Shown piece after piece: positions 1-64,000 of a stretch of 64,000 nucleotides of DNA. Source of the DNA: Eledone cirrhosa (lineage: Eukaryota); assembly GCA_964016885.1 (NCBI GenBank), contig OZ024742.1, forward strand, positions 85,498,001-85,562,000, given 5' to 3'. The number at the start of each line of letters is the position of its first letter. Within the stretch, counting starts at the first letter, position 1. A model generated the notes under the pieces. It made no database searches. It saw only the letters and a program-made list of their open reading frames with translations, and was not told where the DNA came from. Both the position numbers and the translations under genes were made by a program.

Positions 1-1850
1 GCGTCCAGCACGAAAACCAGATTGACTTTCAGGAAGAACACAATCTGCAATGTGTGTCAGAGGACGGTCCTGAAGCACCCTACATAAAACTTTCCCTACG
101 ACAGAAAGCAATGATATACCTCTGTAGTTCCGACAATCATTCCTGTTACCCGTTCCCTTGTACAAGGCCACCATTACTGCATCTCTCCAGTCCTCAGGTA
201 CGGATTCATTAGCCCATATCCTGCCAAACAAAGAGTGAAGATGTTGCAGGAGTCTTTCACCACCATATTGTAGGGGTTCAGCATGTATGCCATCCGTACC
301 TGGAGACCTTCTACTGTTCAGCTTCGAGAAAGCCACTGCAAACTCCACAATCGTCGGAGGTTCTGCGAGAGCTACTTTCACAGGAATTTCTGGAATGAGA
401 TTGAGGAAATCTTCATTGACGACAGACGGCTTATTCAAAAGATCATCAAGGTGCTCTCGCCACCTTCGTAGAATACCTTGTGAGTCACGAAGATGTTCCT
501 TGCCATCCTTGCTGCGAAGCGGTGTCACCAGAGAAGAAGACGGTCCATAAACTTCACGCAAGAGACTTTACAACAGCTTTGTGTTATTGAAATCTGACGC
601 AGTTTGTATCTCATCAGTCTTTTCACTCCACCACTGATTCTTCATCTGAAAAAGACTCCGCCTAACACGTGATTTCACATCCTTGAATTCCTTATGCAAC
701 GTATTCTTCTCCTGTAGTTTTGCCGTCAAGTAGCGTGACAGAGCACCCCTCTTATTAGCCGACAAGTTTTCTATATGTACATCATTCTCATTAAACCAGT
801 CCTAATGTTTTCTCTGCACCAATCCCAGAACACGCCTGCCTACATCATAAACTGACTTTTTAAGGGTCGGCTAATCCTCACCAAGATTTGCAACCTGCAT
901 CTCTTCTTGCAATGTCCTCTTAACATGTTTATCCTTAAGACGAGCAGCATTCAATCTCTGGACAGGGCAACACCAGGAGCCCGGATTTTACGTTTAGTGA
1001 TTAGTTTCACTTTTGCGCGTACCAGGCGGTGCTCCGTCCAGCACTCAGCTCCACGAAGAGGACGAACACACTGCACATCCTGTCTGTCACGCATCCTGAC
1101 TAGGACGTAGTGCAAAAGATACCATTCCTTAGATGCAGGATGCATCCATGTGGCTTGAATTTGTTCTTTTGTTGGTACATGGTGTTGGTAACACACAGAT
1201 CCAGCTCCTCACACATCTGCAGCAGGTGCATAGCATTGATGTTACACTTTCCCATCCCATGCCTACCGATTACATTCCATGTGTTAAAATCCCTACCCAC
1301 TCTAGTATTAAAGTCACAAAGCACGATGACTTTGTCTGCCTGAGGGATATTTCTTAAAACACCTTTCAAGGCATGGTAAATGGACACTTTTTCTTCATCA
1401 ACAGAATTCATAGTTGGTGCATACACACTCACCAAGGTCGCATGTCTTCCTTTGTCTAGCGGAATTCTCATCTCATGGACATAAGAAGCTCACTAATCTC
1501 TACTCGGAATTCTTCTAATTTATTCACAAGAACAGTCTTAATGGCAAATGGTACCCCAGCCTCTCTTCTGGCTCCTTCATCTCTTCCTTTTCAGAAGAAT
1601 GTATATTCTCCACAAAATTCTGTAAGATGACCATCTCCAGCTAACCTCGTCTCAGATAAAGCCAGGATGTCAAGATCGTAACGTCGAAGCTCCTTTCCAA
1701 AAAGAGCGGTCCTTCGTTCAGGATACTCCAAGGAATCCCTGTCAAGCAGCGTCCGTACGTTCCAGCACCCTAGACTAAATGCCTTGTTTGGCTCTATTAC
1801 AGTGGCACGATGTCGAGCGGGCCCAGGCTGTGATAACCTGGGGCCCCTGC
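1..1850 (-). mobile_element. RTE-clade LINE, decayed (APE endonuclease plus start of RT; runs off the left edge)
   Basis: Frameshifted minus-strand segments in order: CWNVRTLLDR..PERRTAL..ELRRYDLDILALSETRL, RIPL..RHATLVSVYAPT, DFNTRVG (APE), then VPEDWRDAVMVALYKG..DCRNYRGISLLSVVGKVL..LPESQSGFR (RT N-terminus). Confidence 0.93.
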
Positions 1851-1944
1851 TCTTATTGACAATTATCTTTTTTATTCCAGAACCTTTAATACCAATTATC
1901 TCTTTTATATTGTTTTGGAACATCATTGAATTGGGAAAAAATAA

Positions 1945-1986
1945 ATAGTAATAATAATAGTAACAATAATAATAATAATAATAATA
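1945..1986. repeat. (TAA)n tract, left half of the Dong insertion target
   Basis: Degenerate taa repeats; the tract resumes at 4698-4765 on the far side of the element. Confidence 0.85.
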
Positions 1987-4697
1987 GCAGAGCCTTGGTG
2001 GAAGAAACGACTGAGTGGTCAAATCAGGGAAATGAGAAATGACATTGGAAAGCTTGAGTCACTACTGAATGGGACACTAAAAAACATAGACACTAAATAT
2101 AGACTGCAAATAAAGTACAAAACTAGGAGGAAAAAGCTAAATATTATCATAGAGGAACTTAAGCAACGCATTGTGGTAAAGAGTGCAAAAATCAGGCGAT
2201 ACGAGAACAGAGTCAGCCAGTATAGACAGAACTGCATGTTCGACAACAACCAGAAGATGCTATTTGGACAGCTTGAAGGGAAAGAAAGAGGCAACGACTT
2301 GATCCCTGAGGCGGAACAAACTAAAACATTATGGAGAGGAATATGGCAGCAGGATGTTAAACATAATGACCAGGCAGTGTGGATTGAGATCAGTACAGAA
2401 GGAGATCAGTGAACAGGCACAACAACAAACTGATTTGAGTATCACAGTTGAAACTCATAAGGGGCAGGCCAAAAAACTAACCAACTGGAAATCACCTGCC
2501 CCAGATGGTGTGCAGGGGTATTGGATTAAAAACATAACATCCCTCCACCCTAAACTGAACCATGTTCAATGACTGCTTGATGTCAAGTGAGGTACCAGAG
2601 TGGTTGACAAAAGTTACCACAGTTCTGATAATGAAAGACCGAATCAAGGGTAATGATGTTACCAACTATATACCTATCACATGTCTGTCCGTAATGTGGA
2701 AACTGTTGACAAGCATTATGTCTGAGGAAATCTACCATCACCTCCACACAAACAACTTGTTACCGGACGAACAGAAAGGATGCCGAAAGAATTCACGTCG
2801 TACAAAGGACCAGTTACTTATTGATAAGATGGTAATGAGGAATTGCAAGAGGAGACACACTGGTCTTGCCATGGGATGGATAGACTACAAAAATACATTT
2901 TACATGGTGCCTCATTCTTGGATCACCAAAAGCATGGAGATCTTCAAGGTGGCAGATAACATCAGACAGTTGTTGGGCAAAAGTATGAAGTCCTGGGAAA
3001 CAGAGTTAGCATCAACTGGAGAATCCTTGGAAAGCGTGAAGATCAAGAGAGGTATATTCCAGGGAGATAGTCTGTCCCCTCAGTTTGTCCTTGCCCTGAT
3101 GCCCCTGAGCAGTGTACTGCGAAAAGTGAGAGCAGGATACAGGTTGGGAAAGGGAGGGCTTACCCTCAATCACCTCCTCTTCAAGGACGATCTTAAGCTC
3201 TTCGGGAAGAGTGAGAAGGAGTTGGATGTGCTTGTTGACACTGTCTGTATTTTCAGCAATGATATATGTATGCAATTTAGTATTAGCAAGTGTGGAGTCA
3301 TTGTGATGAAGAGGGGGTAAGTTGAGCAGAAGTAACGGAATCCAGGTACCAACAGGTGAAATGATAAAGGAAATTGACTCTGAAGAAGGATACAAGTATT
3401 TGGGCGTTCTCGAGACTGATGACATCAATAACAAACAAATGAAGGAATTCATAAGAACTGAATACATTCGGAGAGGAGTAAGGAGCGTATTAAAGTCACA
3501 TCTGAACAGCAGGAATGCCATAAGTGCAGTAAATTCCCGTGCTGTGTCTATTATTAGGTACAGTGCGGGAATTCTGAGATGAAATGTTGCTGAACAAAAA
3601 GAAATGGATAGGAAGACTAGGAAGCTATTGACTATCTACAACATGTTCCACAATAGGAGTGATGTCGATAGACTCTACTTAAGGAGATCTGAAGGTGGAA
3701 GAGGTCTTATCAGCATAGAGGACTGTGTTCAGATAGAGAAACACAACCTACACAAATACATGACCGACCGTAGTGAGCTAATGCTCACAATTGTACTGAA
3801 GGAGAGAACAATAGACCAGGGGATGTTCAAGGAGGAAATAGCAACAAGGAGGAAGAACAACCTTCATGAAAAATCCCTTCATAGTACCTTCTTTGAGAAA
3901 ACTGAATTCAGAGATGCACAGACATGGAACTGGTTGAAAAGAGGAGACCTTAAAAAGGCTACAGAACGAATGCTAATGGCTGCGCAAGAGCAGGCACTCA
4001 AAACGAAGTGGGTGAAACACCATATTTACAAGGAGCAGGCTAGCCCCCTGCGTAGGATATGTGGAGAGAGGGAGGAGACTGTGGCTCACATTGTATCCGA
4101 GTGTAAACACCTAGCCCAGAATCACTATAAGGGCTGGAGACATGATGTGATGGGAAGGGTGATCCACTGGCACCTATGCAAAGTAAACAATTTACCACAA
4201 TCTGAGAAGTGGTATGAGCATAAGCCAGAGCCGGTATAGAAAACGATCAGGTGAAGGTGCTGTGGGATTTTAGGATACAGACGGACAAGAAACTTGAACA
4301 CAATAGTCTGACCTGGTCGTTGTGGACAAAGAAAAAAGATCGTGCCTGATTGTGGATGTGGCCTGCGCATTCGACACGAGAGTGCAAGAGAAGGAGAGGG
4401 AGAAAATTAACCGATGCCAGGACTTAAAGTGGGAGGTAAAAAGCATTTGGAACTGCCATGAAGTCAAAGTGATTCAGATTGTCATAGGCGCACTAGGGAC
4501 TATCTCAAAAAGTTTCCAGGGATGGTTTAAGAAAATTGGCCCCTTCACGCTTTTTGGAACGCTTCAAAAGGCATGCTTGCTTGGAACAGCAAGAACCCTC
4601 CGATACGTCCTGAATATCTGAGGCTGCAGGTAGTGGCTTGATATTCATTTGAACAAACTTTCCAGTTAACTAACATCAATGACTGAGACTCAAAGAG
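1987..4697 (+). mobile_element. R4/Dong-clade non-LTR retrotransposon (RT, CCHC finger, restriction-like endonuclease), 5'-truncated and decayed
   Basis: [53 protein letters not shown] (RT); RICGEREETVAHIVSEC and RHD; RLE segment D..VVDKEKRSCLIVDVAC..EK; stop at 4621; short 3' UTR; TAA tracts on both flanks. Confidence 0.92.
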
Positions 4698-4765
4698 TAA
4701 TAACAATAATACTAGTAACAATAATACTAATAATATTAATACACTATTAATAATTATTAATTAAT

Positions 4766-5213
4766 GATTTCTTTATTGGCCACAAGGGCTGACATCAAGA
4801 AAAACATTACAGACGGCACAGGACGGTACAGTACGGTACGATGTGGGTTTTGTGCGTGTAAATATTTTTATTATTTATATAAGAAAAGAAAAAAAAGGAC
4901 ATAGAAACATATATATATATAAACAATAAAAATGAAAATTGAAACAATTAAAAATTCTCCAATAGTGGAGAATCCTCCGAGGGTTACTCGTGGCGAAAAC
5001 CACACAAAAGACCACGGCCACCCTGACTACCAGGGCTGTGCCTTCTCTCAATTATTCCATTTCTCAAACTACAGACGTATATTCAGAGCGGTGCCGTTCA
5101 CTCGGACCATTCTCGCTACATTCACCCACCTTTCAACAAACTTGCTAGAAGGCAGCACTTGCCTCTCCACCCTGATTTTCCTCCTCAAGTGAAACTTGAA
5201 AAAGTTAATTAGG
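4766..5213 (-). mobile_element. 3' end of a Tx1/L1-like LINE with AATAAA and (ATT)n tail
   Basis: Minus frame LINFFKFHLRRKIRVERQVLPSSKFVERW resembles an ORF2 C-terminus; the UTR ends cccttgtggccAATAAAgaaatc followed by (att)n. Confidence 0.65.
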
Positions 5214-5529
5214 AATATTTTTAAAGTGAGGAAAGACTGTACACTGAGCCAATCCCACTCTCTGAGCGACAGTAGCTATAACCCGAAAAGAAGAAAAGAT
5301 CAACACCATCGGTAACTACTGAGCCGCAGGTTTTATGTCGGAGTTAACCCAGTTTCCTGAGATGCCTTCTCCCAGAAAAATTACCTGACAAGGGCTAGGG
5401 GCTCCTCACTCCCAGTGGTTTAACTGTGCGATCTGGTATCCAGCCCGATTATTTCTATGTCACCGCGCATAAAAAAAGTCACTTATTGACACTTATACGT
5501 ACGACACTTATACCTACGACACTTATAGG

Positions 5530-5813
5530 ACCAATTAGAATGTTGTCTACATAACCCTTGGTAAGCTATGGAGCGTACGGCTGTTTGCATGATAAAATCA
5601 AATACATCTCTTGGATAAACAAATACATCCCTCATTTACAATGTCATTAATCTATCCACTAAGTTATACATGCATATATAATTCATATATAATTCATTGC
5701 GCCACCCTACATATATGTAGTTTACCCAAGAGATGTATTTGATTTTATCATGCAAACAGCCGTACGCTGTTCCATAGCTTACCAAGGGTTATGTAGACTA
5801 AATTCTAATTGGT
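5530..5813. repeat. Fold-back element: ~90 bp inverted arms, ~100 bp spacer
   Basis: 5530-5620 (accaattagaa..gtctacataacccttggtaagctatgga..catctcttgg) is the reverse complement of 5720-5813 with few differences. Confidence 0.9.
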
Positions 5814-6323
5814 TCTTTGATATGTTTTGAGAGTAGACTGTATTTACGGTGAATTTTGATATAAAGGTATAGCACTTTGTGTGGGAAATTTAATTATAGC
5901 GCTATATAATAAGGAATAATCAACTTACTATAGACACCTTTAATACATTATGATAGAGTAAACTGTATTTAAAATTAAATATCAATATATAACCTTTTAT
6001 ATAAAGGACTCAATTGAAGCACCATATAATGTATGTTAGAACAATGAATTTAGTTATGATAATCAGCTAGTTACCTCCCCTTACGCATTAACTCCCCTTA
6101 ATTACACACCTACTTCCGGATAATAAACCACTGACAATTCTCGCAGCAGATAGAACCCGTTCTATAAATATTGATTAAATAACACTGAGCCTCAATACGT
6201 TACAATTATTTATTACATCAAACATTCAATACGAATTCATCGTAACGTAGTGATGGATGTGATAACTATAACTTCCTTTTTCTGAATGTGAAAATGGTGG
6301 TGGATGCGAACACTATAAATTTA

Positions 6324-6440
6324 TTTTTCTTTTTCTTTTTCTTTTTCTTTTTCTTTTTCTTTTTCTTTTTCTTTTTCTTTTTCTTTTTCTTTTTTTCTTT
6401 TTCTTTTTCTTTTTCTTTTTCTTTTTCTTTTTCTTTTTCT
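6324..6440. repeat. (TTTTTC)n microsatellite
   Basis: Direct reading. Confidence 0.95.
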
Positions 6441-6683
6441 GCACACATACTTTTTTGATCTATACAAACATACCCTCCCACTACAACCACCATAATACTC
6501 TTGCTTACCCGCTTAAAGTGCTTGTATTACATGTAATACCTTGCCACACAATACTCGTATATAAATGAGACACACTTGCATGCTCGATGTATGACTAACG
6601 CATACACTATCTACTAGATCTGATTGTCGAACTATCCTCTTGCATTAATTGTGCTATCTGCCGCATGTATTTAAATTTTAATT

Positions 6684-6903
6684 TTGATTTTAAACTTGAA
6701 TTGCTATACAAATATAGTATAGTATAATATATATCACTCCACTGTACATCAATATACATATATGTATCTGTATGTCTCTTGCGTTGGATAGGAGGTCAAT
6801 TATATGTACAGGCATTGAAATATGCTCCGAAGAATCCAAGCCTAGGTTTGGATGAAACAATTGTAAGTGAATAAAAGCTTTGAACATCGATTTGATTCTT
6901 GTG

Positions 6904-6907
<4 letters not shown>
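6684..6907 (+). mobile_element. PLE pLTR-like repeat with hammerhead motif, copy 1
   Basis: Near-identical to 8854-9075; ends in (TA)n. Confidence 0.75.
6823..6869 (+). ncRNA. Minimal type I hammerhead motif (U4C variant)
   Basis: tgct CCGAAGA ATCCAAGCC-ta-GGTTTGGAT GAAA CAATTG TA agtg; stem III is palindromic, stem I is weak. Confidence 0.6.
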
Positions 6908-6955
<48 letters not shown>

Positions 6956-7530
6956 ACTAGAAATTAATTAACATATAAATAAACATGAATAATATTTATA
7001 TATCTATATCCAAAATTAAGATAAATCAAAATTATGGGTGTCATGCCAGAAAGACAGGCGCCATATCACCCGCAAAATAAGCTCTAAGATTCTAACGAAT
7101 AGCATTTTATAATAACTAGAAATTGATTAACATATAAATAAATATGAATAATCAGAGGAGATAATTTTTACAAGTGTGTAAGCACACATAGCTAGGTAGG
7201 TAACTAAATAAAGTTAACCAGAACTTCAACAATAGATACCTTATAATATGATTAATCTTCCCTGTATATATTCCATTAAAGATATATATTTCACCAATTA
7301 ATCGAATGGTAAACCACGGATGCCGATACTTGGATTTTCAAAAAGGAAGAAGTTTCAGCGATCTATGTTTACACTTCAAGTTCAAATCAGCGACTGGCCA
7401 GCAACATGTGCTGTATCTACTAGAAATACACACATCATACCAGCTTCGTCCCAGTGGCGTGAATAGGGTTATCGACAACTAAAAACAGCAGTCAAGTTCC
7501 TTCAACAGAGTTAGCTCTACAATTTATCTT

Positions 7531-7562
<32 letters not shown>

Positions 7563-7664
7563 GATAGATGAGGAAAGCGCACCATAATTTGCTTTGGTGT
7601 CCTTGAAATACGTATAATCAAATAAATATGGTTTTATAAATATACTTTCAATTTGTGAATATAT

Positions 7665-7712
<48 letters not shown>

Positions 7713-7731
7713 CGTGGGCGTGTGTGTGTGC

Positions 7732-7776
<45 letters not shown>

Positions 7777-7781
7777 TGTGT

Positions 7782-7864
<83 letters not shown>

Positions 7865-7890
7865 TGCATGTATATATATATATATGTATA
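7665..7890. repeat. Compound (TA)n-(TG)n microsatellite
   Basis: Direct reading. Confidence 0.97.
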
Positions 7891-8359
7891 AGGGAGCTTA
7901 TAGATAGGACAACACACGCTGTCTTTTCGTGGGATAAGTTTTTAATTAATTTTTGTATTCTGAAACATCAAAATACAACAACTGGCTGGACTCGAGAATA
8001 ACATGACAGAAGTTTGTGGAAGTTACACAAATATTTTCGTATATTTTGCCAGGGCAATCCTTAAAGGCCTTCTCCATTCTGTCCGCCGGGTCTGTGGGTG
8101 GGCCCCATGGCGTACCAATACATTAGTCAAATCCAATTATTTTACATTTACTTACATCTCAATATAACATAACTAAAATTCAAATTTTGCAAAGAGAAGA
8201 AAACGGACAAATGAACTAGATACATCTCACTTGCCCCCGCCACCACAATAACGTCTACACTATCTCCCCACCACCACCACCACATTTACACATGTCATTA
8301 TCCTATCGATACTAAAGTCACAGACCTGTTGTCAAACTCTCTACTCTGTGTTGAATGTG

Positions 8360-8415
<56 letters not shown>

Positions 8416-8419
<4 letters not shown>

Positions 8420-8552
8420 AACGCGTAGGACCCCGACGGCTGAGATCAGCCGTCGGGGTCCTACTCGTTCCTATTACCCACTCTAATACCCTACGTATTG
8501 AGTACTTTGGTGCGTTATGGTCCACCTGGTTCCTTACCACATTTCTTCCATT
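8416..8552 (+). mobile_element. Short pLTR-like remnant with a 28-bp snap-back hairpin at its 5' end, between (TA)n tracts
   Basis: 8416-8443 pairs with 8446-8473 (1 mismatch); the body is homologous to 63536-63642. Confidence 0.75.
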
Positions 8553-8853
8553 ATATATATATATATATATGTGTGTGTATGTATATGTGTGTATACACAT
8601 CACTCAGTCAAACGACCAGATTTCAACCCCAGCATCTACAACAACAACACCGGCACTAATGTTTACAGCAACAACAGCTTCAGAATGAATTGAAATGAAC
8701 ATTTACAACAACAACAGCGACAAAAAACAAAAAACAAAAAACAAAAAACAAAAAACAAAAAACAAAAAACTCAAAATAACAAAACACACACATACACACA
8801 CACACAACAAACTACAACATCAAGTGCCAGTATGTATGTGTGTGTCGGACGTA

Positions 8854-9075
8854 TTGATTTTAAACTTGAATTGTTATCCAAATATAGTATAGTATAATAT
8901 GTGTCACTCCACTGTACATCAATATATATATGTATCTGTATGTCTCTTGCGTTGGATAGGAGGTCAATTATATGTACAAGCATTGAAACATGCTCCGAAG
9001 AATCCAAGCCTAGGTTTGGATAAAACAATTGTAAGTGAATAAATGCTTTGAACATAGCTTTGATTCTTGTGAATT
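8854..9075 (+). mobile_element. PLE pLTR-like repeat, copy 2 (hammerhead GAAA changed to AAAA)
   Basis: Direct repeat of 6684-6907. Confidence 0.75.
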
Positions 9076-9232
9076 CTATATAACTGCTCTGAAGAACAAA
9101 TGATGTTCTTACATTGAGCTATTTATTTTACTGGTAATAGGGTAGTAATAAATTACTGATTTTCCCTGTTTATAGTTTAAAATATACATAACTATAACAA
9201 GTTTAAAATATACATAACTATAAATAGTATCC

Positions 9233-9272
<40 letters not shown>

Positions 9273-9370
9273 ATATATATCACGATGTTTATATTTAATG
9301 AATAATTGCATACAATGACCAGCAATAAACAAACTGACGGCTATCCCGGAAATGAAATATCATAATATAT

Positions 9371-9554
9371 AATTGTTTCTACTTTAGGCACAAGGCCAGC
9401 AATTACTCAGTGCATTACTGGTACTTTATTTTATCGACCCCGTAAGGATGAAAGGCAAAGTCAACCTTGGCGTGATTTGAACTGAGATTGTAAAGGGACG
9501 TAACGTGCTGGAAAGCATGGCGTCCGACACTCTACCGATACTACCAATCCACCA
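9371..9554 (-). mobile_element. tRNA-derived SINE
   Basis: A-box-like tggtagtatcggtaga, B-box gttcaaatc, core gcctttcatccttacggggtcgataaaataaagtaccag; matches the copy at 62409-62590. Confidence 0.9.
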
Positions 9555-9754
9555 ATATATAATGTAGTTCTATATATAATAGGCACTAGGGACTTCCTTA
9601 TGTAAAGTTAAATTGTACACAGATGGCAGCCCCGATACTAATGTCATTTCCCTCGCACCAATTATATTTACATTTCAGTTTATTGTGAGCTACGTATCTA
9701 ATCAATTTAACTGTTAGTGTAGCGACCGCGTGGTTTTTTAATTATTAATTGTCA

Positions 9755-9983
9755 AAGCTCATCCTTCACGTATAATGTGGCCTCATTGACTATACTTACT
9801 CCAAATTATTGGATTGTTTTTGTTTCATCATGTTATCAATTTGATGAGTGATTATAGTCTGCTCATAAGTATGAGCATACTATAAGCACACATCAAATTG
9901 ATAACATGATAAAACAAACAAAAATCCAATAATTTGGAGTAAGTATAGTCAATGAGGCCACAGTATACGTGAAGGATGAGCTT
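9755..9983. repeat. ~230 bp near-perfect palindrome
   Basis: Arms aagctcatccttcacgtata... and ...tatacgtgaaggatgagctt meet at gctcata-agt-atgagc with almost no spacer. Confidence 0.93.
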
Positions 9984-11014
9984 GGTCTCTCTATATGTAT
10001 GTGTCGGTGTAATGCTAATTCACAAGCTTCTTTCATATTCGTGTATGTGTATCTAGGAATGTATGTTTGACGTTATGAACTTTTTCTGTATGTCTTTTTT
10101 TCTCTTCTCTCGCGCATAATTAGGTGGTTTTTAACTTATTTTCCATAATGTGTGTGTGGGTGTGCCCGGAGTCTGTGTGTCTGTGTATCATTTTAAATTT
10201 GTTATTATATATGCGTATATTCACCTCCGTAGCTATTATTCCATTCATGCTTTCAATATGTGGTGCTTCCTTAATCTGTCTGAGCACTGCATCTGTTCTA
10301 TGTTTAGATATTTTTTTATTTCGATATATTCTTGTGCGATCACTTGTTGTAGTTTGGCAAGTTTGTCATACACAAGTCATTTATTTTCGTTCTGGAGTTC
10401 TCTTCAATTCTCCTCGCCTTTGTAATGTATATCAAGCCGTCAACCCTGTATAAGTGTTGGTCACCTTTCTATATTGTCCCTCTCTACATCTTATGCTATG
10501 AACTCCAATATTAGTTTTACAGTATAGCTGTGAGCTCACTTTGGAAATCGTTAATCTGTATTAATATTATAATTGCAAATTTAATATATTTCCTCTATTA
10601 GAATTCAGAAGGGCATATGCAATTATCTCATGGGTACCAACTCCATATATTGATATAAAAGGTTTTGCTTCGTTTATAAAAAAAATCCCGGTAAATGTAT
10701 AGAGATAATTATTGCCGGTGTTTTAAGTGTACTTATTTGAGAAAATATTATTAAAAGCAAATAACCTGTGAATAATGTGGAGATTATGTGAGAATAAACT
10801 AGATTTTGATTAAATCTATATTAAAGAAAGTTAAAAACAGGAGACAGAGGTGTGTGAAAAGAGGAAAGTAGAGGAATACCAGCCCGTAGAAATAGGGAAG
10901 CTGAGTGGCATTCATTTGGGAGTAGTAGTCAAAGAGAATTCAGGAGAGAGATAAAACTGTCTTGAATTGTAGTATTTTAGAAAGCGTTATATAAAAGGCA
11001 CGGTGTATGGAAAC

Positions 11015-11061
<47 letters not shown>

Positions 11062-11064
<3 letters not shown>

Positions 11065-11330
11065 CGTTTCTGAATTTGTTTAGCAAGATTCTTTATCTGA
11101 AATCGTGTGTTGAAACCGATATTGTTATACTTTGGGAGGGTCATGTTGCCAATAAGAAACACACGCACCAGTTGCGACACTTCAATTTATTATAATAAAT
11201 GTATTATAATAAATTTATAATAAATTTATAAATTTCTGGTTGGTTGGTTGGTTCCACAACCAGATAGTTGTTTATATATTGTCATAGTTCTTTCGTCACA
11301 CACTCTGTGACCTCTTCAGTGACTGGGGAT
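11062..11330 (-). mobile_element. PLE pLTR remnant (family also at 28905-29649 and 53680-53974)
   Basis: Shared gaaatcgtgtgttgaaaccgatattgttatactttgggagggtcat; abuts (TA)n; carries a hammerhead motif. Confidence 0.7.
11281..11323 (-). ncRNA. Minimal type I hammerhead ribozyme motif
   Basis: Minus strand: GTCA CTGAAGA g GTCACA-gagtg-TGTGAC GAAA gaac TA TGAC; stems I and II pair fully. Confidence 0.75.
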
Positions 11331-12278
11331 TCCTTTCTTTGTTTCTGTGCCTCTCCTTTGTTCTGTCCTACGCCAATTTCTCTGAGGAACTGGAATCATA
11401 TGAATTCGAACAAACGAATTTCGGCGTCAAAGCACACTCTCTCATCCCATTGGTCAGTTGTGAGAACATTCCTCAGTCAAAAGTCTATAGAAATTTTTCT
11501 TAGGCAAGGCAATCTGTTGTGGTTGTTTTTGTTAAGTACAGCTGTGGTGTTGGTGTTAGGAGGTCAGTAGTCATGTCAGCTTTAGTTCGGCTGCTGCTAT
11601 GTTTAGAATAATTTGTGTGTGTGGGTTGGCATCTATCCTGCCACCAATTCCCGTGGTGGTGGCGATGATGGGGGGTCAAACAGATGAAGAAATAAGATAA
11701 TGTAAAATGGAGAAATAAAAGAATATAAGGCAATAAAATGAAGAAAATAAAAAATAAAAAAATAAAAAAATAAATAAACAAAAAAATAATAAAATAAAAA
11801 GAATAAGATAAGAAGAGAATAAAATAAAATGTGTGTGTGTTATAACCAATCTCAAAGTTTGTAAGATTTGGAAGATATTGACCGAAGTAGAAAGGCTGTG
11901 TGTCAGAATTGAGAAGTGCAAAGAATTATAATCTTTACACTATCATGGTGCGGTGCGTTTTAAGAGCAATTGAGAGAAGGGTGGAGAGTAAAACACCAGA
12001 ACCCGAGTGTTAAAATCCGGATATGCAGAGGACTACAATTCCTATTTCGGCATAGAGTACATATGCGTGTATATCAACTCACATCGTTCCAAGCACACAC
12101 GCACAAGCACGTGCCCAGGTGCATCCCCTATGAACACACACACACACATTATAAACCCCCCACCCGCACACACAGACACACAACCACATGCACAAATACA
12201 CCCCCTCACACACATCTAAGTATCTGTGCATGTACAATCTTAAATAAATGTATCTATGTATGGTCATATGCATAAGTA

Positions 12279-14455
12279 TGTGTTGTCACAGGAGTCGATC
12301 GAGGTAGGGGTGGTTATTCTGCAGGGGTTCGTTTACTGTTGGCTTGGTGTGGTGGGGATGCCGTCCTTAGGGCTAGAGGCAAGTTCCCATCCTAATGTGT
12401 TGTTATTGTCCATATAGCTTGAGGAAGGTCCCGGCCCTGAGGTGTCTACATGTCTCGAAGAAGTCAGTCCCGAGGTTTAACAGGATGCTTCCACCTCTGA
12501 GTATCTCGAGGGTCTCACTCAGACATAGTTTGCAGAGGCCAGATCCTCCTTTATCAGGTGGTACTTTCCTGATATGGGACCAGGACAGAGGGTGCCCCTG
12601 ACCAGCTTGAGCTTCCATATTAGTTCGGAAACAGCCGTACTTTTCCTTTTGTCCTCCCCGTTAAATGAATGGCGATGGTTATACTATCGGTTTTTAAAGC
12701 TCGTTGATGTGGATCCTATGTAAAGGTGTTCAGAGTCGGGTGGTTTTACTCTATATGCGTATATTAATTTCTTTCTAAGGCATTCATTACTAAGGGGTCA
12801 TAATTTGGGGTTTCTGCAGTTGCAGGAGGTGGTCGACCTCCGCGCGCCTAGTGTGGGGTTCCCATTACTTATTATATGGTAGTCCTCCCCCGGGCCCGGT
12901 CGAGGTCCATGGGTATGTTTGGGTTTCCAGGGTGAGCACTGGGACCACACATTTTTCCCTCAACATGTTCTTTACGGCCGCTGAGTAGGCTGGATTGTAC
13001 CACGTGATTTTTCTGTGTCTACTCCTATGTCGGTGCGTTGTGCGTGCTATGGGGCTGTTGGGGAGTTGTTGGGTTGCTAGTGGTTCCCACATTGCTGCTT
13101 CCCCTTTGGGCGCTATGTGTTTTGCTAACATCCCGGCTCGTGTCTGTGGGGTGGTTGTTGCCAACGCTGGGAGCTCTACAATGGGATGGTCCTCCATCAG
13201 TCCCTCTTCGTGTCTTGCGGTTGGGGGCATCGAGCCCGGGGTGGTTAGTATCACCCCTGAGGCCGCTACTCGTATTGTGTTTCCTCCCATGGTTATGCGT
13301 ACACGTACCCCTCACATGGTGTTTAATTGTTTCCACTCTGCCTGTATTGTTAGTGCCCCCCCTCCCGGATACCGTGGGCCATCCCCAACAGGGCGCCTCG
13401 GATTATATGATATATGTTAGCCATGCGCGGCTTTATTTAGAGCTTCTTTGTAATATTCTGCGTTGCTATCGAAGATTTCCTTATTTGCGGACAGGCTGGA
13501 GATCCTGTCCGAGACACTCTTCACTACGGCCTTAATTGTAGATCTTGACTTGGCGTTAAAATATACCAGTCTCTCGTTGGGCTTGTAGGGGTAGTATTGT
13601 TCGGTCTTCAGGTTTAGGGTGGTGTCTAGGAAGTTAACTACCTTTCTATTTGGGTCTAGTTCGATACTGAGCCCCTTGTTCTTAAAGAAATCCCGAATAC
13701 GCATCTTCATTCTCTACACCATAATGGTGCTGTGCTCATAGACTGTGAAGAGAGCTTCGTCACGATACAATCCACCGCCCAGGCTAGGGATTTCTTCTTT
13801 TATCTGCTTCAGCAAGAAGAGCACAACCAGGTCCGTTACCTGTGCAGAGTCGCTGGAGCTCATCGTGATGTCAAAGTTATTTTGCCAATCATTCCTGGTC
13901 GAAAGGTCTCCACCGAAACGGATCAAGGTCATACGGGCGGCGTGGATGACGCCCACCTCCTCTCGGGTTAGGTCCGTATTGGACACCGCTAAAATAAGGG
14001 TCTTATTTAGTACTATGTGTGAGATTGAGGAGTAGTAGCCTGCGATATACAGTTGGATAACGCTGCTCCTTCTTTTCCCAGGTAGTATCTTAAACCATTC
14101 TATTAACTCTCCCGTGCATGACCATTGCTGTAATCTAGTTTTTTCCGAAGCTTGGGAAAATCCTATCTAGTATGCTTTTACTGACGATCCCTAGGTCTGA
14201 TCTGGAGGGGGCTATTAGTCTAACCGGGAGGTCGAACTCAAAGTTTGGCTTGTGAAGTGTAAGGGTAATCCGCGGCTTCCTTGGTTGGTATGGGGCCGTC
14301 TGTCCTCTATGCCGAGTCCGTATATAATCCTGTAAGCTGTGGCGTTGATCTCATCCAGGGTAAATCCAGGTATTTTTTGGTAGCATTTCCTCATTTCCCT
14401 AGAATTAGCTTATTATACAGTTCAATGTCCATGTTGTAGAGTTTGTTGGTTTTCA
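12279..14455 (-). mobile_element. Penelope-like element A1 (RT plus C-terminal GIY-YIG), decayed
   Basis: FDITMSSSDSAQVTDLV, GGLYRDE, VNFLDTTLNL, YFNAKS, KITWYNPAYS, CNC..., YIGST, CKLCLSE. Confidence 0.92.
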
Positions 14456-16375
14456 CCACCCAGAAGTCAGGAGTACCTCAGACACCTGGGAAATGCGATT
14501 ACAAAACGTTAAGAGACAACTGGAATACTTGTCCATGCCGATAAATCAAACTGGATATCGCAGGCTACTACACCTCATTCTCGCCCATAGTACTAAATAA
14601 GGCCCTTATTTTAGCAATGTCCAATACGGACCTAACCCGAGAGGAGGTAGGCCTCATCCATGTCGCCCGAAATACTTTGATCCGTTTTGGTGGAGACCTT
14701 TCGACCAGGAGTGATTGGCAAATAACTTTGACATCATGATGAGCTCCAGCGACTCCGCACAGGTAACGGACCTGGTTCGGCTCTTCCTGCTGAAGAAACT
14801 GGTATATATTAACGCCAAGTCAAACTACCCTAGATCCAAAATTAAGGCCGTAGTGAAGAGTGTCTCGGACAGGATCTCCAGCCTGTCCGCAGATAAGGAA
14901 ATATTCGATAGCAACGTAGAATATTACAACGCAGCTCAAAATAAACGGGGCATGGCCAAAATATATCATATAATACGGGGCGCCATGATGTGGATGGCCC
15001 ACCGGACACCCCGACCCATGGTATCCGGGAGAAGGGGAACCCTAACAATACAGGCAGTGTGGAAGCAATTAAACACCATAAGCCCGACACCACAACATTG
15101 GTGAGGGAGACGCGTACGCATAACCATGGGAGGAAACCCAATACGAGTAGGAGACTCGGGGGTTACACTAACCACCCCGGGCCTGATGCCCCCAACCGCA
15201 AGACATGAAGAGTGACTGATGGAGGACCATCCCATTGTAGAGCTCCCAGCGTGGGCTACAAACACCCCACAGATACGGGCCGGGAAGTTATCAAAACACA
15301 TAGCGCCCAAAGAGGAAGCAGCAATGAGGGAACCACTAGCAACCCAACAACTCCCCAACAGCCCTTGGCACGCTCAACCCACCCACATAGGAGTATACGC
15401 AGAAAAATCACGTGGTACAATCCACCCTACTCAGCGGCCGTAAAGAACAGCTGTCTCGCTCGTTCTTTAGAGCATTAGATAAATGCTTGCGAGGGACCAT
15501 AAATACCGCAAGATCTTCAACAGACACACCGTGAAGCTCTCGTATTCTACCACGCGAAATGTGTCCCAGCACTTAGCTAGCATCAATAGGGGTAGACTTA
15601 AAAACCACACACAGCCAGAAGCTGGGAATAAAAGCACACAGCAGACCCAGGGCCCCCCCACCGGGTCCGGGGAAGGACCACCATATAATACGTAACGGGA
15701 ACCCCACACTAGGCACGTGGAGGTTGACTACCTCCTGCAACTGCATAAAACACGAATTATGCCCCCTAGTAATGAATGCCTTAGGAAGAACTTAATATAC
15801 GCATGAGGAGTAAAACCCCCCAACTCTGAACACCTTTACATAGGAGCCACATCAACAAGCTGTAATGACCGATGGTATAACCATAGCCATTCCTTTAATA
15901 GGGAGGACAAAGGGAAAAGTACAGCTCTTTCCGAACTGATCTGGAAGATGAAGCTGGACAGGGGTACTCTCTGGCCTGGTCCCAAATCAGGAAAGTACCA
16001 CCTGATAAAGGGGGATCTGACATCTGCAAACTATGTCTGAGAGAGATACTCAAGATAATCAGAGGTGGAAGCAGCCTGATAAACGTCAGGACTGGCTTCT
16101 TCGGGACATGTATAAACCTCAGAGCCGGGACATTCCTCAAGCTATATGGACGGTAACACATATTGGGATGGGAACTTCCATCTAAGCTATAGGGACTTCT
16201 GCGGAACATGTAGACACCTCAGGGCCGGGACCTTCCGCGAGCTATATGGACAATAACAACACATTAGGATGGGACCTCCCTTCTAGCTATAAGAACAACA
16301 GTCCCACCACACCGAGCCCACGGTAAACCACCCCTGCACAATCACCTGCATCGATCGACTCTTGTGACAACACAG

Positions 16376-16751
16376 ATAAACATATATATCTTTACTTTCT
16401 TTATTTCAATAGAAAATCTGAACTCTGACACCCCAGCGAACTAACCATATTCACTGAACCAGAACAATTCTCCCATCCTATTTATCTTGACCATTATCTT
16501 TTGCTTGTCATAAAATTCTCTAAAAAGGCTACAGAATAAATTTCCAAATACGGGCGCGAAATTTTATGAAAACTTGTTCACGTGTCAGCCCTAATTTCAT
16601 TTATAACCAATCAAATTACGTTTATTTAAAAAAAGCCTTCGTGAGCCTCCTTTTTTTAAGTAAAAAGACATTCAAACACAAACACACACACACACAAACA
16701 CACACCCCCACACCCCCCCCCCCCACACACACATACACACATACACACACA

Positions 16752-16784
<33 letters not shown>

Positions 16785-17095
16785 GCACACATATAAACAT
16801 ACATATCTTTACTTTCTTTATTTCAATAGAAAATCTGAATTCTGACACCCCAGCGAACTAACCATATTCACTGGACAAGAACAATTCTCCCATCCCATTT
16901 CTCTTGACCATTATCTTTTGCTTGTCATAAAATTCTCTGAAAAGGCTACAGAATAAATTTCCAAATACGGGCCCGAATTTTAATGAAAACTTGTTCACGT
17001 GACAGTATTAATTTCCTTTATAACCAATCAAATTACGTTTATTAAAAAAAGGCTTCGTGAGCCCCTTTCTTTTAAGTAAAAAGAAATTCAAACAC
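16376..17095. repeat. Tandem duplication, period ~420 bp
   Basis: ataaacata..tctttactttctttatttcaatagaaaatctgaa.. starts at ~16376 and again at ~16793. Confidence 0.9.
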
Positions 17096-17309
17096 TCATA
17101 TATGAAAAAACAACATGAGCTCCCCCCGCCCCCTGTTTGAAGAACTTTGTAACTCGAACTGGCGCGAATTTTATTAAAATTATTGACCAACCAATCAAAC
17201 TACTTCTCTAAAAACCTGGGTTTCGGGTCACTTTTTTCCATATAAAACAAGTAACATTCAAAGACCAACCAGATGTGAGAAAAAACGAAGACCCTCCATC
17301 TCAACTCTA

Positions 17310-17345
17310 CTTTTGAAAAGCAGAACAGAGGCGAAACCGGTAAAG
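17310..17345 (+). ncRNA. Hammerhead-like motif, U3:A8 core variant
   Basis: ctt TTGAAAA GC-agaacagag-GC GAAA CCGG TA aag; palindromic stem III, short stems I and II. Confidence 0.5.
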
Positions 17346-17559
17346 GAACCAAATAAATATATATATTAAAAAAAAAATAAGACTCCAGTTGCATTTTCGA
17401 TTTCATCTTTTTTGCTTTATACTTTCACTCGTGTAGGACACCTCGGTTATTTTTCATTTTGTAAATAAAACCACACTTTGTAATATATATACATAAATAA
17501 GACTGTTATTGCACAAATCAGTATACACACCCCAACAAATACTCCGCGAATCAATCTGT

Positions 17560-18620
17560 GCCGACATCAAATTCGTCAAATGATACGCTGATCATCCATT
17601 CACCAAAACTCGGCTTGCTCGACCAGAACTTAATAGCCACCTAATGGGGTAAGCAGAATTTCTTAAACTCTAGCTGTTATAATATACATGTTCTATATAA
17701 TAAAACCAAAAATATTATTATCTGCAGTGACTATGACCCAATTACATAATAGTACGTGCTCCAACCTCTCCCGCATATTCGTGACCTTATACACTCAAAC
17801 TACCCAGTATGATGACCTGATTCCCGGAGAAGATTCCCGGGAATTCGAGTTTTCACAACATAACATGCGGACGAAATTAATAATCAAGAAATTATCCAAG
17901 CTATTAAAGAAATATGCGAAACAAATGCAACACAAATACCACAATACAAGAAGCCTAGTTCCTAAAACACAGCCTAAAACGAAAATAATGATAATGAAGA
18001 AAATACCCTATCTATTTCAGAAGTAATCATTCCATGATGAAAATCGAATAAGATACGTAAAGCAAAAGGACGCCAGTGGCATTTTTTCCATTCGGTAGAG
18101 TGTCAGATGCCATGCTTTGCAGCACAGAGTTACGGCCATTTACAGTCTGAGGTCAAATCCCACCGAGGTTAACTTTGCGTTTCATCCTTACGGGGTCGAT
18201 AAAATAAAGTACCAGTAATGCACTGGGATAATTGGTTGGCTTGTGCCAAAAATATAAACAATTATTTCCATAATATAAAACATAATAATACACAGGAATA
18301 TGATATATACACCGGAATACGAATCATAATTACGATTGAATAATATATGAGTAAATATACATTTGTAATATTTCAACCATGTAATCATGGATTTGCAAAA
18401 TAGATTCACAAAATCATGATTAACCTATCTTGATCGTTCGCAAGTATGCGACCATTCTTCAAGGCCAACGCAGAGAAAGTAAATACAAAGATTCCATTAG
18501 CTGATGCACTCCGGTCAATTATCGGTCAAACTAAAAGATAGACAAATGATTTAGAATTGTAATACCTCTAAACAATGCCAACTTGTCCTCAAGTGGGTCA
18601 CATCAGACAGAGTAGTGATC
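17560..18620 (+). mobile_element. Possible LINE ORF1 (gag-like) relic interrupted by a SINE
   Basis: Frameshifted KQC/TCPQVGHIRQSS zinc-knuckle-like motif near 18570-18615; A-rich coding-like sequence upstream. Confidence 0.35.
18090..18266 (+). mobile_element. tRNA-derived SINE
   Basis: Same B-box and core as the copies at 9371 and 62409. Confidence 0.88.
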
Positions 18621-19354
18621 TCCCTATAATTAATGTAAATTTCTACAAGTTCAATGTTAAATCCCACACCATTCTTCATAAAGTACTTAAAATCAAACAT
18701 ACGAATTTACATAGCAAATAAATACAAATTAAAATGAAAATAAATTAAATTCGAAGTCATACGCTTTCCAAATCAAACTAAAACTAACTCCCAAAACGTT
18801 CAGCAGCCTTTTTTAAATGGGCCATACTTCTCGTATTTTAATGTAAAGTTAATTTCAAAGTCCTCTGATTTGATCTGCAAACTATATATTCTTATACAAA
18901 AACTGCGTAATTTGAAAGTTGCAATTTCAGAAAGCCCTTATCTCCCATTCTCATTTTAGGAAGGCTTAAGCTTCGGATATGTGGATGATGCTTGAAATAA
19001 TGATTTGGGGAAGATGCCTTAGCTCTACATAGACATTTAGTTCAAGCTTGGCTCGGTTTTTACGAATGTAATATTTACGAGTTTGGAATTCGACTGTCTT
19101 GTCCAACCGATGCTTTGTTTAATGTTGGCTTCGTTTTCCAAGTTCGTTATTTACACATAGGGCATTCAATGACTGCTTGCGAGTTTTCTCTCTATATACA
19201 TAGTTTATAGTTTTATATATATATATATGATATGTATGTATGTGTGTGTGTGTGTATAAATATTTCGTATCTCCAAAGAGATACGGTTTTAGGAAGCGAA
19301 ATCTTATATATTTTCTATTATAAGTTGAGCCAACTTATGCAGTTGAGCCAATTA

Positions 19355-19396
<42 letters not shown>

Positions 19397-19509
19397 CAAG
19401 GCTGTTATTGGTCCAACCTGTCTATTTATCTTTAAATCTTTGGTAGCTCCCTTAACTATACATTCAACTATAACTTATTTATATAGGACACATATACCTG
19501 TGTATATAT

Positions 19510-19541
<32 letters not shown>

Positions 19542-19555
19542 GTATATATATGTTG

Positions 19556-19624
<69 letters not shown>

Positions 19625-19729
19625 GTATTTTTATATATATATGTTGTAATTATATATATATATATAATTATATACATATATATATGTATATTTATATAAA
19701 TATATATATATATATATAATTTCAAATCA

Positions 19730-22558
19730 TCAATAATGTAGTGATAATATATCGTCACGTTAGAGATGAACAGCGTGCGTGTAGGTTTGCTCAACGAGTA
19801 TAAATTATATTCCGGAGAAAATGTAGAAAAGATGAATATAAAATGAAAGTACTTTTATAAAGAAATGTATTAGGTATTGGCATATGTTTCTGTAACAGAC
19901 GGAATACCTATGTATCGCTGCTTGCGTAATCATATAATGTTAGCAAGTATTCGATAGCAAATCAGAAAAATCAAAGTATTTATATTAGTTGTAAGAAATG
20001 AAGAAGAGAAGGGATAGTAAATGACAGCTGGCAATTCAATTTGCTGGTAAACAAGTATATAGAAAAGTTTTTAATGAGAATATAATGAGTATATTGCTTA
20101 TTTTATCTAAATAAGAATTTTTGGGAGTGCCTATTTTAATCTATATTTGACCAATTGAACAATGGACAGGACTGGATGTTTGGTGTAGTAGTATTAATAC
20201 ACATATATATAAAGTGTCAAGTAAGGAAGAGAGAAATTTTCACTGCTACTGTATAACAACAATGCTGGTATATGCATTAGGGAATTGAATTAAGAAATCT
20301 CATTTTATCTATAGCAGTTTATATTAAATGGTAAAGAATAGAATAGTTGATAGAATTAAGACTAATAGAGAATGTTAATATGTATTTTGACAATCAAACG
20401 GAGATGGAGACAGGCGTTCAATCCTGGTAGCGTTTGTAATATGAAAATGTAGATTTCAAACGATGGTTACAGTATAACGATCGCTCTATTCTGTTATTTA
20501 ATAAAATATTTTTGGATTTCATAATACAAAATATTTCCATATTACACAATTTACCAAATTCCTGTCCTTGGATTATGCTATTATTTCCCATTTTAGGCTA
20601 AATTGTTGGTTATTTTGGCGCAGCTGCCAAGCCTTGTCTGCGAGTGTTGTTACATAACGCTGGTTTTCATGTTTTATCGAGTAACGATGTCTATAAAGGC
20701 GAGATTTGAAGGAGGTAACTGTATACTTCACATAGTACCACTTCTGTCTACACGATTCGATAGTACATTTGTATATGATGTTGCGTTCAAGACAATGATT
20801 GTTCAACGGACACATTCCCGGTTGGACACAGTTACAGTTATAATTATGCGTTGTTGTATTACCATGAATGGGTTGATGAGGTTGCTTAGGCATGACGGGA
20901 TGTTGTTTGTTGTTTTGTGATGTTATAGCCGATGTTTTACGTGTATTGTTATGTGCTGGAAAGCGTTTATTCAACCGTTTTGCGTTAAGCTTTTTTATAT
21001 GTTGTTCAATATTAGGGGCGGTTGAATATGAAAGTCGAATAGTGTTAGGGTTTAAGATTGTATTATACTTATGTGATGTTGGAAAATGTTTTTTAACTAA
21101 TCGAAAGAATTGTGAGGGTAGATTGGTTTTAATAGAGTTGTTATAGACCAGGTTGTACCATATATACTCTTTACATCGCCTTCTGTTTGGTGGTGTGCGA
21201 CTATTTGTGTGTCTATTGCGGTAGTGTATGTATGTTGGTGATTGTATGCTATTTCTACCTCTTTGAAAATTATTTTGGGTGTTTTGGTGATCGTCGACTA
21301 TATACTCCATATTATCTAGGTGTCCAGCCTTCCTAAGTGCATGATCATAATATTCGGCATGTTCTTTGAAGGTTTGCTGGTTGGACGACAGGCGGGAGAT
21401 TCTAAGGGAAATATTTCTAGGGAGGGATTTAATTATAGAGGGTGGATGGTTAGAAGCCGCATTTACATATTTAAGGTTCTCATTTAGTTTATGTAACGGT
21501 TTAATCGTTTCTGTATTGAGCTTCAACGTAACATCAAGGAAATTAACCTCTTTGATATTATATTCAAACGTAATATTTAATCCTAGTTCCTTTCTAATAT
21601 TTTTACGCATCCTTTCTAAATTGTGGTTATTCATATGCTTAACTAATAGGAGCGCATCGTCACGGTAGAGTCCACCGTGGACATCCTTGAATTTTCCTTG
21701 TAGTCTGTGGGTGATATAAATACCCACAAGATCAGTTACTTCCGCCGAATCATTGGAACCCATAGTTATATCAAAATTAGAAGGTCTATCTTTGCCGACC
21801 TGTAGCTATCATCAAATATAACAATAGTTTTCCTCGCTTCCATAATAATACTAATTTCATTATCCGAAAGGTCGGAGTTAGCCTTAGCGAACGAAAGGGC
21901 TTCATGCATAGTATCAGTGAGATTGAAGAATAATGCTCATCAATATCGAACTGAATAAATTTTGATTTCTTCTTATCAGTAATGCTATTAAACCATTTTA
22001 TTGCCTCATGGGTGTTACGGAATAGTTTAATATCTACTTTAGCCTTAACTTGGGGGATAATTCTGTCTAATACATATTTGTTAATTTTGCCTGTATCAGA
22101 TTGAGAGGGCCATATAAGTATAATGTTAGGGTCAGTATCGAAGTTTACCTTATGGTCCTTCGGGTTGAAGGATGGTGTAGCTGGTGTTAAGGGTTGCCTT
22201 CTATCGTCAATACAAAGTTTTAAACAATTTCACATACCGAGTTGTTGATGTTTCTAGGTGTAGCTTCATTAGTTTTCTTGTATTTTTTATTATGCAATTC
22301 CTTACGGATGAAGTTATTGTAAGTATCCACATCCATGGTATGTACGTTTGTTGTTTTCTCTGCTGTAACAATAATTCCATTGGCGTTTTTTAGATTATTG
22401 AGCAGTGCCGTGATGCCATTCTGTAGTTTATTGTTTTTCCGTTTTGTAAATTTGATCTCCATAATCGTATCCATCAGGTTCTGTTAAAATGCGTCCAAAA
22501 GTGGATTTGAGGGTGGGTTTTTGTTAGATTTAAATCCAAATTTATCCTTGTTAAGATC
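19730..22558 (-). mobile_element. Penelope-like element B, 5'-truncated
   Basis: ORF 20573-21763 with MGSNDSAEVTDLVG, GGLYRDD, IWYN, CNCVQPGMCPL and IIYKC..YYV; upstream FGFKSNKNPP and FIQFDI; pLTR homologous to that of element E. Confidence 0.93.
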
Positions 22559-22559
22559 C

Positions 22560-23705
22560 GATGTTTGTCAAATAAGATTCAATGCGATATAAGATTCAAT
22601 GCGATAAATGTAACAAGTTTTCCATAGGTAGCACCATCCGACCCCTACATGTTCGTATCAAGGAACATATCAACACCAACGCATCTTCCTTCCGTAAACA
22701 CATCCTTAAATGCGGAAACCCACAGGGTAGACCCTTGGTCACAATCCTAGCGACTGAACGCAGCATCGGATCCTTAAGGATAAAGGAAGTACTTGTTATC
22801 AAGAACCTCAGAGCCCCACTTAACAACCGGGCTGAGAGAAATGAGCTGACATGGCTAATTTAACCATAGTGACCATTCACAGCCCTTACGGCCTGCTATT
22901 TTCACACACACGCACGTATATGCATACCCATACGCATACACACACACACATCTATATTTATACACGCACACATGTTTTTACAACCTACCACCTTTCACAC
23001 CCTTTGATTTCCAGCTTCTACAGCCCACTATCTTTCACACACACACGCACTCACACATATACACACTTACACATATACACACACAGTTACACACACATAT
23101 ATACCCATACGCATACACACACCCATCTATATTTATACACGCACACATGTTTTACAACCTACCACCTTTCACACCCTTTGTTTTCCAGCTTCTACAGCCC
23201 ACTATCTTTCACACACACACACACTCACACATATACACACTTACACATATACACACACAGTTACACACACATATATATTTACACACACATATTTTACGGC
23301 TTTCACACGTTAGCGCACCCTCTTGATTTAACCTATTTGGTCAGTAGCTTTTGCCACAGCCTATCACGCGCACGCGCATTCTTTCCCTCATTTAAATTTT
23401 CTCCCCATAACGGCATTCCTGTTTTAACGACATCACAACTTTCTCCGGCTTAGCCTGTTCCCCCCTTTTTGGAACTTTTCCCCCGTTGATGGGCGTGAGC
23501 CCGAAATATTGGGATTAAATCTCCACTACGGTAACCCTTCTACCTTTGTTTTGTTTTCATCTTTGTCTCTCTCAACTTTCACTTTCTCCTATTTCTCCTA
23601 TCTATCATTCACTTCCTACCTCGAGATTTCCCTCTGCATTGTTGTGGCTTACTAAACTACGTATTTTACACATTTCACAATGCTTCAAGCAAACTTTAAC
23701 AACCT
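22560..23705 (+). mobile_element. 3' fragment of a different PLE family: GIY-YIG endonuclease, UTR and pLTR
   Basis: YKIQCDKCNKFSIGSTIRPLHVRIKEH..LRIKE..PLNNR (22582-22863); ~177 bp tandem duplication at 22924-23275; degenerate hammerhead ttgat GGGC-gtga-GCCC GAAA at 23486-23514. Confidence 0.85.
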
Positions 23706-23706
23706 C

Positions 23707-23753
<47 letters not shown>

Positions 23754-23797
23754 ATTCTATATATATATACATATATTTACAACATATATATATATAC

Positions 23798-23905
<108 letters not shown>

Positions 23906-23948
23906 GTGTGTGTGTGTATACACACACACACACACGCTCACACACGCT

Positions 23949-23984
<36 letters not shown>

Positions 23985-24363
23985 CAACATATGTAGAATT
24001 TGTATTTAATTTGTTGGAAATTGGACAAACATTAATGCTTATAACTGATTTAGAGCAGTCAACATTGAATGGAGTAAATGTTCCAAGAAATTAAATAAAT
24101 GGTTGCCCTTGAAATATATATAATAAAATAAATATTGTTTTATAAATATAGTTTCCATTTATTTAACATCTTGGAATATATCTATATATAGATATATACA
24201 TACATATATAGTTGAACATAGAGAAGAATGACTTCATTGGTGACCATTCTCATTTTTCAAATACAAATATGCCTTACTGTACCACGGAATCTCATTCACG
24301 GTCCAATATATACATATATATACATATATAAATAAATAAATATATATATATATATAATATATA

Positions 24364-24454
<91 letters not shown>

Positions 24455-24457
<3 letters not shown>

Positions 24458-27400
24458 AGAAAACACAGGTAAGGATTAAGAATAGGATTTTATCCAGGTA
24501 TTTACGACCGTTTCATCGGTAAGTGCAACCTTACATTGCTATACTGCAAATATCAGCCACTCAATGATAAGTGTTGTTCTTTCCAAATTTTCAAAATAGT
24601 AAGTTACTCTTAAAAAAAATTCTTAATATATAGAGAAAAACATTTTTTGGGAATTGTATTTACTAGTATAGAGAGAGAGGAAGAGGAATTAGAAAGGGTG
24701 GGGGGGGGGGGGGGGGGGGCAAACAGAATAGTATAGAGAGAGAGGAAGGGGAGAAGAGTCAGGAAGTAGAGTGACAAACTGAGATGGAGGGAGGTTTAGA
24801 GGTGGAATGATTCCTTGATCAGTTTTGATACGTAGACTTCATGTCGTCAATTTAGAGTGTAGTGAGTTAAAGAGAATTAAATTGTTTATAGTGGGAGGGA
24901 TGGATAGAGAGAGAGGAAGAGATATAGAGAGATAATTATATATATAAAAAAAATAAAATAAAAAATAAAAATAAAGAAGAGGGGGGAGAAAGAAGAAGAG
25001 AAAAGATAGCCAAAAATGGATAGAAAAGAAAGGAACTAAACGAAAAGAAATAGAAAAGGAATGAAGGAGAAGGGAGGGATATAGTTATTGGTTTTTGTGG
25101 GTTATTAAAGGGGTTAGATACAATAAGAGGGTAGAAAGTCTAAGTATATGCAGTTTGTCAGGTGCTAGTAGTAAGAGGTTAAGGGTTCGATTTGCACTTG
25201 TAGTGCGAACACTTTTCTTTGAGTCTATGGTTACAATAAATTGATCCTTCGATTTTATTGTTGAGTAACTTATTCTTCGAACTGAAAATCTGGAACAGTT
25301 GAAGGTCACATAATCGACAGCTTCTCATACCACTCCGATATGGGGGCGCGTTAGATAATTGTTTCCACTTCAGGGTATATTAATGTTTACTTTCCCTCAG
25401 TTGCAAGGTCTTGTTTGCAATGGTAGTTACATAACGATGTTGGGAATGTTTCATTGCGTAACGGTGTGTATACCAACGGGCTTTAAATGTATTCGTAGTC
25501 GCTCCGATGTAATACCATTTCTGGTTGTCTGATTCTACGGTGCATTGACAAACCCGGTTCGACTGCATACATTAATTATATAATGGACAGGTTTCAGGTA
25601 GGTGGCAGTTACAATTCTTGTCATGGGCAACTTTGGCATTATCGGTGGGCTGCGATGCCTGTACAAGTGTGTTACGTTTTGTTTGCCTATTAGTGGGTGG
25701 TTGTTTATTAGATATTATGTTGTGTTCAATGATGATTGTATTGTTATTGTTATAAATTTGTGTTCTGGTGTTGTTATGTATCTTTTTAGCAGTAAGCATC
25801 TTAATGTGTGCCTCTATGTTTTGTGCCGTGGAGTAAGATAGTCTAATAGATTTAGTGTTAAGGATTTTGCTGTATATATGTGATATGAAAGTGCTTATTT
25901 ATTATTCTAAAGAAGGTAGAGCGTAGGTTAGTACTAAAAGGTGTTAAATATGGGGTTGTACCAAATACATTTTCTACTGCGTGACTTGTTTGATTTCGGT
26001 GTTGTATTTCTATTTACAGTATAATTTGTAGTTTATTCGTAAATGCGTGTGTGCATGTGTTTCTGAAGTTTGTGTTATGCGTGTTCGTGTGCGCTTTGCG
26101 GAGGCTCTCATCTATATATTCTACTCTAGCTGAGTGGCCTGCCTTGTCTAGTGCGGTATTGTAGTATTCTGCATGTTCCTCGAAGATTTGTCGGTTAGGC
26201 GAGAGGCGGGAGATCCTAAGGGATATGCTGCGTGGAATGGATTTAATTATGGATAGTGGGTGGTTTGAGTTACGGTTGATGTATGCTAACTTTTCATTAA
26301 TCTTGTGAAAAGGTCTTATAAGTCCCGTATTTAGGTTAAGCGTCGCGTCTAGAAAGTCTACTATTTTAGTGATATACTCATACGTTATGCTAAGGCCTAG
26401 TTTTCCGAGAGTCTTTCTAATATTCTTACGGAGTCTTTCTATGCTCTGGTTATTTAGGTTGTTAACTAAGAGAAGGGCGTCGTCTCTGTAGATTCCACTG
26501 TGAAGATCGCTAAACTCACTCTGTAAACTATGTAAATACCTACTAAATCTGTGACTTAAGCCGAGTCGTTAGCCGCCATCGTGATGTCAAAGTTATTTAC
26601 TCTATCCTTACGTTCCCAATAGGCGTTTTCAAATGTAATTAATATTTTCCTAGCAGCTAATATAATGTTTATCTCGTCGCCTGTTAGGTCAGAATTGGCT
26701 TTGGCGAATGCTAAGGCTTTATCCAAGGTGTTGGGGGATATATAGGAGTCATACTCGTTAATGTCAAATTGTATAAACTTAGATACTTTTTTGTTAGCTA
26801 TATAGTTAAACCAATTAATTGTTTTGGTAGCGTTACCCCATAGTTTAATCACTAGTTTATTCTTCATTTGTGCTATCACTCTGTCTAATATATGTTTACT
26901 AATTTTCCCAATGTCTGATTTGGACGGGCATATAAGACTAATTGTGGGGTTATAATCAACATTTACCTTGTGGTCCTTGAGATTAAATGTGGGGGTACAT
27001 GGCCTAAGTGGCTCCGTTCTATCGTCTATTCCTAGGTGTTTGACTATATTGTATGCCTCGTTGTTGATGTTTATCAGTGCCGCCTCGTTAGTTTTTTTGA
27101 TTTCCTATGTAATTCTTTCCGTATGAAGCTATTGTACGTGTTAATATCCATCGTATACACATTTGAGGTTTTGTCCTCTTTGACAATAATGTCATTGGTA
27201 ATTCGCAGCTGTTTTAGGAATGTATTCATGTCATTCTGGAGTTTATTATTCCTCCGCTTTTTGAATTTGATATTCATAATCATCCTCAGTAAGTCCTGTT
27301 CAAAGGCATCCAGTTGAGGGTTGGTAGGTGGGTTCCTACAGGATTTGAAGCCGAATGTTTCCGTGTTGTATTCCACGGTGCGACCGTTACGTCCTTTGTC

Positions 27401-27492
27401 GAAATGGAAAGTTGTTCGCTGTATCATCACGAGGGTATAGCGGCCACTCAATGATAATTATTTTTTATAAATATATTTATCTCTCTATATCT

Positions 27493-27528
<36 letters not shown>

Positions 27529-28089
27529 CCTCCCACTATAAACAATTTAATTCTCTTTAAAATCACTACTCTCTAAATCGACGACATGAAGTCTACGTAT
27601 CAAAACTGATCAAGGAATCCATCCACCTCTACACCTCCCTCCATCTCAGTTTGTCACTCTGCTTCCTAACTATTCTCCCCCTTCCTCTCTCTCTATACTA
27701 TTCTGTTTGTCCCGCAACTTTCTATTTCCTCTTCCTCTCTCTCTATACTAGTAAATACAATTCCAAAATAATGTTTTTCTCTATATATTAAGAACTGTTT
27801 TTAAGAGTAACTTACTCACTATTTTGAACATTTGGACGTGAACAACAATTATCATTGACTGGCTGCTATTTTCAGTATAGCAATATAAGGTTACACTTAC
27901 CAATGTAACGGCCGTAAATACCTGGATAAAATCCTTTTCTTAATGCTTACCTGTGTTTTCTCTTTTATACTCCAAGGTTGAACGGAATTCTTACAAACTT
28001 GTGGAGTTACCCCTAACCGTATGTTGAAACCGTCCATGAAACTGGCTTTCTTAACCACGAACTGGATCACATTAAGCAGTTTCCTGCTT

Positions 28090-28092
<3 letters not shown>
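24455..28092 (-). mobile_element. Penelope-like element C with ~500 bp inverted pLTRs, between (TA)n tracts
   Basis: Decayed RT-GIY-YIG at 25300-27360 (FIQFDI, FDITMA, GIYRDD, CNCHLPETCPL, YYIGAT); 24455-24950 is the reverse complement of ~27463-27967. Confidence 0.93.
24499..24598 (-). ncRNA. Hammerhead motif with a 73-nt branched stem II and U3:A8 core
   Basis: TATT TTGAAAA [t TTGGaAAG...CTTaCCGA t] GAAA CGGTCG TA AATA; the sister arm (~27820-27920) has palindromic CGGCCG. Confidence 0.55.
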
Positions 28093-28137
<45 letters not shown>

Positions 28138-28181
28138 AAGTTAAATAAAAGTCAAATGATTAAAATTTAGCTTCGTTTATT

Positions 28182-28236
28182 ACTGCTATATATATTTCAG
28201 TGACAGCCATCTTTGGCTGTGACCTCTTCAGGCAGT
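28182..28236 (-). ncRNA. Minimal type I hammerhead ribozyme motif
   Basis: ACTGC CTGAAGA GGTCACAGCCA-aaga-TGGCTGTCACT GAAA TATATA TA GCAGT; 5-bp stem I, 11-bp stem II with 1 mismatch. Confidence 0.8.
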
Positions 28237-28347
28237 TTGAATTAGTATGGTATAGACAAGTACATATGTTGTTTAGGTGTATGATATTGTCAATACTCTG
28301 ATATGCCCAGTTCCTTGTTGGGTTGTTAATTCACTGGGGAACTGGAG

Positions 28348-28386
<39 letters not shown>

Positions 28387-28904
28387 TTAGTTAAGCAAAA
28401 CAAGGCCACACATTTCATAAATAAGTCATTATTAAAAGTGTGTCACCATATTACATAACTCTATCACAACCTCTACCGATTAACGATAGAACGGAGGTAA
28501 CTATTAGCTGTCAACATCGAAGGGCTAATTCCTTCGCCAATAGAATATTTGACCCAACATAGTCATCTAGCCCCATTTTCACTTGTAGCTAATAAGTTAA
28601 ATAGCTATAACTAACTTAGATAATTATAAGTTACCTCCCCTACATTTTCTCTCAATTAAAAACAAAATTAAATTAGCACTTAACTATAAACTACCCACAA
28701 TTTCTAATCTCTTGAGGAGTTACTTCCCTTGAAACCACCCTCTAATTAGTAAGGTAAATATGTGTTTTGGCGGCCATCTTATTACCCATAGGCAGATCTC
28801 ACACAATGCAGCCTCGACAGATGAATAATTCTTAATTATGGCTGACAACTGATACAACCAGGACACCATAGTGAAACACCAATATATATTAGTTTTGCGA
28901 TTTA

Positions 28905-29644
28905 TGATATGAAATCGTGTGTGGAAACAAATATTGTTATACTTGGGGAGGTTCATATTTGTGTAATAATATTGCCAGAATTAATAACAGAACACACTCA
29001 TGTGTTTGTTGTTATTGTGCGTGTGTATTCATTTATTTATTTATTCATACTTCTCTTAGGTCAGTATTGTTTGTTTGGGTGTTGGTGTTATTCCATTCAT
29101 TTCTTAAGAAAAAATGAATGGAATAACAACAACACCCAATCAAACAACACTGACCTAAGATAAGTATAAATAAATAAATAAATACATATACAAGCACAAA
29201 AACAACAAACACATATAAACACACACTAGTAAACTGAGATAGAATACAATACCCAATACACAGTCACCCAAACACGAACACACATCAAACACTATACACA
29301 CACGTAAACGCATGCGCAGAGAAGACAAACAAAAATAAAATAAAATAAATAAATAAACAGACTAAATAAAGATGTCGTAGGCATACAATACAACGGGAGA
29401 AACATAATAGCACCACTGACGATGTTGCAGATGTGCAACGAAAGAACTTTGTTAGACTATATATATGTGTTTGTGTCTATATTATATCTGTATTTTTTAC
29501 CGTTGGTCAGTCAATGGTAACATTGAGGATCGAATAAATTAAATTAACCGATATAAAAGACACATAAGCGAAAACCAACCAAAAAGTGAGTGTGTTCTGT
29601 TATTAATTCTGGCAATATTACTGAACATATATGACCCTCCCCAA

Positions 29645-29649
<5 letters not shown>
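28905..29649. mobile_element. Nested fold-back pLTR remnant
   Basis: Outer inverted repeat 28938-29000 / 29587-29649; inner ~215 bp hairpin 29001-29214 centred on ttcttaagaa. Confidence 0.85.
29412..29453 (+). ncRNA. Minimal type I hammerhead motif
   Basis: acca CTGACGA t GTTGCA-gatg-TGCAAC GAAA gaac TT tgtt; stem II covaries with the 11281 copy. Confidence 0.68.
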
Positions 29650-29679
<30 letters not shown>

Positions 29680-29711
29680 GAGAGTATAGAGAGAGAGAGC
29701 AAGAGGAAGAG

Positions 29712-29784
<73 letters not shown>

Positions 29785-30637
29785 TACATGAATACATATA
29801 CATGAATGTGCGTGTCGTTGTGTGCGTTGGAGAGACCATAAATGTGTAATGTTTCAGTTTTATCTACTGATCTATTATCTTCGCTCATTTAATGAGAAAA
29901 TTGCGTGTTTTCATGTTATTCCCTTGTTAACAAGTTACGTATTCTGAGATTCAGTATTTCTTTATTCAAATTTGTTCATTACCACTGTCACTATTAATCA
30001 TACTCTTGTTATTAATAACATATTAAGAGAAGTCTTATTTATTTCAACACATGATGTACATATATATATTCATTAAATTTTCCTTCTGTATATAAGTCAC
30101 GTGAATGTGAATATTGTACCAGGAATTGAATTTAAATGGTATTTACATTATATTTCCTTGTGTTTACAAGTCTTACGCTCATTCTAAAGATTTCTACTTA
30201 CTATTGTTTTTTAAGAATTTTATTGTAATAAATATTGATATAAAATAAACAGTAGCAACAAATATCTCAGGAAACTGTTTCAGAATACCAATCATTCAAT
30301 GACATACATCGAAACTGATGTAAAAATTACTATTATGAAAGAGAGTTTTCAGATTGTGTTTTTAATTTCTGACAAACTTAAATTCTCTATGATATATAAA
30401 TATTTAACACATTTTTCTGGGCGTGATTTCATTGTTACTAAATATATAATTCAACTCAATGAAGGACATTTACGCATACATACCAACATACTTACATACA
30501 TACGCATCCTCTGACATCTGTGCATAAATATATGCGTGCGGGTGGAGGTGTGTGGTATGTGTATGCATCATGAAATGTCGAGTAAAACGTGAAAAACACA
30601 CATTTCTCTTTCACATTCTCTCTCTCTCTCACTCACA

Positions 30638-30776
<139 letters not shown>

Positions 30777-30867
30777 ATATATATATATATATATGTATAT
30801 ATATACACATATATAATATATATATATATATGTGGGTGTTGTGTGTGCGTGCGTGTATATATATTTA

Positions 30868-31060
30868 TCAGGTCACTCTTGAGTGCTACTGGTAACATGT
30901 AAACCAGTACAACCATTCGCATGGTCGGGTCGTCAGCGACGAAACTGGCAACCCCACCAAGTTTACTTGGTGAAGAGGGTTATTTTGGACACACTGCAGG
31001 ACAAAAAACAAAGGCTGACGAGGGGCGGAACAACTATAACACTCAACGGCCATCCAAAAA
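30868..31060 (+). repeat. Interspersed repeat, second copy at 46964-47150 (possibly LINE 5' UTR-derived)
   Basis: tcaggtcac..gtgctact.gtaacatgta..cagtacaacc..aaactggcaaccccaccaag..ggccatccaaaa occurs in both copies. Confidence 0.8.
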
Positions 31061-31149
31061 TGTGTAAATATGTATATACACATGTTCATATGTATGTGTA
31101 TGTATATGCGTGTGTATATGTCTGGGGTGTCAGGGAGGGGTATGTACTT

Positions 31150-31813
31150 CTATAGAGAGGACTAGCCATGCCCTTTTCAGGACAGCTCGCCCTGCATTGG
31201 GTCCCACCTGACAGTCAACTCTCACCTGTGGCCCCAAGAAGCTGTAGCATGCGACAGCTACCACGCTTCGGTAAACCGCCTTGGCCGGCGGGCCGAACCA
31301 GGTTGAGGTTAGCCGGACGGATCTGAAACACTCCGGTGAGTTAGATAGGGGATGCCTTCCCCTGCATGCGAAGACTGGACCCGGCGGAGTGAGTGGAGGA
31401 GGACACCATCGACCCAACGGTCACAAATTCGGCGACAGCAAGCGGTGTGGAGTGCTAGGGCACAGCAAGGCACTACAGACGTCGTGGCCATCCACTGTAG
31501 CCAAGGAAGTCCCTGGTCGTGTCGGTCCTCCGTACCAACTGAGTAAGTTGGACTGTCACTGTGCACTGGCCTTCCCAATATAAACTTTTCCCGCACAGGT
31601 TTCTTCTTTAGAGTGCACTCCTAAAGCCCTGCGGCGATGGGCGAGAGGTGAAGGTAACCTCTGGGAGTCGCCAGTCTGACTCCGGTCTCTTCCCCTGCCC
31701 CCACTGTCGCCAGACCTGCAAGACAAGGATGGGCCTCCACAGCCCCCTTCCCGCCCACGGCAGACGGGAACAACAATAAAGAAGATGTCATCACCGTTTA
31801 CGATCGACAACCA

Positions 31814-31815
<2 letters not shown>
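31150..31815 (-). mobile_element. GC-rich insert in (TA)n, probable RTE LINE 5' UTR
   Basis: Starts ttggttgtcgatcgtaaacggtgatgacatc, recalling RTE 5' ends (from memory); no coherent ORF. Confidence 0.5.
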
Positions 31816-31898
<83 letters not shown>

Positions 31899-32037
31899 TA
31901 TATGTAGAAGTTATATTTAATTTGTTGGGTTACAACAAGCAAATATTTTTATAACTGATACAAAGCACTCAACAAATTTTTAGAGTAAAAATACAATATA
32001 TTAACAAATAGAACCTATATTTATAAAACCATATTTC

Positions 32038-32098
32038 TTTCATTATACATATTTCAAGGACACCAAAGCAAATTATGGTTCGCTTTCATCAGATAAAA
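32038..32098 (-). ncRNA. Hammerhead motif (inverted twin of 32221-32281)
   Basis: Reverse complement of the motif at 32221-32281. Confidence 0.65.
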
Positions 32099-32220
32099 TA
32101 TAATATAGATCAGTTTTATAAACAAATATTGACATACCCGTAAAGAATGCAACCATGTCGAAAGTACCAGTAATGTACTGGGTAATTGCTAGCCTTGTGC
32201 CTAAAGTAGAAACAATTATA

Positions 32221-32281
32221 TTTTATCTGATGAAAGCGAACCATAATTTGCTTTGGTGTCCTTGAAATATGTATAATGAAA
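32221..32281 (+). ncRNA. Type I hammerhead motif
   Basis: TTTTAT CTGATGA [30 nt, AAG..CTT] GAAA TATGTA TA ATGAAA; the copy near 7570 has palindromic TACGTA. Confidence 0.65.
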
Positions 32282-32365
32282 TAAATATGGTTTTATAAAT
32301 ATAGTTTCCATTTGTTAATATATTGTATACATTTATATATATATATATTTTAATATATATATATA

Positions 32366-32408
<43 letters not shown>

Positions 32409-32410
<2 letters not shown>

Positions 32411-35271
32411 AAACCTCTGGTAATGAAGTAATTATATTGCATTGTTTATTATACATTAAATTTAGCTCTGGTACTTACATAGAGCACTCTTTACTCCTAT
32501 GACTTTTTCAATTCTCAACGGAAACTTCAATACTTATACAGCTCCCAATGAATGATCGTAGCATATTCTACATCTTTATAAGATTGGCACCTTCCAGCTT
32601 TTTTCAAGTCGAGCACACTTCAGTTAATAGGATTTTAAACCAATACTGAACATGAATAAATATCCTTTGGATTACTCTATCAAGAATATCCCAACACCTT
32701 CTAAAATTCCTACACGAAAATGCTGATAGACAAAGTAGAGAAAGTTGTTAAAGGAATCAGATGAAAAGCTTTGATTCTCGTTGGACACTTTAACACGGAC
32801 TGTATGGAACATTTTGATATCAAAACTCATAAATACCCGCAAAGCGTAAAAGATATGACCGCTTTTGAATTAGACTTAGTTAATTTAATCAACAATATCA
32901 AATTTCGTAAGTACTCGAACTCTTTTCAATCTAATCTATCTAATGATATTTCAATATTCAAATCTTCTAAAAATAAGTTCATTTTCTCCGACAAAACTAA
33001 ACACTTATACGAAGTTAATAATAATTTACATGACCAACTCTTAATAGATAACATCACCTCTAAATACCAAATAGCTAATATAAACACGCATAATAATATA
33101 TATAAGGAAGCTAAAAATTAGCTAGTTCTTTAAAATTGGACAGAAAAACTTGCTAAAGTTAATGCCTATAACACCATCAAAGATCACAAACCTGACTTTA
33201 TTAATCGTCCTAGTTGTAGATTAATAAACCCTGCTAAGACCGATATCGGTCTTGCTAGCAAACATTTTTTAAATAATATAAACACACAGATTAGAAGTAA
33301 GTCTGAATTACTCCAATGGATAAACAGCTCTTCCGTAGTACATTGGTTTAATAATATTAAAGATAATAGTTCTAGATTCACCCAATTTGACATTGTAGAT
33401 TTCTACCCGTAAATTACTCAGCCTCTTTTAGCGAAAGCCTTAAATTTCGCTAGAAAGTTTACCAATATTCCTGATATTGAAGAGAATGTCATCTTGCATG
33501 CTAGAAACACTCTACTCTTTACTAATAATGACACTTGGGTAAAAATATCTAACCCATAGAACCCATTCGATGTCTCAATGGGTTCTTTTGACAGTGCTGA
33601 TGTTTGTGATTTAGTCGGCCTATTCTTCCTACACACACTTAAAGCAAAATTCCCTAACCATATTTTTGGGGTTTATCGCGACGATGGTCTAATACTTTCC
33701 CATACCACCATAGGCCATAACTTAGATAGATTAAGGAAATACTTAATAAAAACCTTCGCTAGTTTAAATCTTAAAATTGCTATTGACACTAACCTTTCCA
33801 ATGTTAATTTTCTAGATATAAACCTAGATCTGCCTACTGCTTCTTATAAACTGTACCATAAACCTAGTGAAAATTTAAAATATATAAATAAAGGCTCTCG
33901 TCATTCTCCTATAGTTTTAAAAACCTTATCCCTAATATTAGCCGTAGGATCTCCACCCTCTCTTCCTCAGAAGCTATTTTCAATAAGGCATGCCGCTACT
34001 ATAATAAAGCCCTTCAAAATAGCGGATTTAGCGAACCGATTAAGTACATACCCAACAATACTAACTCCTTTAAACATAATAATAGGAAAAGAAAAATAAT
34101 TTGATTCACACTCCCCTACTCTCTAGCAGTTAAAACTAATCTAGGCAAAACATTCCTAGAGCTCTTAGATAAACATTTCCCTAGAACACATAGATACTAT
34201 AAGGTCTTCAATAGAAACTGTCAAAATTAGCTACTCCTGCGGTCCCCCTACTAAATCTTATATCATCAATAACAAAACACCCAGAAAACATCAAAATTGG
34301 TCCTCTAGAGTCAAAAGTGAATGCCCATTACAAGGTAAATGCAAGACCAAAGCCATCGTATATGCGGCTAAATTGACAACCATCAGCAACAACCTACCAG
34401 CCACCAGCGTTATTACTCACATGTCGCATCTTTCCGACATCCAGAAAAAAGATTTACAACAGCTCTGGCTAGCAGAATATGGGATTTGAAAGACCAAGGT
34501 ATCCAATATAAATTGCATTGGTCAATTTTGAACCAATCTAAAGCATATGCAAGAGGAACAAGAAGATGCACACTCTGCATAAGGGAACATTATTGGATTT
34601 TACAGAACCTTAAATCACCAAAAACCTGCCTAAATACAAAAACAGAAATTTTCACCAGTTGCCCACACATGAAATCACACTTGCTTTCCAGCTCATATAA
34701 ACTTAACTCACTTTCAGATACTTATGCCCCATAAACTCTTGTTCTTCACTTTCCTTAAATTATCCTCTTTACAGACTACTCTTTCTGATTTACTTTCATT
34801 TTTAACTTTATTTTCATTTTTATTTTCATTTTCACTTCACATCCACCAGTGACCCTCCCCCCTTCCTTTTTGATTCACTTACCTAATATCTTCACATTCC
34901 ACATTTTACTTCACCATTTTCTTTGACTACTTGATACAACTGTCACTTGCGTTTTCAACCCCAGATATATTCTGTTGTTTCGCAGCCGCTTTTATATTTG
35001 TATTTCTTTTTTTCATATGGCTGGTTTATAATTTGTGTCTATGCGTGTGAGTGTGCATGCGCCTCCGTATGTGTGCGTGTGTGTGTCTATATGTGTGAGC
35101 ATGTGTGTTTTTATATCTATATTTATACGAGCGTGTGTATGTGGGTGAATGTATGTGTATAAGTATGTGTATATATATATGTATATGTATATGTATGTAT
35201 GTGTGTGTATGCATATATGTATACATATAGTCGCGTACGTACGTGTGCTTAGATATACGTGTGCCGATATA

Positions 35272-35360
<89 letters not shown>

Positions 35361-36102
35361 GCTTCGTGTGTATGTATGTACGTATGCATGCGCTTTTGCC
35401 TGTACGTATTCATATATATATTTTTTTATATGTATATGTGCGTACGTGCGAACCTATATTTGTTTTCTTTGTCTTTAGTGTTAATTTATAATTGATACCC
35501 CTTCCACTTACTTTCTCTTTGATTTAAACAACATTTTTTTCTTTCTCATATATTGTTTCATTTTTACATGTATCAAATATGACACTCTTTTTGACTTATA
35601 CACTCCATTCCCTTTTTATCTTCCGCATATAAATGATCGTGCGCGCGTGTGTGTTTATACGCGTGCTTTCATACTTGTATGTGTATATATTTAATACCTA
35701 AATCTGGATGTACATTATCTTACAATTCCTTTTTCAACTTATATTATATACGTATTTTTGGTCACACATACACTGTTATGCTTGCCCATCTATATGTACT
35801 TACGCACACATTTTCACTATACACATGCATTTGTACATACACACATATGTACATTTTTGCGTGAATATATACACATTTATACACATACCATAACTATATT
35901 TCCTTATTTTTATATATCTCTTGCTTTATTTTTTGTTTTTTTGACCGTTAAACTCTTGCCTCTCTTGAGGAGATTTTTCAAATATGTCACTATGTTTTAA
36001 ATTGCCTTGCCCGATAAACGAATGAGGACGTTTTTCGTATTCGTCTTATTCGGGAAACCTCTGGTAATGAGGTAATTATATTGTATTGTTTATTAAACAT
36101 TA
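32409..36102 (+). mobile_element. Penelope-like element D, near full length, with ~50 bp direct terminal repeat
   Basis: Disrupted ORF from MNKYPLDYSIKNIP (32652) through KDHKPDF..CRLINP, QFDIVDFYP, MGSFDSADVCDLVG and GVYRDDG to CTLCIRE (34734); ggaaacctctggtaatga..catta at 32409-32458 and 36053-36102. Confidence 0.93.
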
Positions 36103-36688
36103 TATATATATATACGTAGATACATCTGTGTATATATAGGTATAAATGTGTGTAAGTGTGTGGGATAAGGGGAAGAATATCCACATAATGTAAATGAGTT
36201 CTACGTATAAAAATAAATCTAATTTGTTATAATACTTAACCACAAAACTTCACTGCGCTAACTTAAGATTTATGGTCTGACATACTTAAATATGTGCAAG
36301 GAATATTTTTACTTAAATTACAAGTCGACATATTTTAAAAATGGACGAATGAGACTTGCTGAAAATTCTGCCAGAACGGACCAGAATTCTAAACGTTGTA
36401 GTACTGGGAATTTTACCTATTACTAAAAAAGGATTTAAAAAAAAACGAGTAATTATGTCTCAGGCTGACATAGATATTTTGTGAAGAAAATGATAAGATG
36501 AGATTGATTGGGTTACAGTTTATATAAGTGGTGTATTGATGGTCAGGTCAAAGAAGGACTTATGTACGTTCATGCCTTCTTACTTTGTTGCCCTAAAATT
36601 AATTTTTCATTTTCATATTCGTCCAAAGAAATTGTAACAACATTGTAGATTCGATTTCTCAGAGCATCCTGTTTTCCATAGTCATCGG

Positions 36689-36852
<164 letters not shown>

Positions 36853-37642
36853 ATCTTGGTTATATATATTGATTATATATATTGGTTATACTGATTTGGA
36901 GGATTTCGCCACTTGGTGCTATTGTGTTAGACATTGCCTGGGCGGATACTAGCCGAAAGCTATCGAAGTTATCAAAGTTGTATATATTTAATTTCTAATC
37001 TGCTGCCATCACGTAAAAATATAAATCGATGCCCTGTCGGGGGACAGCATTGTCAGATCCCAGTTGCTCATCACATTACTGTGTTGGCCGTCACATGCTG
37101 TCATAGCCGGCACTGACTGGAATCGAATTCTGTCGATCAATTGGTTATTGATTAGGCGAAACCCGCTGACGAAGACACATGCGCCAGTTTTGCATTGTTG
37201 CATAATATATGCGGACAGAGGGTGCGGTGGATCATACTGCTGCATTAAGTGTGGCAGAATCTCGAGTTCGGGTACGTCTATAGGTACCCGTTTATATGTG
37301 TTGTATTGAAGCGAATAGCTATCTGTATATTGTGGGATTGTATTTTACATTACATATTGAGTACGCATAGCTGCAACCGGTCCTAGCATGATTACCCATG
37401 CTGGGTTCGTCAACTTCTTATTATATATATATATATGCGACCTCTTCTTTCAGAAAGCAACACCTTACTTCAGCACTGAGCATAACACAAAATCGAATTT
37501 ACTGTAGTAAACTAGCTTTCATCATTAAGTCCAAATCCTAACTGGCTGATGAGGTCATAGCTGTTGTATACTGGTTATAACCGAAACATATATAACAGCG
37601 AATATGAATAAATGGTGTTAATTTTATACATATATCAATAGA

Positions 37643-37896
<254 letters not shown>

Positions 37897-38593
37897 ATCT
37901 CTTTATCTATCTACCTATAACCATTTCTCTATCTAATTATATATAGAAATATGTATAAGTGTATCTGTGTATGTGTGTGTGCGTTTGTGTGTGCGTGTGT
38001 GTATATGTGTGAGTGGATGCGTGTCTGTGGGTGAAGTTGTGTTCGTTTTGTGTTCGTGTTTCAAAGTGTTCGAAATAAAATCTCATAGGGTAATCTCGAT
38101 ATAAAAGAAAACATAAAAAATTAGAATGGAATGAAAACAAATATTTAGTATGATATAACCTTTTCAAAGATTGAAAATTATTATTGTAGTGAATAATTCA
38201 TTTGTATTTATTAGTACGTCTAATTTTCACATAATAATATAATATTTTGACAATAATAAAATATTAATTATCTAACGATAAGCTATGAAAATTAGGAAAT
38301 ATATTGAAACAAGCGTATTAATGATCGTAATTATTGAACATACTGATGCGGAAACAATAGATGTAAGAAAGGTCTCTGGTGAGTGTCAAGTCACTTTCAA
38401 CAAATCTATTAAGCGTAAAACAAATGAAATCCAATAAATTGAAGAGGGGGGGGGGATTAATAGGGGACACTGCTTAGTATATGTTGTCTGTTGATACCCA
38501 CCCACCCCACACGCATACACACACGCACACATATACACACAGACTTACACACATATGCACTCGTGTACATATACTCACCACTTCCATATATGC

Positions 38594-38632
<39 letters not shown>

Positions 38633-38855
38633 GTTGTATGTGTATGTTTATATATATACATATATACACATACATGTAAGTGTTTATATGTGTATATGTA
38701 TATATATATATTTAAAAAAAATGTGGTTCTTCAACTCTCGTAATATTAGACACGATTTGCTGTTTCTTACTACATATATTATTATAATGGTCAGTATTTA
38801 TACTTTGAGCTTGTTGATTACAGGGCTTCAGTATGCGTTATTAACTCTAACTTTC

Positions 38856-38886
<31 letters not shown>

Positions 38887-38892
38887 ATGGAC

Positions 38893-39252
38893 AAAAAACG
38901 AGGAAGTTTCGTTCACATATTAAAAATATATTTATTATATGCATCGACCTCTTACGCGCTTTTCGCAGAGGATTGGCTCGCGGTCCCCCATTAGAGTTAT
39001 GGACCCAACTCCATTATCGATATGAGCCTCAGACTGGTGATGTGACAAAAAATATATTTTTGTTGTGGTACATGAGATGCAAACGTATATACATAAACAT
39101 CGGTCCTATTTCTTTATGTGTGAGGAGCAGATCAATAGTGAAGTCGGCCCATAACTACTCTGGGCGAACTTAAGCCAATCCTCTGTGAAATGTGTGTAAC
39201 ATCGATACACAATAAAGATATTTCACATGTATACGAAACTTACTCGTTTTTT
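38893..39252. repeat. Old inverted repeat pair with degenerate hammerhead-like 3' half
   Basis: 38893-39021 versus 39131-39252 (cagaggattggct / agccaatcctctg); minus strand reads cGAAA agcgcg TA agag. Confidence 0.75.
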
Positions 39253-39344
39253 CTTTCTTTATATATACTCAGACTGTGCTTAGTGTGCTTGATTTGGTAC
39301 CTACACTAGTAATTTACTGAAACACCTACATTATATATATATAA

Positions 39345-39425
<81 letters not shown>

Positions 39426-39489
39426 TATACATGTAGTGCCCACGCGCAGAAATGCTATAAAGATAACTCATAAAATATCATGAAGACCC

Positions 39490-39633
39490 TTAAAAGACGG
39501 AAAAAGACTATTCCAACGAATTCTATGAGGAATTGAATCCCACATTATCCAGATATCTCCTAGCCGCTATCTGGAAATTATGGGCTTCAATTCCTCATAG
39601 TGGTCGTTGGTAAATTCTTTTTACGTCTCTTAA
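39490..39633. repeat. ~145 bp imperfect hairpin
   Basis: ctatgaggaattgaa..tccagata pairs with tatctgga..ttcaattcctcatag. Confidence 0.85.
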
Positions 39634-40549
39634 CAGTTTGAACCCTATTACATATTCTATCTATATAGCTTCTCTCCGCTCAAGTTCTTTCTTTCTTCTT
39701 ATATATATAAAAGCTAAACATTTGGCTTTATATATTATTTATATATATATATTTATTTATACTTGATATCATGTAAAATTCGACCCCAGGATGTTTAATT
39801 GTTGTATTTATTTTTTTTTTACTAAATATTTTATTATTTCACTAGGACTTCTGAAAGCAAATTTTTACATTGGCCCTTAAATTACTACAATTGGCTACCG
39901 ATGAGCCCACTTGCTATCAGGCAAATTGATGACCTTGCCAGTCCGCTACTGTATACATATATTCTCAGTAATATGTGTCATTCTGTACAGTACTTCAGAC
40001 TGTTTCATTTAAAATTAAGGAGCTGAAATACAATATAATTTTCATTTATTTACCTATTGTAAACTGGTGTGGTAAATAAATATATACATATACACCAGGT
40101 CCGAACAAAATGGAATATAACTCCAAAACAAAAACAGAAACTCGCACCTTCATGTTCCTGATAGAAGGCAATAAAGAACTAATTACTCTCGCAAAATGAA
40201 AACAGGAGAGATGTTCGGCAACAGCATCTTCAAAGTGCTCCAAGCAATTGTGATGGTGCAGATGTCACTAGAACCTTACAGAATTATTAGGGAAAGCTTC
40301 CCCTATCACAATGAAGCACCTAGGATAAAACACCAGCAGGCTACTTAAAATGTTTCCGAGAGAACAACACCAACAAGAAAGGAAGTCCCAACCACTCAAT
40401 CTCCAAAAGACTCCAGAGGGTATGTAGATCTTTCCTCTATTTTTGAACAATCCAAAATGGCCGTTTAAAGAGAGAAAGGTTTGAATGTTCATTTCCTGGT
40501 GTCGTCCAGGAAGCAGTGACACTTGCTATACAACCTCAGATAACTACAT

Positions 40550-42040
40550 AAGGATGTCACTTTTGTCAGCGTGACCAGGATTTTCGACAACCGCCCACTA
40601 GCCCACCATTTTCAACGAGTATCAGATCTTCGCATACTTAGTTGGCCCTGAATAGAAGGTGGGGTGACAGTGCTCTTCAGGAAAGGACAGGATCTCAAGG
40701 TAAGGTCGATCCTCCAGGACCCAGACTTTAATTTGTTGGTCCTGGACGTGAGCAAAAGCAAAGATGGTGTCTTTAGACTGGTGGTCATCTAATCCCCGAC
40801 CGGGGCCGGATGGCCGGTGTGATTTTTCCAGAAAGGCCTGGAATCCTTTCTGGCAAAGTCTCGCCCTTTACTGTTAGTGGGATACGGGAATGGCATCTCA
40901 GACGCTTGGGTTTGTGTGGGAGTATCTGATAGGAGCGGGGGTTATAAAAGCCTCAATTACCTTACAGCCAGTTCCAGCTCTCTGGCAGGTACCGACTAGA
41001 TTTCCTTAATGCTCCAGGACCTGGACCAACGGCATAGGATCGTCTACATTGAATATAGGTAGGCTCATTGTTAGGTCATTAGATAAGAATAGAGTAGGCT
41101 ATCCACATCTTCAAACGGTTCGGTCAGCTATTCAGATGGGAATTTTGCGATCTGTATTATCGACCAAGATATAACACGCAGGTTAAGACCTGGTTACTCG
41201 TATCTTATTATGTTGTTCCCGTCAAGTAAAGCTTTCAGGGTCATAGTCATCCCTTTAAATAAGTGTATGTAAACATGACAGGGGTTATCGACAACAGGTA
41301 ATGGGTGGCTTTCAAGAGAGAAATTAGAGTAATCTCGTTAGGATTAACTAGAGAATGAGTGCTAGAAAAAATAGGAAGGCGGGTGACCTGGTAGCTACAT
41401 TTGATGAGGCTATTTATAGGGTTATTGTGACTGACGCGCTTGCAGCAAGAATGGCATTAGACCATTTCTTCAATGCGAATCTCGAAGTTTGCATAATCAG
41501 AGTTAAATACCGTGCTCCAAGAAATAAAGGAACTAAAGCTCGTCGGTGGGCCCTCGTTGCCGATGAACAGCGGTGCAACAAAAACCACGTTTCAGTCTTT
41601 TTTAGAACAATACGAACGCGTGCTGTAAGATTACAAGGTGATGAGTGTGTGGGCTTTCTCCAACACTTCACTCGACTGTTCGAAGAAGACGGAGGGACAG
41701 TGATTGAGGCGGATTTCAGTTCATTACTCAGAGGCCTACACCGACACTCCTCAGCCGACGCTGATTGCTGCGAAAGTTCGATAATGTCAGCAGAGTTTAG
41801 GGATGCCCTGGTTGGTTGCCTTAGATGGTTTGGCCTACGAGTTTTACGTAAAAATGCTAGACTTGTTCGCCGATCCCCTCGAAGCGCTTTACTGCAACTT
41901 GCAGCAGAACTGGGTTATTCCTAGTTCTGCGAGCCGGGGTGCGCTAACGCTGAAAACTATAGACAAGACCAAGAGGAGCACTGAGGAAAATTTCGAATCC
42001 ATAACTCTGTTAAACAGAGAGTTCAAGATTTTGGTCAAGG
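40550..42040 (+). mobile_element. Tx1/L1-like LINE ORF2 relic (APE to start of RT)
   Basis: GGVTVLFRK..LLVLDV..FRLVVI*SP (APE); CIIRVKYR; LDGLAYEFY and SITLLNREFKILVKV (RT motifs PGxDGLPxEFY, RPITLLN). Confidence 0.85.
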
Positions 42041-42181
42041 TGTCAACCCCGATGCCCAAGTTCGCGTGGGTTTTTTTGTGGAAGCCGCCCATGCATAACG
42101 GTATCATCCCTCCACCTATATCGTACAAGTTATTCCTACAGAATGATTGTGAGGTAGAGAGAGGTAGGGGGAGAGAAAGAG

Positions 42182-42185
<4 letters not shown>

Positions 42186-42267
<82 letters not shown>

Positions 42268-42300
42268 AGACAGAAGGAGAGGGAGATTGAGAGAGATAAT
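42186..42300. repeat. (GA)n microsatellite
   Basis: Direct reading. Confidence 0.95.
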
Positions 42301-42999
42301 TGAATCAAATATGCCAACCGCTTTATAAGGGCTACCAAACCTGACAAAACCAAACGGGGAGTACCATGAATAAATGTTCCTCAAAATAAGGTAAACAGCT
42401 ATACTCATTTTCGCAAGAGAAGAGACAGCTCGCCTACCCCAAAGGCTATTGCAAATCTTCCCCTCCGAAGTTAAGAGTTGACACATTTGGTTATATTGAT
42501 TGGAAATGATATATTATCGTGGTAGGTGTAATTTACGATTATTTCGTCATTTACACATGTCCGGAAATGTAGCTTATCATTAATTTCTAACTTTTCGTGG
42601 TCACTGATATGAAAATCTAGAACCCCAGGACTCCGATATGCTAGACTGTAAATATAGTTTAAGCTGAATATGAAAATCAGAATTCACCACCATCACTATA
42701 TCTATCCACCACTATATCACAATGATTGATATCATTTTCCCATCATTTCAACACTACACCTATTAAATTTAAATAGACATATCTGAGATAATTAAGCCGC
42801 TGCAACTCGGACATGCTAGAACCGATTTATTAATGTGTATGGGATGAATAACTTATGTAAGTAATTGCAGTAATTCATACACCATCACAATCGTCTTTGG
42901 TAGAATTAAGAACCACACACACGTTGAATCAAACACTTTATGAGGATAGGATCTTTGCCAGTCACTAAAATAAAATATTGCTATTCATACTAATTTTGT

Positions 43000-43980
43000 T
43001 TTACGATTGCTGGTCTCTAATAGCATCTTTATTTAAGACAAATGTTATCGAATTTTTGGACAGCGACACCATTGATGCCTATTTTGTGCTGTACTCAGTC
43101 AGTTTTAAACCCATTATATCATTGAATAGAGCAGGTTGAGATCTTTTTGTTGTACCATTAATTATTTTTCTCCCCTCTCCGTACGTATCAAAAGAAATGA
43201 AAAGAGCCAATTTGAAGATCGTGTTTTGGAGCCAAGAAGAAACAAATGACAGGGAAATGTTGTTTCTTACACTGCCCAAAATACGCATAAGTTTGTGCAT
43301 AAAACAATTCTTGAATCTGTGGAGTGTTCCCTTTAAAGAATTGATCTCGGAGCCTTACCAAGGAGCAGAAGCTGGATATTCTCACTGTACAAGCCAAATA
43401 TCATAATGAACATGTCGTGCTGCTCAGTAATAAATGACCTGGGCGAAGAAAGAAGGCAGATGCCACGAACCGTACTACGAATGCCATTGGTCGACGAAAT
43501 AAGCTCTGCGGCGAAATTTGGACCACATTGGTTGAGACTGAAGATATTTTGGAGCAGAAGTTGACTGGAAATCGAAATCCAAAGGCTTCCGTAGTTCCTG
43601 ATGTGACTTCTGCAATGCAGAAATTCGGATGACTCACACCAGGACTGTTACGTGCGATGTGATGTACTATATTATCGAAAATTGTTTCATTGCTACTGAC
43701 CGTGATCAACGAATGCATGTCCAAGCAGCTCTGCTATCTGTTCAAAGATTCTTTTAGCGAAAACGATGCCGTCGAGAAAAGAAGAAAGGACTGATATGCT
43801 ACAAGCTCCGTGCCAAGAACATTAGTATGCAGGAACTCTACACAGTCAGATAAGTCTCTCTCAACGTAGCGATGAAGCGACGAATTGTGAAAGATTTACG
43901 AGTATATTAGACACACTGAATACAATGAAGAGTCCGAAGATGAAGTCAGTGATGATGAAAGTCATATTTCAGGCAGTTGA
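43000..43980 (+). pseudogene. Highly diverged Chapaev3-like (RAG1/Transib-related) transposase relic
   Basis: Colinear motifs CLFC..HYI, DREMLFLTLPKIRISLCIKQF (cf. DREKILLPPLHIKLGLMKQF), GNR..AMQKFG*, YIIENC..TDRDQRMH (cf. YFPENLG..SDEQGERFHQ), then an acidic tail. Consensus recalled from memory. Confidence 0.5.
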
Positions 43981-44400
43981 GATGACGAGAACTTCAATAA
44001 ATGATAAAATACACTACTTATTACCCTGGTTTCCTTTATTTTCTCTAAAAATCGAAGAATGTTCATAACTTTTGAACCAGAATTACAAAACTTGCAAACT
44101 ATATTTTATCCTACTCGTCAAAACTATATTTATCTCTCACTCTGTCCCCTCCGGGGAATTATTCCATAGCAAATGAGAAAATCGATGATGGTTTTAATCG
44201 TGAATATATATCTCATACCGAATGATAAAATAACAAATGACTCCAGGATGGTTCAATATGCAATGTTTTTCTTTCATCATAATTTTATTCATTTTCCGAT
44301 ACTGTATGCAACATGGGAACTCCTGCAATATAATTAAATCTTCTATGTATCCATTAACGATCTGCCTATCTATCTGTCTGTCTATATGTATATGCATGTA

Positions 44401-44434
<34 letters not shown>

Positions 44435-44611
44435 CCTCTTCATATATCTATGTATATACTTCCACAGTTCATTGAGGACTTTTGCATGAATTTACATAAT
44501 TCCACATGTCAAAAAAGAAGGTCTATATGTGTAGAATGATAGAAATTATCTTGAGATTCTTTCTGACGTATATCTACAATGCACTCGACGATACAATCTG
44601 GGAGCAATCCA

Positions 44612-45400
44612 ATACGAGGTCTGAAACATTGAGGTTCCCTAATCAGATACTCATTTATTTTGGAGATTGTACTAGTTATATGGAGCGTAGATCGGCCACA
44701 ATCGTTTGCGCCCCAAGCATTACTATGCATATACAACTCTGGAGTGATAGGGCTTCATACACTTAGAATCACTACTACACGATCGTAGTGATTCTAACTC
44801 CTCTTACCTTGGGGACACCTGTCATTACCAAGCTGCACAGAGTCTAGCCAAGTGTTTACATTCCTCAGTAAAACAACTTTATAGTAAGTAACATCGACAC
44901 ATGCATTGAGGAAAGAAGTTAGGATGTATGGCATCTAACTCGTTGTGCACGATCCACAGAACTATCACAGTTGCCCGACTGCATAACCAGCTTGCATTCC
45001 ATTGATTGGCTATTTGGTCCTGATTAGTGAGATTTTTTTTCATTACAGAAAAACAAAGTATTCTAAACTTTTCTCAGCACACGCTTGGATCAGACTGCTA
45101 TATTCTATCTTTGGATACATGAATTGACCACTGTTTCACATATGGTTTGTAACGAATGATGTCATGAGCAATTCTTTCGATTGTGTACCCTGAAAACGTG
45201 AGCTCCTTTAGCCATGGATCAAGTTGAATCTTTAAGTTATATTGTCGATAATTTCTGCGCTCTTTGTAGAAACCTTGGTGATTTGACGGTATTAGGACCC
45301 TTAAAATTGGTTTTAGGTTTAGAGACTGGTATCTAACTCCGTTCAACGTATTCCAACATGTTGCGAAATTGAAAACAAATGCCCGTGCAACTTTCTGGAA
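44612..45400 (-). mobile_element. Tc1/mariner-superfamily remnant
   Basis: KELTFSGYTIERIAHDIIRYKPYV resembles the second HTH; tacgagg TIR-like start at 44613. Confidence 0.4.
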
Positions 45401-45555
45401 ATGAACAAATTATAAATCATTCTGTACTGCTTTAATTCAACAATTACCGAGAAACATTTTAATTGTTTGTTATCTGAATATAAATGATAATTAAAACAAT
45501 TTAGAAAGAACTGTTATAAGGTTATAAGACTTTTAATGAAACCATGAGGCAATCT

Positions 45556-45621
<66 letters not shown>

Positions 45622-46173
45622 TATTGTTCTGCATCCTCCTGCATTGAACCACCTAGGTACTATGACATAACCTGTGTATTTGCTGGCATAGGCGTGCATC
45701 TGTGCGCTTATGTTAGTTGATATATTAAATTATCTATATTTATCTCCAAATCACTGATTTGTCGAGCAAACCTGCCAAAACCACTTCTAAAAAATTTTTT
45801 TTTTGGGGGGTGTTAGTAGGCGTCTGTCATCTTACCATCCCATTCCTTCTGACTAGCCTCTGTGTCACGTGATTGATTCTTTAGAATCGGCCATTTGACT
45901 AGAGGCAGTGAGGATTTCAGTGCATTGAAATCAGTCCTCGCTATCTGTTCCATCTACCGAATTATTATTATTTTTATATGAGCCGCCAGTGTCCGCGCAT
46001 TGCCTGGAGACTTAGCTGAGAATAGACTCCCTGATGACGCAATGAATTTTCGACAGTTAGTTTACGTAACTGTCTTTATCCCATTGCAGAAACTAATTAG
46101 TTTGAGTGAAAATTTAAGTAAGTAGGTAAACATTTAAAAAAAAAATTTTTTTAAAAGATTTTCTTATTTTACG

Positions 46174-46218
<45 letters not shown>

Positions 46219-46325
46219 CATTATCGGAGAAAGCTTTTTAGCGATACTCCGGCCAAATTCCAACTCACTCAACAAACATTAGGAAATAAGTGAGTATATT
46301 CCATATATGTATATATATATATACA

Positions 46326-46843
46326 CTACGAGGTCCACTCAAGTTATTTAGAGTGTTTAACACAGTCAAAACACAGCATTCTAGTGTCCAACAAAGTAGG
46401 ATCCTCCAACTTCAATGTACTTCTCTTGGCCTCCAAAGTGAATGGTTTATAGGCGCTTGTCACCACCTCCTTCATCTCCCCCACATGACCAAAGTGGATA
46501 GCCCTGAGCTTCTATTTCTAATTCCAGCACATTCACAAGTCACATGGGGATATGTCCGGACCTATTGGAGGGCGAATGTCTTGATCACCATATCTGCCAA
46601 GTAGTTGGTCACCAGGCTAGATTAATGGTAGCAGGGATTGCCCGATGCAAGTGACACTGAATAGACATGAAGAGTTCTGGACTCTTGCGAAGAAATTTCT
46701 TTCTGAACTGCCTCAACATTTCTACATAATACACTTTGATGACTCTCTGGCGTTGGAGCACTCAGTGTATGTATATCATGCCCTTACCGTTGAAGAATGG
46801 GATCATCATGTGCTAGTCTGTAGACGTGCTTTGCCTGACTTGA
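46326..46843 (-). mobile_element. mariner transposase 3' remnant with TIR
   Basis: MIPFFNGKGMIYIH..YYVEMLRQFRKKFLRKSPELF, C-terminal KYIEVGGSYF, TA-CGAGG terminus. Confidence 0.85.
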
Positions 46844-46852
46844 GTATACCTC

Positions 46853-46885
<33 letters not shown>

Positions 46886-46903
46886 TGTATGTATGTATGT
46901 ATG

Positions 46904-46964
<61 letters not shown>

Positions 46965-47540
46965 CAGGTCACCAGTTGGTGCTACTTGTAACATGTATCC
47001 CAGTACAACCTGTCCCATGGTCAGGTCGTTGGCGACTAAACTGGCAACCCCACCAAGGTTTCTTGGTGACTTTGGACATCCTGCAGGACTAAAAACAAAA
47101 CCTGTCAAAGGGCAAAAGAGCTCTTAAGAATCAATGGCCATCCAAAATCACCGGGAGAGATGACCCCTTACCATTTGTCAAGGCAAAATTCTAGGAGAAG
47201 GAAAACTCTGATATAACACCTGCAACCTGATGGTATCCAATGATGTTGACATGTTCTTCTTTTTGGTAAATATCATCTTGCTTTGTGCAGTGCTTTGCTC
47301 ACTATAAAAGCTTCACGGCACAGGCATTGCTTTATATCTGGAGATCTCTCTGCACTTGTCGTCACATGGTACCATGGGCCAAGCACTATGTGTCAATAAT
47401 TCTCACAAGTGTAGTGTTTGTACCAGAGTTTTCAAGTCTCTAGCTGGACTAAACAGTCACACTCGTTCAGCGCATCAGTAGGGGTTGTCCTACATGGATA
47501 TAACGTAGTGGCCGTACTCGAAAACGAGTTGGCAACCACC

Positions 47541-47590
<50 letters not shown>

Positions 47591-47640
47591 TCAGGTGTGA
47601 AGGTTCACCACTGGATAGAGCTGGACAATTCCGTATGGTC

Positions 47641-47698
47641 AATCTTGATCATTTCAATGACCGGGTTCCGTATGAATCCGGTGATATCATCAGGTATT
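47641..47698 (-). ncRNA. Degenerate hammerhead motif in a pLTR remnant
   Basis: CTGATGA t ATCACCGGATTC-atacg-GAACCCGGTCAT t GAAA TGATCA; the cleavage triplet is lost. Confidence 0.5.
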
Positions 47699-47859
47699 CG
47701 AAATATAACAAATGAATGTAATAGATAAAATCCATGGGGCTGAAAATGATAGACCGGAGGACGACCGACCATCTAGCATCCTCCACTTTAGCCGGTCGCC
47801 CTCAAGTGCTGGCTATTCGGGATACTTGAGGTAATCTAGTGCCCCTTCACTAGATTGCC

Positions 47860-48045
47860 TCAAGTAGACAGAATAGCCACCTCAATACTAACGCTTCCTC
47901 ATTTAAGAAACACCTAGTGAAATGCAAAAACACCGACAAAACCATAACAGTTAGGATAGAAACTAAGGAAAGAAACCTCGGCAATCTTAGAATTAAGGAA
48001 GCAGTAATTATAGACAAAACACAACCACCAATCAATAATATTTAA
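47860..48045 (+). mobile_element. PLE GIY-YIG C-terminal fragment
   Basis: HLNTNASSFKKHLVKC..ERNLGNLRIKEAVII..PPINN, homologous to 22582-22863. Confidence 0.85.
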
Positions 48046-48223
48046 ACGTATGTTATTACTCTAAGGTCCTATCTTATCGAGTGCTTTGCTAACTCATCAT
48101 TTCATATAAGTAGGCCGAATTTACTTGCAAACCGCCAGAGATTCGGTTTTACTGGTTTCCAATTATATACATATATATATATATATTTAAGCAACATCGC
48201 TACCATTAACCCCCTCCCCCCCC

Positions 48224-48255
<32 letters not shown>

Positions 48256-48268
48256 GATATAGATAGAT

Positions 48269-48369
<101 letters not shown>

Positions 48370-48525
48370 TGGAAACTGAATGCAAAGTAAAACTGCCTAA
48401 ACAGTAAAATATTGTCAATGTAGACGCTAGGTAAAGAATTACCTAAAAGACATAAACAAGCGGCTGTAAGTTTGTTGGTCCAGAGAAGTGGTAGAGAGAA
48501 GTAGAGAGAGAGAGGGAGAGAGAGA

Positions 48526-48591
<66 letters not shown>

Positions 48592-49489
48592 GAGAGAGAG
48601 AGAGCATGGAAGAATGAAAAGGTACGAGACAAAATAACACACACCATGACGTTGCGTAATCATCCCCGGTACTGGCATGCAGTTGCTCGTGAATTTAAAC
48701 TCTGGGTCCCATATATGATTGCTCGTGCGTGCAACAGAAATAAAGATATTTCTGCTCGTATGAAGTGTGCCTGCCAAAATAAACAAAGAGGTGCCCAGAC
48801 AGATAGATCGAAGCGGGAGAGATGTGGGACACGTCTGTTCAATGCCAAATCAGAACAAGAAAGGAAAATGCGAAATAGTCACACAGAAAATGCCCGTGTG
48901 CAAAGGTAGAGAGAAAGTGGAGGGTAACAGGAATGAGGGTGGGAAGAAGACATAGGAAGAAAGGGAGAGAGACAATGAGAATGTAGTGATAAATCAAGGC
49001 GACGAGGTGGAAAGAGGAATAAAATGACTAGCAAGAAAAGAGAAGGGTGGTGAGAGATAGAATGAGTGATAGGGGGTACGGTGAAAAGGCAAGAATTTCT
49101 AATCAGTTTAACTGCCAAAACAGAAAATTACTTGTAGCTGTGAAAACATGTAAACTAACTGTTGTCTCGAAATTCGAGGTGGAGGGAAAGTATATTAGAA
49201 TGTATAGAATAACGAGAACTCATCGCAAAGAAAACTGCCAAAATAGAAAATGAAAGGCAACAAGGAGGTGAGGAGAGAGAAAGGATGAACGTAATGACAG
49301 GTTAAGGTGGTAGGAAGAGGAGGGAGGGGAGTATAGGGAAGGGATGAAAACAACTTTTAAGGGAAAAAGAGAGAAAGATAGACAGAAATGAAGAAAGGTA
49401 GGGAGAAGGAAAAGGAAAAGGGAAGAAAGGGCCAACGGATTTCCAAACAGGTTATCTGCCCAAAATACCAAACTACTTATAAGTGACAA

Positions 49490-50100
49490 AATGTAAACAA
49501 AGTGTTGGGTAAAGTCTTACTTCTCAGGACAAACACATTCCCAACCGCTTATTCCTGTCCTTCAGGTAAATCTACCCAACACTTTGTTTACATGTTGTAT
49601 GTTTGTCAGGGAGTATGTGTTGGAAAACAATGAGAGCCTCTTCCGTCAAAAACCATTTTGATATATGATGTAACCAAGACATGATGGTCAGCATAGACGC
49701 GAGTAAAAGGAATACGGGAATTTTGAGAATTAAGGAGTCGATTTTTATCAGCAGATTAAAGGCAGAAATATATTTGCTAGAAAGGCATGAGGCGAAATGG
49801 TTACTATAGTAACCTCACGCATGCTCATGTATAATTCAAACACATGGGACCAGTTACAGAAGACAGCTTAAATCGTTAGCTTGCTTTATATAAGACTGTT
49901 TCAGTCTCACACCTGAAAAGTGGGTATTAGCCTAGAAATACACTGGGTACAACATTGCTTTTTTGTTTTGTCTTGTTTCATTTGCCCATCGTATTTTTTA
50001 CAGCTTTGTACCGGTTTTAAAACCCTTACCGGTCATTTACTACGTATCTCACAATGCTTCGTGCTGGAATTCGTGTTCCCATTAATTTCTGATATATTCC
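49490..50100 (+). mobile_element. PLE GIY-YIG fragment and pLTR, preceded by a ~100 bp fold-back
   Basis: Inverted repeat atgtaaacaaagtgttgggta / tacccaacactttgtttacat; ASSVKNH..GILRIKESIFI; degenerate hammerhead at 49908-49947. Confidence 0.65.
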
Positions 50101-53100
50101 TTTAAATATGTGGTTCAATTTCACAGGCATGTTGTGCTTAGAGCAAATTCTATTATATAATTTGTCTCCTGACGAATATAATGTTCAGTTATTTTCGTTT
50201 GTAATGGTGAATTCGTACAATGTACATTACTCACATTTTTCTTCAGTAATCATCTGCAACAACTAAAAAGTATGTTTTGTGAAAATCAAATATTATTGTA
50301 AGGACTTTTTCTATAGCAAATTTATTTCTAATGAGGGTGGTTTGCACTCATGTGGCCAACATTCTTAATTAATAGTACCTTTAAATCAAGTTTATGTCAC
50401 CAAGAATGTTGTTGTGCATTTTTGTGGCTTTTACGTTCTATCCACTATTCACAACGATAACATTTAAAGAATTATGTTTAGCAGCCTAAAATCTGAAATG
50501 TATCTTCATTTTAACTGATGCAGTGCGTCAAGTGATTAACCTAAAATCATGTTTACATAACAATTTACGTTGATGAAAAAGATTTATGAGCCATTTCAAT
50601 GTAATAATGCAACACATTTTAGTTTCTTTAGTGCTTATATAGCATTTATTAACGCTGATTTTGTGATAGTGTTTTCAATATATATTCAGTAGTGTCGTAT
50701 ACACAGAGACAAACAGTAACGTACACTGAATTTTCATGAACGTATATTTCATAATTTATCTCTAAAATATTCATTGGGTCATGGAGTGAAAAACATCACA
50801 CATAATGGATTGTATTGGTTTCAGTAATTCTCTGTCATATTTTAAATCACTGTTTTTGTGATCTCTTAGTATCTCTATATACTGAAGTTTATTGATGTTC
50901 GTTATCTCATATATTAATAGACCTGATAGTTTTTAATACTATCTGTTAAGGTTCATGTAATCATAAACCGTACCAATTGAGATATTAGCAAAATAGTGAA
51001 CAAGTGGTAAAATGTAATTTATATATGTATTTCATCGTGTTTGTTATATTACTACAAAGGTAGAATAGCAACAACTTTACCAACAACAAGATGTTCTCGT
51101 CTATGTACTTTCGTTTGACCATTTAGGCGAGTTCACTTTAGTTCTATCCTAAAACCCCGCGATAGAAATATAAAATGTTTAAGTGAATTAGTTTGTCGAG
51201 GAATATATATTTAATTATTCCTAGTAATTAAATAAATTTGATGTAATTTATATATTTGGGCCTATTTTATATAACACAAAGATAAAAGACTGTTCGTATC
51301 AAATGAAAATACAATAAATTTGTCGTGCACAGATCTTTAGATATAACTGGTCCTTAGGAAATAATAGAATTTTGATTTGTGTGTTCACAATTGCATATGA
51401 TGTATATATGATACAAAAAGAGTGGTACTTGTTGAAGTTTACCTAACAAAACACATTCTAAATATACGAAATAGTATCAGATGAAAAAAGTATTGACAAA
51501 GGCTACCGTGAAATCTTGAACCGAGGGCTATATGGGGCAGTGACAATTAAAAGCTGATAAATATATTTTTCAAAATAACCTAGCTCATGCATGACTGATG
51601 ACATGATTGGTTGGAGGAGAGCAAATGGTGATAAATTAAATATTTGCTGGTTGTGTTTCAATGTTTAAAATATTTATTTGATATATTGTGTTAATGTCAA
51701 TAAATATATACTAAATGTGATAACGCTGAGTGTCCTTTAACACATTCTATCCAATATCTGATAAATGGAAATTGCGTTTTTCGAGTGGTATCAATATATA
51801 CACCGTTATGGTTATCTTAGACGCAACGCATCGTAATGTTTTTTGTCTTTGTTCAATAGATTAACATACAAGACAATACAGAGAGAAATACCAAACATTT
51901 ATAGTTGCCTATAACATAAAGTAATTGAAGGACGACAGTAATAACTGAGTATGTAAGTAGCAGCTGAATGCATGTTTTCTTAAAACATGAGAGAACATTT
52001 TCTATGTGTACTCTACGTGATTTGAAGGAAAACAGACTAGGAGAGAAGAGATTTTGTTTTAGAGTGTACTAATTAGCGACTTTTGTTGGATAAGCTATCT
52101 CTGATGATGTATTTAAGATCGGTAAAGAACTCATAGCATCGGAACACAGGGTCGGGCTGCAATAATAGAAAAACAAATTTTACTCGTCATTATGTTAATG
52201 AAGGTATTCTTTACTTTCTAAATGAATGATTTGGAGATTTTATTCGGTTATTTTGTAGATGAAGCTCTGAGTTAAGAATTGGTGTCTTTCCCAGACCAGT
52301 ATGTTTTGTGTCTCTGAGGTTCCACTTAATATGTTGTATCGATAAATGTTGGAAGCGCATATGCAGGAACGTAATTCAAGTTGTGAGAGGTCATTAGATG
52401 GAAATGTGCTTAGCGCATAATGAATGGATTGGCATTGGAAACAATAAGGGCAAAGAGAAAGGCAAAGACAATAATATTGGGTGTGCATGAACAAAATATA
52501 GCACAAAGATCAGCCATATTTGTGGAGCATTCACGTTTCTGTCTCATTATTTTTAATGTTTTTATATTTTAGTTGATAACAATTAGTCGGTTGAACTCTC
52601 ACACGATGCCCTGTAGGATGGGAGTTGAGGATGAGAATATTCTCGATATAAAGTATTTCATATCTCCCGATGAACATAGACATGAAATATTGTGAAATTT
52701 TAAATGTGTGAGTGATATGTGGGGTACATATACGTTCAATTCTTGTATCATTCGCAGATAAAACATCAATGACTTAGGCAGATATGTAGAAAATTTAATT
52801 TTAGAGAGTCATCGAAAGGATCTGCGAATCGGACAGACGTATAATAATATATAAAAGAGAACAGTTTAAAGCGACAAATATAAAATCAGGTCTTGTTTAA
52901 TTTGTTTGACATTCCTTATTTTTGGACCCGGTCATATTATTGCTAGTAAAGGCCTATAATAAATCAGCACTCAACGCAGTTCTAGCAGGGAAGAGGCTAA
53001 ATGACATTGAATATTCCTGTATATGACTTTATAAGAATACATAATATTACAATGAATCACTGCCCTGGGAAAATATCGTTTTCAAATATGATCACTATGA

Positions 53101-53508
53101 TTGTCTGCATATAAATATTTAATATATTGATCTACATTGATTAATACGAACACTGATTTAGCTGATGAATTATTTATCGAGCCTTAAAACTATATATTAT
53201 TCAAAATTACAAATAGAAATGCAGATGTATATGTTATATATGTGTATGTTGTATATAAACGCACACTCACACAACCCATATACATATCTTTATACATAAA
53301 ATACACAACTCTGTCAAGAATATACCAAAATCATACCACTAGTGCCACATATCTTAATACAGGAATGTATAGATTTTAACAAGATATGTATGGATAGGAT
53401 AGGACTTAGTAAAAATGCCATAACCATATACCTCACTGATGTTTAAGTTTATATGGCTATGCAGTTGTGTACATACACTTATATACATGCACGGAAGTTA
53501 TAGACACA

Positions 53509-53636
<128 letters not shown>

Positions 53637-53679
53637 TAAAGAGGGACATACAAAAACCGATACAAACAAACACACTCTT

Positions 53680-53974
53680 CGTTTTGAATTGGTTTTGCAT
53701 GATTTCTTATCTGAAAACGTGTGTTGAAACAGATATGTTTATACTTTGGGAGGGTCATGCTAACAATAAAAATACATGCACCTGTCGGTTTTCACATCAA
53801 TTTATTATACATTCACAAATTGGTTTGATAACAGGATGGCTGCTTATAGCTTGTCAAAGCTCTTTCGTCACACATTCTGAGAACTTTGACAATACATAAA
53901 CAACCATCCGGTTATCGAACCAATAGTTGCGCGTGTGTCTCCTATTGGCAGCAGGTATCTCCCAAAGTATAACA
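53680..53974. mobile_element. Fold-back pLTR remnant between microsatellites
   Basis: Inverted arms 53736-53863 / 53880-53974; homologous to 11062-11330. Confidence 0.82.
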
Positions 53975-53975
53975 C

Positions 53976-54063
<88 letters not shown>

Positions 54064-54088
54064 TACATATATACATATATACATATAA

Positions 54089-54146
<58 letters not shown>

Positions 54147-55189
54147 AATAGAGAGAGAGAGAGACATATTCGTTCGCCATTTCTTGTGTCGCTAAACACC
54201 GCCAGTTGCAAACTGCGCATCAACATGAAATATTTCTCTCCACAAAGTTCGATCACCAGCAGCAGTGTTCAAAGTCTATAAGTTGACATTATCAAGCCAT
54301 CTTCTTGGCTGCCGGCCTCTGCATCTCTTACTAGCCAACCCTCTTTCCAGGCATAACCTAATCACGCCACGAGGTGATCTTTATATATTTGTTCGCCTAT
54401 GGCATTTCAAATCATGTCTCATTGATGTTATTGAATTTCTGAAACAGTCAGGTCTTCTTACAAAGTACTGTAATGGTTTAAATGGGGCATCATCTTAAAT
54501 ATGATAACGTAAAATGTCACCCGGCGCCGTACAAACAGTTAAGATTTTTCCGGAAATCTTACAATCGCAGTGGTAGATTTTACTCCTTGGGAGTTTCACA
54601 CACTCCAAAACAATAATCGTCCAATGGGAATTATAATCATATATCTGTAATGATAAAAAAAACAAACGGAAAAAACAATTACGGTATGGGTAGATTAAAA
54701 ATATTGCGGTCCAGATGTCCTTAAGTATTACGCTGGTGTATGCTTTTGGCCGGATCAAGTAAACTTACTGACAATTGTCTGAACTTCAGTTTATAAATAT
54801 TACCTACGAAACTGCTAGACAGGTTTTATGGTATGGTTTTAGTATTCATCTGGTTATGAGTATGGTAACCTGATGAATATTTCTACTATTTTAGTTTTGA
54901 AATAGATAATTAGTTATGGAAAACAATATTGCATCATATGCATACAATATAAATGTTAGTATATCCATACTATTATTAAATCAATACCAATAAGCATAAT
55001 GATTTTTCAGACGATAGTTTAGATGCTAATCATGAATATATCAACACTCTACAGAAATTCAACAAAAAATACTTACGGAGATCCTGCTATGTGTCCTACT
55101 AGATCTAAGAGATTAGTGGTTAGAATGTATCAGGAAAAAATCAGGAAAAAATCGGATTAGTGGTTAGAATGTATCAGGAAAAAATCGCT

Positions 55190-55497
55190 GCGCAACATCA
55201 ACCGGTAGGAGACCCAGGGGTTGACCCCGAGCAAGATGGTTGGATAACACACAGGAGCTTGGCTGGTCTCGCTTCGGGATCCAGCCGGATCAGTTGGCGT
55301 CGGTTGCTCCTGAAAGGACTCACACGGATGAAAGTTTGAGGACTCTGCCACAGTGATCCTCTCAGAAGAAGAAGAAGAAGAAGAAGAAGAAGAAGAAGAA
55401 GAAGAAGAAGAAGAAGAAGAAGAAGAAGAAGAAGAAGAAGAAGAAGAAGAAGAAGAAGAAGAAGAAGAAGAAGAAGAAGACAACAACAACAACAACC
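55190..55497 (+). repeat. GC-rich 175 bp segment followed by (GAA)n(CAA)n; possible non-LTR 3' end
   Basis: Sharp composition change; (GAA)n at 55365-55480; 31-bp tandem duplication just upstream (55112-55186). Confidence 0.45.
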
Positions 55498-55772
55498 CCA
55501 CAATATATTCCATTCATGCGTCGTCACTTAATTAGTACTTATATGTGATTGCGACTGAGATGTGATTAGTATATATATATATATGTTCGAATAATAACAA
55601 TATTTACTTTCATCTGGTAGGTAAAATAATCATATAGAACAATTTTAAATGTGGTAATTTGTGACATGTCGACGATATGCTTCCAAAGATGTAGCATGAG
55701 CTAGAAACGAACAGGTACTTTCAGGTACACGACCACTCATATAACACACACACACACACACTCATATCCCGC

Positions 55773-55824
<52 letters not shown>

Positions 55825-55971
55825 TATTTTCCGTTGTGTTGTAATATAAATATTACACACAGTAGATTATCAGCCCACGTAGAGTTTGCTCGACGGTTCC
55901 AGTTGTAGTTCCAAAAGTAATCCGGAGAAAAATAGAAAGATTTGAATGGATACAGTTTAGTTGAAAGGAAT

Positions 55972-56091
55972 TTATTGACACGTGTTTCTATAACAGTTAC
56001 GTAACCTAAAACAGCTGCTATCTACAAACTTTTAGTTATGCAGACATTCAATATTTCAATGTTATTATTTACTGTCATTTCATCAGAATAA
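55972..56091 (-). ncRNA. Type I hammerhead with intact core and a 73-nt insertion in loop II
   Basis: TTATT CTGATGA a ATGACAGT [73 nt] ACTGTTAT a GAAA CACGTG TC AATAA. Confidence 0.7.
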
Positions 56092-56691
56092 TATTACTGA
56101 GGACCTATTTAATTTTTATAGAGAATATTAGGGGGGAGGGGTGAAGTTGTTAGAAGAATAGTTGAAGGAGTGGTTTTTCGATAGCAGTGAAAATTCTTGG
56201 TGGCAGTGAGTAATTAGATTCCCATCTGTTGTTTTGACATTTTTTATAGAATATATTATTGGTTATTTTTCTAAATCTATAGAAGGATTAGAGATAGTAA
56301 AGATATGCGTGGTTGGTTTTGTGTTTGCACTTAATTAACATTCAGACTTAAATTTTTCTTTCAAGTGTAAGTATCCTTTCACACACGCATTCACACACAA
56401 ATATATTTGCACACCTCTACAAAATACGTATACTCACAATTCACATATTCATACTTACATATATATACGCATGCATACACATATATATACACACATGTAT
56501 TCATGTACATACATACGCTCTCATGTGTATACATTTTCATACTCAACTTATCTTTATATACACACGTATAGACACACACATATATACATACATACTCTAG
56601 TCCATGTGTACACACATACACATACATACACATCTATATACACATACATACATACACATATATATATACACATATATATATATATATATAT

Positions 56692-56780
<89 letters not shown>

Positions 56781-57047
56781 CACTTTAATACATGAATACA
56801 CTTACATCTAACTATACACATCAAACATATATATATATTTACTTATTTATATACATTTTCACATATATATACATACTTATGGACGTTTTTAGACACATTC
56901 ATTATCGCATATTTGCACCTATTCTCATTAGCATATCTTTCCATTATTAGTGTGGTAATTTAAGGTTATTAATATATGTTGAGAAGAGATTGTTTTTATA
57001 TTTTTCTAACTAGATTAAGGTTTATATAGTTGGGGGATGTCCCTCTT

Positions 57048-58490
57048 TTATGTAATATTCGGCTTGTAGTGGGAAAAAAGGGTTTTAGTTCTGTGACGGC
57101 AGAATAATGTTCGTTCAATTCTGTTATTCAGCAGTTTCTTCTTGTGTGTGATTATGTAATAAATCTCAAGATTACACAATTTGCAGAAATTTTGGCTCCT
57201 GGAAAAGCTTTGGGTTTTAGCTAATTTCTCCCACTTTAGGGTAAACTTTTGATCGCTATCCCTGAGCGTCCAAGCTTTTTCTGCTAAAGTTGTTACATTT
57301 CTTTGGCTCTGGTGTTTTATTGAGTAAGAATGCCTATACAATCGAGATTTAAACGATGTTGCCGTTGATCCCACGTAATACCACTCGTTGCCTCCGGATT
57401 TAATGGTACACTTATAAATAATATTTTTTTCCAGGCAGTTATTGCCGAGGGGGCAGTTGTCAGGATAGGTGCAGTTACAGTTGTGTACGTTGGGTTTTCT
57501 CTGGAGTAGTATTGCGGACGAACTTAGGTGTGGTTTATTTATGTTCTGTAGTGTATTGTCTACTGTTTTTTTTGTGTTCTTTGTACTTAAGTTCTTAGTG
57601 TTTTCGTTTAACCTTCTAGTATTGATCTTTTTTATGTGTTGTTCAAGGTTTAACGCTGTAGAGTATGACAGTTTTATAGTGGTAGGGTTTAGGATTTTGT
57701 GGTATTTGTGTGATGTGGGAAAATGTCTTTTAATTATTTTAAAGAAGAGTACTGGTAAATTTGTACTAATGGAACTATTGTATTCGGGGTTATACCATAA
57801 GTATTCTTTGCATCGCTTTCTATTAGTTTTGTTTGTTGGTTTACTGGTGTGCATACTATGGTAGTAAGTGTGGTTTGGTGTTGTGTTATTATATCTACCT
57901 ATGTGGGATTTATTTTGGGTGTTTTGATTGTTCCCATCTATGTACTCTATTTTGTTGAGGTAGCCTGCTTTACTAAGGGCGTTATCGGAGTACTCGGCGT
58001 GTTCCTTAAATACTTGTATGTTAGAAGATAGACCCGAGATTCTAAGGGAAATTTTTTTAGGGATAGATTTAATTATAGAGATGGGGTGGTTAGACCCAAC
58101 ATTTACGTATTTGAGATTTTCATTCAATTTATGAAACGGTTTAATCAAACCAGAGTTTAAATTGAGTGTGACATCCAGGAAGTTAACTACTTTAAGGTTG
58201 TATTCATATGTTATAGTTAGTCCTATTTCGAGTAGTAGTTTTCTTATATCTTTGCGTAGTTTTTCTAGTTTTTGGTTATTAAGGTTTTTAGCTAGGAGGA
58301 GAACATCGTCGCGGTATATTCCGCCGTGGAGATTGCTGAATTTTTCCTGGAGTCTAAAGGCGATAAATAACCCCGCAATATCAGTTATTTCCGCCGAATC
58401 TTTAGAGCCCATTGTTATATCAAAGTTAGAGGGTCTATCTTTACGTACCCAATAACTGTTCTCAAATTTGACTATAGAAACACGTGTCAT
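57048..58490 (-). CDS. PLE reverse transcriptase-GIY-YIG polyprotein, N-terminally truncated (480 aa)
   Basis: FDITMGSKDSAEITDIAG, GGIYRDD, VNFLDVTLNL, LWYNPEY, CNCTYPDNCPLGNNC, IIYKC..YYVGST, CKLCNLE; the first ~5 codons come from the inverted pLTR. Confidence 0.9.
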   Translation of the reverse strand: MTRVSIVKFENSYWVRKDRPSNFDITMGSKDSAEITDIAGLFIAFRLQEKFSNLHGGIYRDDVLLLAKNLNNQKLEKLRKDIRKLLLEIGLTITYEYNLKVVNFLDVTLNLNSGLIKPFHKLNENLKYVNVGSNHPISIIKSIPKKISLRISGLSSNIQVFKEHAEYSDNALSKAGYLNKIEYIDGNNQNTQNKSHIGRYNNTTPNHTYYHSMHTSKPTNKTNRKRCKEYLWYNPEYNSSISTNLPVLFFKIIKRHFPTSHKYHKILNPTTIKLSYSTALNLEQHIKKINTRRLNENTKNLSTKNTKKTVDNTLQNINKPHLSSSAILLQRKPNVHNCNCTYPDNCPLGNNCLEKNIIYKCTIKSGGNEWYYVGSTATSFKSRLYRHSYSIKHQSQRNVTTLAEKAWTLRDSDQKFTLKWEKLAKTQSFSRSQNFCKLCNLEIYYIITHKKKLLNNRIERTLFCRHRTKTLFSHYKPNIT

Positions 58491-58556
58491 TAAATTCCTG
58501 TTATAGAAACACGTGTCAATAAATTCCTTTCAACTAAACTGTATCCATTCAAATCT

Positions 58557-58607
<51 letters not shown>

Positions 58608-58849
58608 GCGTGCGTGCGTATGCAGTATGAAATGTTGCATCTCATATAATATAAATTAGTGTTCTTATAAAAACGGGATAGTTATAGGGCGGCAATTTGT
58701 AGACGGGGAATGACTTGCCATATTGAACAAATGACGAAGGTGATCTGGCGATATTTCCAAGACGAGAAACTGTCAAATGTACTCTACTTCCATGCTAAGT
58801 TAGAGAATGTGCGCTCACAGAGAAATCATTTACATAAAAAATTATAGCT

Positions 58850-59240
58850 TTAGACTGAACAAAGGCGGTTTTCAGACAGAGTACGGGAGCATCACATATA
58901 ACAGATTGCATGCCGAAACCGAATAGAAACCTGGATTGCAGAAAGAGTAACTCCACATCTTAGCCACTGAAGATATACTAAGCCATACGAGAAACCATCT
59001 AGAAATCATAAAGTATACTAAGACAGGCAGAGACTCCTACAACGCATAGAATACCACTTTAAGGAAATAATAATTAGCGACGGACGAAACAAAGATGAAA
59101 GACTCCAGAGAAAGTGCCAGGCAGTTCTGAATATTTGGAAAATACATTTTGAGAATTCACTCATTATGCGAGTCAACTCATGATGGGAAAGTTTTAAACG
59201 GCTGGACAAATTATCGAAGGAAAATGGCCAATGTCTTCTT
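58850..59240 (+). mobile_element. Old LINE RT C-terminal relic
   Basis: LLQRIEY..II.SDGRNKDERLQRKCQA resembles the QV..FxYLG.I..DG..EI..R..A pattern. Confidence 0.35.
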
Positions 59241-59437
59241 ATATAGGCACAATGTCTTCAATTAAGAGATAAAGAAGTAGAATATATTTATAAAAGGATA
59301 AGAAGCTGAAAGTCACATAAGTGAAAGTGAAAGTGTTGTCAACATTTCATATATTCTTTTACACTTTTACGTCTACCTACTGACTTGTTATACCATATTA
59401 CCATCGGTGACGAATATGTTACGGTCGATGGACAGTC

Positions 59438-59632
59438 GGGGATTGGCAGTATCGGTAGGGCGTCGGAAAACCTGCTTGCAGCATAGAGTTATGGACCTTT
59501 ATGATCTGAGTTCAAACCCCGCCGCGGTTAACATTACCTTTCATCCTTATGGGGTCAATAAAAGAAAGTACCAGTCACGCACTGGGGTCGATTTAAAATT
59601 GTTGGCCTTGTGCCTATATAAGAAACCATTAT
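59438..59632 (+). mobile_element. tRNA-derived SINE
   Basis: tggcagtatcggtag A box, gagttcaaaccc B box, shared core. Confidence 0.88.
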
Positions 59633-60914
59633 TTAGGCTAGACATCATAAATGTTGCCAGACATACCTCTGCAGCACATATACGAGCTATTCCTTTAAGA
59701 TTTCAGCATTCCTCCGACAGGAAGTTGGTCTTGTAGAAAGGAATCATTATTGCATCATTATTGCATCGTCCAATCCCCACCATTATATTTGCAGAAATGA
59801 TTTCACATTGTCTATCACCACCAAGTTTGAACATTTCTGCAAACTTCTTCATCTCTCCATCTTTTTTATCGCGTTAAATTAAATTTCTTGAAGCTAATAT
59901 TAACTTATTTTCGTCTAGGTGAGTCATTAACGGAAAACTATAGAACTTTGTTGTATATTTGTTATAAAGTCTTTGTCTAGCTGTGAATATCTATTAAATA
60001 AATAATTCAAAAGTTCCTTCTATGGTTTCGCCATGTTATCCTTTTCTGTTAGCAAACGGGAACCATACTTTTTTCTGAGAGTTGTTATATTAGTGGTTCT
60101 TCTTCCAAAAGCTATATTCATCAACCTATGAAATTGATTTGGAATTCATTGATGTAGCCACTGTCTCCATATGTGATGTAATATTTGACCAGTGATTCTC
60201 TTACCTAGAGAACAATTCATGGTGGGCATCAGCTTTAGCCATTTTTAATTTTCTCATAAATATCTTTGTCTTGATAAGTGTTTCGAACCTTTTGCACCCT
60301 GATAACATTCTTTGTCAAGCATATTGCTTTTATCTCCGATCTATGCAGAAGAAAATGTTCTCTATTGTTTTCATCGTAGTTCGAAGTGTTTCATTCGCTG
60401 CATTGTGAATGTTATCTCTGACTACAGCCATCGACGGTGTGTCATTGACGGCAGTGTTAACTTCTACCAAATTGACTTGTTATTCTATTTGGGGTGATTA
60501 ACATTGTATTAATATCTAATTTCTGTCTTTCCTAATAAATGCATGTGTGTGCTCTCACAAGCTGTGTTCACACCAGCACTCAACTCCACGAAGAGAACGG
60601 ATATTACAGACATACATATGTCACATGTTTGAAATATGTTATCGATTATGTGTCACTGTCGAGAACGCGTGTGGTTCCTTCTTATGGTATGGACACATAT
60701 ATGTTTAAATGTGTGCGTCAGAGACATATTTATATATCGGTACACAGCTACACCAGAAAACAAGGTCTTACTAATAGTTTGCCAAAAATCCTACGTTTAA
60801 AGACAGCTCTTTGTCTTACAAACTATACATAGACATGCATTTATATACACAACAAAATGGTTTTATCTTCATGCGGAATTGAATATTGAGTATATATTAA
60901 TGATTCATAAAGCG

Positions 60915-61210
60915 CGGTCGTTTTCACATGGCCGCCGCATCATTTTGGTGAATATGGAACAATAGGGATATGCCGGACACTCATTAGGCATAGCTGCAAG
61001 GTCATCAAATGATTAATCATGCCAAGATGAATCTCTGTTAGTTTGGGAACTAAAATATTGCTGATAGCTATAGCACTCTTGATTCTTTCCTTTCTTGGGT
61101 TACGTCTTCTAGAAAACAAAATAATAAAACCACAGCCTGTTTACTCCAATTATATATTTTCAGAAAAGCGTCGTTCTGAAAGTGTAGCTCTTTCATAAGC
61201 ATATAGATTC
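60915..61210 (-). mobile_element. RTE LINE APE relic
   Basis: LSERRFSE..GCGF..RKERIKSAIAISNILVPKL..GMINHLMTLQLCL..RH..YSP aligns with the RTE APE at 1450-1660. Confidence 0.65.
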
Positions 61211-61451
61211 AGATGTGTAGAAACTAATGCTATCTAAATTTCTAAACTTAATCTATTCCCATCGTGAGATATTGCAACAAGCTATGACGATGTCGAGTTA
61301 TTGCTTCCTCGGTTATTTGGAGTATTTAAACCGACATCCGTCATCACGTTAAACTGATCAGTCACTTTGGCGTGCAATAATGTCGTCATATATTCTAGAC
61401 CCTTCCAGAAATCTGATGAGCAATGCTGAACATATATTTTCCTGCTGTAAT

Positions 61452-61525
61452 CCTCAACCGAGATCAACTTTGCCTTTCATCCATTCATGGGCGATAAAAA
61501 AAGTACCAGTCAAATACTGAGGGTC
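61452..61525 (+). mobile_element. SINE core fragment
   Basis: actttgcctttcatcc..gataaaaa..gtaccagt. Confidence 0.75.
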
Positions 61526-62408
61526 ATTTCTCCTTCTATATCTCTTTCGCACTTCTTTTGTGACACTCTCTCTACCATTCTCTGGAAGGGATCTGGCGCC
61601 CCTAAATCTCCCTAGGAGTTACGGGTTCATACCATACCAATATTTATCGAGTAACCGATTATGATCACAGCTTAGTTTGATGAGAAACGAATGTATAACA
61701 GATAAATAGACCGTTATGTACCGCCAAAAACCTACGTACTTCCCGCTTGTCAAGCATGTGCCCGATGATGTCTCCCGATTGCCAACAGCATGTTTTAATG
61801 TTTTAAATCCTACTTTTATGATACAGACGATGTACCTCAATAATCCCGTGCATGAATTTATAATCATGAACAGATTGCACAAAGTAGCAAAAACGATCAA
61901 CTACCAGAACAAATGATACAGAAGCAATCATGTGCAAAATATCTGGTTTGGTGGGTGTTAATTATCGGTGGTGTTCTAGTAGACATTTGTATCAACAGAA
62001 GCATAAGAAATGTTAATACGATTGACACATTGTGCACTGGAGCGAAATACGCAGTATCACCTGACTTCGCACCCAGGGAATTTGATTTTAGACTATCTTT
62101 TTTTCAAGTGGGCCGGTTTTGCCACAGCTAAAGTCTAATTGCCCTCAGTGAGATTAAGTTTAGGGCATCACCGGTTCTAAATTAGGGCGACCATTCTCAT
62201 CATCAGACTACACGGAGAACCTGGTTTTATGGAACCACTAACCTGCCTTTGTCCGTTCACTTTTTCAGTTCCCAACTTTTTCAGTTCCACCACAGAATGC
62301 TACAAGTTGGATTTGGGTTGTGACAGGCTAAAGATGACGCAAGACGTTTGGGAATATTAGTAAAGAGTACATTCTATGCCATTTCCCTCCGTTAGCATTA
62401 AATGTTTC

Positions 62409-62590
62409 TGGTGGATTGGCAGTATCAGTAGAGGGTCGGACGCCATGCTTTCCAGCATAATTACGTCGCTTTACGATCAAATCCCGTCGAGGTTGACTTT
62501 GCCTTTCATCCTTACGGGGTCGATAAAATAAAGTACCAGTAATGCACTGGGTAATTGCTGGCCTTGTGCCTAAAGTAGAAACAATTATTA
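62409..62590 (+). mobile_element. tRNA-derived SINE, full length
   Basis: Matches the reverse complement of 9371-9554 over its whole length. Confidence 0.92.
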
Positions 62591-62608
62591 AATGTTTCCG
62601 GATTAATT

Positions 62609-62780
62609 GCTTATCGGCATAGAGTTATGGCCTTTTACGTACACAATCCCGTTGTGGTTACCTCTGCCTTTCATCCTTACGGAAGCGATAAAATAAAGTA
62701 CCAGTATGGCATTGGAATCGTTTTAATCGATTTTCCACTTCCAAACTTTTTTTGGCCTTTTGCCTAAATCAAAAACCATC
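62609..62780 (+). mobile_element. Second, 5'-truncated SINE in tandem
   Basis: Same core and tggcc..tgcctaaa tail. Confidence 0.82.
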
Positions 62781-63265
62781 ATGAAATATCTTCAGATTTA
62801 ATATTTCTAAATATTTTTCTATATTGTTGTCATTATGGGACATAAACTGATTTCAGCAGCATATAGTTTTCCACCAACGATGTATTGTATTCGAATATAC
62901 ATCCCAACATATTTAGTATAATTAAAACCAACAAAACATTTGTATAGATAAACACTAGACTATACGCTCAGCCAAATCTGCATACTCAATGTACATATGT
63001 ACAACATTATCAAAAGGCATTGAAAATGTGTATAACTCTGTAGATATTTGATGTCTGATAATTAGTGGGCAGTTCTTGCGTCGGACATGGTAAAATATGA
63101 AAACAAAACAAATATCTACCGTTGAGAGATCTGTATATAATAGGGGTATATTTATTATTCATACACAGTTGAATACGGCTAATGTTGATACAATCAAAAT
63201 GTCCTACGCTGTCTCTCGCTCTCTCTTTCTGTCTCTCTCCCCCCTCTCTCTCTCTCTCTCTCTCT

Positions 63266-63340
<75 letters not shown>

Positions 63341-63519
63341 GTGTGTGCGTGTATGTGTGTGTGTGTTTTGTGCGTGTGTATGTCGATTTTGAGGGCATGT
63401 TTGATGATATCGAAACTTGAAATTTCACTCATCCCAAAATAGAATTGAATTATTCCGGAGTAATAACCCTCAGCACCTCTATAAAAGAAAGAATATTTAA
63501 ATCAGTTTGGATCTAGCAG

Positions 63520-63642
63520 TCGAAACAGCCGGGGCTCAGCCGTCAGGGTCTTGAATCTTTTCCTATTACCCACTCTACTACACTAAGTAGCGAGTATTCT
63601 GGTGCGTTCTCGTCCATCTGGTTTCTTAACATACTTTCTTTG
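63520..63642 (+). repeat. pLTR-like repeat homologous to 8446-8552
   Basis: tcagccgtc.gggtc..tcctattacccactcta..gagta..tggtgcgtt.. Confidence 0.75.
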
Positions 63643-64000
63643 ATATATATATATATTTAATACATTAACAGAGAAAGCTTTAAGCAATACTCCGACCGGC
63701 TTCCGTCTCACTCAACAAACATTAGGGTATACCTTAGTTTAATCCCAAGTATACGTTTGGGGTGCTAACTATACGTATTTTGCGGATAGCCAGTTTTATT
63801 ATTTTATATGAGACATAATTAAACGATCGTTTCATTATAAGTTTTCTACAAATTGGGAAAATAATGTCCAGGTTATGTAGAAGCCTACACATAGTCCGTA
63901 AGAATATATGTAGGTGGGCACTTATAAATCATCAGTGGATGCCCGACAAATATCGATATAAAAAAAAAACAACCATACCGATATTAATGTTCAGCGATGG

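What the first reader, a model, noticed from the sequence alone, without database searches (positions are those of the whole stretch)
24499..24598. Second expanded hammerhead (73-nt multiway junction) with compensatory U3:A8 core in PLE C
Seen: TATT TTGAAAA..GAAA CGGTCG TA AATA with basal helix ttggaaag/cttaccga, then caac/gttg, then three small hairpins (cactta-tcat-tgagtg; ctg..cag; tata-GCAA-tgta). The inverted arm (~27820-27920) has tata-GCAA-tata and a perfect palindrome CGGCCG, although its core is mutated. Known: C3-G8 is a Watson-Crick pair in the active fold, and U3:A8 swaps retain activity. Inference: a sequence-dissimilar insert in the same position as in element E suggests the enlarged domain II is a clade-wide feature.
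Basis: partly seen in the sequence, partly recalled or inferred. Interest (0 to 1): 0.78.

Follow-up and report, generated by a model that had tools for sequence, protein, structure and literature searches.

The report
Long-stemmed hammerhead ribozyme in Hydra retrotransposons
A sub-family of jumping genes in this animal genome carries about 5,000 copies of a hammerhead ribozyme motif whose normally tiny second stem has grown into a 70-92-base hairpin with a conserved inner module; it is predicted to cut RNA only as a pair and likely docks the element's own protein, but neither has been tested.

Summary
The motif is real: minus strand 24598-24499, stem I TATT/AATA, core UUGAAAA...GAAA, 73-nt domain II, palindromic stem III. 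It sits in the 3' pseudo-LTR of a dead copy of a Hydra-clade Penelope-like element (PLE). The genome holds 4,897 such motifs (control 0); 98.9% keep a matched 3:8 pair.

Three corrections. (1) Domain II is not a three-hairpin junction but one irregular rod: -21.1 versus -12.0 kcal/mol, with compensatory changes across seven families. (2) The inserts of elements C and E share a near-invariant module, and the six families with a usable ORF form one RT clade. (3) The enlargement is not Hydra-wide: published Hydra ribozymes and a short-stem Hydra family here have domain II of 26 nt or less.

U3:A8, the basal U·U and the palindrome are published PLE features. The 70-92-nt domain II is not in the papers searched and lies beyond the published descriptor. 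Unrelated 60-94-nt domain II forms occur in other repeats here. Cleavage and expression are untested. Verdict: new structural variant of a known ribozyme.

The parts
24499..24598 (-). Type I hammerhead motif with 73-nt domain II (family C)
24588..24598 (-). Stem I 5' strand TATT and core U3-U4-G5-A6-A7-A8-A9 (U3:A8 in place of C3:G8)
24515..24587 (-). Domain II: U·U at 10.1/11.1, basal helix, irregular zone, middle helix, conserved module, apical hairpin; one long rod
24538..24572 (-). Conserved module: 5' GAGUG (24562-24558) facing UAGC (24541-24538), predicted A·G mismatch plus bulged purine between G-C and U-A pairs; conserved A (24572) and U (24570) on the 5' side
24499..24514 (-). Core GAAA, self-complementary stem III (A-CGGTCG-T), GUA triplet with predicted cut between 24503 and 24502, stem I 3' strand AATA
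24450..24951 (-). 3' pseudo-LTR part shared with the inverted copy; ends about 45 nt past the predicted cut, against (TA)n
25179..27439 (-). Broken Hydra-clade RT plus C-terminal GIY-YIG ORF of element C (stops, frameshifts, 5' deletions)
27437..27459 (-). 23-nt remnant of the domain II insert joined through TAT microhomology to about codon 33 of the ORF
27461..28093 (+). Inverted 5'-truncated copy with a core-damaged hammerhead (27820-27920) and the long tail, ending against (TA)n
55973..56090 (-). Related hammerhead of element E: C3:G8, 91-nt domain II with the same module
19875..19961 (-). Decayed hammerhead of element B: 5' core deleted in this copy; intact family copies have C3:G8 and a 90-nt domain II

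Best explanation
This is the type I hammerhead motif in the pseudo-LTR of a Hydra-clade Penelope-like retrotransposon, whose domain II is a 70-92-nt covarying rod with a near-invariant inner module; it is predicted to cleave only as a dimer, and the module likely serves as a docking site for the element's own RT-endonuclease protein. Shown: position in the pseudo-LTR; Hydra identity; full core with a compensated 3:8 pair; palindromic stem III; paired basal and middle helices; module conservation; one RT clade; genomic 3' ends at two sites downstream of the predicted cut. Inferred: two copies in a tandem transcript pair through stem III and cut after N17 (GUA in C, GUC in E and B, mostly GUU elsewhere), giving the downstream unit a 5' end about 210 nt before the start codon (family E). 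Reverse transcription starts 40-50 or 155-185 nt past the 3' ribozyme, so that copy must be uncut when copied. The rod coaxially extends helix II and would hold the protein next to these start sites or gate cleavage.
For: Hydra motifs RWK, DKT, CxCx5C, CxxC, CxH and (TA)n targeting (criteria in PMC8557442 section 11). 4,897 motifs versus 0 control; 55 mismatched at 3:8. On the plain MAFFT alignment of 32 motifs the basal helix is 85.7% paired with two-sided changes at 6 of 6 pairs, the middle helix 83.9% with 4 of 6; slid controls 33-50%. Refined model on 103 distinct motifs: 86.6% paired, 20 of 27 pairs with two-sided changes, slid 30-55% (alignment fitted to a model). Single-hairpin minimum-energy fold in 28 of 32 representatives and 71 of 80 anchored motifs. 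Nine insert columns are 92-98% conserved in 97 motifs although no search pattern named them, across families whose proteins are 49-69% identical to E's. Inner stem III positions, free in the patterns, stay self-complementary: 99% and 86% paired versus 87% and 54% shuffled. Only 53 shorter copies exist with this stem I; almost all are one-off deletions with no recurring end points. Family E is young: 142 scored matches at 98-100% identity, many with 785-aa open frames. Two end clusters at +45-55/+175-190 (C) and +40/+155 (E). Precedent: the anole PLE ribozyme cuts only with the element's protein, and uncut RNA is the main template (PMC11167929 passages); metazoan PLE ribozymes are weak and dimer-dependent (PMC4209133).
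Against: No cleavage, probing or protein-binding data. RNAalifold on the 32-row alignment predicted no pairs at all. The apical helix as first drawn was only 32-59% paired, and the better register was chosen after seeing the data. The module pairs U-A and G-Y hardly vary, so they are not proven by covariation. Cells count related sequences; the independent lineages are about seven. Folding z-scores are weak in several old families. Stem I is only 4-7 bp of mostly A-U and was fixed by my patterns; the family-C stem III duplex is weak (-5.8 kcal/mol). The short-stem Hydra-type family is far more numerous (loose pattern), so the rod is not needed by Hydra elements in general. Nothing here distinguishes protein docking from an RNA tertiary role.
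Confidence: 0.55

Rival explanations
1. The rod is an RNA-only helper: its module and the conserved upstream A and U form a tertiary contact (a short pseudoknot, or a contact with stem I flanks) that props up a ribozyme with very short stems I and III.
For: The conserved A and U upstream are complementary to the module's U and A: four stacked pairs are possible, 87-94% paired at three of them, in a geometry like an H-type pseudoknot. Stem I is short.
Against: The one variable pair shows no covariation (46% paired versus 48% shuffled, p 0.72; A·G in 42 of 97). The module's U and G have partners within the rod. The module lies about 20 nt from the core, farther out than the usual loop II contact (recalled).
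Confidence: 0.25
2. The core has kept its shape but no longer cuts; the whole structure serves as a fold for packaging or template recognition.
For: All sampled genomic copies run past the cut site. PMC4209133 found low activity and left other functions open. In the anole element, cleavage was dispensable for insertion in vitro.
Against: The 3:8 pair switched as a pair at least twice, N17 is never G in the C-type families' alignment context sampled but this was fixed by the patterns, and the free palindrome positions covary; both covariations fit the active dimeric fold.
Confidence: 0.12
3. Domain II is the three-hairpin multiway junction drawn by the first reader.
For: The stems can be drawn in this copy; on the 32-row alignment they reach 63.5% paired, above slid controls.
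Against: 9 kcal/mol worse than the rod, pair probability 0.00. Hairpin 3 is 54% paired; hairpin 1 rests on invariant columns and on changes private to this copy.
Confidence: 0.04
4. The insert is an intron or neutral passenger DNA, removed or ignored before the ribozyme folds.
For: PLEs carry introns, and one abuts the Drosophila virilis ribozyme (PMC4209133).
Against: No recurring precise deletion among the 53 shorter copies; no GT..AG ends common to the families; helices covary and the module is conserved.
Confidence: 0.04

Closest known systems
Hydra-clade PLE hammerheads (Craig et al. 2021, PMC8557442, File S2)
   Same: Type I, in the pseudo-LTR; extra base on each side at the foot of helix II, very often U·U; palindromic stem III; same RT-EN signature and (TA)n target.
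   Different: The 26 listed Hydra motifs have helix II of 3-7 bp with 3-10-nt loops and C3:G8. Here domain II is 70-92 nt with a conserved module, and about a quarter of copies (26 of the first 100 listed) use U3:A8.
Minimal PLE hammerheads, including the Schistosoma mansoni Cercyon U3-A8 variant (Cervera and de la Pena 2014, PMC4209133)
   Same: U3-A8 covariation, short helix I, palindromic helix III, predicted dimer cleavage.
   Different: Helix II there is 7-8 bp with a highly conserved G10.1-C11.1; their descriptor caps stem II at 7 bp and loop 2 at 10 nt, so these motifs could not have been found.
PLE-X1 hammerheads of Selaginella (Craig et al. 2021, File S2)
   Same: PLE ribozymes marked non-canonical, with enlarged loop 2 (about 30-35 nt; domain II about 50 nt).
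   Different: Other clade, single families, shorter, no module described.
Anolis Poseidon PAc hammerhead (PMC11167929)
   Same: Ribozyme upstream of two RT start sites that define the genomic tail; uncut RNA is the template.
   Different: Short canonical stem II overlapping the start codon; here the start codon lies about 210 nt downstream (family E).
Non-LTR retrozymes (PMC7229834; bioRxiv 10.64898/2026.07.22.740005)
   Same: Family G1 found in passing is a non-coding head-to-tail repeat of about 730 bp with a type I hammerhead.
   Different: Element C itself is an autonomous-type PLE with an ORF; G1 has a 94-nt domain II.

Membership tests
Type I hammerhead ribozyme | Core YUGANRA next to stem I, GAAA, and NUH before stem I 3' strand | tested here: met
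   family alignment; core bases were fixed by the genome patterns but also hold in the DNA-similarity set
Type I hammerhead ribozyme | Watson-Crick pair 3:8 | tested here: met
   4,842 of 4,897 are C-G or U-A; 66 of 113 in chance matches
Type I hammerhead ribozyme | Helix II closing the core | tested here: met
   6 of 6 basal pairs with two-sided changes
Type I hammerhead ribozyme | G10.1-C11.1 directly at the core | tested here: not met
   U·U in 71 of 97, A·A in 11; the same extra bases occur in published Hydra motifs
Type I hammerhead ribozyme | Loop I-loop II tertiary contact | tested here: inconclusive
   no conserved distal stem I found; conserved bases in domain II have no proven partner
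Type I hammerhead ribozyme | Rfam hammerhead model match | tested here: not met
   no hammerhead family at E up to 10 in the window or in six short loci
Type I hammerhead ribozyme | Self-cleavage at N17 | not testable with these tools
   needs an assay
Dimer-type PLE hammerhead | Short self-complementary stem III | tested here: met
   101 of 122 fully palindromic versus 12 of 113 chance matches; covariation
Hydra clade of PLEs | RWK, DKT, CxCx5C linker, CxxC and CxH, C-terminal GIY-YIG | tested here: met
   full family-E ORF; DKT, CxCx5C-like linker and EN remnants in element C
Hydra clade of PLEs | (TA)n insertion, inverted 5' copy, optional tail | tested here: met
Hydra clade of PLEs | Groups with published Hydra proteins on an RT tree | tested here: inconclusive
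   published consensus proteins were not available to the tools; homologues include a Hydra vulgaris protein at 34%, tree
Kink-turn / bulged-G (loop E) motif | Tandem GA after a 3-nt bulge, or AGUA/GAA strands (consensus recalled) | tested here: not met
   module reads GARUG/YAGC in the alignment; only a loose likeness to a bulged-G motif

The most novel reading that the evidence does not exclude
Hydra-type retroelements in this genome have repeatedly turned hammerhead domain II into a 60-94-nt accessory domain, and in the C/E/B/F3-F7 sub-clade it is a dedicated, possibly pseudoknotted, binding module by which the telomerase-related PLE reverse transcriptase recognises its RNA and switches the ribozyme. 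That would make it a natural protein-gated hammerhead and show that published descriptors miss a whole size class of genomic ribozymes.
Probability: 0.25. Interest if true: 0.8.

Novelty: new variant of a known kind. Interest (0 to 1): 0.55.

Why it matters
How PLEs use their hammerheads is open: they cut poorly alone and one needs the element's protein. Here a young, intact family (E) carries a ribozyme with a large, covarying domain II whose inner bases are nearly as conserved as the core, which gives a concrete place to mutate. Natural long domain II scaffolds are also of use for ribozyme-switch design.

Tried and rejected
Rfam: no hammerhead hit. Pfam: no family for the PLE ORF pieces. RNAalifold on the 32-row alignment: no structure. 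First motif-anchored count picked the wrong AG in families C and F5 (middle-helix rows discarded); the redo still mis-anchored family B. Pseudoknot: complementary but no covariation. Distal stem I extension: none conserved. Metagenome scan: 114 loci, none with an RT hit, pairing at chance level; used as a control. Sequencing runs: no RNA holder listed; laying contigs and DNA reads showed no joint inside the insert and says nothing on expression. Earlier findings of the scan: none. Families F4 and F7 could not be put on the RT tree: their sampled loci held little or no ORF. G1-G3 score only 12-31 bits on the rod model, through the core; alignment folding of G1 gave a different base than single-sequence folding. 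Literature: nine searches found no long-domain-II PLE hammerhead. Lunse 2017 and Arkhipova 2017 were not held, and one supplement of PMC4209133 was not searchable; these could hold such variants.

Full report
Observation. A strict scan of the window finds only this motif and the one at 56090-55973 (element E). The inverted arm at 27820-27920 is a damaged copy. Rfam gives no hammerhead hit.

Setting. The motif is near the end of a 3' pseudo-LTR. Upstream on the same strand lies a broken RT plus GIY-YIG ORF (27439-25179), then an inverted 5'-truncated copy (27461-28093), all between (TA)n runs. The intact family-E protein has RWK, DKT, CxCx5C, CxxC and CxH, the marks of the Hydra clade in PMC8557442 (section 11 read). 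Element C shows DKT and the same layout. This copy is dead: its 5' end is a 23-nt scrap of the insert joined by microhomology to the ORF. In a tandem family-E locus the ribozyme lies about 210 nt before the start codon.

Is it more than chance? A pattern with Y3 and R8 free and a 62-92-nt gap finds 4,897 places and 0 with the reversed control. Of these 43 are C·A and 12 U·G, so 98.9% are matched. Stem I and the core were fixed by the pattern, so their invariance is no evidence. The same pattern in metagenomes gives chance hits and serves as control: matched 3:8 in 66 of 113, at least 4 of 5 basal pairs in 11 of 113, full palindrome in 12 of 113, against 92 and 101 of 122 distinct genome motifs. 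The motifs fall into seven families by my sorting (C, F5, F3, F4, F7, E, B). On a tree built without columns 3 and 8, the C-G state needs three changes, at least two forced by strong branches.

Fold of domain II. The window insert folds as one irregular hairpin at -21.1 kcal/mol (z -3.4). 28 of 32 representatives fold as a single hairpin. Against this: RNAalifold found no consensus on that alignment, and my first apical register was poor. A refined register, chosen after looking, gives 86.6% paired on 103 distinct motifs in a model-fitted alignment.

The module. In 97 motifs (six poor matches dropped from 103), nine insert columns are 92-98% conserved, none named in any pattern. They form 5' GARUG facing YAGC 3', read as G-C, A·G, a bulged purine, U-A, G-Y, plus an A and a U on the 5' side. 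The module is present in E and B, so the C and E inserts are most likely homologous although BLAST does not link them.

How far does the trait reach? Nine protein rows from families C, F5, F3a, F3b, E and B form one clade (FastTree 1.00; SH-aLRT 100; rows aligned on E's coordinates, which may favour the grouping; F4 and F7 unplaced). A Hydra-type family with a 12-nt domain II falls outside, and short forms dominate the genome (45,597 hits to a loose pattern, control 2,079). The 26 Hydra motifs in File S2 of PMC8557442, including one from Octopus bimaculoides, have 3-7-bp helix II and often the same basal U·U (supplement part 2 of 59 read). So the rod marks a sub-clade. A last pattern with other stem I pairs (788 hits, control 149, first 100 listed) revealed further repeats with Hydra-like cores and unrelated long domains: G1 (94 nt, predicted three-way junction, in a non-coding 730-bp tandem unit), G2 (60 nt) and G3 (64-67 nt). 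No ORF could be tied to them.

Mechanism. Stem III is too short to stand alone and stays self-complementary at positions the patterns left free, as in dimer-cleaving PLE ribozymes (PMC4209133, parts 1-2 of 4 read; PMC6765202 passages). Copies end at two sites past the predicted cut, matching the two RT start sites of the anole element, where the ribozyme cuts only with the protein and uncut RNA is the template (PMC11167929 passages). Shortened copies are rare one-off deletions that did not spread (53), which argues against an intron and fits a needed insert. I therefore take the rod as a likely docking module for the element's protein on a dimer-dependent ribozyme (0.55), ahead of an RNA-only tertiary helper (0.25) or a non-cutting fold (0.12). 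Cleavage, dimerisation and binding are all inferred.

Novelty. U3:A8, the basal mismatch and the palindrome are published. The descriptor of PMC4209133 allows at most 7 bp and a 10-nt loop (supplement passage). The largest PLE domain II I saw in print is about 50 nt in Selaginella PLE-X1. Nine library searches showed no 70-90-nt domain II in PLEs, but two key papers were not held and one supplement could not be searched. Also seen: passages of PMC10085705 and PMC7229834 and part 1 of 5 of bioRxiv 10.64898/2026.07.22.740005.

Noticed in passing
L444:2900-4241 (minus), L447, L416-L455 (family G1): Non-coding, (TA)n-targeting head-to-tail repeat of about 730 bp, retrozyme-like, with a type I hammerhead whose 94-nt domain II is predicted to be a true three-way junction (up to -33 kcal/mol); unrelated in sequence to family C; driver RT unknown.
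   Followed up: partly
L436-L440 (G2); L423, L441-L443 (G3); L432: Further hammerheads with 60-nt, 64-67-nt and 94-nt domain II, CANNTG palindromes and 4-5-bp stem I; no ORF in the sampled flanks.
   Followed up: partly
window 57048-58529 (-); L265: Family E looks recently active: 142 scored matches at 98-100% identity, many with intact 785-aa frames and tandem arrangements; the best test case.
   Followed up: partly
L147-L176, L234: Very abundant short-stem hammerhead family (12-nt domain II, tens of thousands of hits) tied in one locus to a Hydra-type ORF about 44% identical to E; stem I appears to have an internal loop.
   Followed up: partly
L265:2860-2780 (-) and tails of families C, F3, B: A donor-like GTRMGT motif recurs in the tail between ribozyme and start codon; in family E a GT..AG stretch of about 70 nt precedes the ORF, a possible 5' UTR intron as in Penelope. 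No RNA to test.
   Followed up: no
window 32040-32096 (-), 32223-32279 (+), 28183-28235 (-): Other hammerhead-like motifs with 26-30-nt domain II and palindromic stem III in short repeats.
   Followed up: no
window 12401-16158 and about 33000-34700: Two more decayed Hydra-type PLEs (36-40% identical to E) outside the long-stem clade; no hammerhead found at their 3' ends by my scan.
   Followed up: partly
window 9752-9985 and 29065-29149: Long near-perfect inverted repeats that give spurious microRNA-family hits.
   Followed up: no
window 2559-3320 (+): RVT_1 reverse transcriptase fragment of another retroelement type (Pfam E 3e-16).
   Followed up: no
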